A stretch of 64,000 bases of DNA from assembly GCA_964106645.2 (NCBI GenBank), contig OZ067042.1; one strand, 5' to 3'. This document shows, in pieces, positions 1 to 64,000 of the stretch. How positions within the stretch are numbered: position 1 is the first letter of the stretch; each line of letters begins with the position of its first letter. This DNA is from Podarcis pityusensis. Its lineage: Eukaryota. Under the pieces are notes generated by a model, which saw only the letters and a list, made by a program, of their open reading frames with translations, was not told the DNA's origin and made no database searches. The position numbers and the translations under genes were made by a program.

Positions 1-916
1 CATGAGAAGCCCTAAGGCAGGATTTGAACCCAACAGCCCTCTCCTCAGATACAATTCCAGCAACTAGCATTGAGAGAGGCATATTCTGTTTCAGAAAGTG
101 GAGGTAGAATGTAGCCATTGTGGTTATTTTTCCAGAATGCAGGTTCATCTACAGTTATATATTTTCAGGATTTTATTAAGTTACCTTCCCTTTGTTTGTG
201 GGAACAGCAGTTCAAAGAGGTGTATTCCAACAAAGGGTTGGGGAACTCACAAAAGTCACCAAACGCAACCCAGAAGAAAACCTACACCTGAATCTTCCCT
301 GGCACATTACTAAATAAGATAGAGGAGTGTAAAAATCAGCTGCTACTGTCCAGTCTCTTGTAACATAACAGAGAAAGGGTTTCTAATGTCACTACAATAC
401 AACAAGGAAAGTTGTGATACTGCCCTAGGAAATCTTGGTAGTTTTTAATTGCTTGGAGAATGTATGGTAGGTTTGCACTCATTAAATGGAATATAATAGT
501 TGCACAAGAATTTCTTCTGGTTGTACAAACAATATTGTACACATGATTTTTAGGTAACTAACTTACTGAATGATTGTACTTAAGATCAAAAGCCCACTGT
601 GTATTTCCATTCTCCCAAGCATGACAAGAGGTGGGCTTTTGTACATATACTCAAGAAATTTAAGTCTTATTGAACAGCCTAGGGACCTTTAGGCTGTAGG
701 GCATCATCCTTCAAGAAACTCAAAGTACCTCTTGATTAAATTATAACACACATGGTTGGAAATGGTCCTGTGCCATTTTCTGCAGAAATGTGTTCTGACA
801 GCTAAAACATAAAACCTGGCACAATTTTAGTGGGGCTTACCCAAATCAGACACCCCAAAGTGCCCTATTTCAGACACCTTTCGTTTAAATCATAAGATGC
901 ATAACTGAAACCAATA

Positions 917-1142
917 CAGTGTTACCTCGGGTTACATATGCTTCAGGTTACAGACTCCGCTAACCCAGAAATAGTACCTCGGGTTAAGAACTTTGCTTCA
1001 GGATGAGAACAGAAATCATGCTCCGGCGGCGCGGCAGCAGCAGGAGGCCCCATTAGCTAAAGTGGTGCTTCAGGTTAAGAACAGTTTCAGGTTAAGAACG
1101 GACCTCCACAACAAATTAAGTACTTAACCTGAGGTACCACTG
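917..1142. mobile_element. Tc1/mariner (Tigger/pogo-like) non-autonomous MITE, copy 1
   Basis: 226 bp; TIRs CAGTG(T/G)TACCTC...GAGGTACCACTG; TA on both sides; near-identical to 48850-49075. Confidence 0.85.
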
Positions 1143-2668
1143 TACTAATTTACATGGAAACTAGGGTTAAAGTTTGGGGGGGGTGTCTTCTCCCCAATCA
1201 GAACCCTTTTTAAATAAAGCCTTTTGTTCACCTCCCAAGGTACATAATATTATGTGAAAATGAATATTCAAACCTAACTCCTGACATGATTTCTGGAGCT
1301 GTTACCCAAACCAGATGCTCACAATGTCACTCCACAACCTACCTACAATATTATCAGTTTATATCATAAGGTTTATATAGGAAGTCATTATCATTTTGTG
1401 TGGCAGTATGGCAGATAAAACAGACAATCTGAAAAGTTAGGGGGCTGCTCTCCCATTACATGTCCTTACAGAGATAGACTGATGGTAGGTACTTTGCTAT
1501 AGCCACACAAACAAATTCTTCAGTTGTGCTGCAGAATGTTTCATACCCTGCAAGAATATTGTGCAGTTCTGAAAAATGTTTATTCGGTTCAATGAATCCA
1601 TGTGGAATGTATCAAGAGAAGCTGCCAGCTCTCTCAAGGCCACATACGGTACGGGCTCTTTGCTCTTTAAGTATTTTTTCAGCATTCAAAATTTCCATGG
1701 CAACTGGTAAGATGTGGTGCATACACTTGCATCTGTTGAAATGTTCCCCTAAGATATATATCCTTTTGGTGATCTTGCAGCCAGAGTGCATGTTCTATGA
1801 ACAAATGGGCAGATTCTTCAACATATTTTCCCCTAACCAGGGGACTGTATCTTATGTGATGCACAGACACCGATGTGAATATTGTAACTGCACCATCCTA
1901 TTAATTGTAGTCATATCAAAGACTTAGTATAATCATAATAAAAGAAGACACAGATAGGATAAAACCCATCACTGCTGTTGCAAGGATTATGATGCCTCCT
2001 ATTACTGAAGGAAACGAGAACGCAAGACTCCTGCTGAGTCAGACCAAAGGCCTATCTAGTCCAATATTTTGTTTCCACAGTGGCCAGTCAAATACCCATG
2101 GGAAGCCTCCAAGCAGGATGTGACCTTTTCCTCATCCCACCTCCTGGGCTTGGCTTTGTAAGATTTCTACTCAGGCATGCATCTTAATGAATAACATGAG
2201 CGTTTATATACGCAGGTGGAAACATTGTTAGACTCTTATCTATTAAATACAACCGTAGAAATTGCCCTGATGCTTAGAAAGAACGTGGGTGGCACTTTCT
2301 GATGGATTTAATTTGATAGCATTTTCAGCTGCCGTATTTTGATCTTGCAAAAGCTAAATGCCTCACTCTCCTCCAGCGCCACAGGAGAGCAGTCCACAGC
2401 AAGACTCTTTCATTAACTGTTGGTAGAGAAATTCACAGCAGACTAGCATGGAAGAAACGATGGCAGGGAAGGCAGGTCTGCAGTAGGAAACCCTTTCCTT
2501 GATTTATATGAATAGTGACGTTTAGATTAATGCTATCACCCTGACACACTAGGATGTTCTTTAATGCAATGCTTGAGTGCAAAACAATGAAAAACAGTGG
2601 GGAATTCCACTATCGGTGGAGAGTGTTAACTGGCAGAGGCAGAAGTGGACACAGCTTGCTTAGCTTAC

Positions 2669-2800
2669 CTTCTTGCAGCAGACAAGCTGATGATCAAAGA
2701 GGAAGAACATTCTTTGATGGCTCTTTGCTTGAGGCTGGGAAATTTTGGTTAATTCCCCAGAGTAGATAAGTTCAGAACTCTTCACAAGGACATCTTCACC
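2669..2800 (-). CDS. ARHGEF4: ARHGEF4 PH-domain first exon: [44 protein letters not shown]
   Basis: Acceptor gtgacag|GGT; donor AAG|gtaagc. 132 nt. PH motif [10 protein letters not shown]. Confidence 0.94.
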
Positions 2801-3389
2801 CTGTCACTCACAACACAAGAGACATGTCATTTTCTTTCTCAAAAGAAGCTGACGAGTAATATATAGCAGCCTATTGTGGAGATACTCTGGGGCCAAACAG
2901 GATGGTGTTGGTTTTTTTTTTAAATAACCAGCTTCCTAGCCTTGCACTCCCAGATATTTCCCTATTAAAGCTCAAAACACACACATAAAAGTGGTCAGTG
3001 CCAGTAGGCCAAACGCAAGAAAGTTAGGTGTTCTTTTTTTTTTTTACTTTTTCAAATTATTTTTATTAATTTCCCAAATTATTACAAATCAAACCAAATT
3101 CATTTAATTTAATACAAACATATGACCACCATCATTTCCTCACATAGCTGCATCATTATTCAGCTGCATCTTATTTAGAGTCCAGTTGACATCCTTCACT
3201 TGCTGTTAAACCATTCTTCCAGCTGACCTTTTTTTTCATCTTACAAGCAGCACCTCTGTTACATCTTGTAAATAAACAATCTATTTCACGGTGTGGTCCT
3301 TCAAATACATTGTTGTTGGCAGACATGGCTTGTGCGGCACAGTGGGATGCAGTGAGCTCCCCAGAACCCACTGGGGAATGTTGCCAGGT

Positions 3390-3626
3390 TTTTTGCCTCA
3401 TAAATCTTGGTTTTCCCCTGCCTGAACCTCCTCACTGCCCATGGAGGGAAGCGAGGAGCAAGCACCATTGACTCCTGATGTGACCGGAAACCTCAAAAAT
3501 TAAACATCACGCTTAACTTTTGAGGTTTCCAGTCACATCGCGAGCCAATGGTGCTTGCTCCTTGCTACCCTCCATGGGCAGCGAGGCGGTTCAGGCAGGG
3601 GAAAACCAAGATTTATGAGGCAAAAA
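3390..3626. repeat. Long inverted repeat (foldback): two 114-bp arms with a 9-nt loop
   Basis: Arm 3390-3503 is the reverse complement of 3513-3626, with 9 mismatches counted by hand. Confidence 0.92.
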
Positions 3627-4677
3627 TCGTAAGCCTATTGGTATTCATGCTTTAAAATGCATTTCATTCTGTGTTGGATTGTGGCTGAAGTGTGGCTGAC
3701 CTAAGAGAAGATGGCCTCTTTGACATCCACCATTTGCTTGTGGACCTAAATAAGAGGTAGGCAAACATTTATCCAGAGGGCCACATTCATTCATTCATGA
3801 AAAACTTTCTGAGGGCCACATGCAAGTGGTAGGTGGGGCCGGAGACAAGAGTGAGCAGAGCAATAAAAGTCACTCTTCTTTAAAGTTTTCTACATTCCAG
3901 GCATGCAGAAGTCAGATTTCTATCCATCCTTCATCATGGAATCAAGTGGTCTTTATCACAGTTTGAGGACACTTTTCACCCAAGCAAAAGCCCTCCAGAA
4001 AGGCATGGACCAGGACTAGTGAGGGTGTGTGACCTAGGGTCAGAGAAAGAGAGAACCAAAGAGCCACATTCGGCCATTGAGGTTCTTCACTCCTGATCTG
4101 CAGAACAGTATTAACAGGAACAAAGACTATTTTCACCAAGTACATTTCAAAAGAAATCTGCATTGGCTCTTTACTCTCAACACATTTTGAAGTATGCACC
4201 ATTTCACGAGAAAGTTTTTGCACCGTGACCTTAATTGACTATAATGGAACTTATTCCTGGTAAGAGAGCCCAAGTTTGCAACTTAAGAGTTTTGTTGACA
4301 GTGAATATCAAGTCCCACCAATCTAAGAATGCTTGCAAACAGTTTGGCTAATAAAAATGTTTATTCTAACTTCCATAATTTGCAAGTGTGAGAAATTAAA
4401 TCTAGGAAGATATTAAAATTCATCTGGCTAGCTTATGACTTGATCTGATAATCCACTGCTCTGGAACAAGAGCTAATGGGATCAATAAAAGGGACCGGTG
4501 GATGTGTTGCACGAGGACGCCTTCATGGCACATGGGGATCTGAAGCCTTGACCAAGTCAAGGTAAATGGGCAAGATACACAGGAGGCAGATTCTCAGTGC
4601 AGCCTTGTGGTTTTTGTGCATCTTTGTAATAAAGAATAATCTTCCCCAGTGGAGAAGCCGTAAGAAAATTTCTTTAC

Positions 4678-4807
4678 CTCCCAGTCCTCTATTGAACTTT
4701 GCCACTGAGCAATTTTGTCTATGTTTTCCAAACGCCTCTTCCTCTCGTTGATGAGTCGTGCTACGTTCTTCATGGCATTCAAAGCGGCTTCGACGTCCTT
4801 AAAATCC
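4678..4807 (-). CDS. ARHGEF4: ARHGEF4 DH-end exon: (R)[43 protein letters not shown]
   Basis: Acceptor cctag|G GAT; donor GAG|gtaaag. 130 nt; completes the split Arg codon. Confidence 0.95.
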
Positions 4808-5573
4808 CTAGGTTTTAAATGGATTCCATTAGAGATGTCAACACAAAGCAGCCACAATGCAAAAGGAATGGCCCTCTCCCCCAAAGCATAAGAAACTAGC
4901 AAGCAAATTGTGGGGTTAAAGAAAAAAGAACAGCCAGGAGCTCTACCCCTGACTTGAAGTACATCTGATGTAATTGCTCGAGCTTTAATAGTTTCCCTAT
5001 CTGCGGTGCGGAGATAATATAGAAGAGTTACAACTTGTGACTTGGTTTGCTGATGCCTGCGAAACACTTCAGCAGTATAAATAACTGTGAAGCTAGCAAC
5101 TGCTGTGATTGCACTCCCGTGCTTCTCTGTACAGGACCTGGAGTGGTGTCCACTTGGAATTCTCCCCCCTCACATTATACGCCACACAACATACATCGCT
5201 GCCCTTTCTTGTACTTTACTTGCTGTTCAGGGCACCAGCAGTAGGAATTACAGGGACATCCTCAGTATCTGGAGGAAGCAGCTTCCATAACCAGCATCAG
5301 AACTGCTTAAGCTTTGCTGCATCAGCAAAACCGCCATCCCCTGGATGGGCATTAGCTGCAGAAACTTTGACCGTTTGCACGTTCCAGAGAAAAAGCCTAT
5401 TTGATCACTGGAAGGTCACAAAAACAAAATGGGACCTAGACACAACCATAAAGAAAGGCCTGCTCATGTTACTACCAACTAATTTTTACAAGTATCAAAA
5501 GAAGGAACAAACTAAGACGGCTGCATCTGAGACAGGATATGTATCCTCCCTGCCCCTTTGTAATCCTCCGTAC

Positions 5574-5806
5574 CTGTGTTGTGGGTTGGTATATTTCAGC
5601 AGTTCTGCAAGCTGCAGGGGGTACTTGCAAATTTTCTGCACGGGAGTCAGGAGGAAGCCATCCAGAGAGATGTCGATCATCTTCTGAAGCAGGCGACATG
5701 CTTCGAAGAAATAAACATACTTGCTCACTTTGGTGAGTCGGGAAAGCTCCATGCAGGCATTGGGGTGGTTATTGCAGTACTCAGAATAGATCTGGAACTC
5801 GTTTTG
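5574..5806 (-). CDS. ARHGEF4: ARHGEF4 DH exon: [24 protein letters not shown]...[30 protein letters not shown](R)
   Basis: Acceptor tttag|CAA; donor CAC AG|gtacgg. 233 nt, phase 2 out. DH motif [16 protein letters not shown]. Confidence 0.95.
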
Positions 5807-6053
5807 CTAAATTGGAAGCAAAAATATATATTATTACTACTACTAATACTACCAGTGGTAGTACATTTATTATTTTAACTGTTTGTTTATCTTTCATGGG
5901 TGTTATACAGAACAATCAAATTCAATAAATTCTCCCCCCATCCTCCCATGGAAGAACAGATTCATACAAGAGAAACAGAAAAAAACTGTAGTTTGAAAGA
6001 GGAGGTGGGGCTCGCTGACCTGGGAAGGTAGCCAATTTAGGAGAAGAAAAACT

Positions 6054-6406
6054 TTGATCCTAAACCTCCGCTGCCTTGTGGAGTATCTTCAGGAGAAGAA
6101 AAGGCGAAGGCTTAAGCCCTACACAAATCTAGAAAGGAGTCCCCAAGATAGTTGGGTGGTGCCTTGTACCCCTCCTTCCGGCAACTCCTGCAGCCCAGCT
6201 GGGGCCAAATGGATTGCTCTGCTTTGCTTTGGACAACATTAGCGAGGCCGAGAAGGGGGTCTTTGTCGCCTGGGTAGCCCAGGACCTCCATACGTATGAC
6301 AAGGCTTATACCCCAGGGAGGTCACTTAGGTGCTGCAAATGCTGCCGTTTGACTTCACCCCCGGAGGCACACTCCATTGTCTCTCAAGACAAATGGATGC
6401 CAACAA
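6054..6406 (+). mobile_element. Interspersed repeat, probably a non-LTR retroelement/SINE 3' part; family not identified
   Basis: Its 3' tail gtttgacttcacccccggaggcacactccattgtctctcaagacaaatggatgcca recurs at ~34664-34716 (+) and ~48608-48668 (-). Confidence 0.55.
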
Positions 6407-7198
6407 ATAGTTTGAAAGTCAGCCTACCAAGGGATGGTAGAGAGAAGTCCATGATTTGCTGTGAATTGCAGGTAGTCGGCAGGCATGCTCTTTTGTATAT
6501 GCGTATGCAATAAGGTCAAAGAGACACTTATTGGAAAGTGTCTCTTTCTTTATTCTTCATTCACCTAGTTTTTCAGTGATTTCATCCATTAGTGCCACAT
6601 CCCAGATCTGATTCAGTCACATTTCATATAAGTCAACATTTATACTATTACATTTCTGATCTATAAAAATATAGCTTTTTACTTGAAAAAACAATGACAG
6701 AAAGGATCCCTGCTTCAAAGATCACAAACAGAACAGGTGAAGGAAGGAAGAACACGGGGAACAAGATGTTCTTTTAAAAGCACAAAAAAAAGAGGAGGGA
6801 GGCAATAACTAAATGGAAGTGAAATATCCAGAGGCTGGCTATAGGCAGAAGAGGCACATGAAACAGAACAAAAGAAGCCCTGTAGTGAGATTAAATTGTG
6901 GAAAAAGGGATCAGTTTAAAAAGAGAGAGATAAGAGATAAAGTCAAAATTAGATCTGCCAGGGACAACTAAGCACTGATCCGGTTGTCCAACTAAGGTAG
7001 TAACAACTATTGTTCTAAGGGTGGTGTAGCAATTTTATAAACAAAACATGTCCAAGTAAACTCTAATCCTAGACCCTCTTCCCTCCCTCAACTCCCTCCC
7101 TTTCCCAAGCCTAATGTTCAAATGTAATCACCATCTCTGTAGTCACAACAACAGGAATAATGTCAATACTTTCCCACATAATTCAGCTGTCAACTTAC

Positions 7199-7378
7199 AT
7201 ATTCTAAGAAGCAGCAGCCCACCTCACTGAGGTGTGGGTAATCTTTGTTGAATTTCTTCTCCAGTGCTTTAACAAATTTTTTCTGGCACTTGTAGATGTC
7301 TTCAATATTCCCAAAGATTGTCTTCAGCTGCTCCTCTGTGAACATGTCTGCTCTTTTACGGCATTGTTTTATATAGCC
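7199..7378 (-). CDS. ARHGEF4: ARHGEF4 DH exon: [60 protein letters not shown]
   Basis: Translated by hand; absent from the ORF track. Acceptor tttacag|GGC; donor TAT|gtaagt. 180 nt. DH motif IFGNIEDIY. Confidence 0.95.
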
Positions 7379-8253
7379 CTGTAAACAAGTACTGTTTTAT
7401 GATTCAGGTTTCTTGGGAAACAAAACCAAAGAGAACTGCAGCCCAACTCATCCTTGCCAATACGTTTAACAGCTTGATGGAGCAATCTGATGGTGCTAAA
7501 GCGCCTCAGAGATTATGGACCTGCCATGAAAATGATGATTACTGCAGAAACAAAAATACTTCTGATGTCTGTATGCAATATTCAGGCAACCAGTGCAAAG
7601 GATAATGCCTCTACGTTGAAACGCAGCACTAGAGGCAGACATTGCAGAATTCTCCAGTGAAGTAAAGCTAAGCTGCTTCTGGGGTGACATGCAGAAGAAA
7701 CACTCTACAATTTTTAGGAACTCAGAAAGATGTACAAAAATGCTCCATTTGCATTTTATGATTTTCCTAGAAGCTGCTAAAACTTAATGTCTTGTGACAC
7801 CCAAGTCAAAAGGCAAATGTGTGCATTTTAGTGACACTTCACTTTCTCCTCTGTGACCAAAGGTTATGCTGGACAATATGGTCTAATGTTGTAAGTGGAA
7901 AAATATATGATTCAATAGTAGAATAAAAGACTACAGTTGTTAGGAATTCTATATGGACCTTTTGAAGGAACTTGCTGCTCGAGTCTGATCAAAACCATTT
8001 CCACTGAAGTAGATCACCTTCCTAAGGCTGGTGCTATACAGATGTTGGACTCAACTCTCATCACCACGTCCAATGTCTAGGGATGGAGGGAGTTGTCATC
8101 CAACAACATCTAGAGGACACCACGTTTAGAGCAACCATGTCGTGTTTAACTCGATGAAATCAAGGTTTTCACGGAACCCCCAAAGAGTTCCATATTTCAA
8201 ACATATTTCTAAAATTTAGCTTCTGAACTTCTTTTATCTGTGTGACTTGTTAC

Positions 8254-8448
8254 CTCACATATGTCCTTCAGGTGCTTGATGTAATCTCTTTCTGTGCTTA
8301 GGATTTCATTGATAACATTGGTTCTCATTTGGTCCTTAGTTGTTTGCCCCACTCCATAACGGTGGGCAGCATTTCTTGAGTCTTCCTCCCTGCCATCTTC
8401 TAACTTCAAAGGATAGTCTTCCATCGGTTCATCCTGGTTCACTCGCAG
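8254..8448 (-). CDS. ARHGEF4: ARHGEF4 exon, SH3-DH linker and DH start: LRVNQDEP...[28 protein letters not shown]
   Basis: Acceptor aaacag|CTG; donor GAG|gtaaca. 195 nt. First conserved DH motif [13 protein letters not shown]. Confidence 0.95.
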
Positions 8449-9058
8449 CTGTTTCAAAACAGGAATATTCCCATCATATAGAAGCAAAGGCAGGACAACA
8501 ACTTATTGCTTAGGACAAAATATGGGAGAAGAACATTCTGGAAGGCGGAGCTTACTGCAAGTGTTCCAACTAGTTTGTGACTACTAGACTTGGAATATGA
8601 ATCTGGCCGTAAATTCTGTTCCATCTCCCAAGGCTACTTACAGAACAACTATTTAAGATACAGGTTCAATAATAATAAAACATAAAAATACAATTCCCAC
8701 AAAAAATCCACAACCAAGCACCCAAAAGCGAATTCAGCAGCAAACAGTGGGTTTTCCTGGGGAAAGCAGTGGGACAAAAGAAAAACCTCTTGGACCTGTG
8801 CCTAGAAAGTATAGGACAAGCAGAAGAAAACATGGGACAAATGGAAGGGTGGAGGAGCTCAAATTTAAGGTAGCAAAAAATTCCCATCTGTCCACATACC
8901 CAGTGGCTGCTACTGATCACTAAATCATATTAAAAATGTGTCAACTGCTAGAAGTTACTGAAGCTACAGGAAAAGTGCTTCTCTTCTCAAAATGCCCCCT
9001 TTCTTGAAAGAGTTTGCTGTTAATGAATGAATTTTTTAAAACAGTGAATAGTTCTTAC

Positions 9059-9238
9059 CCGTACGAAGCTGGCTGGGAACCAGCCCTCGCTGTCCATTAT
9101 TCTGCCCCACCACCATTCTTTGTTAGTTGCATCCATTACTTCAATGACATCACCAGCCTTGAAGCCCAGCTCTTGGTCATCCATGGTGACATGATCCCAG
9201 AGTGCTTCGGCGTAGACCACACCACCATCACTGATGAG
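9059..9238 (-). CDS. ARHGEF4: ARHGEF4 SH3-domain exon: [60 protein letters not shown]
   Basis: Acceptor ttccag|CTC; donor CGG|gtaaga. 180 nt. SH3 signatures ALWD, WWWG and GWFPASFV. Confidence 0.96.
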
Positions 9239-9356
9239 CTGGAACAGAGAAAGTAAGTATTTTCACAAACTGATCTTTGGTAGGAGATGCTCAGCTCTTG
9301 TCATCCAAGAGGAAAAGGGTGTTGGTTGAGTGCAGTTAAAAGTCCAAGACTCTGGA

Positions 9357-9498
9357 GTAGCTCAGTTGGTAAAGCATGAGGCTCTTAATCTCAGAGTTGT
9401 GGGTTCAAACACCATTTTGAGAAAAGAGTCCTGCATTGAAGGGTTGGACTAAATGACCCTCATGGTCCCTTCCAACTCTATGGCTATAATTCTATGAC
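9357..9498 (+). mobile_element. tRNA-Lys-derived SINE with a CR1-type 3' tail
   Basis: Head gtagctcagttggtaaagcatgaggctcttaatctc...gggttcaaac (A box, CTT anticodon loop, B box). Tail ggttggactaaatgaccctcatggtcccttccaactcta...ttctatga is the CR1 terminus. Confidence 0.75.
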
Positions 9499-9668
9499 TG
9501 TGATATTCTGAGATTTGACCTGGGAATCTGGGTATGTAGTGTATAGCTACAGTCACAGACTATGCTCTTAGTGCCCTAGGATCTGTATAAATAGCTGAAG
9601 CAGATGGCCTAGAATCAATCCAGGTGTTTTAGCATATAATTGATAAGATGGAGGGGTTATGCTCATAA

Positions 9669-9683
9669 GTGTGTGCACATGCA

Positions 9684-9724
<41 letters not shown>
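9669..9724. repeat. Compound (GT)/(GC)n/(CA)n microsatellite
   Basis: Read directly; 56 bp of uninterrupted purine-pyrimidine alternation. Confidence 0.95.
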
Positions 9725-9726
<2 letters not shown>

Positions 9727-10088
9727 CATCAAACACAACTACGTTAACCTGACAGCCTCATTTATTTCTACTATTGAGCTTGTGCTACAGAAGGACTTGG
9801 TGTGCCATAGCTTTATGTAAAAATCTGGGTGGTATATTATTATTTTAAGATTGCATTTCTTCTCTCCTGCATCAGGAGTCATCTGGAGAGAGTTTGCATG
9901 CATCATCAATATGCAAGAAATACATTTTGGATTTCAAAGTTATTCTGTGTGACAAGGTGCCCATCAGTAATGACCAAGCCCTCCTTTCATGTTCCATTTA
10001 TCTTTACAAATAACTATTTAGCTTAATCTGTCTGGTTGATTTTTCTTCCCTAAATGTACTTATTAACTAATATAACACCACAGATTTA

Positions 10089-10090
<2 letters not shown>

Positions 10091-10125
<35 letters not shown>
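10091..10125. repeat. (CT)n microsatellite
   Basis: Read directly. Confidence 0.95.
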
Positions 10126-10129
<4 letters not shown>

Positions 10130-10224
10130 TTCCCATCTGTTGGACTCAAAGGCTACCAGTAGTTGCAGTTAAATGCCTCTTTTCCATGACAGAGCTTTTT
10201 CACTTGTTGCAGAGCAAATCCTAT

Positions 10225-10499
10225 CAGGGCCCACCTGCCCACGAGGTGAGATGAGACAGTGGCCTCAAGGTGGCAGGCTCTGGACAGCTGCAAGGGGTGG
10301 CAGATCTGCCTCCTGTACTTGTGGGCCACCTCTTATTCCGCCATACACCCACTGCTGCATGCCCCTCTGCCATGTACCCACCACCAGGTGGCAGCAGGAT
10401 GGCAGTGGGTACGTGGCTGCTGGCAGGCAGAGGAGGAGGAGGAGGCAGGGGTGGCCTTTTCTGTTTTACCCCACCCAAAAGCTTCCTGGGCTGGCCCTG
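10225..10499. mobile_element. hAT-type MITE
   Basis: TIRs CAGGGCC...GGCCCTG; exact 8-bp TSD AATCCTAT (10217-10224 and 10500-10507). Confidence 0.8.
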
Positions 10500-11192
10500 A
10501 ATCCTATGCATGATTACTCAGAAATAAGTGCCACTATGTCCTAAGACTGCAGTTTTAAGCATACCTCTCTGAGAATTAGGACCCTGGAACACCTTCTGAG
10601 TAAACTAAACACACATAAGAGTTAAGGCTATTAATTTTGTTCCATAATACAATATTGCGATATGGTTAAATATTATGGCAAAGAGCACCATAAAACGTTA
10701 TGACCAGCATGATGAGGAGCATTCTTCTACACAAGCAGGCAGGTAATTTCATTCTGCATGGGAGTCATGTTAACTTTTAAATGTGGATAAGCTTTTTGCC
10801 AAGCATGAGGTTGGGGTTCGCAATTATCTAGTGAAGCTGATGGTGTCATTTGCTCTGCTTCATTCTCATGCTTCACTTAGCAAGGGTAATAGAAATGTGC
10901 TGCAGAAAGACTGCTTTGCGTTGCAATCATATTGCTATGCAGTGAGCTAATTATATCTTTGCGAACCAAACTTGAGCTTCATCAAACACAAATGAAGCTA
11001 AGAAAACACACACAAACACATATTTTAAAGCAGAGGCAACAGATGGAGATAAACTATATATAAGGTTACACTCATTTCACTGCCTCTTATGAATACTTCA
11101 TAAAACGTACTTTACAAACTATGAGCCACTCGGAGGACTTTTGTTGAATGGGGAATATATAAAGGTATAAAATAAAGCAAAGTGATTCAGCA

Positions 11193-11433
11193 TGATGGGG
11201 GACACCTGGCATACTAGCAGTACATGTGAAAAGGATCCAGGGGTCTTGGTGGACCACAAGCTTAACACGAGTCAACAGTGTGATGCAGCAGCAAAAAAAG
11301 ATCTAATGCTATTCTAGGCTGCATCAACAGAAGTATAGCGTCCAGATGAAGGGAAGTAATAGTACCATTCTATTCTGCCTTGGTCAGACCACACCTGGAA
11401 TACTGTGTCCAGTTCTGGGCACCACAATTTAAG
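11193..11433 (+). mobile_element. CR1 LINE ORF2 fragment
   Basis: Encodes [18 protein letters not shown], a hallmark CR1 ORF2 C-terminal motif; disrupted upstream. Confidence 0.88.
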
Positions 11434-14400
11434 ATGAACTTTCCAAGCAATTTATTGTGCAAGGAAAGTGCAGTTGCTACCCATTTGTTACAGAGAATCC
11501 AAATATGTTTTCCCAAAATATTTCTGTTGCAAGAAGAATCCAAAGCACATTACAACTTCCTGCACGCAAGCCACAATTTGTTCTTGCTGGAATTGTGAGT
11601 ATCATAGAGGCAGAGGTCATGAGAATGTCATGGTACCAGTCATCAGCAGTGAACAATGGCATACTCATGCCCACAATGCAGGCACTATTCAAAAGTCTTC
11701 TTACTATTTGTTTAAAAGAAGAATAAATGCTATGCTGTTATGGTCCAATAGAAGCACTCATCTAGCCTACAACTCCAAAGCCACTCCTACATTGTGCATC
11801 AGTGATCTATGGTCCCATCTTGGATACTTCCTTTTTTTAGGTCTTAGAATGGTAGGCCCCTCCTTGTTTTCAGACAGTCCCCTAACCTAGAACAGCTGCT
11901 CACCAACAACAGGACATGTAAGAGCCACACAAACACAAGCATCAAACTCTGCAACAAACCCAGAAACCAACTCTATCCCCATATCTAGTAACATCAGCCA
12001 CAACATCAAGGTTCATTTACTTGCTAATCTTCCAATATGACATATACTATCATCTGCCTGAAATGCTTCTTTGCATTCTACATAAGCCAGTTTATATGTA
12101 AAATAACACATTTGGACACACCAAGGCGTAGGTGAGGCAGAGAGCTGGTGACTGACTCATTCAGTGAGCCTCATGACCAAGTAGGAATTTGAACCCAGGT
12201 CTCCCTTATTTTATCTAGTCAAGCTCTCTAGCTACTGTATCATCTTGTTTCTCATTAGCACATCAAACAGAAGGGTTCTAGTTTAGCCTTTTCATTGATG
12301 TCTAGTTTCCATGTGCAGAGATTTTACTCTTATTTCCGGTGAGGGGAGCATATGGAGGAACACTGAGATATATTTAGGAAAAAATATATGCTGCTTGATT
12401 AACAGAACCTCTAAGCAATTTACGAAGCTGTGCAAACCCCAATCTGCAGCCTGAAGTGCTATGGCCAAGCCACAGATTTACTGTTTTAATGATAGCTAGG
12501 CCTAAATATTATTTTTCATTCCTGGTGCCCAAAGCTGGAGGATACTAAAAAGGTCCCTGCCCCAATCTCACCACAGTTTGCTGTGGTATAAAATTAAGAA
12601 AGCTTCTTTACACCAGGCTTTTGGCTTGCTAGAAACGTGCTTGCTGCCCAAATGCAAGACCTATAGCTGAAGCTAGATATATTGACTGTACCACAGGTGC
12701 TGCTAGAGCTCATTAGCATTTTTACACATCAGCAGCTGTTGTTAAGTATCTGCAGCAGAGCCCTGCTGCAATCTGTTTGCTTCTCCTTAAAAAATACGGA
12801 TGAAACCCTACAGAGTCTTCTAGTCTTGTGTTTATTGTTTGATGTCAGAAAGTGTATACTGTACAAAAAAAGATATAGTGGAATTTGTTGCATTAGAGCC
12901 TCTGAGTCGGGAGCAGAACAAATATTGCCAAGAGGGAGGCAAAACAGCCGCAGCCAATCCAGGTTAAAGTAATTACCACTGAAAGGAAGCAATTTATCCC
13001 TATGCATAGTAATACACATTGCCAAGCTATACATCTCTGTGCACATCCTCATCATAACCATTCAGCTCCTATTTGTCTAAAGTGGTTCACCTCTGCATAA
13101 TTGCCTTATAAGTTGGCATGCAGCAGCAGAAGCACTAGGCAACAGATATATATGTACATTTGGTGGGTGCAGGTCTTTCATCTGCAGTTTATAAATTGTG
13201 GATTAAGGCTATTTTAGGAAATAGTCATTGTGCTAATCTTTTAGCTCTTTGGTTGTGTTAAAATACTTCTGTAATAACCCAGCACCTATAATGCTGAACA
13301 TATTTTATCACAAGATCTGGAAAATAAACCACATTTCTACCAGGGGCATAAAATGCTATGTATACAGCAGTTGTTCAGCAAGGATATACTGTATGTGAGC
13401 CCATGTACAGCTAAGGCATAGGGTCCTAGAGCAATAAACTGCTCAGAAATTTGGATAGGTTTAACAAAGGCCACAGCTTTGGTTAGAGAGCCCTCCATCT
13501 GGCATGGCATAGGGCAAGGGTGTTGTCATCGAATAGTCCATGGTGGCTGATGTCTCCAACCTAGCCCAATTACTTGGCCTTCCAATGGGAAGTTGGTCTA
13601 ATGTTTTGGGCTTGCCACATTGTGAACCCATCTAGTGAGAGCCCCCTCAGACAACTTGGTGGCACTGGGGCCCTACAGCTAATAAGCAGCACCCCAAGAC
13701 TCTTTGGAATCCCCCCCTCCAGCAAGAAGCAGGGTGCCCATCCCCTGCTTAACCTGACTATGGACCCTGCCCAATGCCTCCCCAAACAGAGCAAAGTTGT
13801 AACAAAAGAAGCCATATAATGGGGAAGGCAAAACCCTCACAGGTCATTGTTAACCAGAGACTGACCCATATGCACAGTCATATTCTGCACAAGTCATCCC
13901 AAGAACTCCCAAAAATTATGAATAATCAACTACAAAAGAGGGTGGGATGGGTGGGGGTGCTGGCAATGATGCTGAGGATATTCCTGGGCATACCTTTGTT
14001 TATTTCCTGTGGTCGGACCAGACAAAGCAGAGTCTTCACTCTGGTCCAAACCAGGCCTCCAGCCACAGCCCCTCATTGGCTTCTAGGGGCAATGCCACCC
14101 AGGTTCCAGCTGGGAGCAGCAAGGCAAGACAGATCCCAGGCACACTGCAATGGAACCCATCTCCCTCTTCCCTGGGGCATGCTGGGATCCCCAGTAATTC
14201 AGGGGACCTGCGACATACCAGAATGCTTCCTCACAAATGGATTTGCAGGTCAGTCAACCACAACTAGGGTGGCCAGATGCTAAAGAGGGCGGAGCTCCTT
14301 CACCTCTACCAGTTCTGTAAAATAGAGTTTCAGCAGAAATTCCCTCCTCCACCCAGCAATTAAAGTTGCAGGAGCCCTGTCCTCCTTTGCATCTGCCTAC

Positions 14401-16954
14401 ATTATCCACACCATCTATAAATTCAGGGAGGGCGTGTGTGCCCCAAAAACAAAAGTGGCCATTGCCCCCAAAGCTACCATTGCACCTTGCAAAATAAATG
14501 TATTTCAAATAAGTGCATGCTCTTCAGAGCACGCCTGAATACTCAAATAGTTGAACTTCCACCTTTTTTTTCTGATGAAGCGAGACTTCCTCTGATAGAT
14601 TTTGAACTCCAGTTATGGTAGATTCTCAGTAGGGATTCACTTACCATACCTAAGAGTTGCCGAGCCAAGACATAGGCTGGAGTGTGCCAACAACTATGAC
14701 AGCTGGGTCAGTGTAACATTGCAAAAGCGGGTGGCATGCCAAGCACAGCTGCAAGGTTATAGCACCTTTCTGGACAGACTTGACAGCTCAAATGTTGACG
14801 TTAAAGAGTTGGCTGGAAAGCTAAACTCAACAAGGAACACCTAATCAATGTCAAAATGGGAGGAAATACCAAGTTGACCTTTTGCACTGGTGTAACCTTG
14901 ATACAGATACAGGACTGTCCAGCGCATTCATATAACTGTCAAGAAGGGGAAGAAAGATCATCATGTTTGAAGATGACACATAACAGGAATACATTGCTAG
15001 CAACGTGGTTCTAGCAACAAAAGCTGCCTGAGCTACTTGAATTCCTGCACCAGAGTAATATTCCTTCAGTGGTACTGCATCAGTGCTTGGGACACCTGGA
15101 ATAATCTACAACTTTTTCAAAGGCAGGAAGAGGCAGCGTTTCTTCCTTGTGCCCCTGATCTTCTATGGAAATGTTTGTCCAGTGATGACATATGTCCATA
15201 TGTAAGCTTCCGTGGGGGGAGGTAGTGTGGGGCTCAAGCTGGCCCGCCTACCAACTTATTTTAAAGGGGAGCCCCAGCCAACCTAGCTATCGTAATTACT
15301 TGGCATCTCAATATTTAAAGTTTTGCTTGTGGTATTTTCCTCAGTATTGACTCTTTGTTTGTGTTGGGGTAATAAAATTGCAATATATGGCACAGGACTC
15401 ATTTAACCAGTCCTGTCAGTGGAAATCCTGCATAGCATAGGCAATTCTTAAGCCTGAGCCTCCTTATTCCATTCTGCAGCATTTCCATCAGTATTCTGAA
15501 CAGAAGCATCCTGTACACCAGGGAATGTTAATCTGTGGCCCTCTAGATGTTGTTAGACAGCAGATCCCCTTCACTCTGACGGTTGGTCATGCTGACTGGG
15601 GCTAATAAGAGCTAGAGTCCAGCAACTGGAGGACCAGAGGTTAGCCACCCTGTTTTACATTCTGTGCTCCACTGGGGTCCCAAACAGTAACAGCAAGTCA
15701 GATGGTGTTCTTGAAGGTTACCCTGCAACTGTGGAACTCTCTTTTCCTGGATACATGCTGGATGTGAACCAATTCCCCCCCCCCCCCATTCTTTTTTTTT
15801 AGCACCAACTTTTGGCAGGCAGGTTGAAGTTGAGCTTTCTACCACAAATGCTTTGCTTTCATCTGATTATCAGTAGATACTTTTTGCAACTTTTGCAACT
15901 TTTTGCAATTAAAATTTGCCTCCAAATTAAAGTAACAGATTAATATTTTATAAGCAATGATTATGAAAATTAAAATAATATCCCTGACAGGGAAACAATG
16001 CTCCCTGGGCACAAGGGAGCTCCCACATATGCCTCAGAGGGTCGCTGGAAAGGAGTGAAGGTTTTAACAATTATCTCACAAACAATACATTACATGCTTT
16101 GCATTGTTTCTTAGACTGCTACCTTACTTTATTTATTATGACATGTATCAAGATATCGTAATTGTAATAAAAATGCTTTAATTGATTTGCAATGCTACAA
16201 AATAAACATGCTTGCTTCCAAAACAATATAAAAGACTTTGATTGATAAATTCTTAAACCCTAAGACACAGAGAACTTAAACTGATCTAAAGCTTTAAATC
16301 AGCTTAAACAGTTTGAGCCCATCTAAAAGCCATAAAGTGCCCTAAGCAGCTTCATGCAACCTTTAGCCCTAAAGTGGCTCCAGTAGCTTAACAGTTCTTG
16401 TTTCCCCTAACCCTGCTGGCCAATTCCTTTTTCTCCATTCAGATTTGGGATTTGAGCTTTGATGGCGATCTCTGAGTTACTGACAGAACCCAACAGTTGG
16501 TGGTCTGACTTCACCCCAAATCCTGTTTGCTGTTTCTCTGGGGCTGCAATGAAGAATGAACAGAAGGCCAAGCTCAATGCACTGGGCCTAAGACCATCAG
16601 CTGCTGGGAATTTGTGCTCTCTCCCTCCAGCACAAACTCCATACATAATGCCAGATGTTTCCAATGTAGCTGCAAAAGGCTCTGGCTATTCTAGGAATAG
16701 AATTAGTAGAGAGTAACAATTTCTTCATTTCCTTTTTGAAATGTAAAATTGCAATTTATGAGTGCTAGAAGCATGGGTGCATTCACATACAGCCATACAG
16801 TAGAGAAGATGGACAACTTATTGTGAGTACGGACTACGCCAGAGAGAGCCCACATGGTACCCTCTAGATGTTGTTGGACTCCAGTTTTCATCAATCCCAC
16901 CCAATGGCTATTTTTTCACAAGACCACCAACCCATTAGCCTCTATAACCTAGAC

Positions 16955-17190
16955 TGCCTTTTACCAGCTTAAACTAGAACATCACCTAGGACCCCACCTG
17001 GACAGAGCTGGCCTTGCTTCAATTAGTCATGCCCTGGTAACTTCCTGTTCAAAGTACCACAATGTTTTATATGTGAGTCTGCCTGTGAAGGTGGACTGGA
17101 AATGTCAGTTAACAGAGCATATGGCGGAGAAACTGTTAAACGGGACTGAGTGATATGAACACAACATGCCATTGCTTTGCCATCCTCATA
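16955..17190 (+). mobile_element. Degenerate L2/CR1-clade LINE fragment
   Basis: Remnants translating as AFYQLKL...HALVTS...YHNVLYVSLP. Confidence 0.6.
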
Positions 17191-19754
17191 GAATCCTAGA
17201 ATTGTAGAGCTGAGAGGGATCCCTAGCTCATTTCTAGGCCCAATTCATGGTGCTAATTTTGACCTTTAGCACCCTTCATAGCTTGGGAACAGAGCGCTCA
17301 AAAGCCCACGTGTCTCCAAACATCCCTACCCAGTCCATGAAATCTTATTTCAGGATCCTGCACTGAATGGCCCCACCAAGTAAGGTACAACAGGAGGCTT
17401 GTGGGGAAAGGTGTGTTTTTGTTTTTTCATTTTTTGTTATGGCTCCCTGCTATGGAATGCAGTGTCCTAAGAGAGACTTTCCTGGCATCTAACTTTGTGT
17501 ACCCTTGGCACACAACCTTTTTATTTTTTTAGACCTTGAAAAATATAATGGCACAATTTCTGTCCTGTGTAACATTCTCAAAAAAAGAAAGAAAGAAAGA
17601 AAGAAAGAAGAATAGTATTATTCTACATATTACAAAAACCTCATACCAGGTAGCATCATTTCAAGAGAGAATGGGAGACAATGAGCATCCCCATGCTATT
17701 TGAGTTGATCTTTAATTCAACCAAGGTTGTGAAGATCCAGGCTTACTTGTGCTGTTTTTTACAAGACAGCATATGTGCAGAAAATGTTGAGCATTTGGGA
17801 ATGTTGGAAACATCTCAAGACTTCAGGGGTCAGAGAAGCAGGCCAAGAGAGTTTAAAAGATAACAGCAATTAATTCCATTGTATGTAGTTTATTCAAGGC
17901 TTAACATGCTCATGAGCACATCACAAATATGTATGCTTCTCATTGTGTATGTTATCTCAGACATGTCATGAATGCTTTTGCTCAAAATAACAGCAAATTC
18001 GAAGAATAGCTGATAGCATCATTTATTCATTTGAAAACAAGCTTCCCATGCATTCAGACTGCTGCCTTGGGATGGGAAATAAATCAGAAAGGCAGCAGAT
18101 AATGATCAGAGACCCCTTTTATAGAACATCGCCTGGGAGCATGGGGTAAAATAAGCAAATAGCTGCCTTAGCATTCTTTCACACATGCCAGAAGTAGACC
18201 TGGGATGGTCTAAATAAAAGGTTCCTGGATCCAAATTAACCATGGATGAAGTGGGGTATACAGCCGTTCTCTCTCTCTGAGCATCAGCTATCTAGATAGA
18301 TGCAGTAACTCATCCTAACTTTCATTTGTCCTTTGAACTTAGCACAGAAGTTCTAGTTAGAACCTTACATGCATATATATTGCACATATGTAAGATGTGT
18401 GCACAAAGAAACAATCAATTAATGGAGGTGGGCAGCAGCTGCAAACTTTATCAATCTTCTGCATGTTCATTGTACCCATTTTATTACTCTAGGTGTTTGT
18501 TTTTTTAAAAAAAATTCTAGGTACAGGTGTGGGGCATTATCATTGACAATGCACAGAGATGTTTAAGACTTTCCCTCCCTTCCATCTCAGTAAAAAAAAA
18601 AAATCCCACCATGGTCAGACTCCCACCTGACTCAGACCCTGGGAGAAACCATATCCAAGAAGGCGATTTAGGATCCCACAGCAATCCCCAGTACAACTGA
18701 GGACTTGGTCATGGACCTGATCCCAAGGTAGCGTGAAGTACCCCGTATCAAGGATGTTTTGGCTGGGTCCTTTTATACACTCTATGGCTACAGCCAAGCC
18801 CTGCATCAGTGCCCAGTTCTCACTCTTTGCTCCCAAGGGTCTTGAGAGTAAATGCAGGAGCTAAATAAGTGGCAAACAGCAAGATGGCATAAGGGTACCT
18901 GTGTAGATGCCAAAAGACACAATTACCATGGTTCTACCCCAGGAAGAGTCTACTCAGAAGAAAGGGAGAATGTCCTCTGGATTCTTGCTGGCTTAATCGC
19001 TCTCCTGTTCCTACTCTTCAGCACATGGGAGCCTGTGTACACATTACTGCCTTAAAACACAGCAGGGTCGGGTTTCTCTTTTGCATTTTCAACTTGCATT
19101 GTCACATCAGTTGTAGACATCATTACAGCTTGGTGTTTACCCAAATTCTCAATTTCTGTCCACACCAGCAGGTGTAGAGGAGGCAATGCTGTGTTCATAT
19201 GGCTTACATTTTCAATTCAGTTTGAAGTTGGGGGAGCATCAAAATGCAGTATTTCTCAGGAAACCACAGGATAGGTGTGGATTGTATATATACAGAGCTT
19301 CACAAATCAGCAGTGGGAAAACACTGGATGCAGAGGTAATGGGACTGAGCATTTAGAAGGAACTTGTGGTATTGGTGTTAACTGCTAATCATGTTGGTAA
19401 CATATGTGTAGTTAGGCCCTTAATAAGAACCTTACTGCATCAGAGCAAAGATCCATCTCATCCAACTTCCTGTTTATAACAGTGGCTAAGAAAATTCTTC
19501 TGTAAAGTCCCAACTCCAGACATGAGTGAAATAGCCTCTCTCTCCCTGCCCCTTGAATCTTGTATTCAGTTGTATTTAGTTGTATGCTGCTCAAAACCAA
19601 CCCATTTTACAGTCCGGAGCAAAAATATAAGATTTTCCCCACCTGAAGCCATTCCATCTGCATTAGCTGAATCTTTTTAACTCTGGTGAAGGGCTCCTAT
19701 ATCAGTATCTACAGACACTCTCCAACGGGTTGACTTCCATTGTCTGCCAAGATG

Positions 19755-19885
19755 AAGGTTACCAGATGTCCCCATTTCCCAGGGACAGTCCCCGGATTTA
19801 CAAATCAGTCCCCATACAAAATCCATCTATTTAGTAGGAAGTTGAAAAGTGTCCCTGGATTCATTGAAAAAAATCTGGTAACCTT
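19755..19885. mobile_element. Short MITE (hAT-like ends)
   Basis: 13-bp TIR AAGGTTACCAGAT / ATCTGGTAACCTT. Confidence 0.7.
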
Positions 19886-19959
19886 AAGATCGATGCCAAC
19901 ACATAGGAAGGGCACAATGTCCTGAGGGCAGCAGAGAACTTTAAGGGAGGGTACCTCTA

Positions 19960-20422
19960 ACAGATGGGAAAGCCTGGTGGGTTGCAGGGGCGGAAGAAGG
20001 GGGTGCTGTGGGGGCAGCCTGCCCCAGGTGTCATCACTTGGGGGGTGACAAAATGGTGGGCAGCACTTACCGTGGGGCCTGCAGTGTGCCCGAGCCACGC
20101 GTCTCTCCTGGGAGTGACGCAGTGGCTTGGGCACCTGCAGGCTCCACGCTGCCCCAAACGGTCTGCCCACCACCTCCCCCTCAGCTGTAAGGTGGCTGAG
20201 TGGGAGGAAGCAGGCAGATTCCTCAGAGGCCCCGTGGAGCATCCTGCCCTGGCTGGCCCTGCCCCCGGGTGCAGGGCACGTGCGCCGCCCCAGGCGCCTG
20301 ATCGGCTTGCTCTGCAGCTAGTGGGTTGAGTAGCAAAAGCCAGGGGTGAAGCCAGTACTGCCACCCTTCCACCCACTACCTGAAGGGCTCTCTCACTCCC
20401 CCTTATGATAGGGCTGGCCCTG
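19960..20422. mobile_element. GC-rich degenerate DNA-transposon (hAT-like) remnant; left boundary approximate
   Basis: Ends in GGGCTGGCCCTG, the same terminus as 10225-10499. GC richness explains the overlapping chance ORFs. Confidence 0.5.
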
Positions 20423-21229
20423 ATACTTGCTCTGACAATTTAGTTATCATGGTTAATAGTCACTGATAGACGATGAATTTGTTTAATCCCTCCTTAAAGC
20501 CACATTGTGTTTTGAGGCTGTCTGAGGGAACAGGCCTCTATTTTGAAAGAAAAGATGATGAGAGGCTCCCCTGCTGTTTCTTCCCCTGAGGTGAGTATTA
20601 AATGTAATTAGAAGTAATGCTAGGATTGCAGACAAAACTAACTTCCCTCTTCCTCCCAGCGTTTTTTTTTCTTTTTCTTTTTTCCACCAGGGCCACATCC
20701 TACACAAGCTACAGGACCAGTAGACTTGAAAGTGCTTTTTGTTCTTTTTCTTTTATCTACAATGATTAGGGAGGGGTGTTTCCACTCTCAGCTCTGAGAG
20801 CACTTTGAATGAGTCACAGTCTCTAAGTAGTGACCAATTAGTTCTTTTTGAAGAGATATAAAGGTTTTAAGGCAAAGAAGCCTTCTTGCATGGGCAGATA
20901 CAGGCACTGTAAGCAGCTGAAGAAGGCAAGCAAAGGTTAACTTAAAAGGTTTGGCCATTCACCAGAATGATGGATTTGACAACTTTCCCCAAACATTGGA
21001 TGAGGCCAGAGTGCATTCAGGTTTAACAATGAGGTACAGGGGAGTCTTCATGAGCCCCTGGATAGCAACACGATTAGTCAAAATACTAAGACACCCAGGG
21101 CACTGGGTGAACCAGCATAGGAACCAATGGTCCACTAAGCTCAGTACTGTCCATACTGAAGGGCATTGGCTCTTCAGGGTTTCAGGCAGGGGTCTCTTCC
21201 AGCTGCACCTGGAGAGATCAGCTATGAAG

Positions 21230-21400
21230 AATGAGAGTTATGAGTCAGGAAATCCCATGTTCAAATGTCACCCCAACCATGAATTCACCAGGTCACCTTA
21301 AGCACGTCACAATCTCTCAGTCTCAGCCTTCCATCTGCAGTATGGGAATGGTGGTAATAATATTAAGCCCTTTTATAGCTTAGTTGTTGTAAGAGTTATT
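21230..21400 (+). mobile_element. Old CORE-SINE (MIR-like) fragment; similar remnants at ~12120-12240, ~31500-31700 and ~36760-36900
   Basis: Core-like ctcagccttccatctgcagtatgggaat...gttgttgtaagag sequence. Confidence 0.5.
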
Positions 21401-23129
21401 GAAATCTAGCTGCTAAGGATAGAGCTGGAAACCTTCAGTTTGCTACTGTGTGCAGCTGAGGCATGTTGTCAGAAAGTTATCATGACTGCAGCATGGAGCA
21501 TATTTCCAGCCCTCAAGTATTCCCAAGTCTGTTCTGTCCTATTTCCGCAATAATTTTCCCATAGTGGTTTTTAATTTGCATGAACATCACACTTTGACAT
21601 GTATTTTTAAATGTAAGTTTCTGTTTAAATGCCGTTTTATGTGTTTTCTCTCAACATACACTTTAAAAAAATGAGTCAAGAACTACGGTACATCGAAAAA
21701 TTTGAGAGGTGGGAAGTTTGGTTTACGCATTAGTCCATGAAATGCAGGTCACATCAGTTTGTATTGGAGTTTGCAAAACATCAATTTCCCCCAGCATCAC
21801 TATTCCTTTCTGATCTGAGATCTTGCCTGAGCAACAAGGTCTTCCTGGCTCTGGTGTGTTACTTTCTAGGTGTCCCTTAACTCTTACTCTCTTACTGAAC
21901 ATCTGTCTCAAGCTTGACAGTGAAACACTTTGAACACTCTCAAGCACCTTGTAAATGGAAAGTATTTTATATGCTGTTGTGTCATCCAGTTAACAAGGTC
22001 TATTGATTGTATGAGTTTTGAATGGTTGATGAATTTCTTTGTATTCTGTCTATACGATGCTGTCTATACGATCATTTACCACATTAGAAGAGGCATTTCC
22101 TCCTGTGTGAAAGAGGGAGAATGCCTCTTCTCAAATAATGACTGTCATTTGCAATTTTTGATACATACTTATATTTTACAAATTAACATCCAGGTGGGAG
22201 GCAGCAGGTACAATCCTGATCACCTCATTGGGCCCTGTTTGAACCAGATGTACATATTCAGTTGATCAAAAGGTTTTTGAGTGATCAGTCTAACTAAACT
22301 ATCAGTACAATCTTAGACAGAAGTAAGCCCTACTGAGTTCAATGAGACTTACTCCCAAACAGGTGTATAGGGTTGCAGCCTAAATATTGCATTTGCTGTT
22401 ATGATGAAAACATGGTTTTCTCTCATCTGTTCATTCTTCTTTTTAAAAAGGCCCATTTTAAACATACAGCGGGATCAAGTTGTGTTTTTTTTTCCATGAA
22501 GGAGAGCACAGGAGAGGAGTTGCATGTTTAAATGCTCCCCACTTGCCCCAACAGCACTTTTTCTTGCGTGTAAAAAAGTAGTATCAGCCTAGTCTTCTTT
22601 TGGGTTTATTTTTCTGTGTAGGAGTTAATTTCATCTTTGGATGAAGAGCAGTATACAAATAATTCAAACCTGCAATCCCCCTTCCAGCAGTATGAAGTAG
22701 TTTGCTCTAGGAAAAGCATTAGCACTTCTGCTGCATATACACAAATTGGGTCAGAGACAGTTTACTCATGAATCCCAGGAGCTTTCCTTGGTTAAGGGTC
22801 CTGTGTGTGCTATTGCTGCCATTCAAGAACAAAAGAGATATCCTGGCAGGCTGTGGTGAGAAGAGGATATCTGTGCCTTGGAGGGACCTTATCATACTGC
22901 TGCCCAAACTCATGGGACTCTTCACAAGTGGATATTCCACCTAGCAATGGCAGCTGTCATCCTTGATCGCACATACCCTCCAGGAACTTCTCTACCAGCT
23001 GCTGTGTTCTTTCCTCAAAAATACTGCTAACATTAGTTTAAAAAGTTAGTAGGGTTCATCTACATCCCTGATAATCAGGTGCTATAACAGGGCTAAAAGG
23101 TATAGAAAATCTGTGACCTAAACTAGCTC

Positions 23130-23960
23130 TGGTTGGGAGAGAGCCCATAATCTTGACGGATAAAGGCAGTGCACATCCTGCTATTTCCAGGGAGGAAGTG
23201 GAAGTTCTAAATCAGTGCCTGGGGTCAGCTCTGTTTGTTCAGTCAACAAAGTGAAGCTTAATCCAGGTACTGTTGGTCAGTGATTCTCAAAATCTAGCTA
23301 CAATTGTGCAGCTATGGCTATACTCCTAAAAAAGCAACCACACAGCTTGGGGTACTCCTAGATCTAGTAGCCTTGCTCCTGGGTGGAATCTACACACATA
23401 TAAAAAAACACCATGAAAATGCTTTTTTAAAAAACGTTTTGAAAAATACATTGAATTTGGCATAGAACATTTGTATATTGCACTTTACAACACATTTAAA
23501 ACATTTTATTTGCAGCTGTATAGCTGAGTCCCTGGATACAGAGGTAGTGGAATGAGCTAACAGTGCCTTTTACCAGCTGCTGTGCCCTTTCCTGAGCTTC
23601 AGTCACTCATGTGATGGTCACTTTCAGGTTGGATTACTATAATGCAGTATTTATGAGGTTGCCCAGAGGGCAGCAACATGAGAATGGGCCTTCCCGTTTG
23701 TGGAATGGGCTTCCCGTTTGTGGAATGCTCTCCCTAGGAAGGCTCACCCAGCACCTTCATCACATATCTTTAGGCAGCAGGCAAAACATTTCTCTATAAC
23801 CAAGAGACTTTGGATGATTGAACATTCTATAGCCTTTTAAATGTTTTGTGAGAGGGGAGTTATTGGTTTTTGTTCTTGTTTTATTCTGTATTCTATCTTC
23901 TTATTTGTATTTTTATGTTGTGAACAGCCCTGTTATTTGAAGGAATAATAAATAATAAAA
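23130..23960 (+). mobile_element. Fragmented L2-like LINE 3' region with a nested MITE and (AAT)n tail
   Basis: VTFRLDYYNAVF motif, tgtggaatgctctccc (LWNAL) with a local ~20-bp tandem duplication, and an aataataat tail. Confidence 0.6.
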
Positions 23961-26900
23961 ATAATAATCTCAATAATTACCTCCATCCATATGAGATGTC
24001 CAGGCTCTGAGGTCAAGTGTAGAGGTCCTGTTCTGTCCCCTCACCTCCCATTCGCTAACATAAAGGGGGCAGCTGGGTTTTTTATGTGTCCTGGAAAAAG
24101 AAGCTTGCCTGTCTCCTTAGTGAGCAACGAAGGCTTTTCTTTCCCAGCAGGCTTTTAGGAATGTGGTTTTCTGAATTTGCTTTTCACCTGCCATGGATCT
24201 TAGAAATGTATGCTTTTTTATCAGGCGGATACATTGCTAATGTTTTATTGTCTTAGATGTATTTCTTTGCCTAATTATTTAGAAAGGCAAGATACACCTT
24301 TTGGAAATGAAAGATAAATAGAACAACCTCCTAAAAAGGATGGGATACTGGCAAAAAATATCAGAAGAGGGAGACAAATTTGATACCTTATCTGAGTAGC
24401 AAGCAACACTTTATACAAATATAAATATATGAACCTCACTAGGGAGTCATTACAGTCAGATATGATTTTGGAGTGCCCGTTAGAGAAACAAGGAATGTTA
24501 CTTACTTTCCTTTCGATGTCATAATGTACAATGTTATTACTGTTTATCACATTGCTGTCACAGAATTACTAATAAGATCTATTCCTACCCGCTTTTCAAG
24601 GCTAGGCTCTAAGTTTTAGTGGAACACACACACTTTCTTAAGGCAAGGAAAGGTGATCATTATCAATTCCTCCCGCCTCAAACTCTAGATCTTAAAGGTG
24701 TGCAAGTCCAGCAATTTATTATCTAAAAGGCACACAAGACAAGTGAGTGTATGCACAGAAATTGTGTGGGAGCACCACACATGCTACTTTGAATTCCCTC
24801 ATGGAAGAAAGGCAGGATATAAATGCATAAGCAGCTCACTTCTGACAATGTTCATGCTGCTACATACCTCTGTTGAAGTGTAAAGTCCCAGTAACTAGTA
24901 ATTTGGTTATTGCCTACTGAGGGTTAATTGACACACATTTCCATCCATGTTTATTTGAATACAGTTTGGCTTTATTTTGAGGAACAGTTATAACAGTTCT
25001 TTTTATAAGAAGCCAGAATTTATTCGATTTTTAAATGTCAAGCACCAACATTGGAAATTTACAATATGCCATGAATAAATGCATGAGGAATCTTATTGAC
25101 AAAACAGCCTCAGAACTCTTTTTCTTATAGCGCTCCCAGGATACAGTGTATAGAAAGCATTGGGTATTTGTCAGGGCTGATTTGCATGGTCAAAAATTGG
25201 GCTCTCCCCAGCACCAATGTTTCTCATTGTACGCTCGCCAGCCATCTGGGTTTGTAATGAATTCTTAGAGGCGCATCCTGATCCAGTTATGAAGGCCTGT
25301 GTATGTAAGCAGAGGCTTCTTTTTACATACTACCTGCTGGATCAGGAACAATGGAGATTAACTGGATTCACATCTGCATTCTACATTTGTGGACAACTAA
25401 TGCCAGAACTAGTGGCACAACTAGAATTGGTTTGGGGATGAATGACACACATTCTATCAAGGCAAAGAGCTTGATTATAAAATAAATAAATATGAAAATA
25501 AATAAATATGAATTGGCCCTCAGTATTTTATTTCTGGCTATGGCAAAACAAAAGTTCTGTTTGTTTCTTTATTAACACTGCAGACTGCTGCAGCATACAA
25601 CATTTATTTATATTTAAAATGTATACACTGCCTTTCCAAATATGTTGCTCAAAGCAGTAAGCAAAGAAGAATGGAAATTGTAGCAGAAGCTGGAGCTAAG
25701 AAAACCAAGCTGAGGCCTTTCATTTTTATTTTTTTTCATCTTGAAAGCAAACTCCCCCCACCCCGCGCAACTACTCTCTAAAGTTATACCATGTTCATAT
25801 CGGAAATTAGGCTTTTAGCCAGACAAGTAAAACAGATTTTTGGTTGGGTTTATTTTTCCCAACTTTACATTAAACTAAGAAAACAATACATTTAAGAAAT
25901 GCTACATGCTCTTGTGTTGTTTGGTTTGCCTTAACCAAGGCAATGATGAATAAAGTCTATGCAAAAACCATTCTGAGAACTAACTAGCTGTCAGGCTTGC
26001 ATCTCTGAGTGTATCCCAGGCTTGCTTCCATGTGCCAAAAATCACAAAGTATTTTCAAAATGAGCTTTCTTTAAAAAAGAAGGTGTCTAGCACAACAACA
26101 GAGTGACTCATGTAACTAGTAGGAATGGAGAACACTGCACAAAACACGACACACACATAACTTAGAAATAATGGCTCTTGATAATGGATTCAGTTCTTTT
26201 AGGGTGGAATTAGCATTAAACTCCAAGGAGAAGAGAGCAGTTTCATTATCAAATATTGGACCACGTGAGATGAATACACCTGAAAGTTCTTGCTTTGCAA
26301 CTTCAATGCCAGTAAGGGGTTTGTTGCGTTTCTGGAGGGCTGGATTTCTACTCAAGGCTTGGAAAGCAAGCCACACTTGTTAATTTTTGTGACTTGTTAA
26401 TGTCACAGGATTTATTTGAACTTCAGTGTTTCTTGAAGAATCAATTGCCTTTGACACTACCAGCCTGACTGCTTTTCCCTTGCCTCCCCTCACTCCCATT
26501 TTCAATCCATCAGTGTCTGAATTTCCAGATGGAACAAGACTGGTAAATAAAAATGTATCATTTCCAAGTTGATTATCAAGTTGGCTTTTCTCCATTTTAA
26601 GAGGCCCGGATCAGCTCTCCCACAACACCTCGATATTTCAGCTAGAAACAGAAGGGACAAAGGCAGTTTCTTGTCCAAAGATCCCACCAACATATTTTTT
26701 TTTACATGTTTCTCTACACATAAGCACTCTAAAGTCATTAAGAAAATGGGATAAAAGCCAGTGAAGACATACATTCCACAGGGCGGTCGCTGAACATAAA
26801 CATAGATTCCTGATGTACTCTAATGATCCACCATTAATCAATTACAGCTAATTGGGCATTACTCACAACCCAGTGCACATATTCTTGAAGCCCCGATGGT

Positions 26901-27099
26901 CTCAATTAGAGAGCAATATTTGCTCTAATGGATTGGGCTTTTCTCACAGCAGCTGCAGACATGTAGCCGTTTTCTTGTATAATAGTTCATCAAATAAGTG
27001 CCACTTAACAAGCCAATGGAGTGCATAGATAGAGTCTGCTGAGCACTTCCAAGTCCATTCAGCTAAGAGGCGGAGTGTGTCTGTATGCAGCATCATTGT

Positions 27100-27760
27100 G
27101 ATTATAGCCAGAGGTGGCCGGCAGCGACTCAGTTAACCAAGCTGGCCGCATTACTTCTTCCCTTTCCAAGATGTGATGCTGCTCTGGCTGGCAAGGCACA
27201 GGCAACGGGAACAGGGAGAGCCAGGGATACAGTGCGCCGATGAATAATCACAGGAGACATGCTCAGACACATGGCTACGACAGAAGACAAGGCGAACCTG
27301 AATCAGACAATGACGAGCTGACCTGCTGGTCTGAGGCCAGTCCTGGAAGCCCCCAGCCACTCTTTGCCACGCAACAACAATCCTGCTTCTCAGTAAACTG
27401 CCAGGAGAAACATGAGCACAACATTAATGATGATGAGAAAGAGCAGAATGACAAAGACCACCACGCGCTGCGTTTCCGGGTTCATGTTGCACCGGAGGAA
27501 TGTGTGAAGCGCACTCCATTTGTGCCTGCTCTGGTTCGACCCCTTCGCCATGTCTGGGATTGGCCTCAGCCCCTCGACAAACAGCGTCTTAGCAGGTTAG
27601 CAGCAGCGCTGTTTCCGGAAGAAAGCGTGAGGGGAGGCAGGGGAGGGGTCTACAAACAATAGAGGCATTTCTGCAGCTGTCAGGAGGCAAAACCTGATCA
27701 ATTCGGTACAGCCATTATTATGATCGGCTTCCGAGCATAATACGCGCACATGCAAGTACA
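27100..27760 (-). promoter_or_regulatory. CpG-enriched putative internal promoter / first-exon region around the SMIM39-like ORF
   Basis: CpG density is visibly higher than in the flanks and no repeat is recognisable. Upstream of the ATG lie a palindromic ETS-like TTCCGGAA (~27613-27620) and a G-rich box GGGGAGGCAGGGGAGGGG (~27631-27648). Confidence 0.5.
27390..27551 (-). CDS. SMIM39: Small integral membrane protein, SMIM39-like, 53 aa: MAKGSNQSRHKWSALHTFLRCNMNPETQRVVVFVILLFLIIINVVLMFLLAVY
   Basis: Hand translation: ATG in strong Kozak context (gacATGG) to TGA, with a 24-residue hydrophobic C-terminal helix. The LRCN...QRVVV...INVVL.FLLA pattern and the position in this ARHGEF4 intron match my recollection of human SMIM39. 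Confidence 0.8.
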   Translation of the reverse strand: MAKGSNQSRHKWSALHTFLRCNMNPETQRVVVFVILLFLIIINVVLMFLLAVY

Positions 27761-30141
27761 TCCTCTTCCCCCAAGCAATCCTCCTTATCTGGTTTTTGTT
27801 TTTTGTTTTATCTCAGCAAAGCACCAGCTTCCCACTTCATCTTCAGCAAAGTAACTGCCTCCATAAGCATTAGCTGAGTGAAGCTCCTATAGGAAGAGGG
27901 CTGCGTGTGCTGGAGCCCAGAGATCTCAGCAGCGATACTGGCTTTCTAAAGAGCTAGTCAGCTATTTGCTAAGCGCTGTAGCTAGGATACATGCAAGCCC
28001 TAGCAACGGGGGAGAGCGGGGAGGGCAGCAAGGAAAATGTGGGTCTTTCAAGGAGGGTTACAGAAGTGGAGGCAAAAAAAACCAAAGGCAGCTGTGTTGG
28101 TCCATAAGCGGGGGAGAGGAACCCTCCAAAATGCAGAGCTCTGAAGTATCTTTATTAAGATCAGCCAAAATGTTGCCAAATAGGGTGCAAGGCTTTGAGT
28201 TCTCCAGAATTCTTTATCAATCTAGGCACTGCCCAAGCAGGGGTTGGGGAAGAGGAGGGGGAGGCATGGGTACAAAAATCTGGTTAGCTGTTGAAGCCTG
28301 AAGGTTTGCATTCAGACTCAGTCTGCAGATGGAGACGTTAACTGAATTAGTCTCTACAAGATATCAGATGATATTTAGGATTGAAAGATGAAGAGGCAAT
28401 AGCCCAGTTTTGAAAACAATTTTGATGCTGTTAATCAAATGTGGCATTCATTTAAAAAATTCAGCTATGAGCTGAGTAGGCAAAAATAAATTAACAAAAT
28501 TAATAAGATTAATGCAGGTGCTTCTTCAGATATTGCATAACGGCAATAGCAGTAGACAGAAAAGGAAATACAAATTGCAAGTGTAGATAACCTAATTCTT
28601 CAGCAATGGAAACAAGGAAAAACCTGGCCAGCCTTGGGTAGTGAAAAAGCAAAGGCAGGCACTTGGATCCAGAAAAAAAGCCTCCATGATTGTTACAAAA
28701 TAAGAAGCAAGCTTTCCCGGGGTCCAGAACTCTTAATGAGGCTGGAAGCTATACAAAGGAGAGTTGCAGGGGAAGGGAAGAACAAAAAAGAGAGAGCAGA
28801 AATAGGCTGGTATGTAGCCAAAAGACCTTCATTTAGACCCAATTTCAAGATGGAATTTGCATATTGTCTCTTTAAATAGATACATCAGTTTCAGCAAACT
28901 ATTCTAAAACTGATTTTCAATCATCATGTAAAATATATAAGAACATCTATGTTCTGTATACTCTGAATGAGAAGATTCCTATGATCGGAAATAGGAATTG
29001 ACCTCATTCAGATCTATTATTAGTATTATTTATTTAATTTATATACTGCCCTTCATCCAAAGTTCTCAAGTGCTTTCAACATTTTTGAAATCTAGAGATT
29101 CACTATGATTTTTAGCAAATAATTCACACAGCTACTCAGAAAAATGTGGGAGGACAGATGCACTCTTCCCCCAAACACACCACACTAATAGCAGCCAGGT
29201 CATCTGAATCATATATCACAAGCATGTATGGCAGGAAGCAAAACCACAGTTTGTGCATGATTCAATTATGCAGATAACCCATTGTCTTAAGTTATGTTGT
29301 ACACTAACTTGGTAACTTCTGATTTAATGGCAGTGTATATGCTTTAAATACAGTAAATAAAAAGAATAATACTGTAATACAGAAACAGGTGGGGGAGGCA
29401 GGTGGACACCCAACACACAATGGTTCCGTAATCTACACTGAGATGTTTTTCAAATGTTAGTACTTGAGAGACCAGTTCTGTTTCTGAACTATGTGTCTGG
29501 CCTGATTGCCCTCTTCTCTCCCTTGCTAACATAATTTACTTTTTGCCCATAAATCTTTGAAAGTCCTCACCAAAGTTATCTATATTTGTGAATTGACACA
29601 AAAGAGTGGATTTGGAAGACATAGAGTCAACACAAGCATCCTGTTTGACTTGAGTTCCTGGTCAGATTGTGGGAGAGAATGCATATTCCACATTTTATTT
29701 TTAAGACTGTGTACGAAAGACTCCAAGCCACTCAGGAGACAGGCGCTGGACCATGGTCTGATTGAGGGAGATTTCCATTTGGAATTAAACAAACAAACAG
29801 ACTACCATATCTGATTTTGGGACTTAGCACAAACATGTAGGCAGGCAGGCTTAGTATGCAAACTCCCACCACTGCCCCAGCTCAGATTGTTATCTCCCTT
29901 GTGTCTAGGAAAGGCTAAATGTTATGAAAGCCAAAGTATTACCAGTTTTTCACAGAGAGATCAACATTTCAACAAAAGACTCATGCAACCATCTTAAGCT
30001 GGCAACAGTACAAGCTCAGGATGTGAAGTTTGACTTTTTGCACTGTGAAGTCATATTTGTTGAAAACTTTACAGTAGTATGGCAAACACAGAATCAACGG
30101 CACTGCCACTTTATCAGGAAAGAAAAAAGTCAACCCGTACC

Positions 30142-30402
30142 CACTGGCAGAGGGCGGGGAGGAGTGCACCGCCTCCGGCACCATCGGGGAGGGGGGTACC
30201 ATCGCGGCCACCCCCCGGACACATGCCACGCACCCCCACTGTGCAGGGCGCCATGCCCCCTCAGGTGGTGCACCACACCCTTCAGGAGCATGTCACGCCC
30301 CCGTGGGTGGAATGCCACACCCCTGGGATGCACGCCACACCCCACAGCCATGCCCCCGCCTGCTCTCTGCCCCCGGTGCCAGAGCATGCAGCTTCACCAC
30401 TG
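30142..30402. mobile_element. GC-rich hAT-like MITE with internal catgccac..cccc subrepeats
   Basis: Termini cactggc.../...caccactg with a degenerate 8-bp flanking repeat. Confidence 0.55.
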
Positions 30403-30679
30403 ACCATGCCAGTTCAACCAACATTCCTGTAAGTTCATTAAGCTGTAGCCTTTTCCCGTTATTGTTCTGCACAAAAAGAAAGCATCTATTCAGAATGCAG
30501 CTTTGCAGCAGCAGCTGCAGGTTCTTCCCCAAAACGATGTGTCTTTAATTCAACATCTAATTGAAAGAAACATGTCAAAATGCCACCTTTCTGCATGCAT
30601 TCTTTGTACATGGAACCGCGTCTGAAAGGAGCTTGTATAACACCTGTAGCCTTGTGAAACATTGCCCATAAGCCGGAAT

Positions 30680-31230
30680 ACAGTAGTAGAGTTTTCAGCA
30701 GGCATTTAAAGTATGAAACAGATGGTGCCTGCTGCATTGTTATTGGCAGAGTATTCCACAGGACTGGGCTCATGATACTAAAGGCTCCATTTCTTGTTGA
30801 TGTCAGATGAGCCTCGCCAGCTCAGCAGAGAACAAACAACACTCTTGTAGAAAATCACAGTGATAAAGCTGGGATATAGGGGTTCAGGCTATTCCTAAAA
30901 TAACCTGCACCAAAGTTGTTCGCGGTGCTGTAAATTAACACAATAACTAGAAACTGGCTCTGAGGTAGCTGAGCACCCTTTGCAAATGACTAGATAAGGA
31001 GTTTTTAACAGTAGTGTCACATGTTGTCAGCCACGTGTCCCATCAGCAGCCTGGCTGCCGAATTCTACACCAGCTGGAGATTCCAAACCAGGCCCAAGGG
31101 CAGACTCACATAAAGCGCATTGCAGCAATCCAGACTTGAGGTTACCAAAGCAGCGCTCAGGACATTCCTGTCCCAGAACAGTCAAATATAGCACATCAGA
31201 CAAAGCTGGTAAAAGGCTGGTGACAGCCAT
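30680..31230 (-). mobile_element. L2-like LINE ORF2 3' fragment
   Basis: Minus-strand remnants LVTSSLDYCNALYVSLP and PVLWNTLP...FKCLLKT. Confidence 0.7.
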
Positions 31231-33663
31231 TTCACACGTGCACGTCATCAAGATTATATTTTGTGCTAATTTTATGTTTGCATTGGGTTTTTTTTTTTGT
31301 GAACTGAGTGTACTCCATGTTTAGCTCTCTTCTTTTTGTTGAAAATTGAATTAGAATACTTTCAATACATACACAAATGTTCAACATGCTCATGTGAATG
31401 CACACTTTTATTTGCAGGTATTTTAATTCCAGGAGGAAGTCCTCTGGAATTTGTCTCATTACATATGTAGGAAATGTATGTATATGTATATAGAGTGAAT
31501 GTGGTACAGCAATTAAAGCATCAGACGTTAACCAAGGAGAATGAGATTCAACTCCTTATTCAGCCATTAAGTTCACCAGGTGACCCTGGGTCAATCTCTC
31601 TCTCAGTATAAACTTCCTTACAAGGTTGTTGTGACAATAAAATGGAGTGGGGTGAATAACCTTATGTACCACACTGAGTTGCTTGGATGAAGGGTATGAC
31701 GGAAATTTGAATAATGGTGAAAACTATGGGCCACATTCCACGCAGCTCCATGAGCAGAAAACTTCCAAACACACAATGGAGTTTTCTCTCCCTCTCCTAT
31801 ATGTTCCAGGCATCCCCACCCCAAATAAAAACAGCTTCAGAGGTTTGGGGGATGTTCCAGAGCAGATTTGGGGAGCATGTGGGGGAGAGATGGAAAGAGA
31901 AGTGCTGCTGCACCAGAAGAACTATGCATGTGAAGCACTGGGCACAATTTTCCTGTTGTCCCTAGCTGATTTTGATGCTGGTTTTATAGATTTCATATTT
32001 CTTATGTAACCTGTTTTGGACAATGAACTGATATCAAAAATCAAATGCAACAGCTACCCACCACCAAAAGTCTGACAGAACAATGGTGACAGGCCCTTGC
32101 TGGGGACAACACTCCATAATGACTGGAGCAAATGCCTTGTCTCTCATGATCACCTGCCAAATTTGTGTTAGCGGGGCTGTTGTAGCCTTGGGGGGGGGGT
32201 AGTCATTACCAGCTGATTATTTATAGGAGATGCATTGCTATTTATATTATAGTAATTTTTTCTAAATTTGCATCCATATGTACAAATGAGAATATGCAAA
32301 TTGGCACCGTGTTGTATCCTCATTTTCAGTGATGGCTTTCCTTTTTTTGTGGTGATGGGAAGTGGTCATTCTCTTTGTCTCTAGTGGGCTTCAGCAGAAA
32401 GCTGGGTGGGTAAGGAGGTGAAAGAAAAAGGGGAGATTTAGGGAAGACTGAAACGGGAAAAGAAACAGAAATAAACAAAAGTTTAATTAAAAAATAGATT
32501 GTTTGCATCCAGGCCTTGCCAGCTGTGTCCTTTTCAGGAACAAGATACAAAAAGGACCTCACATGATGAACAGGGCACACAGGAAGAAACACATGGAACT
32601 TTAAGGCAATCTTGTCCCATAAAGTTTATAAGTACCAGCACCTTAAACTGGCCCTGAATAGAATAGTCACTGCAAATGTTACTGAGATTATGTGCTCTAT
32701 CTCACCAGCACCTGGCTGCTACATTTTGGACTACAGTATTCTAAACACTTTGCAGTGTCAGGCTTACATAGAGAACATTTCAATATGAGCTGGAAATTCT
32801 CAAGGAATGAATTACCGTGCCCAGGTCAGTCTTATCCAGAAAAAATACAAGATTCATAAAGACATGTGTCTATGTTAAAGATCAAGGACGAGTAAGATTA
32901 TCCACAGTGAAATCTTTAACAATACTGAATAACTTGAGCAGGCATCTGAGCAAAAGGGGCCTTACCACAGACTTTACCAACGTGGTACCATCCAGATATT
33001 TTGGACTACTGTGTGCTGCTTTCCATGCATAATCAACTGTGTGCTGCTTTCATGAACTGAATTGTGCCCTAAATCACCACACACTTTTGTGCCAGATTAT
33101 TTGCCATCTTTATTGCAGCCTTGCTCTATAGCGTGTGAGCCTGTAAAGATCTGTGCAATCTATTAGCTGGGATAAGCAAAACAGCCTGCTCTCCAGTGAA
33201 TGCAGTTCAGTGTTATACGGGGTTATGCCAAGTGGCTTTATCTGGGTATGAAAAATTAATAACACTAATAAATCTGCTTGCACAGATCAAGGAGAGAGAG
33301 AAAAGATGAAAAGCCTAACGGTAACATTAGAATTTACTTCACTGTGAAAGCAAAGTGTGGGAGTTGGTTTGGCAGTGCCACAAAACAAACACACAATAGC
33401 CTCCTCTTTTACCCTCGCAATCCAGGATAAACCAAGATAACTAAACATAACAGACATACAATGCTTGGCCATCACATACATATTCATTTTTTGTGTTCTT
33501 CTATGATCTCTGGTCTAATCAGGCATGCAGGTTTTCATAGTATTTCACCCTGTACTAGGGTAGCTATGTGAAAAATAGGACAAGGCTTCTGCATCTTACA
33601 TAGTTGTGAATATAAAAAAAATCCTTCCAGTAGCACCTTTAAGACCAACTAAGTTAGTTCTTG

Positions 33664-33701
33664 GTATGAGCTTTCGTGTGCAAGCACACTTCTTCAGATA
33701 C
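33664..33701 (-). ncRNA. Mirror-copy minimal hammerhead ribozyme motif, in ARHGEF4 sense orientation
   Basis: The same sequence on the minus strand, because the palindrome is perfect. Confidence 0.6.
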
Positions 33702-33704
33702 AGT

Positions 33705-33742
33705 GTATCTGAAGAAGTGTGCTTGCACACGAAAGCTCATAC
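33705..33742 (+). ncRNA. Minimal type I hammerhead ribozyme motif (Penelope-associated)
   Basis: GUAU-CUGAAGA-A-GUGUG(CUUG)CACAC-GAAAGCUC-AUAC: CUGANGA and GAAA cores, stem II hairpin, palindromic AGCU stem III, UC cleavage site, and stem I GUAU/AUAC. Confidence 0.65.
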
Positions 33743-33892
33743 CAAGAACTAACTTAGTTGGTCTTAAAGGTGCTACTGGAAGGATTTTTTTTATTTTGAC
33801 TATGGCAGACCAACATGGCTACCTATCTATAGTTGTGAATGAAAGTCTCTCTACTACATAAAAGTGCCGAAACACTTTCCTCTTCTGCATCT

Positions 33893-34051
33893 AAATAAAA
33901 AGATTGTCCAGTAGCACCTTAGAGACCAACTAAGTTTGTTCTGGGTATAAGCTTTTGTGTGCATGCACAAGTTGGTCTCTAAGGTGCTACTGGACAATCT
34001 TTTTATTTATTTTGACTACGTCAGACCAACACGGCTACCTACCTGAATGTA
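33893..34051. mobile_element. Second Penelope-like remnant with shorter inverted arms
   Basis: Same family as 33612-33828. Arms aaataaaaagattgtccagtagcaccttagagaccaact / its reverse complement; 10-bp direct repeat TTCTGCATCT (33883-33892 and 34052-34061). Confidence 0.75.
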
Positions 34052-36274
34052 TTCTGCATCTGGTCACCTGCCACCTCAGCCCCAAGCCCAGGGTGTCAGC
34101 AAAATCCAACCACACCCTTCCAACCAGATTCTGAAAATCAGTAGGTTGCCAGCACTCCTGACTGTCAGACCTTACTGGACATTCCTGCAGATTCAGATAG
34201 ACAAAAGCTAAAAGTCCAATTGAATTCAATCAGCCTTACTTCCCAGTAAACAGGCTGCAAGGCTCATTTGCTTTTCAAACCTAGTCTGGATTCCCATCTT
34301 TCTGAGGTGGTAAAGTTCACACACAGTGACTTACCACCTTATTTTTCACATGGCAAGTCATTTGTGTGAAAACAGCCTCTATGGGGGGGGGGGGAGAGAA
34401 ATGAAACACTACCTTGTCCAAAAAAAATGCTTAAAAACATGACAGTGTGTTAGGAAAGCCACTGTGTATTAATCAGCAGCTAAACTTCTCCTTGTCACTG
34501 AAGTATTGAGTGAGGCACTTCCTGCCCCCACCCCACCCCCCGCAAGAGCATGATAACAAAATACTGTAAACTTTTATTATTTTTAATATGGCAGGCACAG
34601 TTAAATGTTCAACCTCACCTGCAATCTTAAGAACATAGGAAGAGCGTGCTGGATCAGGCCAATGGTTTGACTTCACTCCCCGGAGGCGCCTTCCACTGTC
34701 TCTTGAGACAGACACCAACCTCTAGTGGGGAGTGTTGTTGTGTTCAGGCCCTCCTTTCAGGTTGGCAATGTGACAAGCAAGCACTGGACAAGATTGGTCT
34801 GCTGATCCAGCAGGCCTCTTTTTAAGCTGTTATATGGCAAACTGGTGGCAGTTGGTGTGGAAACTGTTGAGCCCAGCCCATTTTGAAGCCCTTTCAAATA
34901 TCACTCAGCCTTTGCCAGAGCAGGAGTGCAGCTATTTCACTCTGGGCAGCTGGATCCACCGCCCTGCCCCCCCCCCCAAAAGCCCATGCTGTGAGGCATC
35001 TAGAGAGAGAGAGAGAGCTGCAATTACATGCCATTTGAAGTGATTTTAGGGGGATTTGAAGTGAAGCCCGCCTTTTCTGGGTTGCCTTTATTGGTAGGCT
35101 GATCAGTGAAAACATTCACAGATTTAGTTTCGGGAGTGGGGGTGGGGGCAAGAAACAGGAATGGAATGGCAAGAGACTTTTCAGGTGCATCTCAGCAGGA
35201 GCTGAGGTATAAAATGCACTATGGGAGATTACGCAGCTCTTGTAGCAGGGAAATTGTATGGACTTTTAAGAGCCGAGAAAGAAATAAAAAAGAACTAACA
35301 ACAAAGGTTTGGGAGAGAATTACTTGAACAAGTTCCGAAGGGAAGAAATGCATAATTTACTTAGGAGCTTTGGGTTTCAGCACTCCCTGAGGAAACATAT
35401 TAGTGATTTTTAAAAACTTAATTTTATTTGATGGGTTAGTAGAATGTATTCAATTTAAACTTATACCTCTGGGTACAGGGCAGTATATAAATTCGATAAA
35501 TAAAATAAATAATAATAATCTTGTTATTACCAAAGCAGAACTAAAAAAATAAAAACTGTAAGATGCTGCACAGCAAATGTGCCCTACTTCTCCAATCTCG
35601 CAATATAAATTATGTGGTGCAGTGTGCAGCTCATACAACCTCCTTGTAATATACTTTCCATTAAAGCTGTGAGAGGGTGGGCAGGATTTCCCTCATCAAG
35701 AGGGCGAAAATATATTTTGAACCCTCCAGGAAAATCTGAAAGGGAGGGAGAGGTATGGTGGATGGGTAAGGGGAAAGGAATGGCAGATGAGGAAGAGTAA
35801 AGCACCCTCCTTTCCCACTGCTTCTCTGTTGTAAATTCTACTTCCATCTGAAAAGGATTCTCTTTTTAAAAAAACCAAACAAACACTGTGACCGGTCTCT
35901 CTTGCACATGCTAAATGTGTTGTTAGCACTGGACTGAGCAACAGAGACAGTATGAATAAAGTATGGAGTCACAAGGTCAGGGCTGTGGTTCACCAACCAG
36001 ATGACCTGCCAGAGGCACTGGAAATGCTGTGTATCAATTATTATTGTTGTTGTTGTTATTTTATGGTTTTAATACTGTGAACCATCTGGATCCTCTGAGA
36101 AATGCAGGGTGTATGTATATTAATCTGAAAAAATGCCTGACAAGGAAAAATCAACAGTTCCACATTCATTCAAATTGTACTTAATCAAACACTGTTAAAA
36201 TGTTTTGCCACAATGTCTCCTCATGTAAAACAACATATCTAATTCTATTCTTATTATATTCATGGAAGACTAGA

Positions 36275-36511
36275 GTACCTCGGGTTACATATGCTTCAGG
36301 TTACATACGCTTCAGATTACAGACTCCACTAACCCAGAAATAGTACCTCGGGTTAAGAACTTTGCTTCAGGATGAGAACAGAAATCGTGCTCCGGCGGCG
36401 TGGTGACAGCAGGAGGCCCCATTAGCTAAAGCAGTGCTTCAGGTTAAGAACAGTTTCAGGTTAAGAACAGACCTCCAGAACGAATTAAGTACTTAACCCG
36501 AGGTACCACTG
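36275..36511. mobile_element. Same Tc1/mariner MITE, copy 2 (left TIR eroded, internal 16-bp duplication)
   Basis: Same internal sequence, with tandem ttacatatgcttcagg/ttacatacgcttcaga. Confidence 0.8.
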
Positions 36512-39500
36512 CAACAGGATTTTTATTTTTATTTTGCTATTTGCAATTTTTTTTAAAAAAGTACAAAATGAAAGGAAGTTGTCCAATGATCACATAATCT
36601 ACAGTTCCTTTCCAAATAAATAAATAAGCAAGCAAGCAAGCTTACAAATTCACTAAGGCTGCAATTCTGACCCCTCAACTCCAGTGTTGATGGCTAGGTG
36701 GGTTAGGGTGCAGCGCAGGCACCCCTCTCTGCTGACTTCTACCAGAAAAGTGATGGTTTAAATCTTCACTCAGCCATAACTCTGATTGGGTGACCTGGTC
36801 CTGTCTCTATCTCTTAACCTAACCTAGCTCATAGGGTGACTGAGAGGACAAAATGAGGATAATGAGTCAAAGGCATTTATTTGAGCTCTTTGAAAGAATA
36901 GCAAAATATAAACGAAATAAATCAGTTAAATAACTGGGATGTATATTTATAATACCATTAGTATAAAATAGCCAGATGAAAACAGCCATATTGTGCTTAT
37001 GATATTATGCCACTTTGCAAGAAGTGTCAATTCACACATCTAGTTTCAGACCTGTCACAAGTACATTTGCACCAGAAAGTGGTGGTGGAGGAAGAGAACT
37101 TTCATAAGGAATTACTTGCATCTTCATTTAAGCAGTGGCAGTCTAGCTAGCCAGTACTTAAGATGAAGTCCAAAGGCATATCTAGCTCTGAATCCTGGAA
37201 GTCTGGGCAAAGAAGAACCAATGTTACATGCCAAATGATCAGAGGTGGCCAACCCAGTGCCTTCATCAGCCCCTGCCCGCACAGCCAATTTGGGACAATG
37301 GGAGTTAGAATCCAACCTCATCGTCTATCTCTGAACTCCAAAGTAGTTGATAAGAACCCATTGACTAACAACCACAGGAGCCTCCCCCCACCCCAAACAA
37401 GCAGCTGCATTTCTCTAAAGTGTTCCCTAAGGGAAGTGTCAGTTATAAGCCTGTCAGTTATCACCTCTGCAGAGGTTATTTGATCAGTCATCCTTATAGA
37501 GTTAAGTGTTGATGCTAAGCATTCTGCAATATCTTTTGAATAACTCTGCAAGTGCCTGCTGGTGAACTGCCATATAAACAGCAGCTGCAGAATTATCTAT
37601 CACCTTCCTTGCGGACACACACATCACAACTCTCTCTTTCCCTTTCCGTCTAATGTCATGCACTCTGAGCACAGTTGCCAAGACAAAGTCAATATTATTT
37701 CTCAGCTGACCTTGCAAATTCAGGGCAGATGAATTATTCCCAAATGCACAAAGAATCAGAGAATTGCAGCTGTCACTCATAAGGTCCCTGGCCACTCCAA
37801 CCATTTCTGGCACTTTGTTTTATTTGAGGCTAGAACATGGCAGATGAGCCCCCCGCTGCTGCCACCACACAAAAAATACTGTGTATATAACTCAGGTTTT
37901 GAATGCACAGCTAGTTTGTGTCCATATGACAAGAATGGCAGCTGATATTCTTGGGCCTTTGTCAGATCAGACAAGACCTCACATTCAGTCTTCATACAGA
38001 CCACAAAATTTTAACCACATATCTGAAGGCAGAGTTTGGTCTTGCTGTGGGTTTCTGATTACTGTGGTACCTTTAAGTCCATTAGTCTAGCATAAAAGGC
38101 ACATCATTCACAATTATTCTTGCAAAGAACGGAGGTCTGAAACCATGGGGATAACAACACCAACAACAACATTAGCAAATTATATAATGATGATGATTTA
38201 TACCCTGCCTTTCCACTACAATTTGCAGAGCTTATAACAAACCATTCACTACAAAATCAAGTAAATAACAACATACTATTTTGCCTGGACTGAGGCTTAA
38301 TTTTCATGTCCCTTACCAAACACTGGCATTTAATTATTACCCAAGCCTTTGTGGTAGATTTTTGATAGCTATTGCAGCCTTGCACAGCAAAAGGGCTGAA
38401 TCTAAGAGGATTATAGGAGCGACAATAAAACAGCACGTTATCAATTTATTTATTTTTACTAACCTCTCTGTCAAAACTAACTTGTGTTAGTTGCAACTGG
38501 GCTAAAAGGAAAAAAGAACTAACTTTTGGAAAGCCTTCCCATCTAAAAGACAGGGCATAGTCACACCTCCTCTTCTGCTGCTGCTAAACATCTGCAAAAT
38601 ATCCCCTGTATAGAAACAATACTTGTTTAAATTCTTTCATTAACCTGAATACATGTAAAAAACACAGCAGTTAAATTTCTAATGGGAATTATCTGTGAGC
38701 TATATATTTTAGAAATGGAGTAGAAAAATGTGGTTACATACCAGAGAGCTTTATTCATAATCTGGAATGTGCCAGCGTACAATTTGCTAATAAACATTTA
38801 TAAGTCTTATGTAAAATACAAAACTTTATCTCTGCTTTCATTCCTACATGATATTCTAAGCTGGGGAAAGGCTACTAAAGTGGAGCAGATTATGCTATAG
38901 TTCAAGCATTCATACCCTCCACTGAAATTTTTCATTAATTTATAGAATGAATGTATTGCTATTTTCTAATGTAGGATATTCATGAGTGAGTGGGCTTAGA
39001 AACACAGTTGGATGGCAACATTCTGATCTTAATGCACCAGATAACAAAACCCCTTAAGGCAATCAACATCAGTATTTCAATACATACACAACCATCGTTC
39101 TTCCTTAAACATACTATGTCTTTTGTCATTAGTATTTTGAATGAGGAAGGGAAGGAAATACAAATGGGAAAACATATATTTCAAAGTGTACAGAAACTAT
39201 CTTCACTGAATAAAAAAGCATATTTAATCCTTGATCCTAGATGGTGACTTGAAAGCATTTTTAATAATGAACGGAACACTTTTCAGGAGGAGAAATCACC
39301 AAGCAAAGTCTGCAGTTCTACAGGAAATCATCATAATCACTATGTATCCAGGCCAAATATTTTCTGGAAGGTGCATTCAAAGTTGCTTCCGAAAGAAAGA
39401 CAGAGAGGTCCTCAATAAATATGAGAGGACCTCTCTTCCTGATCAAATAGTGGAAGCACAGCCAAGTCCCATGCCATCCAATGAGTGCAAAGGAAGTTGG

Positions 39501-40408
39501 TCTGAGTTGAACGACCTATCTGTGCACTTATAGATGCATGTAAACAAAGATCACAGCAGCACAACACTTCTGAAATTTTGTTTAACCATTCTGCTGGTTA
39601 GCCCACCTATAACATTAAGATAATAAGAAGTCTTGTGCAGAACTTCAGTATATATACTGCTTGTCCCAACAAAGCGAAACGTAAGAGCTGAAGAATCAGT
39701 TTTGAACACACCAATAAAATCACACACAACAATGGCCTTGCTAGATCAGCAGTGCATCAGGCAGAGCTCTGATTGAACAATATGGAACATACCAGCTGCT
39801 AGGTTCAGATATATTAGTAGACTGAAGAACTTTGTTGCCTACTTTTCTATTCAAAGTGATTGAAATTAATTAAAAAGTCACAGATCATACAAATTACTCT
39901 AAAATTCAATTATATGTATTAAAAATCAACCAAAATACCCAACATCAACTTAATGTTTAGGATAATAAAATAATATCTCAGAACTAACAAATGCTCACAA
40001 TAAATTGGCAATTAACCTAAAGGCCTTCCAAAATATGAAAAATTAAAAGGAAACAACCTGGTGTGCTCTAATGGTGGATTCTGGGACATAGTGATTCTGT
40101 CTTAAGCTAACTGGCCTGATTGAGCTTATTGATGCATCCTCCATCATTTTTTCTCCACCTTAAAATTTGCAAACATATTTTTAAGCATCATACATCTCCC
40201 ATATGCTCTTTCAAAGGAAGTTGCCTTTGCATGTCTGCCTAATAAAATTCATGCACATGAGGGAGTTAACAGATAAATGAACCACTAGAAAATGCATCTT
40301 CTGCAAAGAGAGTCCTGCCTGGTTAATCATAATAGTTTCACTGTTGCTGCTGTTATTTAAAAATGATAGCTCTGTCTTATTTTCCTTAGAAACCCATAGT
40401 TGCAGTAC

Positions 40409-40542
40409 CTCATTAATAGCAAGCTGTTCTCCTCCTCCACCTGGGTGGCCATAACGATGGCTAGAACTTCGGAAGTCTTCATACAAGTCTTCTTCACTTC
40501 CCACATCATCACTGGTTTTCTCCAGCGATCCATCAGCAATGA
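40409..40542 (-). CDS. ARHGEF4: ARHGEF4 exon, APC-binding region: (x)IADGSLEKTSDDVGSEEDLYEDFRSSSHRYGHPGGGGEQLAINE
   Basis: Acceptor tattttag|TC ATT; donor AAT GAG|gtactg. 134 nt, phase 1 in and phase 0 out. Contains the Asef GGEQLAINE motif. Confidence 0.93.
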
Positions 40543-43500
40543 CTAAAATAATAAACAAACAAAAAAATCAGGAATTGGCCAGATGCAGAATGGAAGGAAG
40601 CACAGTAGGTTAGTGTGTTCAAAACAAGATTATTATAAATGTAAATTTTCAGGCTACAAACAGACCAGGTCTAACAGAAAAGAGAAATAGACAGGACCTG
40701 TTGGAAATTATGAAGCTCAGCAATAGCCCTGCTTTATCTTGGAATGATACAGCTCACCTGTGGCCATAAATTTCCCTGCTTTCTTTGGTTCTGGTCTCAG
40801 TGGTCCCTAGCAAAGCCCTTGGTTTGCATACAGAATCTCTCAAATTCAGTTCCTGGCATCTCCAAGCATGGTTGGGAAAGACCCATTTCAGATCCTTAAG
40901 AATTACTGCTAGTAAGTCCAAGCAATACTGGGTTAGATGGACCAGCAATATTGACTTGGTATAGGACATCTTTCTATGTTCCCTTAAGTGCTTAAAGGAA
41001 ACAGGCTGCCGACAGGGTGCTCAACAGCTCCTGTTTACAAGCCTTCACCTAGGCCTGGAACATCTGTCTGTTTTGATAGCTCTGCTTCAGCTCTCACCAA
41101 ATCCTGCCTGGTTCTCTTTGCCTTTTGCCTCCATATTTGCCTGTGGCTCCTACTCACTGCAATCTTGCTATGTGCTGGGTGTATATATATTCTTATTTTT
41201 TTAGCTATTTGACTTCTTACCCATGCTTCACCATGAGGTGAAATACAATATTAAAGTCAGTTAAAACAAATTACAGTCATTTATAGATGATATTGCTTGT
41301 AAGTGATTGCAATAGCTCTCCACTAATGAACAGAGCATTTTCTGGTGGCAGACTTTGTCTGCACCCCAAACCACCATTTTGTGACTTTGGCTGATAGATT
41401 CCAGTGCTCCAAGGGACAGAAGTAGATCCTCTAAGCATGAAGTCTGCCTAACCATGAACTAGGTCAAAATCTTAGGAAAAAATGCAGCAAACAAACCATT
41501 TGACTTAAGCTTTTGAGAATATAAATGATGGGAACAGGGAAGGGCAGAATGCCTCTTTAGACTAAAGTATTTCCTTCTAGGCTGTTTGTTCCCTTTTCCT
41601 CAGCACGACACTTTATTGTTTCATCAAATGTTTCACTATACTTTTCCTTTACATGCCGCCTCTGCCTGTTCCATTACTGAACTCTATAATTTTCAGCTTC
41701 AAGACAAATCTCTCCCATCATCTTTAAAGCTTTCTGGGTTTTTGTTTTGTTTTGCTCCTTCTCCCTGTCCCCTCCCCCAACTGATACATGATTTGCACTT
41801 AGATGAAAAAGTTATGGTCTGCGTTAAAATGTACTCTGCTAAGCCCCCTTGTAACCTATAATCTGTGTCCTTGCCAAGCACACATTTGTTTGCCTAGCTT
41901 AACTCATGTTCAGGGATCAGCAGCATGAGTTTTCCAGGGCAGTCTTGCAAAATGTTATTTCACCCTGTAATAGCTGCTCAAGCTTAGCAAAAGAAAGCAG
42001 CAGTGGCAGGTTTCTGCCAACTGTTCCACTGCTTGCGGCAACACCAAATATGCAGTTCAAATGCCACATTGAAAATAAGTAAAAGAGAAGGATTTTCATT
42101 GCATTTATACAAATTAGAGCATCCAAAATGTCAAAGGCCCGAGAGAGAAACATTTTTAAAATGTAAGAAGAAAAGCTGCTGACTTATTTTTGAATTCCCA
42201 GAAATACTACCCTTATGCCCCTGATACTTAAGTCATGGATCTAGAGAGCTGAGGCTGGGAAGACTTTTAACCCATTACATTACAAGAACAATCCTAAAGT
42301 TAATGGCAAATCTTCCATTTATTTCAGTAGATTGGGATCACAACTATTTACAGTGGAAGAGTAGTACTTGTTTAAACACACACAAACACAGTGAAATGAA
42401 AAACAAACAATAGTTTCTCATCAGTTTTATCAAGCGTTAAGTTTAAAGATCTTAATGCTTTCAAGCTGAGAAAAGTTCCTTGCATCTCCTCCTATACTTC
42501 ATCTCCCTGGCTATGTATTTACAACTCAACATCCAGAGTTTGCTACCTCAGTGTTATGTTACTCCCAGAATAACTAATCCCAGTGTACACACAAAGTATT
42601 CCAGTGTGTTCAGACCACATCCATTTGCTGAATCTCTTCAGCCAATCATAGGTCACTATGTTTCCCTATGCTACTGGCTTTCATCCACTAATCTTGCTAA
42701 TGTAAATAAGACTTCACCCGCAATGAAAGGGAGGTGAGTCAAGACAAGAGCTCTTGATCTTACCAGTTGACCTTTTTTAAACCCCTCTGATTCATCCTTT
42801 GAACATGTATATACATGAGGGGAAGAGGCTGAGCTCAATCACTGATACCCAGGGATACCTGATTGCGTAAACAAACAGGTCCTGACACACATCATGCCAG
42901 ACCCTCATTTCTGCCTTCAGTCAGAGGCAATCACATCAGTGCACATAGATCTATTAAAGCAGGCATGCTTTCTCTAAAATAGTTCCAGGGCTTGTTGAAT
43001 GTCAGAGGCTAAAGGGGACTATAGAAGCTAGGTATTGTGGTAGACATAGCAGTCCCCACCCTGCCACTAGCTTCCTAGCTGAGTGTGGAGTTCCTTGCAT
43101 AGCTTCTGTTCTCCTCTTTGTGGTTAAAAATAAATAAAAAGAATCTACTTTTCTTTTACACCAACTAGATAGAATACACTTATAAGCTGCAGCCATACTC
43201 CAAAATACAGAGTGTCTTCTTACTGGTGTAGGGTCCAGGTTTTGAGGGGTCCCTAAGAAAGATTATCTTAATGTCCCCGCTCTGAGGACCATCCCCTTCA
43301 CATTGCTGCATGCTACTTCTGCTCATTCACTTGCCCTCTTTCTCTGGGCCCTGAAGGCAACCCTGTACAGGGAGGTTTTTTAAGGTTTAATGTTTTATTA
43401 TGTTTTTATTCATGTTAGAAGCCACCCAGAGTGGCTGGGGCAACCCAGTCAGATAGGAAGGGCATAGAAGGAGGAGGAGGAGGGACTGAAACTTAATTAT

Positions 43501-46042
43501 GCCGTTACAGCTATTACTATAATGATTGTAAATAGTACTACTGTGATGCACTTATGGCCGGTCAAGCAATGAATCACTTGACTTGAGTTTTATGGCATCT
43601 GTGAGTGTTTCATCTCAAAGAGTACCTTCAATTGCTGACCACTGCTTCCAGAAACTCTGCTAAATGAATGAAAGCTTCTAATAAGGTGCCTACACACAAG
43701 TCTTCTCATGCAGCAAAAGTGTGATGGACTGTGACTACTACTACTACTACTACTTGTTATTATTTCCAGAGGAAGAGCGCAAGGGAAGTAGAAGATTCTG
43801 GTCTGTCTCCTTACTCTTTTCCCTGGTTGTGTGTTAGATTGGGCGAGTGAACAGGCAGTGGCAGGAGGAGGAGAAACAGAATAGTCAAGAGGCTCCAGAG
43901 ATTGGCAGTGGACATACAACCGCTGGAGAGTTGGCCTTGGCAGGTGCAAACAATGCCACCCCTAGCCCAGGGCCAACTTTGCTTCCTTATCTAGCTGACT
44001 TTTTTGTGAGCCTGACCAACATACTGTGAAGAGGATCTCACCTTTGCCCCATAAAATATTCACATTACCCAAATATGCCTATTCACCATACCTCAAGTTC
44101 TTAGAGCACTGAAGGATCAAAACTGGATAGAGAACACAAAATGCAATACACAACACTTTTGCTCAGATATGTAGAGCTACATAGAATTTCAAAATGTGTA
44201 AACATTTCTTCCTACACACACACATAGCAATGTATTCAATGTTACCCCTACTACTCAGAGAAGACACACTGAAATTGATGGCCATGACTAAGTTAGGTCC
44301 ATTATTTCAATGGGCCTACTCTGAACAAAATTTAGTTGCATACAACCCATAGAGTCAGCCCAGTGAAACATGTCACTTTCAATTATTCTTGGTTTGAGAG
44401 CCAGGTAAAAAAGGTAAAAGCCTTCTCCTAATGTTTTTATCATAGCTGACCAAAGATGTTCTACTCTGGAACTGAAATCTTTTAAAAGCTCTCTTATAAG
44501 TTTCTGCTTTTTCTTTCCAGTTCTCTCCTACCTCTGCTGTTCTTTGGCAGTAGAGTATACCGCCACAGTCCATTAATGGGTAGGCTTAATTGTCATGATC
44601 AAGCTGTCTGGGTGGTAACCATAACAGTCTGTTCCCAAATATCCACTCAGAGCCTAAATATAGGCATCTTTTATCTTTCTACTTCTATTTTGCATCACAC
44701 CATGTAAGCTGTTACAAACGGTATTGTTCTTGACAACTGTACAGCTGTAAAATTTCAGCTATATTAGGAATAGTCATGTTTCTGTGGGTCATTAGCTTGT
44801 AGGAGCCTCTGAAAACTGCTCTCGTGAGATCTTATCTCAACAATAGCCCATAACGCAAATATTTCATATTTCAAGCATTCCTAGTGTACAAGCATTTGCA
44901 CAATCATATTTAAAATGTTTACAAAAAAATTAAGCCTCTATCATATTGAAGGGAAAGGAGGAGGAGCAAAACAAAAGCTGGACACAGGATGAACCCAGCC
45001 ATTTGTCCCAATGGCCACATACAAGATGAATGGACATCATAGCCAAACTAGTGCCTGTTTTATGAGATTCTAACTTTTGTGCTCAGTAGCACAAAAGTGA
45101 AGTGCTAACCAGGCCAAGGGCCAGGATTTGGTACAGACTGCATTAAGTTACTAACAATATTTACCGTAATACATAACACAAAAATCAGACGTTACAAACA
45201 TACAGGATGCCACTAATGAAAACAGACAGCAAACAAGTGTAGATTTTGAGATGTGGGATTTGTCTGTTTCCTGTGCCCAGCAGGTTCCCCTAATGCTAGA
45301 AGCAGGAAATCTTGCTTTTGCTCAACTATTTTTGCAATGTCTGCTTCTCTTTCCTGTAGAAACTTTGATGGCATTCATCAAAGCTTAACAGAATTAAAGC
45401 ACAACTCCACGTCTGTGATAGCCCTTTGTAATAAACAAATTCAGAGCTTGTTAGAACGACAAATGTTGCTTGGGGCTGTAATCCTTATCCAATTGAATTT
45501 TGTCACTGATTGCATTCAGGCCTGCATGAATCCTCATTAATATGTAGTAACTTATATTTAAAAATGAGCTTCTTCTCCGAATGTCACCTTGCATAAGTTC
45601 CCAAATGCCAACCATACAAATGGATCAATCCAAGGAAGCGCAGTTATGGATTCCCAAGGAATGTGACATTTCCAAAATGATAAAAGTGTAAAATAATTAT
45701 AGCTAAAAGGTAAATGTGGGGTGCCTTTGATATATTTTATATATTTTTTTAAAGGTGAAGGGTTAAAAACCAACAAAGGGAATAGGTCTTGCAATCGTAT
45801 CAGCTAGACCAATTATTTTGCTTTCCTCCCCATCCCCTGAGGTATCAAAGTGAGACTGTACGAAAATGAACTTTGAAAAAAAGTTATGAGGAAACCTGCT
45901 TGTTCTACAGATCCTTTTACACTGAAACACAGCTGCAAAAGTGTTTCATAATATGTATGTGGAACACAAGATAATAGAATGCACATAAAAAACAGGGTGG
46001 TGTATAGTGAATAAAATGTTGCATTTGAATTGGGCTGTCCTG

Positions 46043-46430
46043 GGCAGGGATGGAAGGATTTGTCAATTTGTTCTTTTAGTTTCTAATTTTTCCAATCTTA
46101 AATTCAATTATCCACATTTCTGCAGCTCATCAGCATTTTGGTGTGAATTTATCCTAAGAAATATACTTTTGTATGCAGTTTTGACTAATGTATATATCTT
46201 TGCTAGCAATGTGCCCAAATATAATGGATTTTGGTACGTTCTTTGCACAAATATATTTTTATGCACATTTTGCCATAATATAAACATTTTTTTTGGAGAA
46301 CTAAACCACAAAATTCAAGCAAGTAAGAATTCTGAAGCATAGCTATGCTTTGGTTTGTGTGTTGTTTGGTAAGGGCCAGTTTAGTAGATTCACCTTTAAA
46401 CATTAACTGAATCAATTTTCTGCTCCATTC
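46043..46430. mobile_element. AT-rich non-autonomous DNA-transposon remnant; related pieces at ~21520-21800 and ~31240-31450
   Basis: Recurring agggatggaaggat.../atgcacattt motifs; boundaries approximate. Confidence 0.45.
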
Positions 46431-48849
46431 ATAATCCTGAGTATTTATTCCTGCTCAGCCATGAAGCTACAAACTGGAACTGGGCATGAGACAGGGAGAA
46501 AAAAAGGACTTGCCACGCACATTTTTGCTCCCTTACAAAACTGCACAAATATGAAGAGGGCCCAGGGAAGCAGCTGCTGCAGGACTGTGTCTGTGAAGAG
46601 GTGAGGGGTGGAGTTGTAACTCCCAGTGGAAAGGGATTACATGCAAACATTTCTGTAGGAGAAGAATTTCTACCTGCACACAATTTATGCCATATTTTGC
46701 TCATCTCAGAAACTTCGCTTTCATATTTAAAAATCATGTCACGTTCCCTCATAGCTGTGCATATAAATTGTCCCCATATCAAGAAGTATTTTTTTAAATT
46801 CCCATTATTTAATCAACAGTCCATTTTACTGCATCTAATAATTTTTGTACTTTCTATTTATGATATTTTTCTATGTTTGGGTTGAGGTATAAAAACTCTC
46901 TAAGCAGCAGTATTCAACCATTTCAGTTCCTGAACTGAAATATTATCCTTAGGCTACATATTGCTTTTTATCTCTTATGTTTGAGATTCTCCACTTTCTC
47001 TCTCCTCTCTTCCTTCTTTTAAAACCAACATGTCAAAAATTGTGGTGATAATACTGGTGTGATGCAATTGTTGGTCATGACACATTCGTTCACAGGCCAA
47101 TTTTCTGTAACTAGAGATATGAATGGGGGGGATGCTTTTCCTCCCCTTCCCCTGTTTTCCCTGGGGTTTTCCAGCCTTCTACATCTCTATCTATGATCCA
47201 TCAGGTCAAAGACCAATTTCCTATACAGTCCTGCTTATTCTAGTACCCCAAAAAGCCTTATCTCTAGCAGAAGACACTGACAGAGTTCACCCCATATAGC
47301 TAAAACACATGACAGTGGGATATATCAGCCTCTTTGGGAGGGAGGATTACCAAAGTCTTTATTCACCCTCTTCGACCATGTGATTTCAATCAGAAAGGAC
47401 GTCTGAGTTGGATGCTCCAAACTTTGACCACATGGCTTTACCAAGCCATCTTCGTGTTTCTAGACAAATGATTTAGAAACTCTTACCTTCTTGAAACTAA
47501 GTTAAACTGCCTGTCTTTTCTTGCTGCTGTATGGAAAAGCACACGAATCTGACCTTTGAAGAGTTTGTAAGCAAACCATTTTAACTTATCAAACATGTGG
47601 TCTCTTTTTTCTAAGCTAAGGGAAGTAATGGGAACTTTGGAAGAAACTTAAAAGGGGATAATTTAAAGGTCTAACAAGCAATATCTCCACTCTTAACTTG
47701 TCTGCATGTTTTGTGACTCTAAATCTTTGCTGGGGCTCTCCCCAAGAGAGTATTTCTCTCAAACCCATATCTAGGCATCTAGGGAACTCTTTTATTCTTT
47801 TAAACCAATTACAAACAAACCATTAAATACCAACAATGACATCTCCCAGAGATTCCTGTAAACTGTAGTTTGTAAAGGATTCTGGGAAATGTAGTTCTGT
47901 TGTGCGTAAACTATAGTTCCCAAAATTCTTTTTTGGGGAAGCCATTTCTCCTTCTCACTGGGCCAGTATTATCTGTGCTGTGTTTGTGGCTTGATTTTTT
48001 TGCACATACATTTCTATCAAGAGCTCTAGTGACCCAAGAAGTATGTCATTTTCTCTTATTTGTTACAGACCCTGCCATCTCCTTGGGAAAGAGTGGCTGT
48101 CAGTTTTCATTGTGTTCAGGCCAGTGACACTCAGATGAAATGCTTGCTGCTGTTTTTGTTTATCACAACAGAGAAACTCCCAAGGGGAAATAAACTGCAA
48201 TGTCCCTCTCCTCATAGCATCACACTACTCTGCTTTAATCCCAAAGGGACACTCAGAGTATATTGCCCTCCTTCTACTACTCTTTACATTTGATGGAGGT
48301 ATATATAGAAATACCTTGGCAAATTCCACCCTAATTCAGGTGTTTTTTTAAAAAAAATCTAATTCATTGTTATTACCAACCCAGAACACTTAAAAAATGT
48401 AGGAACAGTTATCGCACTGGCATACCGCCACCAGCTGTTGCCCAAAATGACTCATGTCTCTAGTGTATGTTGATTAAAGTTCACTTCCTAGTCAAAAATG
48501 ACCACATTTGAATACTGGCTGTCAAATATTATTCGTGACAATAACACACAAATTTAAAAGCTTATTATTTAAGTTCTCCTGCCCTGCTAGGGAAAGTTAA
48601 GATGAGATGGCATCCATCCGTCTCAAGAGACAACAGAGAAGTGTGCCCTTGGAGGTAATGTCAAACTGTTGGAGAGTTACAGCGCCTGCTGTGGCTGTAG
48701 AAAGTGATGCAGGAGAGACATGTTTTGTTGCAGCAGATGAAGGCATCTAGTTGTGCTGCTGCAGATGCATTTTTTTTCTCTGTGCTCCTCCCAGCTTTAT
48801 AATCAATTTCAGATGTAGAACCGCCTTGGGAAAAGTGCAGATTCCAATA

Positions 48850-49075
48850 CAGTGGTACCTCAGGTTACATACGCTTCAGGTTACAGACTCCGCTAACCCA
48901 GAAATAGTACCTCAGGTTAAGAACTTTGCTTCAGGATGAGAACAGAAATCAGGCTCCGGCGGTGTGGCAGCAGCAGGAGGCCCCATTAGCTAAAGTGGTG
49001 CTTCAGGTTAAGAACAGTTTCAGGTTAAGAACAGACCTCTGGAACGAATTAAGTACTTAACCCAAGGTACCACTG
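48850..49075. mobile_element. Same Tc1/mariner MITE, copy 3
   Basis: TA|CAGTGGTACCTC ... GGTACCACTG|TA, 226 bp. Confidence 0.85.
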
Positions 49076-49247
49076 TATGGTGGCCATGCAAGAACGGCAG
49101 CCCTTATTGTTTTACTATTCATATTTAGACTTTCAATATCATTTTAAGAACAGGTATGATATATCTTATTTTTAAAAGTTAAGGCACCTGTGAACATTAA
49201 ACACACACATACACAAATTAATATTTAAATTTTAAATAGCCCTAAAA

Positions 49248-49555
49248 TAAGAATATAAGGACCTGCTGGATGAAGCCAATGGCCCATCTAGTCCAGCATC
49301 CCAGTCTCACAGTGGCCAACCAGATGCCTGTGGGAAGCCTGCAAACAGGACATAAATGCAAGAGCACTCTGCCCACCTGCAATGCCCAACTGGCATTCAG
49401 AGGCATACTACCTCTGGCAGTGGAATTAGAACATAGGCACAGTGGCTAGTAGCAGCTGAGAGCCTTCTCTTCCTTGAATTTTTCCAGTCCTCTTTTAAAG
49501 CCAAGTTGGTGGCCATCACTTCCTCCTGTTAGAACAAGTTCCATAGCTTTACTGC
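49248..49555 (-). mobile_element. CR1 LINE 3' end (a shorter copy lies at ~2020-2125)
   Basis: ctgctggatgaagccaatggcccatctagtccagcatc...cacagtggccaaccagatgcc...gttccatag is the reverse complement of the 53700-54110 type sequence. Confidence 0.75.
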
Positions 49556-50799
49556 AAAAATGCCTTGACTCCATACTGGAATCTGTGCACTTCCCAAAGG
49601 GGCACCACACCTGAAATCAAACATATAACTGAAATCTACAGTCCTGCAAGAGCTGACCTTGTCACAATTTGCAGTAAAACAAATAACCACACGACAATAA
49701 CAGCAGAACAAAAGAATTAAAACTTCAGGAGGTCCTATTAGAGATCTCCCACGTCACATCTGTTTCCACCAAGAATAAAGGCTTTCTAAACACGCAGAGG
49801 ATAGAAGAATCCAGTTCTTGACACTTAACTCCGGTGCTCAGCAATCTTGTGCCCCAGCACTTGTGCTGTTTATATTATTCTCAGGGCAACTGGCTGTTTT
49901 GCCAAAACATTTCAAACAGAGCTTCAAAACTCTCTGTGTTATTTACTTTGGGTTTGAAATGGGGAAATCAAAGCTCGGGGCGCTAGGAGATTAAGATCTT
50001 CCATTAAGAACTTGCTGAAGCAATCTATATCTTGGAAACAGTAGGGCACAAAGTGCCAGCAAATTCTGAAGTCTGATCAGTCTGCAGAATGATTTTCAGA
50101 GTCATTGGAGAAGACAGCTCTCTGCATGCTCTGATGATTTAGGCCACAACTAAGCAGCCTTGCGCTCCGCTACATACCTTCATGTGTATGAACATGACAA
50201 ATGATCTGAGTTATAAGAACGCTGCCACTTCCTGGAATCCTCCCACTTTTAATACCAATGCATAAAACGCAGGGACAGCAGAGCTTTTTGTGATATAATC
50301 CCAAAGCTGCTTAGGGGGCAAGATAAAATCAAATTGTCCCTGTGCATGTTCATTTTTATGCACAATAACATCTGGCATGCTGATGCCACAGCATATTAAG
50401 GTGACCTTGAGCATTAAAAGGCACAATAATCTTTTTTTAAAATGGAAAAAAGATGCCTTGCTGATGGACAGTTTACTGTTCCTAAATAACCTTATGAAAG
50501 CAGGGTGGAGGAAGACCCTGATCTCCTCTCCTTGGATGCTGTAATGACTCACTGTAATATTTCTCCCCAAAGACCTTGCCTATGCACGACCGGGGACTTT
50601 CCATACAATGCCAAAACCTATTTCTCTCATATAATATCATTGCAGTCATCATACTATATGTCACTGGAGGACTCAAACCTTGGCCCCCGGCAGCAGGCCC
50701 CACCTTGCACCACCAGTGCAGCTTGCATACAGAGAGAACTACTTGCCTGAACTCTGTGACACTAGAGAACCATCACTGTAGCAGACCAGAGAGTGTATT

Positions 50800-51525
50800 G
50801 CACTAGAAATGGGGAACCTGCAGTCCTTCAAAAGTTGTTGAACATGAACTCTCAGCAGCTTCAGTCAGCATGGCCAACAGTCAGCGATGACAGAAGTTGT
50901 AGTCCAGCAAAATCTGGAAGGCCACAGGTTCCTCATTCCTGCATTAAAACTTTGCTAGGCTAAGTTGGGGGAGGGGATAAGATGCACATATTCTAATCCC
51001 AATTTGTCCCCTCATAGGGAGCTGCATGCAACTAAATCCTACACAGAGTAGACCCAATGAAATTAATGAACCTAAGTTAGCCATGTCCATTAGCCTCAGT
51101 AGGTCTACTCTGAGGGGGACTAGCTTTGAATACCACTGAAAGGTCCTTTAAGCTGAAAAGAAGCCTACCCCTTCATAATTTAAAGCAGAGGTACCTAGCA
51201 TGCCTTCCAGGTGTTGAACTGCAGCTCTCATCATCTCTAACCTTGTTCATGCCGGCTGAGGCTGACGTTGGGAGTTCAGCTTCAGGAGGGTAACAGATTG
51301 GTTGTTCTTGTTCTTGGAGGGGGACGATTCTCAGAGAACACACATTCTACGATGTGATTTCTCCAATATCCTCCACCCATAGGTTCATTTAAACCAGAGG
51401 TAGAAATCTATGACCCACCAGACGTTGTTAGACTCTAATTTCATCAGTCCCAGGCAGCATATCAATTGTTAGGGATGATGAGAGTTCAGAAACATCTGGA
51501 AGGCAACAGGTTCCATATCCTGCTT
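50800..51525. mobile_element. Cluster of short palindromic MITEs (gatgttg..gactc..ctcccatca family and agagtagaccca hairpin family); family members also at ~8030, ~15520, ~16850, ~44250 and ~62880
   Basis: Recurrent 100-150 bp imperfect hairpins seen several times in the window. Confidence 0.55.
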
Positions 51526-53699
51526 TGAGCTGCAAGAAGGGCATAGGTCAAACTTGTTCAGTATTGTGTACACTGACTGGCAACAGCTTTCCAAGGTTTC
51601 AGACAGGACTCTTTCCCAGCTCAAACTGAAAATGCCACAAATTGATCCTGGGACCCTCAAAACATCAGTTCTGCCAATGAACTGCAGCCATTCCCTAAAG
51701 AAGGGAAGCAAAAAACCCCTCCACTGACCATGGTGGTGGAGCGGGGAATTGGCCTCTGAAAACATGTTTCCCCTGAGGCCAGCTCCCATCACCCATGAAA
51801 TCTGTACACAGGTCTTTAGTTGTTAACTATTCTATTCTTGACATAAGTGCCTCAGGATGTAGAGAGAAGGGAAAAGGGCCTTTCTACCTTCTTACTGATT
51901 TGTCAGCAAAGAAGTACATATGGTATAATGCTTCTGTTAGGCTGCCATATATGAAATGCTGTATTGTAAACCAAATATCTTTTAAAATTCATACTGCATC
52001 TGAAGGTGTAGAAAGGCCAAATGGTATTATTATGACCTACAATGTCCTAGCCACTGAGCCAAGACAACAGAATGCACTATGTTCTCAACCAGTCTGCTAA
52101 TAACAGTGAAATATAGCTGACCATACCATATACTGCTTCATCTATATTCAGAAGAAGAGGTGGCAGGGGAATCTATCCTGCATTATTGCCAGATGGGAAT
52201 TGGAACCACATTTAAGACAAGTATGAAAAACACCTCGCAAAATTGCATGTTTAAGTTTAAGTTTAAGAGGACACACAATGGGAAGTCACTGACAAAGACC
52301 ACTTCCAGGCTGCTGTTATTTTATAGGTGAGATTCAATCCTCTACTGGCAAATTTGAAGGGTGGGCAATTAAAGACGAGTTCATGCTTTTGCGCAACAAA
52401 CTTTATTTCGTGGGAAACTTTGGGATAACAATCACTTGAGGCAATGTCATATAACCTCCACATAAAAAAAAATCAAAATGAATGGTTACCGAAGAGTAGC
52501 TGTCACATACCCTTCATGCAAACTTCCTAGGGCTTCAGTGGTTTACAAGGTGTTTCTTAAAAGAAGCATTAGATTATCATTATGATTCAGTCTGAACCAA
52601 ACACAGACAGAATTTAAACATGATCAATAATACCCTCTTATTTTCCTGTAAAAATCAGTAAGATTCTTCAGATCAGCAAATTTTGAATCTGCCATAGCTC
52701 GGAAGTATAACCCCTATCAGTACACAAGTAAACACTATGCAGTTGCAAACTGTATTGCAGAACCTTGCTTTGCAAGGTCTAAATGGCAATATCTTCCACA
52801 TCAGAACCTTGTGCAACCTTCACAAATCCAGGGTTGGTGAATGAGGCATTGGGTCCTTATGCCATTAGCACTAATTGTGTTAATGTAGAGATGAATGTAC
52901 CATTGTACATAGAGAAGAAGCTGCCAGATGCTGCAACCCAAACATATTTGTTTAACCCCTCTGGTTTCATAACAGACCTCCACATCTGTATGTGTATATA
53001 ATAATATAGTTTCTATAGTCAGAAATCTCTTAAGCAGTGACACCTTTGATCACTAGCTAGGTGGTTTTCATTTTTCTCCAAGCCAAGTATGCAGGTCTCT
53101 CTCCTTCCTATTTAGCAAGCAATTTACTTTTGAGATGACAGTACTGACAGAATGGACTCCCAGGAGCCCATTCTGTGATATATGATATATATATCATGAG
53201 TGATATATTATCAAGAAGCTCCATAAGCATTTTTGTACATAAAACATCCATGTCTGTAACAGTTCCTAAATAAAATACACTTATTTCTCCCCTATGTCAG
53301 TCCCCTATGACCAAAATCTGCCCTTTTCTTTTTATCTTGCTGCAGTGTTTAAGAATAGGTATGAGTTAGTTGGCCTGAGATGAACAATTCATATGCTCCA
53401 ATTCTTTCTTTATTGCCCGGCATAATTCCCATCATATGGTCCCTATCCCTGGTAAGATGTTGCCTTTGTCTTTGGGAAATATTTTGGGGTTACCCCCAGA
53501 TATGAAATGCGGCTGAATATGTTTGTAATGAAGCTCTTCTGTAATAAGAGAGACCAGGACCACAGAGAAATTAGAACCATCTTAAAGATTAAAAAACAAA
53601 CCTCTTATGGACATAGGATAAAAGCTCAACCAAAATGGAGCAACTTGCCTGCAACACATGGAGCTTTCCAGTTTAGGAAAAAATGTGAATAAGGGGGGC

Positions 53700-54110
53700 A
53701 AAATAGATGCACATAAAATTATGCAAGGTATGGCAAAAGTGGAAAGGGAGAAGTTTCTTCTCCTCTCTCATAATACTGGAGTCATCCAATGAGGCTGAAT
53801 TGGGAACATTCAGGACATTAACACAACACATAGTTCAACTATGGAATTTGCTACCACAATAGGTAGTAATGGCTGCCAGCTTGGGTGGCTGTAAAATGGG
53901 TTTATTCATGGAGAAGATCAGTGGCTAGCAGTTATGATTACCTCCGTGATGAGAGGCCCAATGTCTTCTGAATACTAGTTGCTGGGAAGCACAAACAAGT
54001 GTGTGCTACTCCACTCATTTCCTGCTGTGGGCTTCCCATGGGCATCTAGTCGACCACTGTGGGCCAGAATTTTGGACTAAAGAGGCCCTTATTCTAATCC
54101 AGCAGGGTTA
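53700..54110 (+). mobile_element. CR1 LINE 3' end
   Basis: ataaaattatgcaaggtatgg...ctatggaatttgctaccaca (WNLLP)...tggactaaagaggcc. Confidence 0.75.
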
Positions 54111-57100
54111 AGGACTGTGCTTCCCAGCCTTAGAATCAATGGAAGGAATAGGCTACAACTACTACAGGACTGGATTCTTCCAATGCCTCATGCCCTAGAG
54201 TGATGGAAATTTATTGGTAAAAGTGAGAACAACGGGAAGACCTGTTGAAGTAGAATGCCTTGCATTCCTTTGTATTATGCTAAAAGAGGGAAATAGTTGA
54301 ACCCTCTGATTCCAACTCTGAAATGCTGGATAACCAAAGAAAATCAATATGAACGTTGACAAATTATTCTTTGTGCCAGTGTTGTACTCATTGGGGAATT
54401 CTGCTGTATAAGCACAAAAAGAGCAGTTTAAAGGTATTTTAATGTACTTTTTAAATGAAGTTGTCAAAGACTGCATTTGTGCTCTTGTGTTTGATGAATA
54501 TATAGATTGGTTTTTGCAAAAAGCAGTAAATAAAAATGCAACCTACTGACTTTCACACAACAAAACACCATTAACTGTGCAGTGGGTGATTGTTGGAACA
54601 ACTGTGTAAACTAAATGTGCCATGTACAATTAAAGTGCACCCCAAATCACTGTTTGCTTGCTGTTACAGCTTTTTTTAACTGATTCTGAAGATGATATAG
54701 TGAGCATCCCAAAGGACTCATAAATTAATTAAAAGAGCTGTTTTCATTTACACACACAAATACACTCCTCCCCATCTCTCTATTTTCACGCAATGCAGCT
54801 GGCCAACCCACACTGTACACTATCACAGATATATATGCCCTAAAGATGTAAGAATACAAATTTGGAGGTAACAGACTGCCATCACTGTGCAACTTCTAGA
54901 CTCGAAATGTCCTGCATCATTCAATACTCCTTTCTTCATGCTATGCGCATATATAAGAGAAGAGACCCTTTTGTCCCTATAAGAGTATTTGAAATGCGTC
55001 TTGCATTATAGTTGGAATTACTGCTAATCAAACATGTTCAACAAAGATCAGAACAATCTGCACCATGCACGTAAAATACTGTTTACCATTTTAACTGCCA
55101 TGGCTTTCCCCAAAGAATCCTGGGAACTGTAGTTTGTTAATGGTGCTGAAACACCCCTCAGAGAGCTATAATTTCCATCAACCATAACAACCCTACAATC
55201 CCCAAGATTCTTTGATGGAAATCATAATTGTTAAAGTGGTATAAGAGTGTCTTAACGAGTATCCTTAAATTGTTACATTTCAGGGGACCACCAGATGTAG
55301 TTCCTAAGAACAACAGGGACAGAAAGTATGGCATTAAAGAAATATTTCTGCATTTAAGGGTGTTGCTGCTTGACAAGAGACATCCTGCCCTTGCTGTGCT
55401 GATCCTTACCAACCAACATATACCAGCAAGGGATAAGAATAACGATTGTCCCCAATCTCCATCTGGACATGTAGCTTTGTCCAGAATTTGTTTATCACCT
55501 GCAAATTACAAACTGGAATCATACACTTACTTTTCGGGTTCATACTTTTGGATTACCAAAGACAAGGTATTAATTTTGAATTCTCTACAAGCTTGTGAAA
55601 TGATTGAAAAGTCAGAATTTCAGTGATATCTCATTTCAATAGCGCCATGGTAGTTTTTAAAAATCCCAATACAAAATAAAAATAAAAATGCTGCCTAATG
55701 CCCAATTATGCTAGGAGGATTCTTTTAATCCAATAAGGACTGTCGGCATTAAAGCAGCTGTTAACAGCAATCATGTTTAGAATCCTAGGTCTGAAAATGC
55801 CAAGTCTGCTGATCCAAGGCAGCATCCAAATTGCACTACTAAACAATAAGACTGCGGTGCAGGGGGATCGTACCCCAAGGTACTTGCAGAGCGAAATGCT
55901 CTAGCTGACTCAAGCTAACAATTTCTTCTTGACGGCACAGTAAATTGATCCGTCCATGGCAAGCTCAGAAATGTGTAGTAGGTCAAATGCTAATGAGAAT
56001 CGGCAAGATCAAATTCTAGTCCTGGGCAAGCTACCATTTGCAAAGGAGAACAGCATACTTCAAAAAAAATTTGGTCATTAAGACTCCAGCCCTAAATATG
56101 CTTATTACAGAATAAGGGGCTTACTTATGAGTACGCATGCACATAATTGTGCAATAAGTGATATATTAAATTAGTGCTAGTTAAAAGCTCAGCCATGACC
56201 TAAGTAATTTTTGCTAGACTGTATACAGGAAGCTGTATTATAATGAGTCAGAGTACTGGTCTACCTAGTTCAGTATTGTCAACACCGACTGACAGAGGCT
56301 CTCTATCTAGTGTTCCAGGCAGGAGACCTTCTCAAACTTACTTAGAGAACCCAGAGACAGAATCCAAGAACTTCTGCATGCAACTCATGTGCTGTTGCCA
56401 CTGACCTGTGGTGGCAACTGGAATGGGAATTCACTGACCAGCAAAATGCTCTGTATATGTTCAAATGTACTTAAAGTAGGGCCAGAGTTACTTCTAAAAT
56501 TCCTTTTTGCTCTTCGCTAGCGCATTTGGCTTTATCCAGGCCAACACCACATTCATGTAATGAATAAGGGTCAAGTAATCTTGCTTCATGTGGGATGAGA
56601 GGTGCTGAAAAGTAATTGCCTGCTCGGTGCTTTTCCATTTGTGATATTTGAATTCTACCCTTCCAAGTAACTAAGAGCTCAGTTGTTGTATTACCTCACT
56701 GGTCTGATAGGTCAGGGAAGGAGGAAAAGTCCAGTTTTGGAAGCATGCTTTTTATATTAGTCAGTGGTGTGTAAAGAAAGTAGACTTGATAGGCTGAGTT
56801 ATGATGACCCTGCAGGGCTAGGAAAGAATGCTCACAGTCTAAATAGCTTATTGAGGGCAGAACTCAACCTGTCAGCATGGAATGTAGTCTCTGGCTAGAA
56901 CTGGCTCCACTTTTGCTCTGGCACTTTGTGTAACTAGCAAGGAAGAATGAAGGAGTGATCTTAAAAGATAAGTATTAACCCCACTTTAGCCGGCTTGCCA
57001 GGATGGGAGTTTCTGAACATGAAGATGCCACCTGTCTTGAAAATAGTGTAAAACACAAAATTACTGTTAGATTTTCTCCCCCAGTTGAATGAAAAAGGCT

Positions 57101-60100
57101 ATGGAGATATGAAGGAAACCTTCAAAAAAAAACCCCACTAATCACATAATTTTCTCTTCTTACTACTCAACTTTGATTAACTATGAAGATTTTTCTGTAG
57201 TAAAAATCCTCCCCACTCCTTTTTACTGCTCCCCCCCCCCCCCACTTCTGCTTAGTAAGAAGCTTAACCACAAGCCAACAGGCTAAGCCAAACCTTGGCT
57301 GAGTTCAGTGGGGCAACAGCAAAGCAGCTGCACATTTCTCTCTGGGAGCATGTGCATCTGCACAGTCCCAAAAAACCAAGCTTGGCTTGCCACACTGTAC
57401 AAACCAGGCCTATGTGTAATGACTATCTGGATGTTGTAACTGTTATTTATTTATCTGAATGGGGTGTGTGGGTGGGTGTGGGTATAGATGTGTGTGTGTA
57501 AATCATTTTGAGAGGAGTGAATGCAGAGTGCTGGATAAGGTTTTTTAAATATATAACTGCAGGGCTACATGCCTACTTCACCTACTTCGCTACTTCTAGC
57601 CATTTATTATTAGGACCTTCTCAGTCAGTCATGCTTTGTTTCATCGGTCATCACAGTAAAACCATTTCTAGGTTTTAAAAATTAAAACAAGTCATTAAAA
57701 ATATAGCCCAGAACACAGATCAAGATTGTGATGAAGCCATAGATTATAATGGGATTAATTATTGATAATGCTGTTGTCATGTAGGCCATTCTGCATATTT
57801 AATAATGTCTCACATTTAGAACTTTAACCCTATTAAATAGGATATGCCTTGAAATTATGGCAAATAAACTATACATAATTAGCTCAAGTTGTTGACAGGA
57901 TGAAATATTAGCAACCCTGATAATCCAGAAGGCACCCAAAGCAAATTCTGCTTGAAAAAAATATTTATCCATTTCCTGAATTCTTAATATTATTTTGCAA
58001 ATTTGAAAGTACAGCAGACAGTAACGTTCAATAAAATCATGTGTCCTTTCTCTGATTGGCTGAGGCACCAGTTACTCCCTAATGCGCTGCCTAATTAGTG
58101 CCTAAAAGACAGCCCTGTCTGCACTACAACTGCCCACCCAGAGTGATGGCAACAGATACACTTACACATACAGTGTGAATGGCAAAATCCCAAAAGGGAA
58201 TTGAGACTTTGTAAGGATTTATGATTTAATGGTCATGTTATACAATCATTTTCTATTAAATGAGCTTGGTGTTGGGTGTTCAGTACCTGGCCCTAACTTT
58301 ATATTAAGGAGTTACCATCTGAGTTACCATTTTTGTGTCTCTCTTTTAATACACGCATGCCAGAAGTGGCAAATGGATTGTAGACAGCCAGAGAGGCAGG
58401 ATGTGATGTGTGCACATTTCAGGCACAGCTTGTCTCCCTCTATCAGACAGTTCAAAAGTTGAGAAGGTAGAAAAGGGTCAGCTTTGAAAAGAATGGCATT
58501 CTCACTATAATGCTCAAACCACATTCATTCATGCAAAAAATCTCTGCAAACTGTCCTGCGGTTGCTGCTTCTGTCTCCGCCTTTACGTTTCAGCATTCCT
58601 GGCTCTACAGCCAAGAGCACCCAAAGACATTCCCTACTTTATCTCCCAACAGGATGAGTCTCATGTAATGGTCTCCTTCTGAGCTTTCATCAAATGACAG
58701 CTTTACTGCTTGGTGCTGCCCAAAATTTAATTTGTTGTTGTTTTATGTCTTCCCACACAATACTGAGATGACCATCCATTTAAAGTGGAGGAAAGAAAAT
58801 AGTGCTAATAAGGAAGAGAAAGATAAGGATCAAACAGGCTACTGTGCGGTATATCTTTTATCTTTGATAAATGCCATGGGAGTTAGCTCACGTATTCAGT
58901 ATCAGACTGGTGAGGTGTAATTGGGCGCGCCTAGTAACTGCATAAATTCAAGAATGGCAAGGGCATGCTTCCAAATATCATTCCTGGTAAGAAACAATTC
59001 CTTTTTAAGGGAACTAGGCCTTTCAAAGAAGTAAGGCTAGATAACAGTACTGGCTCAAATCCAGCCAAATACATTTTGCTACCTGAGGCAGAGCAGAAGA
59101 CACACTCTCTCCCCACAGTCCTTGTGGGTGGTACCAAAGCCCTTTAAGATAATTTGGCATGAGATGCAGAAAATCCCACAAGCTCCTCTCCTTGTCCAAG
59201 GCAGCAGCAATGCAACAATAACGATCTGCAGCTTTTGTTCCAAGACACCCCAAACCAGCTGCCTCACTCTACCTAACGGCAGGGTCAATCCTGCTCCGTG
59301 TATGTCCCTTTACTGCAAAACAAGTAACATCAGAGCTGGAAGCCTTGAGGCCTGCTGCGTATGGGAGATTCAATTCACTGCTTGAAAGAAGCCCCTCACA
59401 AACGCAACATGTGGACAACAGAATCCCACTTTGACAATGGAATGTAGGATGCTGCCTTAAACTGAATCAGACCAGTAACTTGTTCAATCAGCTCTTACCG
59501 TCTTTAAAAAGTTCAGTATGAAAAGATATGGATAACTGCCTCTTGGGTGGTCCCTATCTAATTGGAGCAAGGTATCAGAAGCACAGAACTATGACCTGAG
59601 CTGAGTCGGTGTTCAGCCACGGTAGTTAATGGTTCAAAAATGTGCCCCTATCAGTCAGGAAAAAACACCATCTGCTTCAAGTCAGACAATACATTCCCTA
59701 TGAGGTTATCCTCATGGGACCATGCACCTTTAACACCTGAGCACACACATGCTACATACATGGAGTCAGATGTTTGTGCATCCAAACAAGAAGGCATATT
59801 TATATCAAAGAAAGCATTTTTGTCAGACAAGCTATAGAATCTTCAACATGCTTTCTCAACAGCTTGCGTTCTCACTAGAAAACTGTTGGCGCTAAAAATG
59901 TGTTTTCATGCATATCTGTGCCTTCAGGCAATTAGAGTAAAGGCGTGTGACACACCAGTAACCTTAAGATTGCCAGATGTCCAGGACTGGCCTGGACAGT
60001 GTAAGAACTGACTCTTATCAAAAACTCAGATAATCTTCCTTATAGGAGCCCCAAAGCAGCCTCCAAGTCCAGAAAATCCAAGTACATTGCTTATTTTTGG

Positions 60101-60853
60101 TGTAACTAGCATCTGTTTTTCAAAGGAGATGCATATGGAGCAATGGGTATCAGGAGTCACACAAGAAATGTACATGGTAGTTTTTATAACACCACAGCAA
60201 CTATAGAAAAAAGTTTAACATGACCAATTGAAAAGAAAGAAGTGGGGAACATCTGAAAGCCAAGTTGTAGATGCTTTGAAAGTCTATTATTTCCCAGAAG
60301 GAACAACAAAAAGGTTTTTTTGGGGGGGGGGCAGGGTTTCCTCTGTACTGCAGTGTATAATAAAATGTCTTTTGGTTCCAAATAACTACTTTTCGAAGGA
60401 AAAAAAACCCCATATATGTTGCTTTAGACTAACAAAATAATTGGTTTAGGTTCTTCCCCCTTACATTATCTTTCAGGGAAAATGTAGTAATTTCATAATT
60501 CATGAAATAAAAACAAAGCTTACATATTTCAAATATCCTTTTCTCAAAGGTTGCAGTACTAATTACTTCTTGGAACAAATAACAATTTCAGATAAATTCC
60601 TTGGAATTGTGGCTAATTTCAGAGCAGTTTACATCTGCTGCAGTCAAAAGTTTGGAGTTGTGCCAAGACGTACGACAGGCAACCCAATTGTTTCCACCAT
60701 GTAACTACAAGCCTGGTTGGCATGTCACGTTCGACCACAGTTAAAATGACCTACAGTTTCATGTAAACAAGCAGCATGTTAGTGCACACTGCTGAAATCA
60801 TGGGTGCTTTGCTCCTCCCTTGCTTCTGCTGCACCACTGGGAAACAAGCTTGC

Positions 60854-60991
60854 CTGGCTTGTTGTGTCGTCCAAACTCATGTTGTGGTTTGTTTTCGCCA
60901 AACAAACCATGAGCGGAAAGCCAAGAGCAAACCTTGGCTGTTTGGAGAGAAATAAAGCATGAGCCTTGGTTCGGATGACACAACAAGCCAG
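60854..60991. repeat. Inverted repeat, probably the core of a palindromic MITE
   Basis: ctggcttgttgtgtcgtccaaac (60854-60876) vs the reverse complement of 60969-60991: 21/23 match. Confidence 0.7.
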
Positions 60992-63041
60992 ACAATTTTC
61001 TGACAGTGTAGTGACAATGCTCAGAGAATTTCAGAAGCATGCACCAGCCTGCAGTTCATTCACAGAAAACCATAGCTTATTTTAATTATGTTATGTTGTG
61101 GTTCATTTATGTATCAGTTTTGGGCTCAGAGGCCCCCCAAGCGGTGAACATCGTATCACTATAAAGATACAATATGTACTAAATTGAAACAGTGTAAACT
61201 AGCAAAATCAAAATACCTGACAGTGGCATACCTATATACAATGAACTCCCTATATATAGTGATTGAGAGCTGTCTCACTCATCACTTCAACCTTCAACTC
61301 TGTAGCCACTATTGTTACATCAGGGTGAGCAAGCAGATTCAGATTTTTTCCGGTGCCACTTGCCCTCCCACCCCCTCCTTCTTCTTCTGCCACCAGTCAA
61401 ACTAATGTTAATAATAATACTAGCCTCTAATATCACCTACCAATCAAACTAGACATCTGTTCACGAGCTGCATTTATGCTCTCACCACAGACACAGCTCC
61501 CCAGCATTCCATCTCTCACTTGGAATCCAGGTTAATTCACATTCCCCTCACCCACTGCTCCAGTCTCTCACCCAGGAGCATGGTTTAATGTGATGCACAA
61601 GTCAGGTCTATGACAGTAACTGACAACCCAGCTGTGCTAAAGTATTAGTATTTAAGCTTGTTGGCACCCACTGGCTTTGAATGTTAGGAGGATTTTCAGA
61701 ATTGCTGCACTCCTTGGCTTTTTGGCTAACACCAAGTGTAGTGTGCAGAATCTCTTCCTGCCATTAATTGTGATGGGCCTGAGAACCTTGACCCAGATAA
61801 TTTTTTCCTATGAATAATTGAATTCCATTGTCTGGAAGAAACCAACAGAAGCAACCTTTGAATCACGAATTAGCCTCAGTAAAAGGAAGAAAGTTCAGCA
61901 ATATTAGACTGTGAAGCTCATCTTCGTGTCTACAAATAAATCCTAAATCACCCTGACACAGTTTACACAAATGACCGGACACTGTAATTTGTAAATGCTT
62001 TCAGAATGGCTGGCCTCTCGAATTAGACGACAAGATCAGAATGTAAAGGCTCCCTAAATTCCTGCCACAAAAGGAATAGCAGACAAACACTCTTATTGCC
62101 TTTAAATCAAAAGCCTCCAGAATCTCTAATGAAATGCTGCATCTGCCATATGGCGACCCAATCTTGCTGACCTCAGTCTTGTAAGACCCCCACCAGCATT
62201 AATTTAGCAAGTAAATGTCAATGCTCCACAAAATAGTTTCTCGTTGAATGTATGCAGTGGTGCAGGGACATAAACTGAGATTGCTTCTGAAGTTATTGTG
62301 TGCGGTGATGCTGTTTCCTTAGGATAATAACCCTGGTTCAAGTGTTAAAAGGGCTCTAGCAATGCAGGGCAGAACTCACTGTTCCCGCCTCCTCAGTTAC
62401 ATTGCTGTTACTCACCTCTGCCACTTTTCACTTATTGGAGAGCAAATATCTGCAGTGGGAAGCCTGCTGAACACGGATAGGCTCCCCGCACATTTTAGAA
62501 CTTTGATTATGCAGGGCTCTAAATCACATGGGGAGCATCCACCATTATGGCAGACTTCCCACTGTACGCATTTGCTCTCCAGTTTGCAGAGGGCAATGGA
62601 GATGTGATGGAGAGGATGGAACCAGTGAGCCAACAGGGCATGAACTGCTTCCTCACATAATTCTAATCAGTATCTTTTTATCAGTGCTCTCAAATTAGTC
62701 AAGCTGACTTTGTGGCTGGTGTGAGTAACATTATTTACATGTGGCTATTCCCCACTATATCAGGAAATTGTTAACGGAGAGAAAACAGATATGAGTAGAC
62801 TGAGTCTCCTATATTTTGTTGTCTTTAACTGCATATGTTAATAAAAAAAATGACTCCTGCACAACCTTAGAGACTGGGAGTGGTACTGGACTAATTTTAA
62901 CTTGAAATTAATGAACATGGCTAAATTAGATCCATTAATTTCAATAGGTCTCATCTGGGTAAAGATTGAGGTCTACCTCATTTTCCTCTTTCCTCATTGC
63001 TTACATCCCTCTACACCTTCCAATGTATATACCTTCCAATG

Positions 63042-63215
63042 CAGTGCTTCTTTTCTTTAAAAATGTTTAGGGGTACTCTCATTTTGACTCAAGAAAATCA
63101 CCATTTTATAGTTCAAATTGGGGGAAATTAATACAGTAAATGGACAAAAGTACAAAGTTTCACAAAATGTTTAGGGGTATGCGTACCCCTGCATCCCCCC
63201 CAGAAAAAAGCATTG
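63042..63215. mobile_element. hAT-type MITE
   Basis: TIR CAGTGCTT / AAGCATTG; exact 8-bp TSD TTCCAATG (63034-63041 and 63216-63223). Confidence 0.8.
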
Positions 63216-64000
63216 TTCCAATGTACAAACTCACAATAATTCTTGATGCTTTGCTTCAAACCCTTTTAGGATGAAAGTTATTAGGCATACAAATAGACCT
63301 GAGGTGACTGCTGATGTTACAAAAACCAAATAGATCTGCAAACCAAGGGAAAGTATTACTAATCCCTTCTGCAGTTCTTAAGAAGAAGAGGTTGGGGGGG
63401 GGGGGGCTCTCTCCCACGTGAATGGTTGCATGTTCCTCAAACATAGCCTATAACTTGCACTTCCTCCCCACAAGTTGCTAATGGTACCTCTACTGCTTCA
63501 TGCCACAAAATGGTTCAGAAGGAGCTGGTGGACGTACAAACAGATCAACAGGTGTGTAGGGCAGACATTATTACAGAAGGCTATATTTATAGAAGACTTC
63601 AGGTGTTCACAGTAGTTCACATAAAGGCGCCTGTGAGAACACATGAAGCTAGGTCTGCCCCCAGATGACTTCACATATGACAGCAATGCTCCCATGCTGA
63701 TGTACAGTCAGTTCAGTCTGAATGGGGCCTGGTCACCATACAAAGAATTTCCACCATAGAGATGGGAAACTTGATTTGCGAGGATTCCCATCTTTACGCT
63801 GAAAACCCTTCATGCATTATACAGGTCTCTTCAGATTCAGTCAACCACGTGTTGGTTCAGGAGAATTGCCAGAAGACATGATGTCAAAAAGGGAAGAAAC
63901 TAGCTTTATGTGTTCTCACAAGTGCCTTAGCATGTTCTGCAGTGGGCCCCTCGAGAGTCCTTAATGTTGGATTTACAGGAAAGAACCTGTCCTTTTGTGT

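What the first reader, a model, noticed from the sequence alone, without database searches (positions are those of the whole stretch)
27390..27551. Hidden 53-aa membrane microprotein (SMIM39-like) nested in sense in the 31-kb ARHGEF4 intron
Seen: an ATG in strong Kozak context (gacATGG) opens MAKGSNQSRHKWSALHTFLRCNMNPETQRVVVFVILLFLIIINVVLMFLLAVY*. It ends in a 24-aa hydrophobic helix and falls below the ORF-track cutoff. Recalled knowledge: human SMIM39 lies in the equivalent ARHGEF4 intron, shares LRCN..QRVVV..INVVL.FLLA, and has essentially no known function. Inference: a reptile ortholog at the same position would mean amniote-wide conservation and a possible functional link to the host GEF, for example as a membrane anchor or regulator.
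Basis: partly seen in the sequence, partly recalled or inferred. Interest (0 to 1): 0.8.

Follow-up and report, generated by a model that had tools for sequence, protein, structure and literature searches.

The report
SMIM39 microprotein gene inside ARHGEF4 intron
The 53-codon reading frame is a real, strongly conserved gene for a tiny membrane protein, but it is this animal's copy of SMIM39, already published as conserved across vertebrates and carried on an alternative first exon of ARHGEF4, so it is a correct but ordinary find.

Summary
The ORF is real. It is a 53-aa ATG ORF at 27551→27390 on the MINUS strand, the same strand as the host gene. It lies 12.9 kb into a 31,170-nt intron between the Asef "…EQLAINE" exon and the SH3 exon. 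Of 144 ATG-ORFs of at least 53 aa in the window, only this one has a TM-grade hydrophobic segment.

It is clearly protein-coding. There are 16 relatives, down to fish. dN/dS is 0.06–0.10, and it is the only one of six frames that is open and constrained in all seven taxa compared.

It matches human SMIM39 as printed in Mudge et al. 2019: 23 of 40 residues over the C-terminal 40, counted by eye, including LRCN, QRVVV, INVVL and FLLA. That paper already calls SMIM39 vertebrate-conserved, brain-expressed, located in an alternative first exon of ARHGEF4 and co-transcribed with it. The inferred "amniote-wide conservation" is therefore published knowledge.

New here: one fish contig shows the exon spliced directly to the SH3 exon. 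A conserved candidate donor, CAG|GTCAGC, lies 67 nt after the reptile stop codon. The predicted topology is tail-anchored.

RNA reads gave no verdict. A physical link to the GEF was not tested. The scan noted this same stretch once more in this genome (s1-733808), and not on other DNA.

The parts
27390..27551 (-). SMIM39-like coding sequence: 53 codons plus a TGA stop, in a single coding exon
   Evidence: ORF listing and sequence. There are 16 homologues. dN/dS is 0.06-0.10. It is the only frame open and constrained in 7 taxa. It is the conservation peak against close relative L011, at 95-100% identity.
27393..27464 (-). Codons 30-53: C-terminal transmembrane helix running to within about one residue of the C-terminus, with an invariant Asn43 (INVVL)
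   Evidence: Hydropathy above 3.0. AlphaFold2 helix over residues 25-52 with pLDDT above 90 in the core. Invariant columns in the alignments.
27465..27551 (-). Codons 1-29: polar, basic N-terminal segment (5 K/R against 1 D/E) holding the invariant L-R-C-(N) motif and Pro25. Predicted to be cytosolic.
   Evidence: Charge count, alignment, low-confidence helix over residues 8-20.
27323..27389 (-). 67-nt non-coding tail between the stop codon and the candidate splice donor. It contains no ATG.
   Evidence: Tail lengths in relatives are 68, 63, 63 and 42 nt, which are not multiples of three apart.
27317..27329 (-). Candidate 5' splice site CCAGCAG|GTCAGC (last exon base 27323, GT at 27322-27321). 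Inferred, not shown by RNA.
   Evidence: Conserved in all five sauropsid-grade sequences.
27552..27800 (-). 5' leader and presumed promoter-proximal region. The transcription start site is not determined.
   Evidence: CpG observed/expected is 0.63-0.71 at 27400-27799, against 0.1-0.3 around it. There is no ATG between 27667 and the start codon.
27929..28011 (.). Conserved upstream block about 380-460 nt 5' of the ATG. Role unknown; it could be a promoter or enhancer element.
   Evidence: 75% identity over 83 nt to six contigs that carry P0002.
40409..40519 (-). End of the upstream ARHGEF4 exon (APC-binding region, …GGGGEQLAINE), with its donor at 40408
   Evidence: The best PDB matches are human ARHGEF4 chains.
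9056..9238 (-). ARHGEF4 SH3 exon, the expected acceptor exon for the microprotein exon
   Evidence: 120 bits to human ARHGEF4 against 94 bits to ARHGEF9. Acceptor ctttctctgttccag|. Homologous to the exon joined to the microprotein exon in fish contig L027.
8254..8448 (-). Next ARHGEF4 exon (linker and start of the DH domain)
4678..4821 (-). ARHGEF4 exon encoding the end of the DH domain (…[24 protein letters not shown]), followed by gtaaag

Best explanation
This is the orthologue of SMIM39, a 53-56-residue single-pass membrane microprotein conserved across jawed vertebrates.

Shown: its whole coding sequence lies in one exon inside the 31-kb ARHGEF4 intron that precedes the SH3 exon, on the same strand. 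It evolves under strong amino-acid constraint.

Shown in a fish, published for human, mouse and zebrafish, and inferred here: the exon is an alternative 5' exon of ARHGEF4. It would be transcribed from an internal promoter and spliced from a donor about 67 nt after the stop codon to the SH3 exon. The microprotein would then be the first cistron of an ARHGEF4 transcript that lacks the APC-binding-region exons.

Inferred from sequence: the protein is tail-anchored. A basic N-terminal segment of about 29 residues, with an invariant juxtamembrane Cys, faces the cytosol. The helix ends at the C-terminus, so insertion would be post-translational through a GET/EMC-type route.

Inferred: the invariant Asn in the middle of the helix and the invariant LRCN motif suggest it works by helix-helix association with a membrane partner, as other micropeptide regulators do. 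The partner is unknown.
For: The ORF and its strand are confirmed. There are 16 homologues, including carp and Chinook salmon UniRef entries, all sharing LRC(N)…P…Q[RK]VVVF…INVVL.FLL.

dN/dS is 0.06-0.10 at dS 0.75-1.25, and differences by codon position are, for example, 6/2/20. Only the sense frame is open in all seven taxa, with pN/pS 0.11-0.17. The overlapping antisense 140-aa ORF is neutral and carries stops in fish.

[quoted passage not shown] SMIM39 is also listed as an alias of ARHGEF4.

The host exons match ARHGEF4 best. Synteny holds in fish genomic contig L009, where the small ORF lies 1.7 kb upstream of the SH3 exon on the same strand.

The splice is shown in fish contig L027. It is colinear with genomic L022 up to the point where L022 continues with GT, and then reads directly into the SH3 exon (23/23 nt identical to L009's exon start).

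The window has a conserved donor candidate and no poly-A signal within about 970 nt of the stop. Hydropathy, charge and the AlphaFold2 helix support the topology.
Against: There is no RNA evidence in this genome. Three bulk RNA runs of a sister taxon put no reads on the exon. That is uninformative, because the tissue is unknown, about 12% of each run was read, and reads resembling human conserved genes are filtered out.

The candidate donor has a rare C at +3, and sequence conservation continues about 60 nt beyond it, so the exon could end elsewhere.

No mammalian or named SMIM39 entry came back from the protein searches. The link to the name rests on a by-eye alignment with the sequence printed in the supplement.

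PDB holds no SPATA13 (Asef2) chain, so ARHGEF4 against SPATA13 is settled only by very high identity to ARHGEF4 and by my recollection of the paralogue sequences.

Tail-anchored insertion and partner binding are inferences.

The stop codon lies more than 50 nt upstream of an exon junction. By the usual rule that would make such a transcript sensitive to nonsense-mediated decay, and this is unexplained.
Confidence: 0.85

Rival explanations
1. In this lineage the microprotein is an independent gene nested in the intron. It would have its own promoter and its own 3' end, and would not be spliced to ARHGEF4 exons.
For: Conservation continues past the candidate donor. The donor is weak, with C at +3. 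There is no RNA evidence here. Contigs L018-L021 carry about 2.9 kb downstream of the ORF without any SH3 exon, although they may simply be genomic. GENCODE planned to list SMIM39 as a separate gene.
Against: The curators found no evidence of independent transcription in human, mouse or zebrafish. Fish contig L027 is spliced to the SH3 exon. There is no AATAAA or ATTAAA within about 970 nt of the stop. The donor motif is conserved in all five sauropsid-grade sequences.
Confidence: 0.12
2. The ORF acts only as a regulatory upstream ORF of a short ARHGEF4 transcript. Its translation would matter and its peptide would not.
For: It sits upstream of the ARHGEF4 coding exons on the same transcript.
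Against: A purely regulatory uORF does not need a fixed amino-acid sequence. Here 19 columns are invariant from fish to reptile, and dN/dS is 0.06-0.10. Peptide evidence is reported in human frontal cortex.
Confidence: 0.03
3. It is a chance ORF lying over a conserved non-coding element such as an enhancer or ultraconserved element.
For: ORFs of this length are common, with 144 in the window. Several small libraries hold the stretch, which could mean it is a target of sequence-capture probe sets.
Against: Substitutions concentrate at third codon positions. The frame is open in every taxon despite saturated synonymous change. The other five frames fail the same test.
Confidence: 0.01
4. One reading: the peptide physically anchors or regulates the Asef protein at a membrane.
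For: Only the co-transcription and the cytosol-facing N-terminus predicted here.
Against: The N-terminal segment has no PxxP motif that would fit the SH3 domain. No test was made. Gene neighbourhood alone is weak evidence of binding.
Confidence: 0.05

Closest known systems
Human SMIM39 (ENSG00000284479; Mudge et al. 2019, Genome Res 29:2073, Supplemental data)
   Same: One coding exon. 53 aa against 56 aa. Both start with MA. 23 of 40 C-terminal residues are identical by my by-eye count, including LRCN, P, QRVVV, INVVL and FLLA. Both lie inside ARHGEF4 on the same strand. The helix ends at the C-terminus.
   Different: The N-terminal 13-16 residues are not alignable and are three residues shorter here. 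In this genome co-transcription, brain expression and the peptide itself are unverified.
Fish SMIM39-like ORFs (UniRef A0A9J8CLH8 Cyprinus carpio, A0AAZ3QQI2 Oncorhynchus tshawytscha; contigs L009, L010, L022, L027)
   Same: 55-69% identity and the same invariant core. The position upstream of the Asef SH3 exon is the same (L009), and a splice to that exon is seen (L027).
   Different: In the four fish sequences the tail after the stop also carries an ATG (MG.Q…, 11-12 codons) in frame with the SH3 exon. There the exon encodes both the microprotein and the start of a short Asef isoform. The window has CTG at the homologous place, and the frame is not kept.
Tail-anchored micropeptide regulators of membrane proteins (phospholamban, sarcolipin, myoregulin and the other 'regulins')
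   Same: The architecture is the same: about 30-55 aa, a cytosolic N-terminus, one helix ending at the C-terminus, and a conserved Asn inside the helix. Phospholamban is among the nearest named Atlas clusters, but at a score of 0.77, which is at chance level.
   Different: There is no sequence-family membership: no Pfam hit even at E of 10 or less. The position of the Asn relative to the rest of the helix differs. No link to SERCA is known. This is a comparison of how it may work, not a claim of kinship.
Conserved upstream-ORF microproteins on bicistronic vertebrate mRNAs (for example the 50-aa CDS in the MKKS 5' UTR listed next to SMIM39 in the same supplement; MIEF1-MP and ASDURF from my own knowledge)
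   Same: A conserved small CDS sits upstream of a larger CDS on one transcript.
   Different: Here the small CDS sits on an alternative first exon driven by an internal promoter, so only one class of ARHGEF4 transcripts carries it.

Membership tests
SMIM39 | Sequence similarity to human SMIM39 over the conserved core | tested here: met
   The human sequence is printed in the Mudge 2019 supplement. A by-eye ungapped alignment of lizard residues 14-53 to human residues 17-56 gives 23 of 40 identical, including LRCN, QRVVV, INVVL and FLLA.
SMIM39 | Small single-exon CDS of about 53-56 codons under purifying selection | tested here: met
   dN/dS is 0.06-0.10, and it is the only one of six frames that is open and constrained.
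SMIM39 | Located inside ARHGEF4, on the same strand | tested here: met
   The flanking exons on the minus strand match human ARHGEF4 best, and the intron runs 40408-9239. ARHGEF4 could not be tested against SPATA13 in PDB, because no SPATA13 chain appeared.
SMIM39 | Carried on an alternative first exon that is spliced to downstream ARHGEF4 exons | tested here: inconclusive
   In the window there is only a conserved candidate donor, and the RNA reads gave no coverage. The feature is met in a fish, where the L027 junction reaches the SH3 exon. Whether it is the first exon was not shown anywhere here.
SMIM39 | Brain/CNS expression and detectable peptide | not testable with these tools
   Reported for human. 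No tissue-labelled RNA or proteome of this species was available.
Tail-anchored membrane proteins | A single transmembrane helix at the extreme C-terminus with a very short lumenal tail, and no N-terminal signal peptide | tested here: met
   Hydropathy exceeds 3.0 for residues 29-53. The N-terminal 29 residues are polar with net charge +4. AlphaFold2 gives a helix over residues 25-52.
Tail-anchored membrane proteins | Post-translational insertion (GET/TRC40 or EMC) with the N-terminus in the cytosol | not testable with these tools
   Inference from topology rules only.
Phospholamban/sarcolipin ('regulin') family | Sequence-family membership (Pfam PF04272 or related) | tested here: not met
   No Pfam family at E of 10 or less. 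The Atlas score to the phospholamban cluster is 0.77, within the range that shuffled sequences reach.
Phospholamban/sarcolipin ('regulin') family | Binding to and regulation of SERCA | not testable with these tools

The most novel reading that the evidence does not exclude
The exon may be an ancient two-cistron unit. In fish, the same 5' exon encodes SMIM39 and, in its tail, the MG… start of a short Asef isoform that lacks the APC-binding region. In sauropsids, and by the curators' description in human, that second start has decayed while the microprotein is kept. If both products are made from one mRNA, the tail-anchored peptide and the APC-independent short GEF would be produced in the same cells at a fixed ratio. 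The peptide could then recruit or gate that GEF at a membrane, or its translation could set how much short Asef is made by re-initiation.
Probability: 0.1. Interest if true: 0.55.

Novelty: new member of a known kind. Interest (0 to 1): 0.25.

Why it matters
It adds little beyond annotation. The gene, its place in ARHGEF4 and its vertebrate-wide conservation were published in 2019.

The reptile copy is probably missing from protein sets, because the searches returned no named or NCBI-sourced reptile entry. It adds a data point showing which residues never change: LRC, Pro25, Q-VVVF and the intramembrane Asn in INVVL.

SMIM39 still has no known function. The four papers I could find that mention it give none. 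The invariant residues, the tail-anchored topology and the splice to the SH3 exon therefore give concrete handles for an experiment.

Tried and rejected
1. Pfam scan of the peptide: nothing at E of 10 or less.

2. ESM Atlas look-alike search: the best score was 0.83 to unnamed clusters. Phospholamban scored 0.77, which is chance level and is not used as evidence.

3. Rfam on 25000-30000: no family.

4. RNA evidence. The run search listed no holder on record as RNA. Laying three bulk RNA-seq runs of the sister taxon and one small library on 25000-30500 gave no reads on the exon, no joints and no loose ends there. I treat this as no verdict. The only RNA signal was a short repeat at 29017-29065.

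5. Word-index protein search, first alone and then with a profile. Neither returned a mammalian or named SMIM39, so the name could not be confirmed through that database.

6. The 140-aa antisense ORF at 27240-27662(+) was considered as the real gene and rejected.

7. An ATG inside the CDS (in the Asn-Val codons) opens a frame that runs through the tail to the donor. I rejected it as coincidence, because relatives use AAC for that Asn and their tail lengths differ by non-multiples of three.

8. A second donor candidate near 27157 scored below threshold and is not shared.

Not done:
- Complex prediction, because I make no binding claim and neighbourhood alone does not justify it.
- Any joined (spliced) model. 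Exons were searched one by one by reference, and frames were reasoned from each exon separately.
- Sending the human SMIM39 sequence to any tool.

Full report
**1. Observation**

The ATG is at 27551-27549 and the TGA ends at 27390, giving 53 codons. The plus strand of the same span translates to something unrelated. The start context is cagacATGG.

Length alone means nothing here. The window holds 144 ATG-ORFs of at least 53 aa in six frames. This is the only one with a 19-residue Kyte-Doolittle window of 2.5 or more, and its maximum is 3.43.

**2. Is it a gene?**

A word-index search found 8 relatives, and a profile search found 16. Identities run from 96% down to 55%. The relatives include UniRef entries from common carp and Chinook salmon.

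Across 13 sequences, 19 columns are invariant: M1, L19, R20, C21, P25, Q28, V30-V32, F33, I35, L39, N43, V44-L46 and F48-L50.

Nei-Gojobori estimates between the window and five sauropsid-grade contigs give dN/dS of 0.06-0.10 at dS of 0.75-1.25. Differences by codon position are, for example, 6/2/20.

As a control I ran all six frames. Only the ORF's own frame is free of stops in all seven taxa and has pN/pS of 0.11-0.17. The 140-aa antisense ORF (27240-27662, plus strand) gives 0.7-1.3 and is interrupted in fish.

Against the closest relative (L011, 82% identical over 1.1 kb), the ORF is the identity peak at 95-100%, compared with about 70-88% in the flanks. No Rfam family matches. The ORF is therefore a protein-coding gene.

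**3. The host gene**

Three exon-like pieces on the minus strand were searched one by one against PDB sequences.
- The SH3 exon (9238-9056) scores 120 bits to human ARHGEF4 and 94 bits to ARHGEF9.
- The next exon (8448-8254) scores 62 bits against 50 bits.
- The upstream exon ending …GGGGEQLAINE (to 40409) matches only ARHGEF4 chains, including the 25-residue APC-binding peptide.

The intron runs from 40408 to 9239, which is 31,170 nt. The small ORF starts 12.9 kb into it, and its stop is 18.2 kb before the SH3 exon.

PDB returned no SPATA13 chain. The choice of ARHGEF4 over SPATA13 therefore rests on the very high identity and on my recollection of the two human sequences.

**4. What is already known**

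The supplement of Mudge et al. 2019 (PMC6886504) lists SMIM39 with these properties:
- 56 aa, one coding exon;
- conserved in 'vertebrates', with a zebrafish locus named;
- CAGE and RNA-seq support for brain/CNS expression;
- 'cotranscribed with ARHGEF4';

The main text reports peptide support in frontal cortex. The supplement says the statistical confidence of the earlier mass-spectrometry support was not high. A review table lists SMIM39 as an alias of ARHGEF4. The other two papers that mention the gene only list it within a 2q21.1 duplication and within a selection scan. I found no functional study.

The human sequence printed in the supplement aligns without gaps to lizard residues 14-53. 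I did not type that sequence into any tool, so this count is by eye.

**5. Synteny and splicing in relatives**

Fish contig L009 is genomic. It has the small ORF at 1278-1439, the SH3 exon at 3122-3301 (92% amino-acid identity to the window's SH3 exon) and the next exon at 3564-3758, all on one strand. The position upstream of the SH3 exon is therefore conserved from fish to this animal.

Fish contig L027 goes further. It is colinear with genomic contig L022 for 1,028 nt, through the ORF and a 196-nt tail. At that point L022 continues with GTACAA…, while L027 continues with CTGATCAGTGATGGCAGCGTG…. That sequence is identical to the start of L009's SH3 exon right after its AG, and it is homologous to window 9238 onwards. 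This is a splice junction from the microprotein exon to the SH3 exon, seen in a public assembly. It agrees with the curators' statement for zebrafish.

**6. The exon in the window**

The motif CCAGCAG|GTCAGC is present in all five sauropsid-grade sequences, 67 nt after the stop in the window. It is also the only one shared by all five.

The tail has no ATG. Tail lengths in relatives (68, 63, 63 and 42 nt) do not keep a frame, so the tail is non-coding, as the curators say for human.

The SH3 exon has a good acceptor. Its first ATG in the ARHGEF4 frame is 54 nt in (accATGg), after two out-of-frame ATGs. Any short Asef made from such a transcript would lack the APC-binding region and would need re-initiation or leaky scanning; this is inference.

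CpG observed/expected rises to 0.63-0.71 over 27400-27799, against 0.1-0.3 around it. There is no poly-A signal until 26416. An 83-nt block at 28011-27929 is conserved in six contigs.

There are caveats. The donor has C at +3. Conservation continues about 60 nt past it. No RNA evidence exists for this genome: three RNA runs of a sister taxon gave no reads on the exon. The tissue is unknown, only about 12% of each run was read, and the tool drops reads that resemble conserved human genes. I read that result as no verdict.

**7. The protein**

Residues 1-29 are polar with net charge +4. Residues 30-52 or 30-53 are uniformly hydrophobic. AlphaFold2 with a 13-row alignment gives helix 25-52 with pLDDT above 90 in the core, a break at N-M-N-P and a weaker helix at residues 8-20.

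A single helix that ends at the C-terminus, with no signal peptide, defines a tail-anchored protein. By the positive-inside rule the N-terminus should face the cytosol.

Three features are invariant from fish to reptile: the Cys nine residues before the helix, the Pro at the helix start, and the Asn in the middle of the helix. From general knowledge, a juxtamembrane Cys is a common palmitoylation site, and an intramembrane Asn commonly drives helix-helix association. I therefore think the peptide most likely works by binding a membrane partner through its helix, as phospholamban-type micropeptides do. It is not a member of that family, and the partner is unknown.

**8. Verdict**

The identification as SMIM39 in the ARHGEF4 intron is right. 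The proposed conclusion of amniote-wide conservation is already published, and more broadly. The proposed physical link to the GEF is untested.

The new items here are small:
- a reptile member of the family;
- a directly observed fish splice junction;
- the candidate donor in the window;
- the list of invariant residues;
- the observation that fish tails carry an in-frame start for a short Asef that sauropsids have lost.

The organism was not identifiable with my tools because names are coded.

Noticed in passing
L027:1002-1062; L022 about 1886-1919; L009 about 1513-1548; L010 about 1520-1552: In all four fish sequences the tail after the microprotein stop holds an ATG opening 11-12 codons (MGVQHGSIRKK, MGAQHGSSITQ, MGFQDADITVEQ, MGFQDADITVQ). 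These end exactly at the donor in phase 0, in frame with the SH3 exon. A 3-nt indel between L009 and L010 keeps the frame. The fish exon therefore seems to encode both the microprotein and the start of a short Asef isoform lacking the APC-binding region.
   Followed up: partly
window 27340-27360 (minus strand); L011, L001 and L014 tails: The sauropsid tail is still recognisably homologous to the fish 'ATGGGT…CAGGA' start (TGG[A/C]TGGGGG.T.CCAGGA). The window and L001 have CTG there. L011 and L014 keep ATG, but 35 nt from the donor, which is out of frame. It looks like a decayed second start codon.
   Followed up: partly
window 27240-27662 (+): A 140-aa ATG ORF lies antisense to the microprotein gene. 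It is open in the sauropsid-grade relatives, but it evolves neutrally (pN/pS 0.7-1.3) and has stops in fish. It is a by-product of the constraint on the other strand.
   Followed up: yes
window 29017-29065: This is a short repeat core of about 40 nt. RNA reads and many unrelated contigs of the sister taxon pile up here, with loose ends on both sides and several different flanks. It is probably part of a dispersed, transcribed repeat.
   Followed up: no
L017:733-939 (P0003): This contig is identical to the P0002 group up to codon 51 and then diverges completely, losing the stop codon and giving a 68-aa product. It could be an assembly chimera, an insertion, or an alternative 3' end.
   Followed up: no
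window 27240-27700; runs X1-X14: Fourteen very small libraries (39-148 million letters, six coded organisms, 2017-2025) hold 39-80% of the sampled words of this stretch. That is far more than random shotgun at that depth would give. The exon may be a target of a sequence-capture probe set, or these may be transcriptomes. X1's contigs did not cover the exon when laid.
   Followed up: partly
window 27317-27329 (minus strand): The conserved donor motif CAGCAGGTCAGC contains AGGTCA, the classic nuclear-receptor half-site. This may be coincidence.
   Followed up: no
window 27390-27323 and relatives: The stop codon lies 42-196 nt upstream of the first exon junction, depending on the taxon, and mostly more than 50 nt. 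By the usual rule, translating the microprotein should expose the spliced transcript to nonsense-mediated decay. How the transcript escapes this, or whether it does, is unexplained.
   Followed up: no

Follow-up and report, generated by a model that had tools for sequence, protein, structure and literature searches.

Penelope-like elements (PLEs) of the EN+ type leave insertions of a characteristic form. Their typical features, according to PMC3846280 and PMC8557442, are an inverted, 5'-truncated pLTR, a tail at one end only and a short target duplication. Metazoan PLEs also carry minimal type I hammerhead ribozymes, for which Cervera and De la Pena (2014, PMC4209133) describe a 4-bp helix I, an extra base between positions 9 and 10.1, a G10.1-C11.1 pair, a palindromic 15.2-16.2 segment and no helix III. 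According to that account, monomers were uncleaved and dimers were cleaved poorly, and cases in which two minimal motifs face opposite strands at a distance of about 100-700 bp had already been noted. The protein of PAc, a Poseidon element of Anolis carolinensis, was reported to cut and extend both strands in vitro, with two start sites bounding the tail and no need for hammerhead cleavage (Frangieh et al. 2024, PMC11167929). Finally, non-LTR retrozymes are described as head-to-tail tandems that derive from PLE pLTRs and carry type I hammerheads (bioRxiv 10.64898/2026.07.22.740005). The inverted pLTR, the tail and the minimal hammerhead have each been published already, and the motif of the family studied here may itself be among the supplementary alignments of PMC4209133. 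We investigated one locus in a 64 kb stretch of DNA, hereafter the window. With good confidence, we read it as a 217-bp insertion in which bases 1-125 of the pLTR of a Neptune-type PLE are arranged as a mirror image, likely primed from both staggered-cut ends on uncut RNA, with hammerheads that are predicted to be inactive where they now lie.

The initial annotation proposed two back-to-back minimal hammerheads, one per strand. We ran a minimal type I hammerhead descriptor on both strands of the whole window and obtained exactly two matches, at 33705-33742 (+) and 33664-33701 (-), which bear this out. The chance expectation was a mean of 0.06 matches and a maximum of 1 in 100 order-2 Markov simulations, although the two matches are not independent because one is the mirror copy of the other. 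The proposed layout also held: stem I pairs GUAU with AUAC, and between these come CUGAAGA, a single additional A, stem II of 5 bp with CUUG as its loop, GAAA, GC and UC. By the same descriptor, the catalytic nucleotides are intact in both motifs, as had been claimed: all of the required core (C3 U4 G5 A6 N7 G8 A9, G12 A13 A14, A15.1, U16.1 and H17) is present, together with the extra base at 9/10.1, the G10.1-C11.1 pair and the palindromic 15.2-16.2 from the feature list in PMC4209133. The predicted cut lies after C33738, in a CUC triplet, on the + strand and at 33668 on the - strand, where the motif is in the sense of the ARHGEF4 pre-mRNA. Helix I is likewise 4 bp and helix III is absent, as in the metazoan PLE motifs, but helix II has 5 bp here and 7-8 bp in the Schistosoma motifs of PMC4209133. 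Moreover, unlike the widely spaced pairs noted in that work, the two motifs are 3 bp apart within one perfect hairpin, and thus they cannot act as a tandem dimer. The Infernal check that had been suggested failed to support the annotation, since no Rfam hammerhead family matched in 32500-35000 at E values up to 10, a result that would be expected for a motif without helix III. The only matches there were to Rfam microRNA-hairpin models, all below their gathering scores and explained by the palindrome. Folding of the single motif (z -0.31) gives no standalone support. Four decayed relatives from another PLE family (L160-L163) keep the core and have other stem II loops and a GCAU/AUGC-like stem I.

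Both motifs lie in a palindrome that has G33703 at its centre and is perfect for 91 bp in each arm, with its first mismatch at offset 92. The whole insertion spans 33612-33828 between two exact 12-bp target-site duplications, the left at 33600-33611 and the right at 33829-33840. We number positions so that q1 is window position 33704, q2 is the first base of stem I and q-1 is the base preceding q1; the predicted hammerhead cut then falls between q35 and q36. The forward arm (33704-33828, +) is pLTR q1-q125. The inverted arm (33612-33702, -) runs from q91 to q1 without the tail and is the perfect complement of 33704-33794. At the junction (33701-33703), two bases, CA, fit either arm when compared with the parent sequence upstream of q1. 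The 34-bp tail (33795-33828, +) belongs to the forward arm only and includes the likely start codon at 33802 and the first nine ORF codons; such tails have been described for PLE insertions (PMC3846280, PMC8557442). The TATA-like box of the parent pLTR is absent from this stub. The head-to-head inverted 5'-truncated pLTR, the one-sided tail and the short duplication are thus the same as in the EN+ PLE insertions of those two papers. However, the arms here meet at the first bases of the hammerhead, and in the rotifer EN+ examples the duplication is 8-10 bp, whereas this stub has one of 12 bp and no ORF body. The forward arm also has a T-rich tract at 33782-33797; on the - strand, the sense of the host, it gives AATAAA and from its sequence could be a premature polyadenylation signal in the ARHGEF4 intron.

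A Penelope-like origin had been proposed, and intact copies with reverse transcriptase (RT) and GIY-YIG domains carry the same motif in their pLTRs. In two of these, L107 and L115, direct pLTRs about 3.0 kb (2,993 bp) apart enclose a single uninterrupted ORF with RT plus GIY-YIG at its C-terminus, the arrangement of EN+ PLEs. The L107 ORF encodes 910 aa and has its start codon inside the tail. It matches RVT_1 with an E value of 2.5e-12 and GIY-YIG with one of 2.2e-4, the GIY-YIG score of 21.9 bits being just under the Pfam cut-off of 22.6, and CQQC sits between the two half-motifs (EN+ PLE definition per PMC8557442). The ORF also has C-x4-C-x2-C, which is the Neptune linker motif CX2-5CxxC, common to Neptune and Nematis according to PMC8557442. 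By the definitions in that paper, the parent classifies on its sequence as an EN+ PLE of the Neptune or Nematis type, and we infer Neptune over Nematis from the vertebrate host (bioRxiv 10.64898/2026.07.22.740005). PAc, in contrast, is a member of the Penelope/Poseidon clade with a hammerhead that overlaps its start codon, whereas in the family studied here, whose ORF carries the Neptune/Nematis linker motif, the hammerhead precedes the likely start codon by about 60 bases. The copy in the window belongs to the L107 family as a pLTR stub (95% over 140 nt to L107), and its 91-bp arm and 34-bp tail correspond to the inverted 5'-truncated pLTR and the 30-40 bp tail at one end of EN+ PLEs. The parent pLTR has a TATA-like box about 30 bases above q1 and an initiator-like TCAGT immediately before q1, which probably act as a promoter; TATA and initiator-like motifs are also described for EN+ PLEs (PMC3846280, PMC8557442). 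The full-length copy at L107:3834-6958 has an altered stem II in both of its pLTRs. In a related organism, 19 RNA reads (4 and 9 start places in runs X21 and X22) jump from L107:4024 to 3832, so that q191, within the ORF, is followed by q-2; this would reflect either a partial tandem in DNA or a circular RNA.

The element is young and very common. The tail pattern has 2,689 exact matches genome-wide, and two hammerhead 5' ends lie head to head within 25 bases at no fewer than 697 loci. The back-to-back layout is therefore a routine product of insertion by this Neptune-type family. We sampled insertions by their tail only, taking the first 100 tail matches on contig C1, all from its first 55 Mb. 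Six were dropped (one segmental duplicate and five internal or second tails), leaving 94. An inverted arm is present in 69 of the 94, and in 18 both arms end within q-12..q6. A flanking repeat of at least 7 nt was found in 82, with a length of 12-13 nt in 56, and arm lengths grade from less than 50 bases to more than 1 kb. At one locus, L129:3451-4041 (G000:C16 near 38,744,500), an inverted arm is followed by four head-to-tail q2/3-q125 units joined by AG. Two or more head-to-tail hammerhead units, the hallmark of a retrozyme, were found only there; the window locus is head to head, with one motif per strand. Judging from its sequence, the L129 tandem could form a hammerhead dimer in cis and would be the best natural substrate for cleavage.

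The - strand motif was said to be in the sense of ARHGEF4, and the flanking - strand exons confirm this because they match consecutive stretches of 2dx1_A. The exon upstream of the host intron (40409-40519, -) matches residues 26-60 of PDB 2dx1_A (E 5.6e-14), and the downstream SH3 exon (9059-9235, -) matches Pfam SH3, with its best PDB matches to ARHGEF4 (2dx1_A residues 62-120). Since both match consecutive ARHGEF4 stretches, the insertion is intronic, in an intron of about 31 kb. A second, older stub from a related subfamily (33893-34049; 83-86% identical, also with an inverted arm) lies 52 bp beyond the first insertion. It has no CUGANGA core and has AAAA in place of GAAA, and its 12-bp duplication carries one mismatch (33881-33892 and 34050-34061). 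An 11-base word of its target recurs at 33586-33596, just left of the first insertion. Further short inverted repeats in the window, at 36343-36506 and at 29015-29062 / 35467-35514 (arms of 20 and 48 bp), are probably other interspersed repeats.

How old is the first insertion? Of the 125 bases of its forward arm, 1 is different in the intact-type copy L014. Two related organisms have contigs in which unique sequence continues for 81-82 bases beyond 33611 with no match to the element, and these contig ends would fit a site that lacks the insertion and leads into the older stub. A contig from a third run agrees with the window at all of 612 bases and ends exactly at 33611, as might be expected where an assembly branches between filled and empty alleles. 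These observations suggest that the insertion is very recent and possibly polymorphic.

The ends of the arms fall at a few preferred places. Forward arms start at about q126-135 and inverted arms mostly at q88-100, and RNA reads of a related organism have loose ends at q130-132 and q89, the same two boundaries. At the other end, 55 of the 163 arm ends in the 94-insertion sample lie at q-5..q6, or 0.046 per base against 0.002-0.006 elsewhere, an enrichment of about 10x. Only 2 of the 163 lie at q33-38, around the predicted cut, and we therefore reject the idea that template 5' ends are mainly produced by the hammerhead. Genome-wide, 1,287 arm ends are at q2 and 1,145 at q-1. In a hand count of the first 100 q2 rows, three of which are point changes in intact copies, the preceding base was G, which the parent lacks, in 69, A in 15 and C in 16, an excess of G with p 4e-13 against one third. 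Extra Gs of this kind usually come from copying of the 5' cap, as known from LINE-1 work, and we infer that this is the cause here. The base before q-1 (first 100 rows, counted by hand) was T in 88, C in 8 and G in 4, which a cap alone is insufficient to explain and which suggests an added base or slippage. CAG before q1 was considered as a splice acceptor and rejected, since the truncated arms have no common exon upstream.

Do any templates come from cut RNA? Ends at the cut site number 30 rows genome-wide, and the ratio of q2 to q36 ends is only approximate because the anchors for the two counts differ and subfamily coverage is unequal. After one point mutation and one 1-base deletion were dropped and rows of the same locus merged, ends at q36 were found in 17 loci, compared with 8 at the control position q40 under like filters. 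This difference of about 2x (two-sided binomial p ~0.11) does not prove an excess, the more so as an AT overlap there favours joins anyway. Both arms end at q36-37 in six loci. We take these counts as a weak hint of a minor class of cut templates. RNA reads of the related organism on L107 have no begin or end peak at the cut site, and are uninformative on cleavage since such libraries miss cut ends; they are deep over the pLTR on both strands and nearly absent from the ORF, and 87-91% of them continue into unlike sequence. At six long insertions (L034, L042, L057, L059, L120 and L121), the arms stop within about 30 bases of each other deep in the element, as if both had met the same broken RNA end.

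We propose that the mirror-image stub arises by two primings. The GIY-YIG domain would nick both target strands about 12-13 bp apart. One DNA end would prime at about q126-135 and the other at about q88-100, and these two different sites would explain why only one arm has a tail. Both cDNAs would extend to the RNA 5' end, at the start of stem I about 30 bases below the TATA-like box, and their ends would join via short homology. The hammerhead would then be present twice because the transcript starts with it. PAc likewise has two internal RT starts that bound a tail at the ORF start region, and there too both strands are extended with uncut RNA as the main template (PMC11167929), although this in vitro analogy is drawn from another family, a Poseidon element with its hammerhead over the start codon. 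At the diagnostic site q63, both arms have a base in 57 loci, and they agree in all 57 (46 A/A and 11 T/T, with one more locus gapped), for which independent draws give p 6e-10. Both arms therefore come from one source element, though not necessarily from one RNA molecule. Two primings on the same or a sibling RNA would fit this agreement, the reach of the arms and the Anolis in vitro data. Our literature search, which covered sources outside subscription journals, found no paper mapping a cap signature at a PLE hammerhead and none stating twin priming for the inverted pLTR.

The same agreement at q63 would also be expected if the tail-primed cDNA reached the RNA 5' end, snapped back and was copied into the inverted arm, with endonuclease resolution leaving the tail. 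Short pieces from snap-back or slippage do occur at many junctions, palindromes of this type are interpreted in PMC3846280 as products of self-priming on an antisense template, and endonuclease resolution of the tail is proposed in PMC8557442. However, fold-back of the tailed cDNA cannot yield a longer inverted arm, and in 34 of 69 loci the tail-less arm outreaches the tailed one in the 5' direction by more than 5 nt, compared with 10 in which it reaches less far (p 4e-4) and 25 in which the two are within 5 nt. At L044, L101 and L108, the inverted arm is hundreds of bases longer. Fold-back would thus need a common, one-sided later deletion, and we regard it as rather unlikely. It is extremely improbable that the palindrome is itself mobile, whether as a non-autonomous element with two hammerheads or as a retrozyme, and moves by being transcribed, cut on each strand and then copied in its entirety. 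The many head-to-head loci, a few junctions that recur letter for letter and the array of four units at L129 would fit such an element, but junctions vary between loci (first 50 loci examined), arm lengths are graded, the stub has no TATA-like box and, by prediction, neither motif is accessible within the hairpin. Our preferred reading, with two primings on uncut RNA, accommodates the unequal arms.

Could the - strand motif nonetheless cut the ARHGEF4 pre-mRNA, alone or with a trans partner, and so affect the host gene? Its core nucleotides are intact in the host sense, and protein-assisted cleavage has been reported for the Anolis PLE hammerhead (PMC11167929). On the other side, the expectation that the 91-bp hairpin would sequester the motif was upheld by folding: the read-through RNA is predicted to form a long hairpin of about -173 kcal/mol, in which the closing pair of stem II has a probability of ~4e-19 and stem I one of ~4e-44, by energies that take no account of proteins or of folding kinetics during transcription. 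Transcription of the host gene makes the antisense arm before the motif, and this arm would pair with the emerging motif. A partner is also hard to find, since each strand has one sense motif, which makes a tandem dimer impossible at this locus, and the neighbouring stub is without a core. A single minimal motif showed no cleavage in PMC4209133. As modelled, the double-hammerhead fold (-11.1 kcal/mol) is no better than two separate monomers (-6.0 each) and compares with -25.7 for the inactive duplex. The hammerhead is thus likely to be silent here on these predictions, and cutting of ARHGEF4 is very unlikely.

The window locus itself is ordinary, and the end map of its family is a modest addition. 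However, the young age of the family, its intact ORFs and its thousands of dated junctions allow end maps to bear on PLE integration and on the role of the hammerhead (PMC11167929, PMC4209133), and these maps speak for two primings on uncut RNA rather than for rolling-circle use of RNA that had been cleaved. We tentatively suggest, as a possibility that we hold to be less likely than its negation, that in this family the first base of the hammerhead is the capped start of the mRNA, so that the cut removes the cap and 34 bases and serves as a self-decapping off switch rather than in RNA release or circularisation; the template of nearly all stubs would then have been RNA that was capped and uncut, with priming from both DNA strands, and that of ~1% RNA cut at the hammerhead, to which the six loci with both arms ending at q36-37 would belong. 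Inverted Penelope copies yield siRNA in Drosophila (PMC3681739). By analogy, the hundreds of perfect 90-bp intronic hairpins that this family has left could feed RNA editing or small-RNA silencing.
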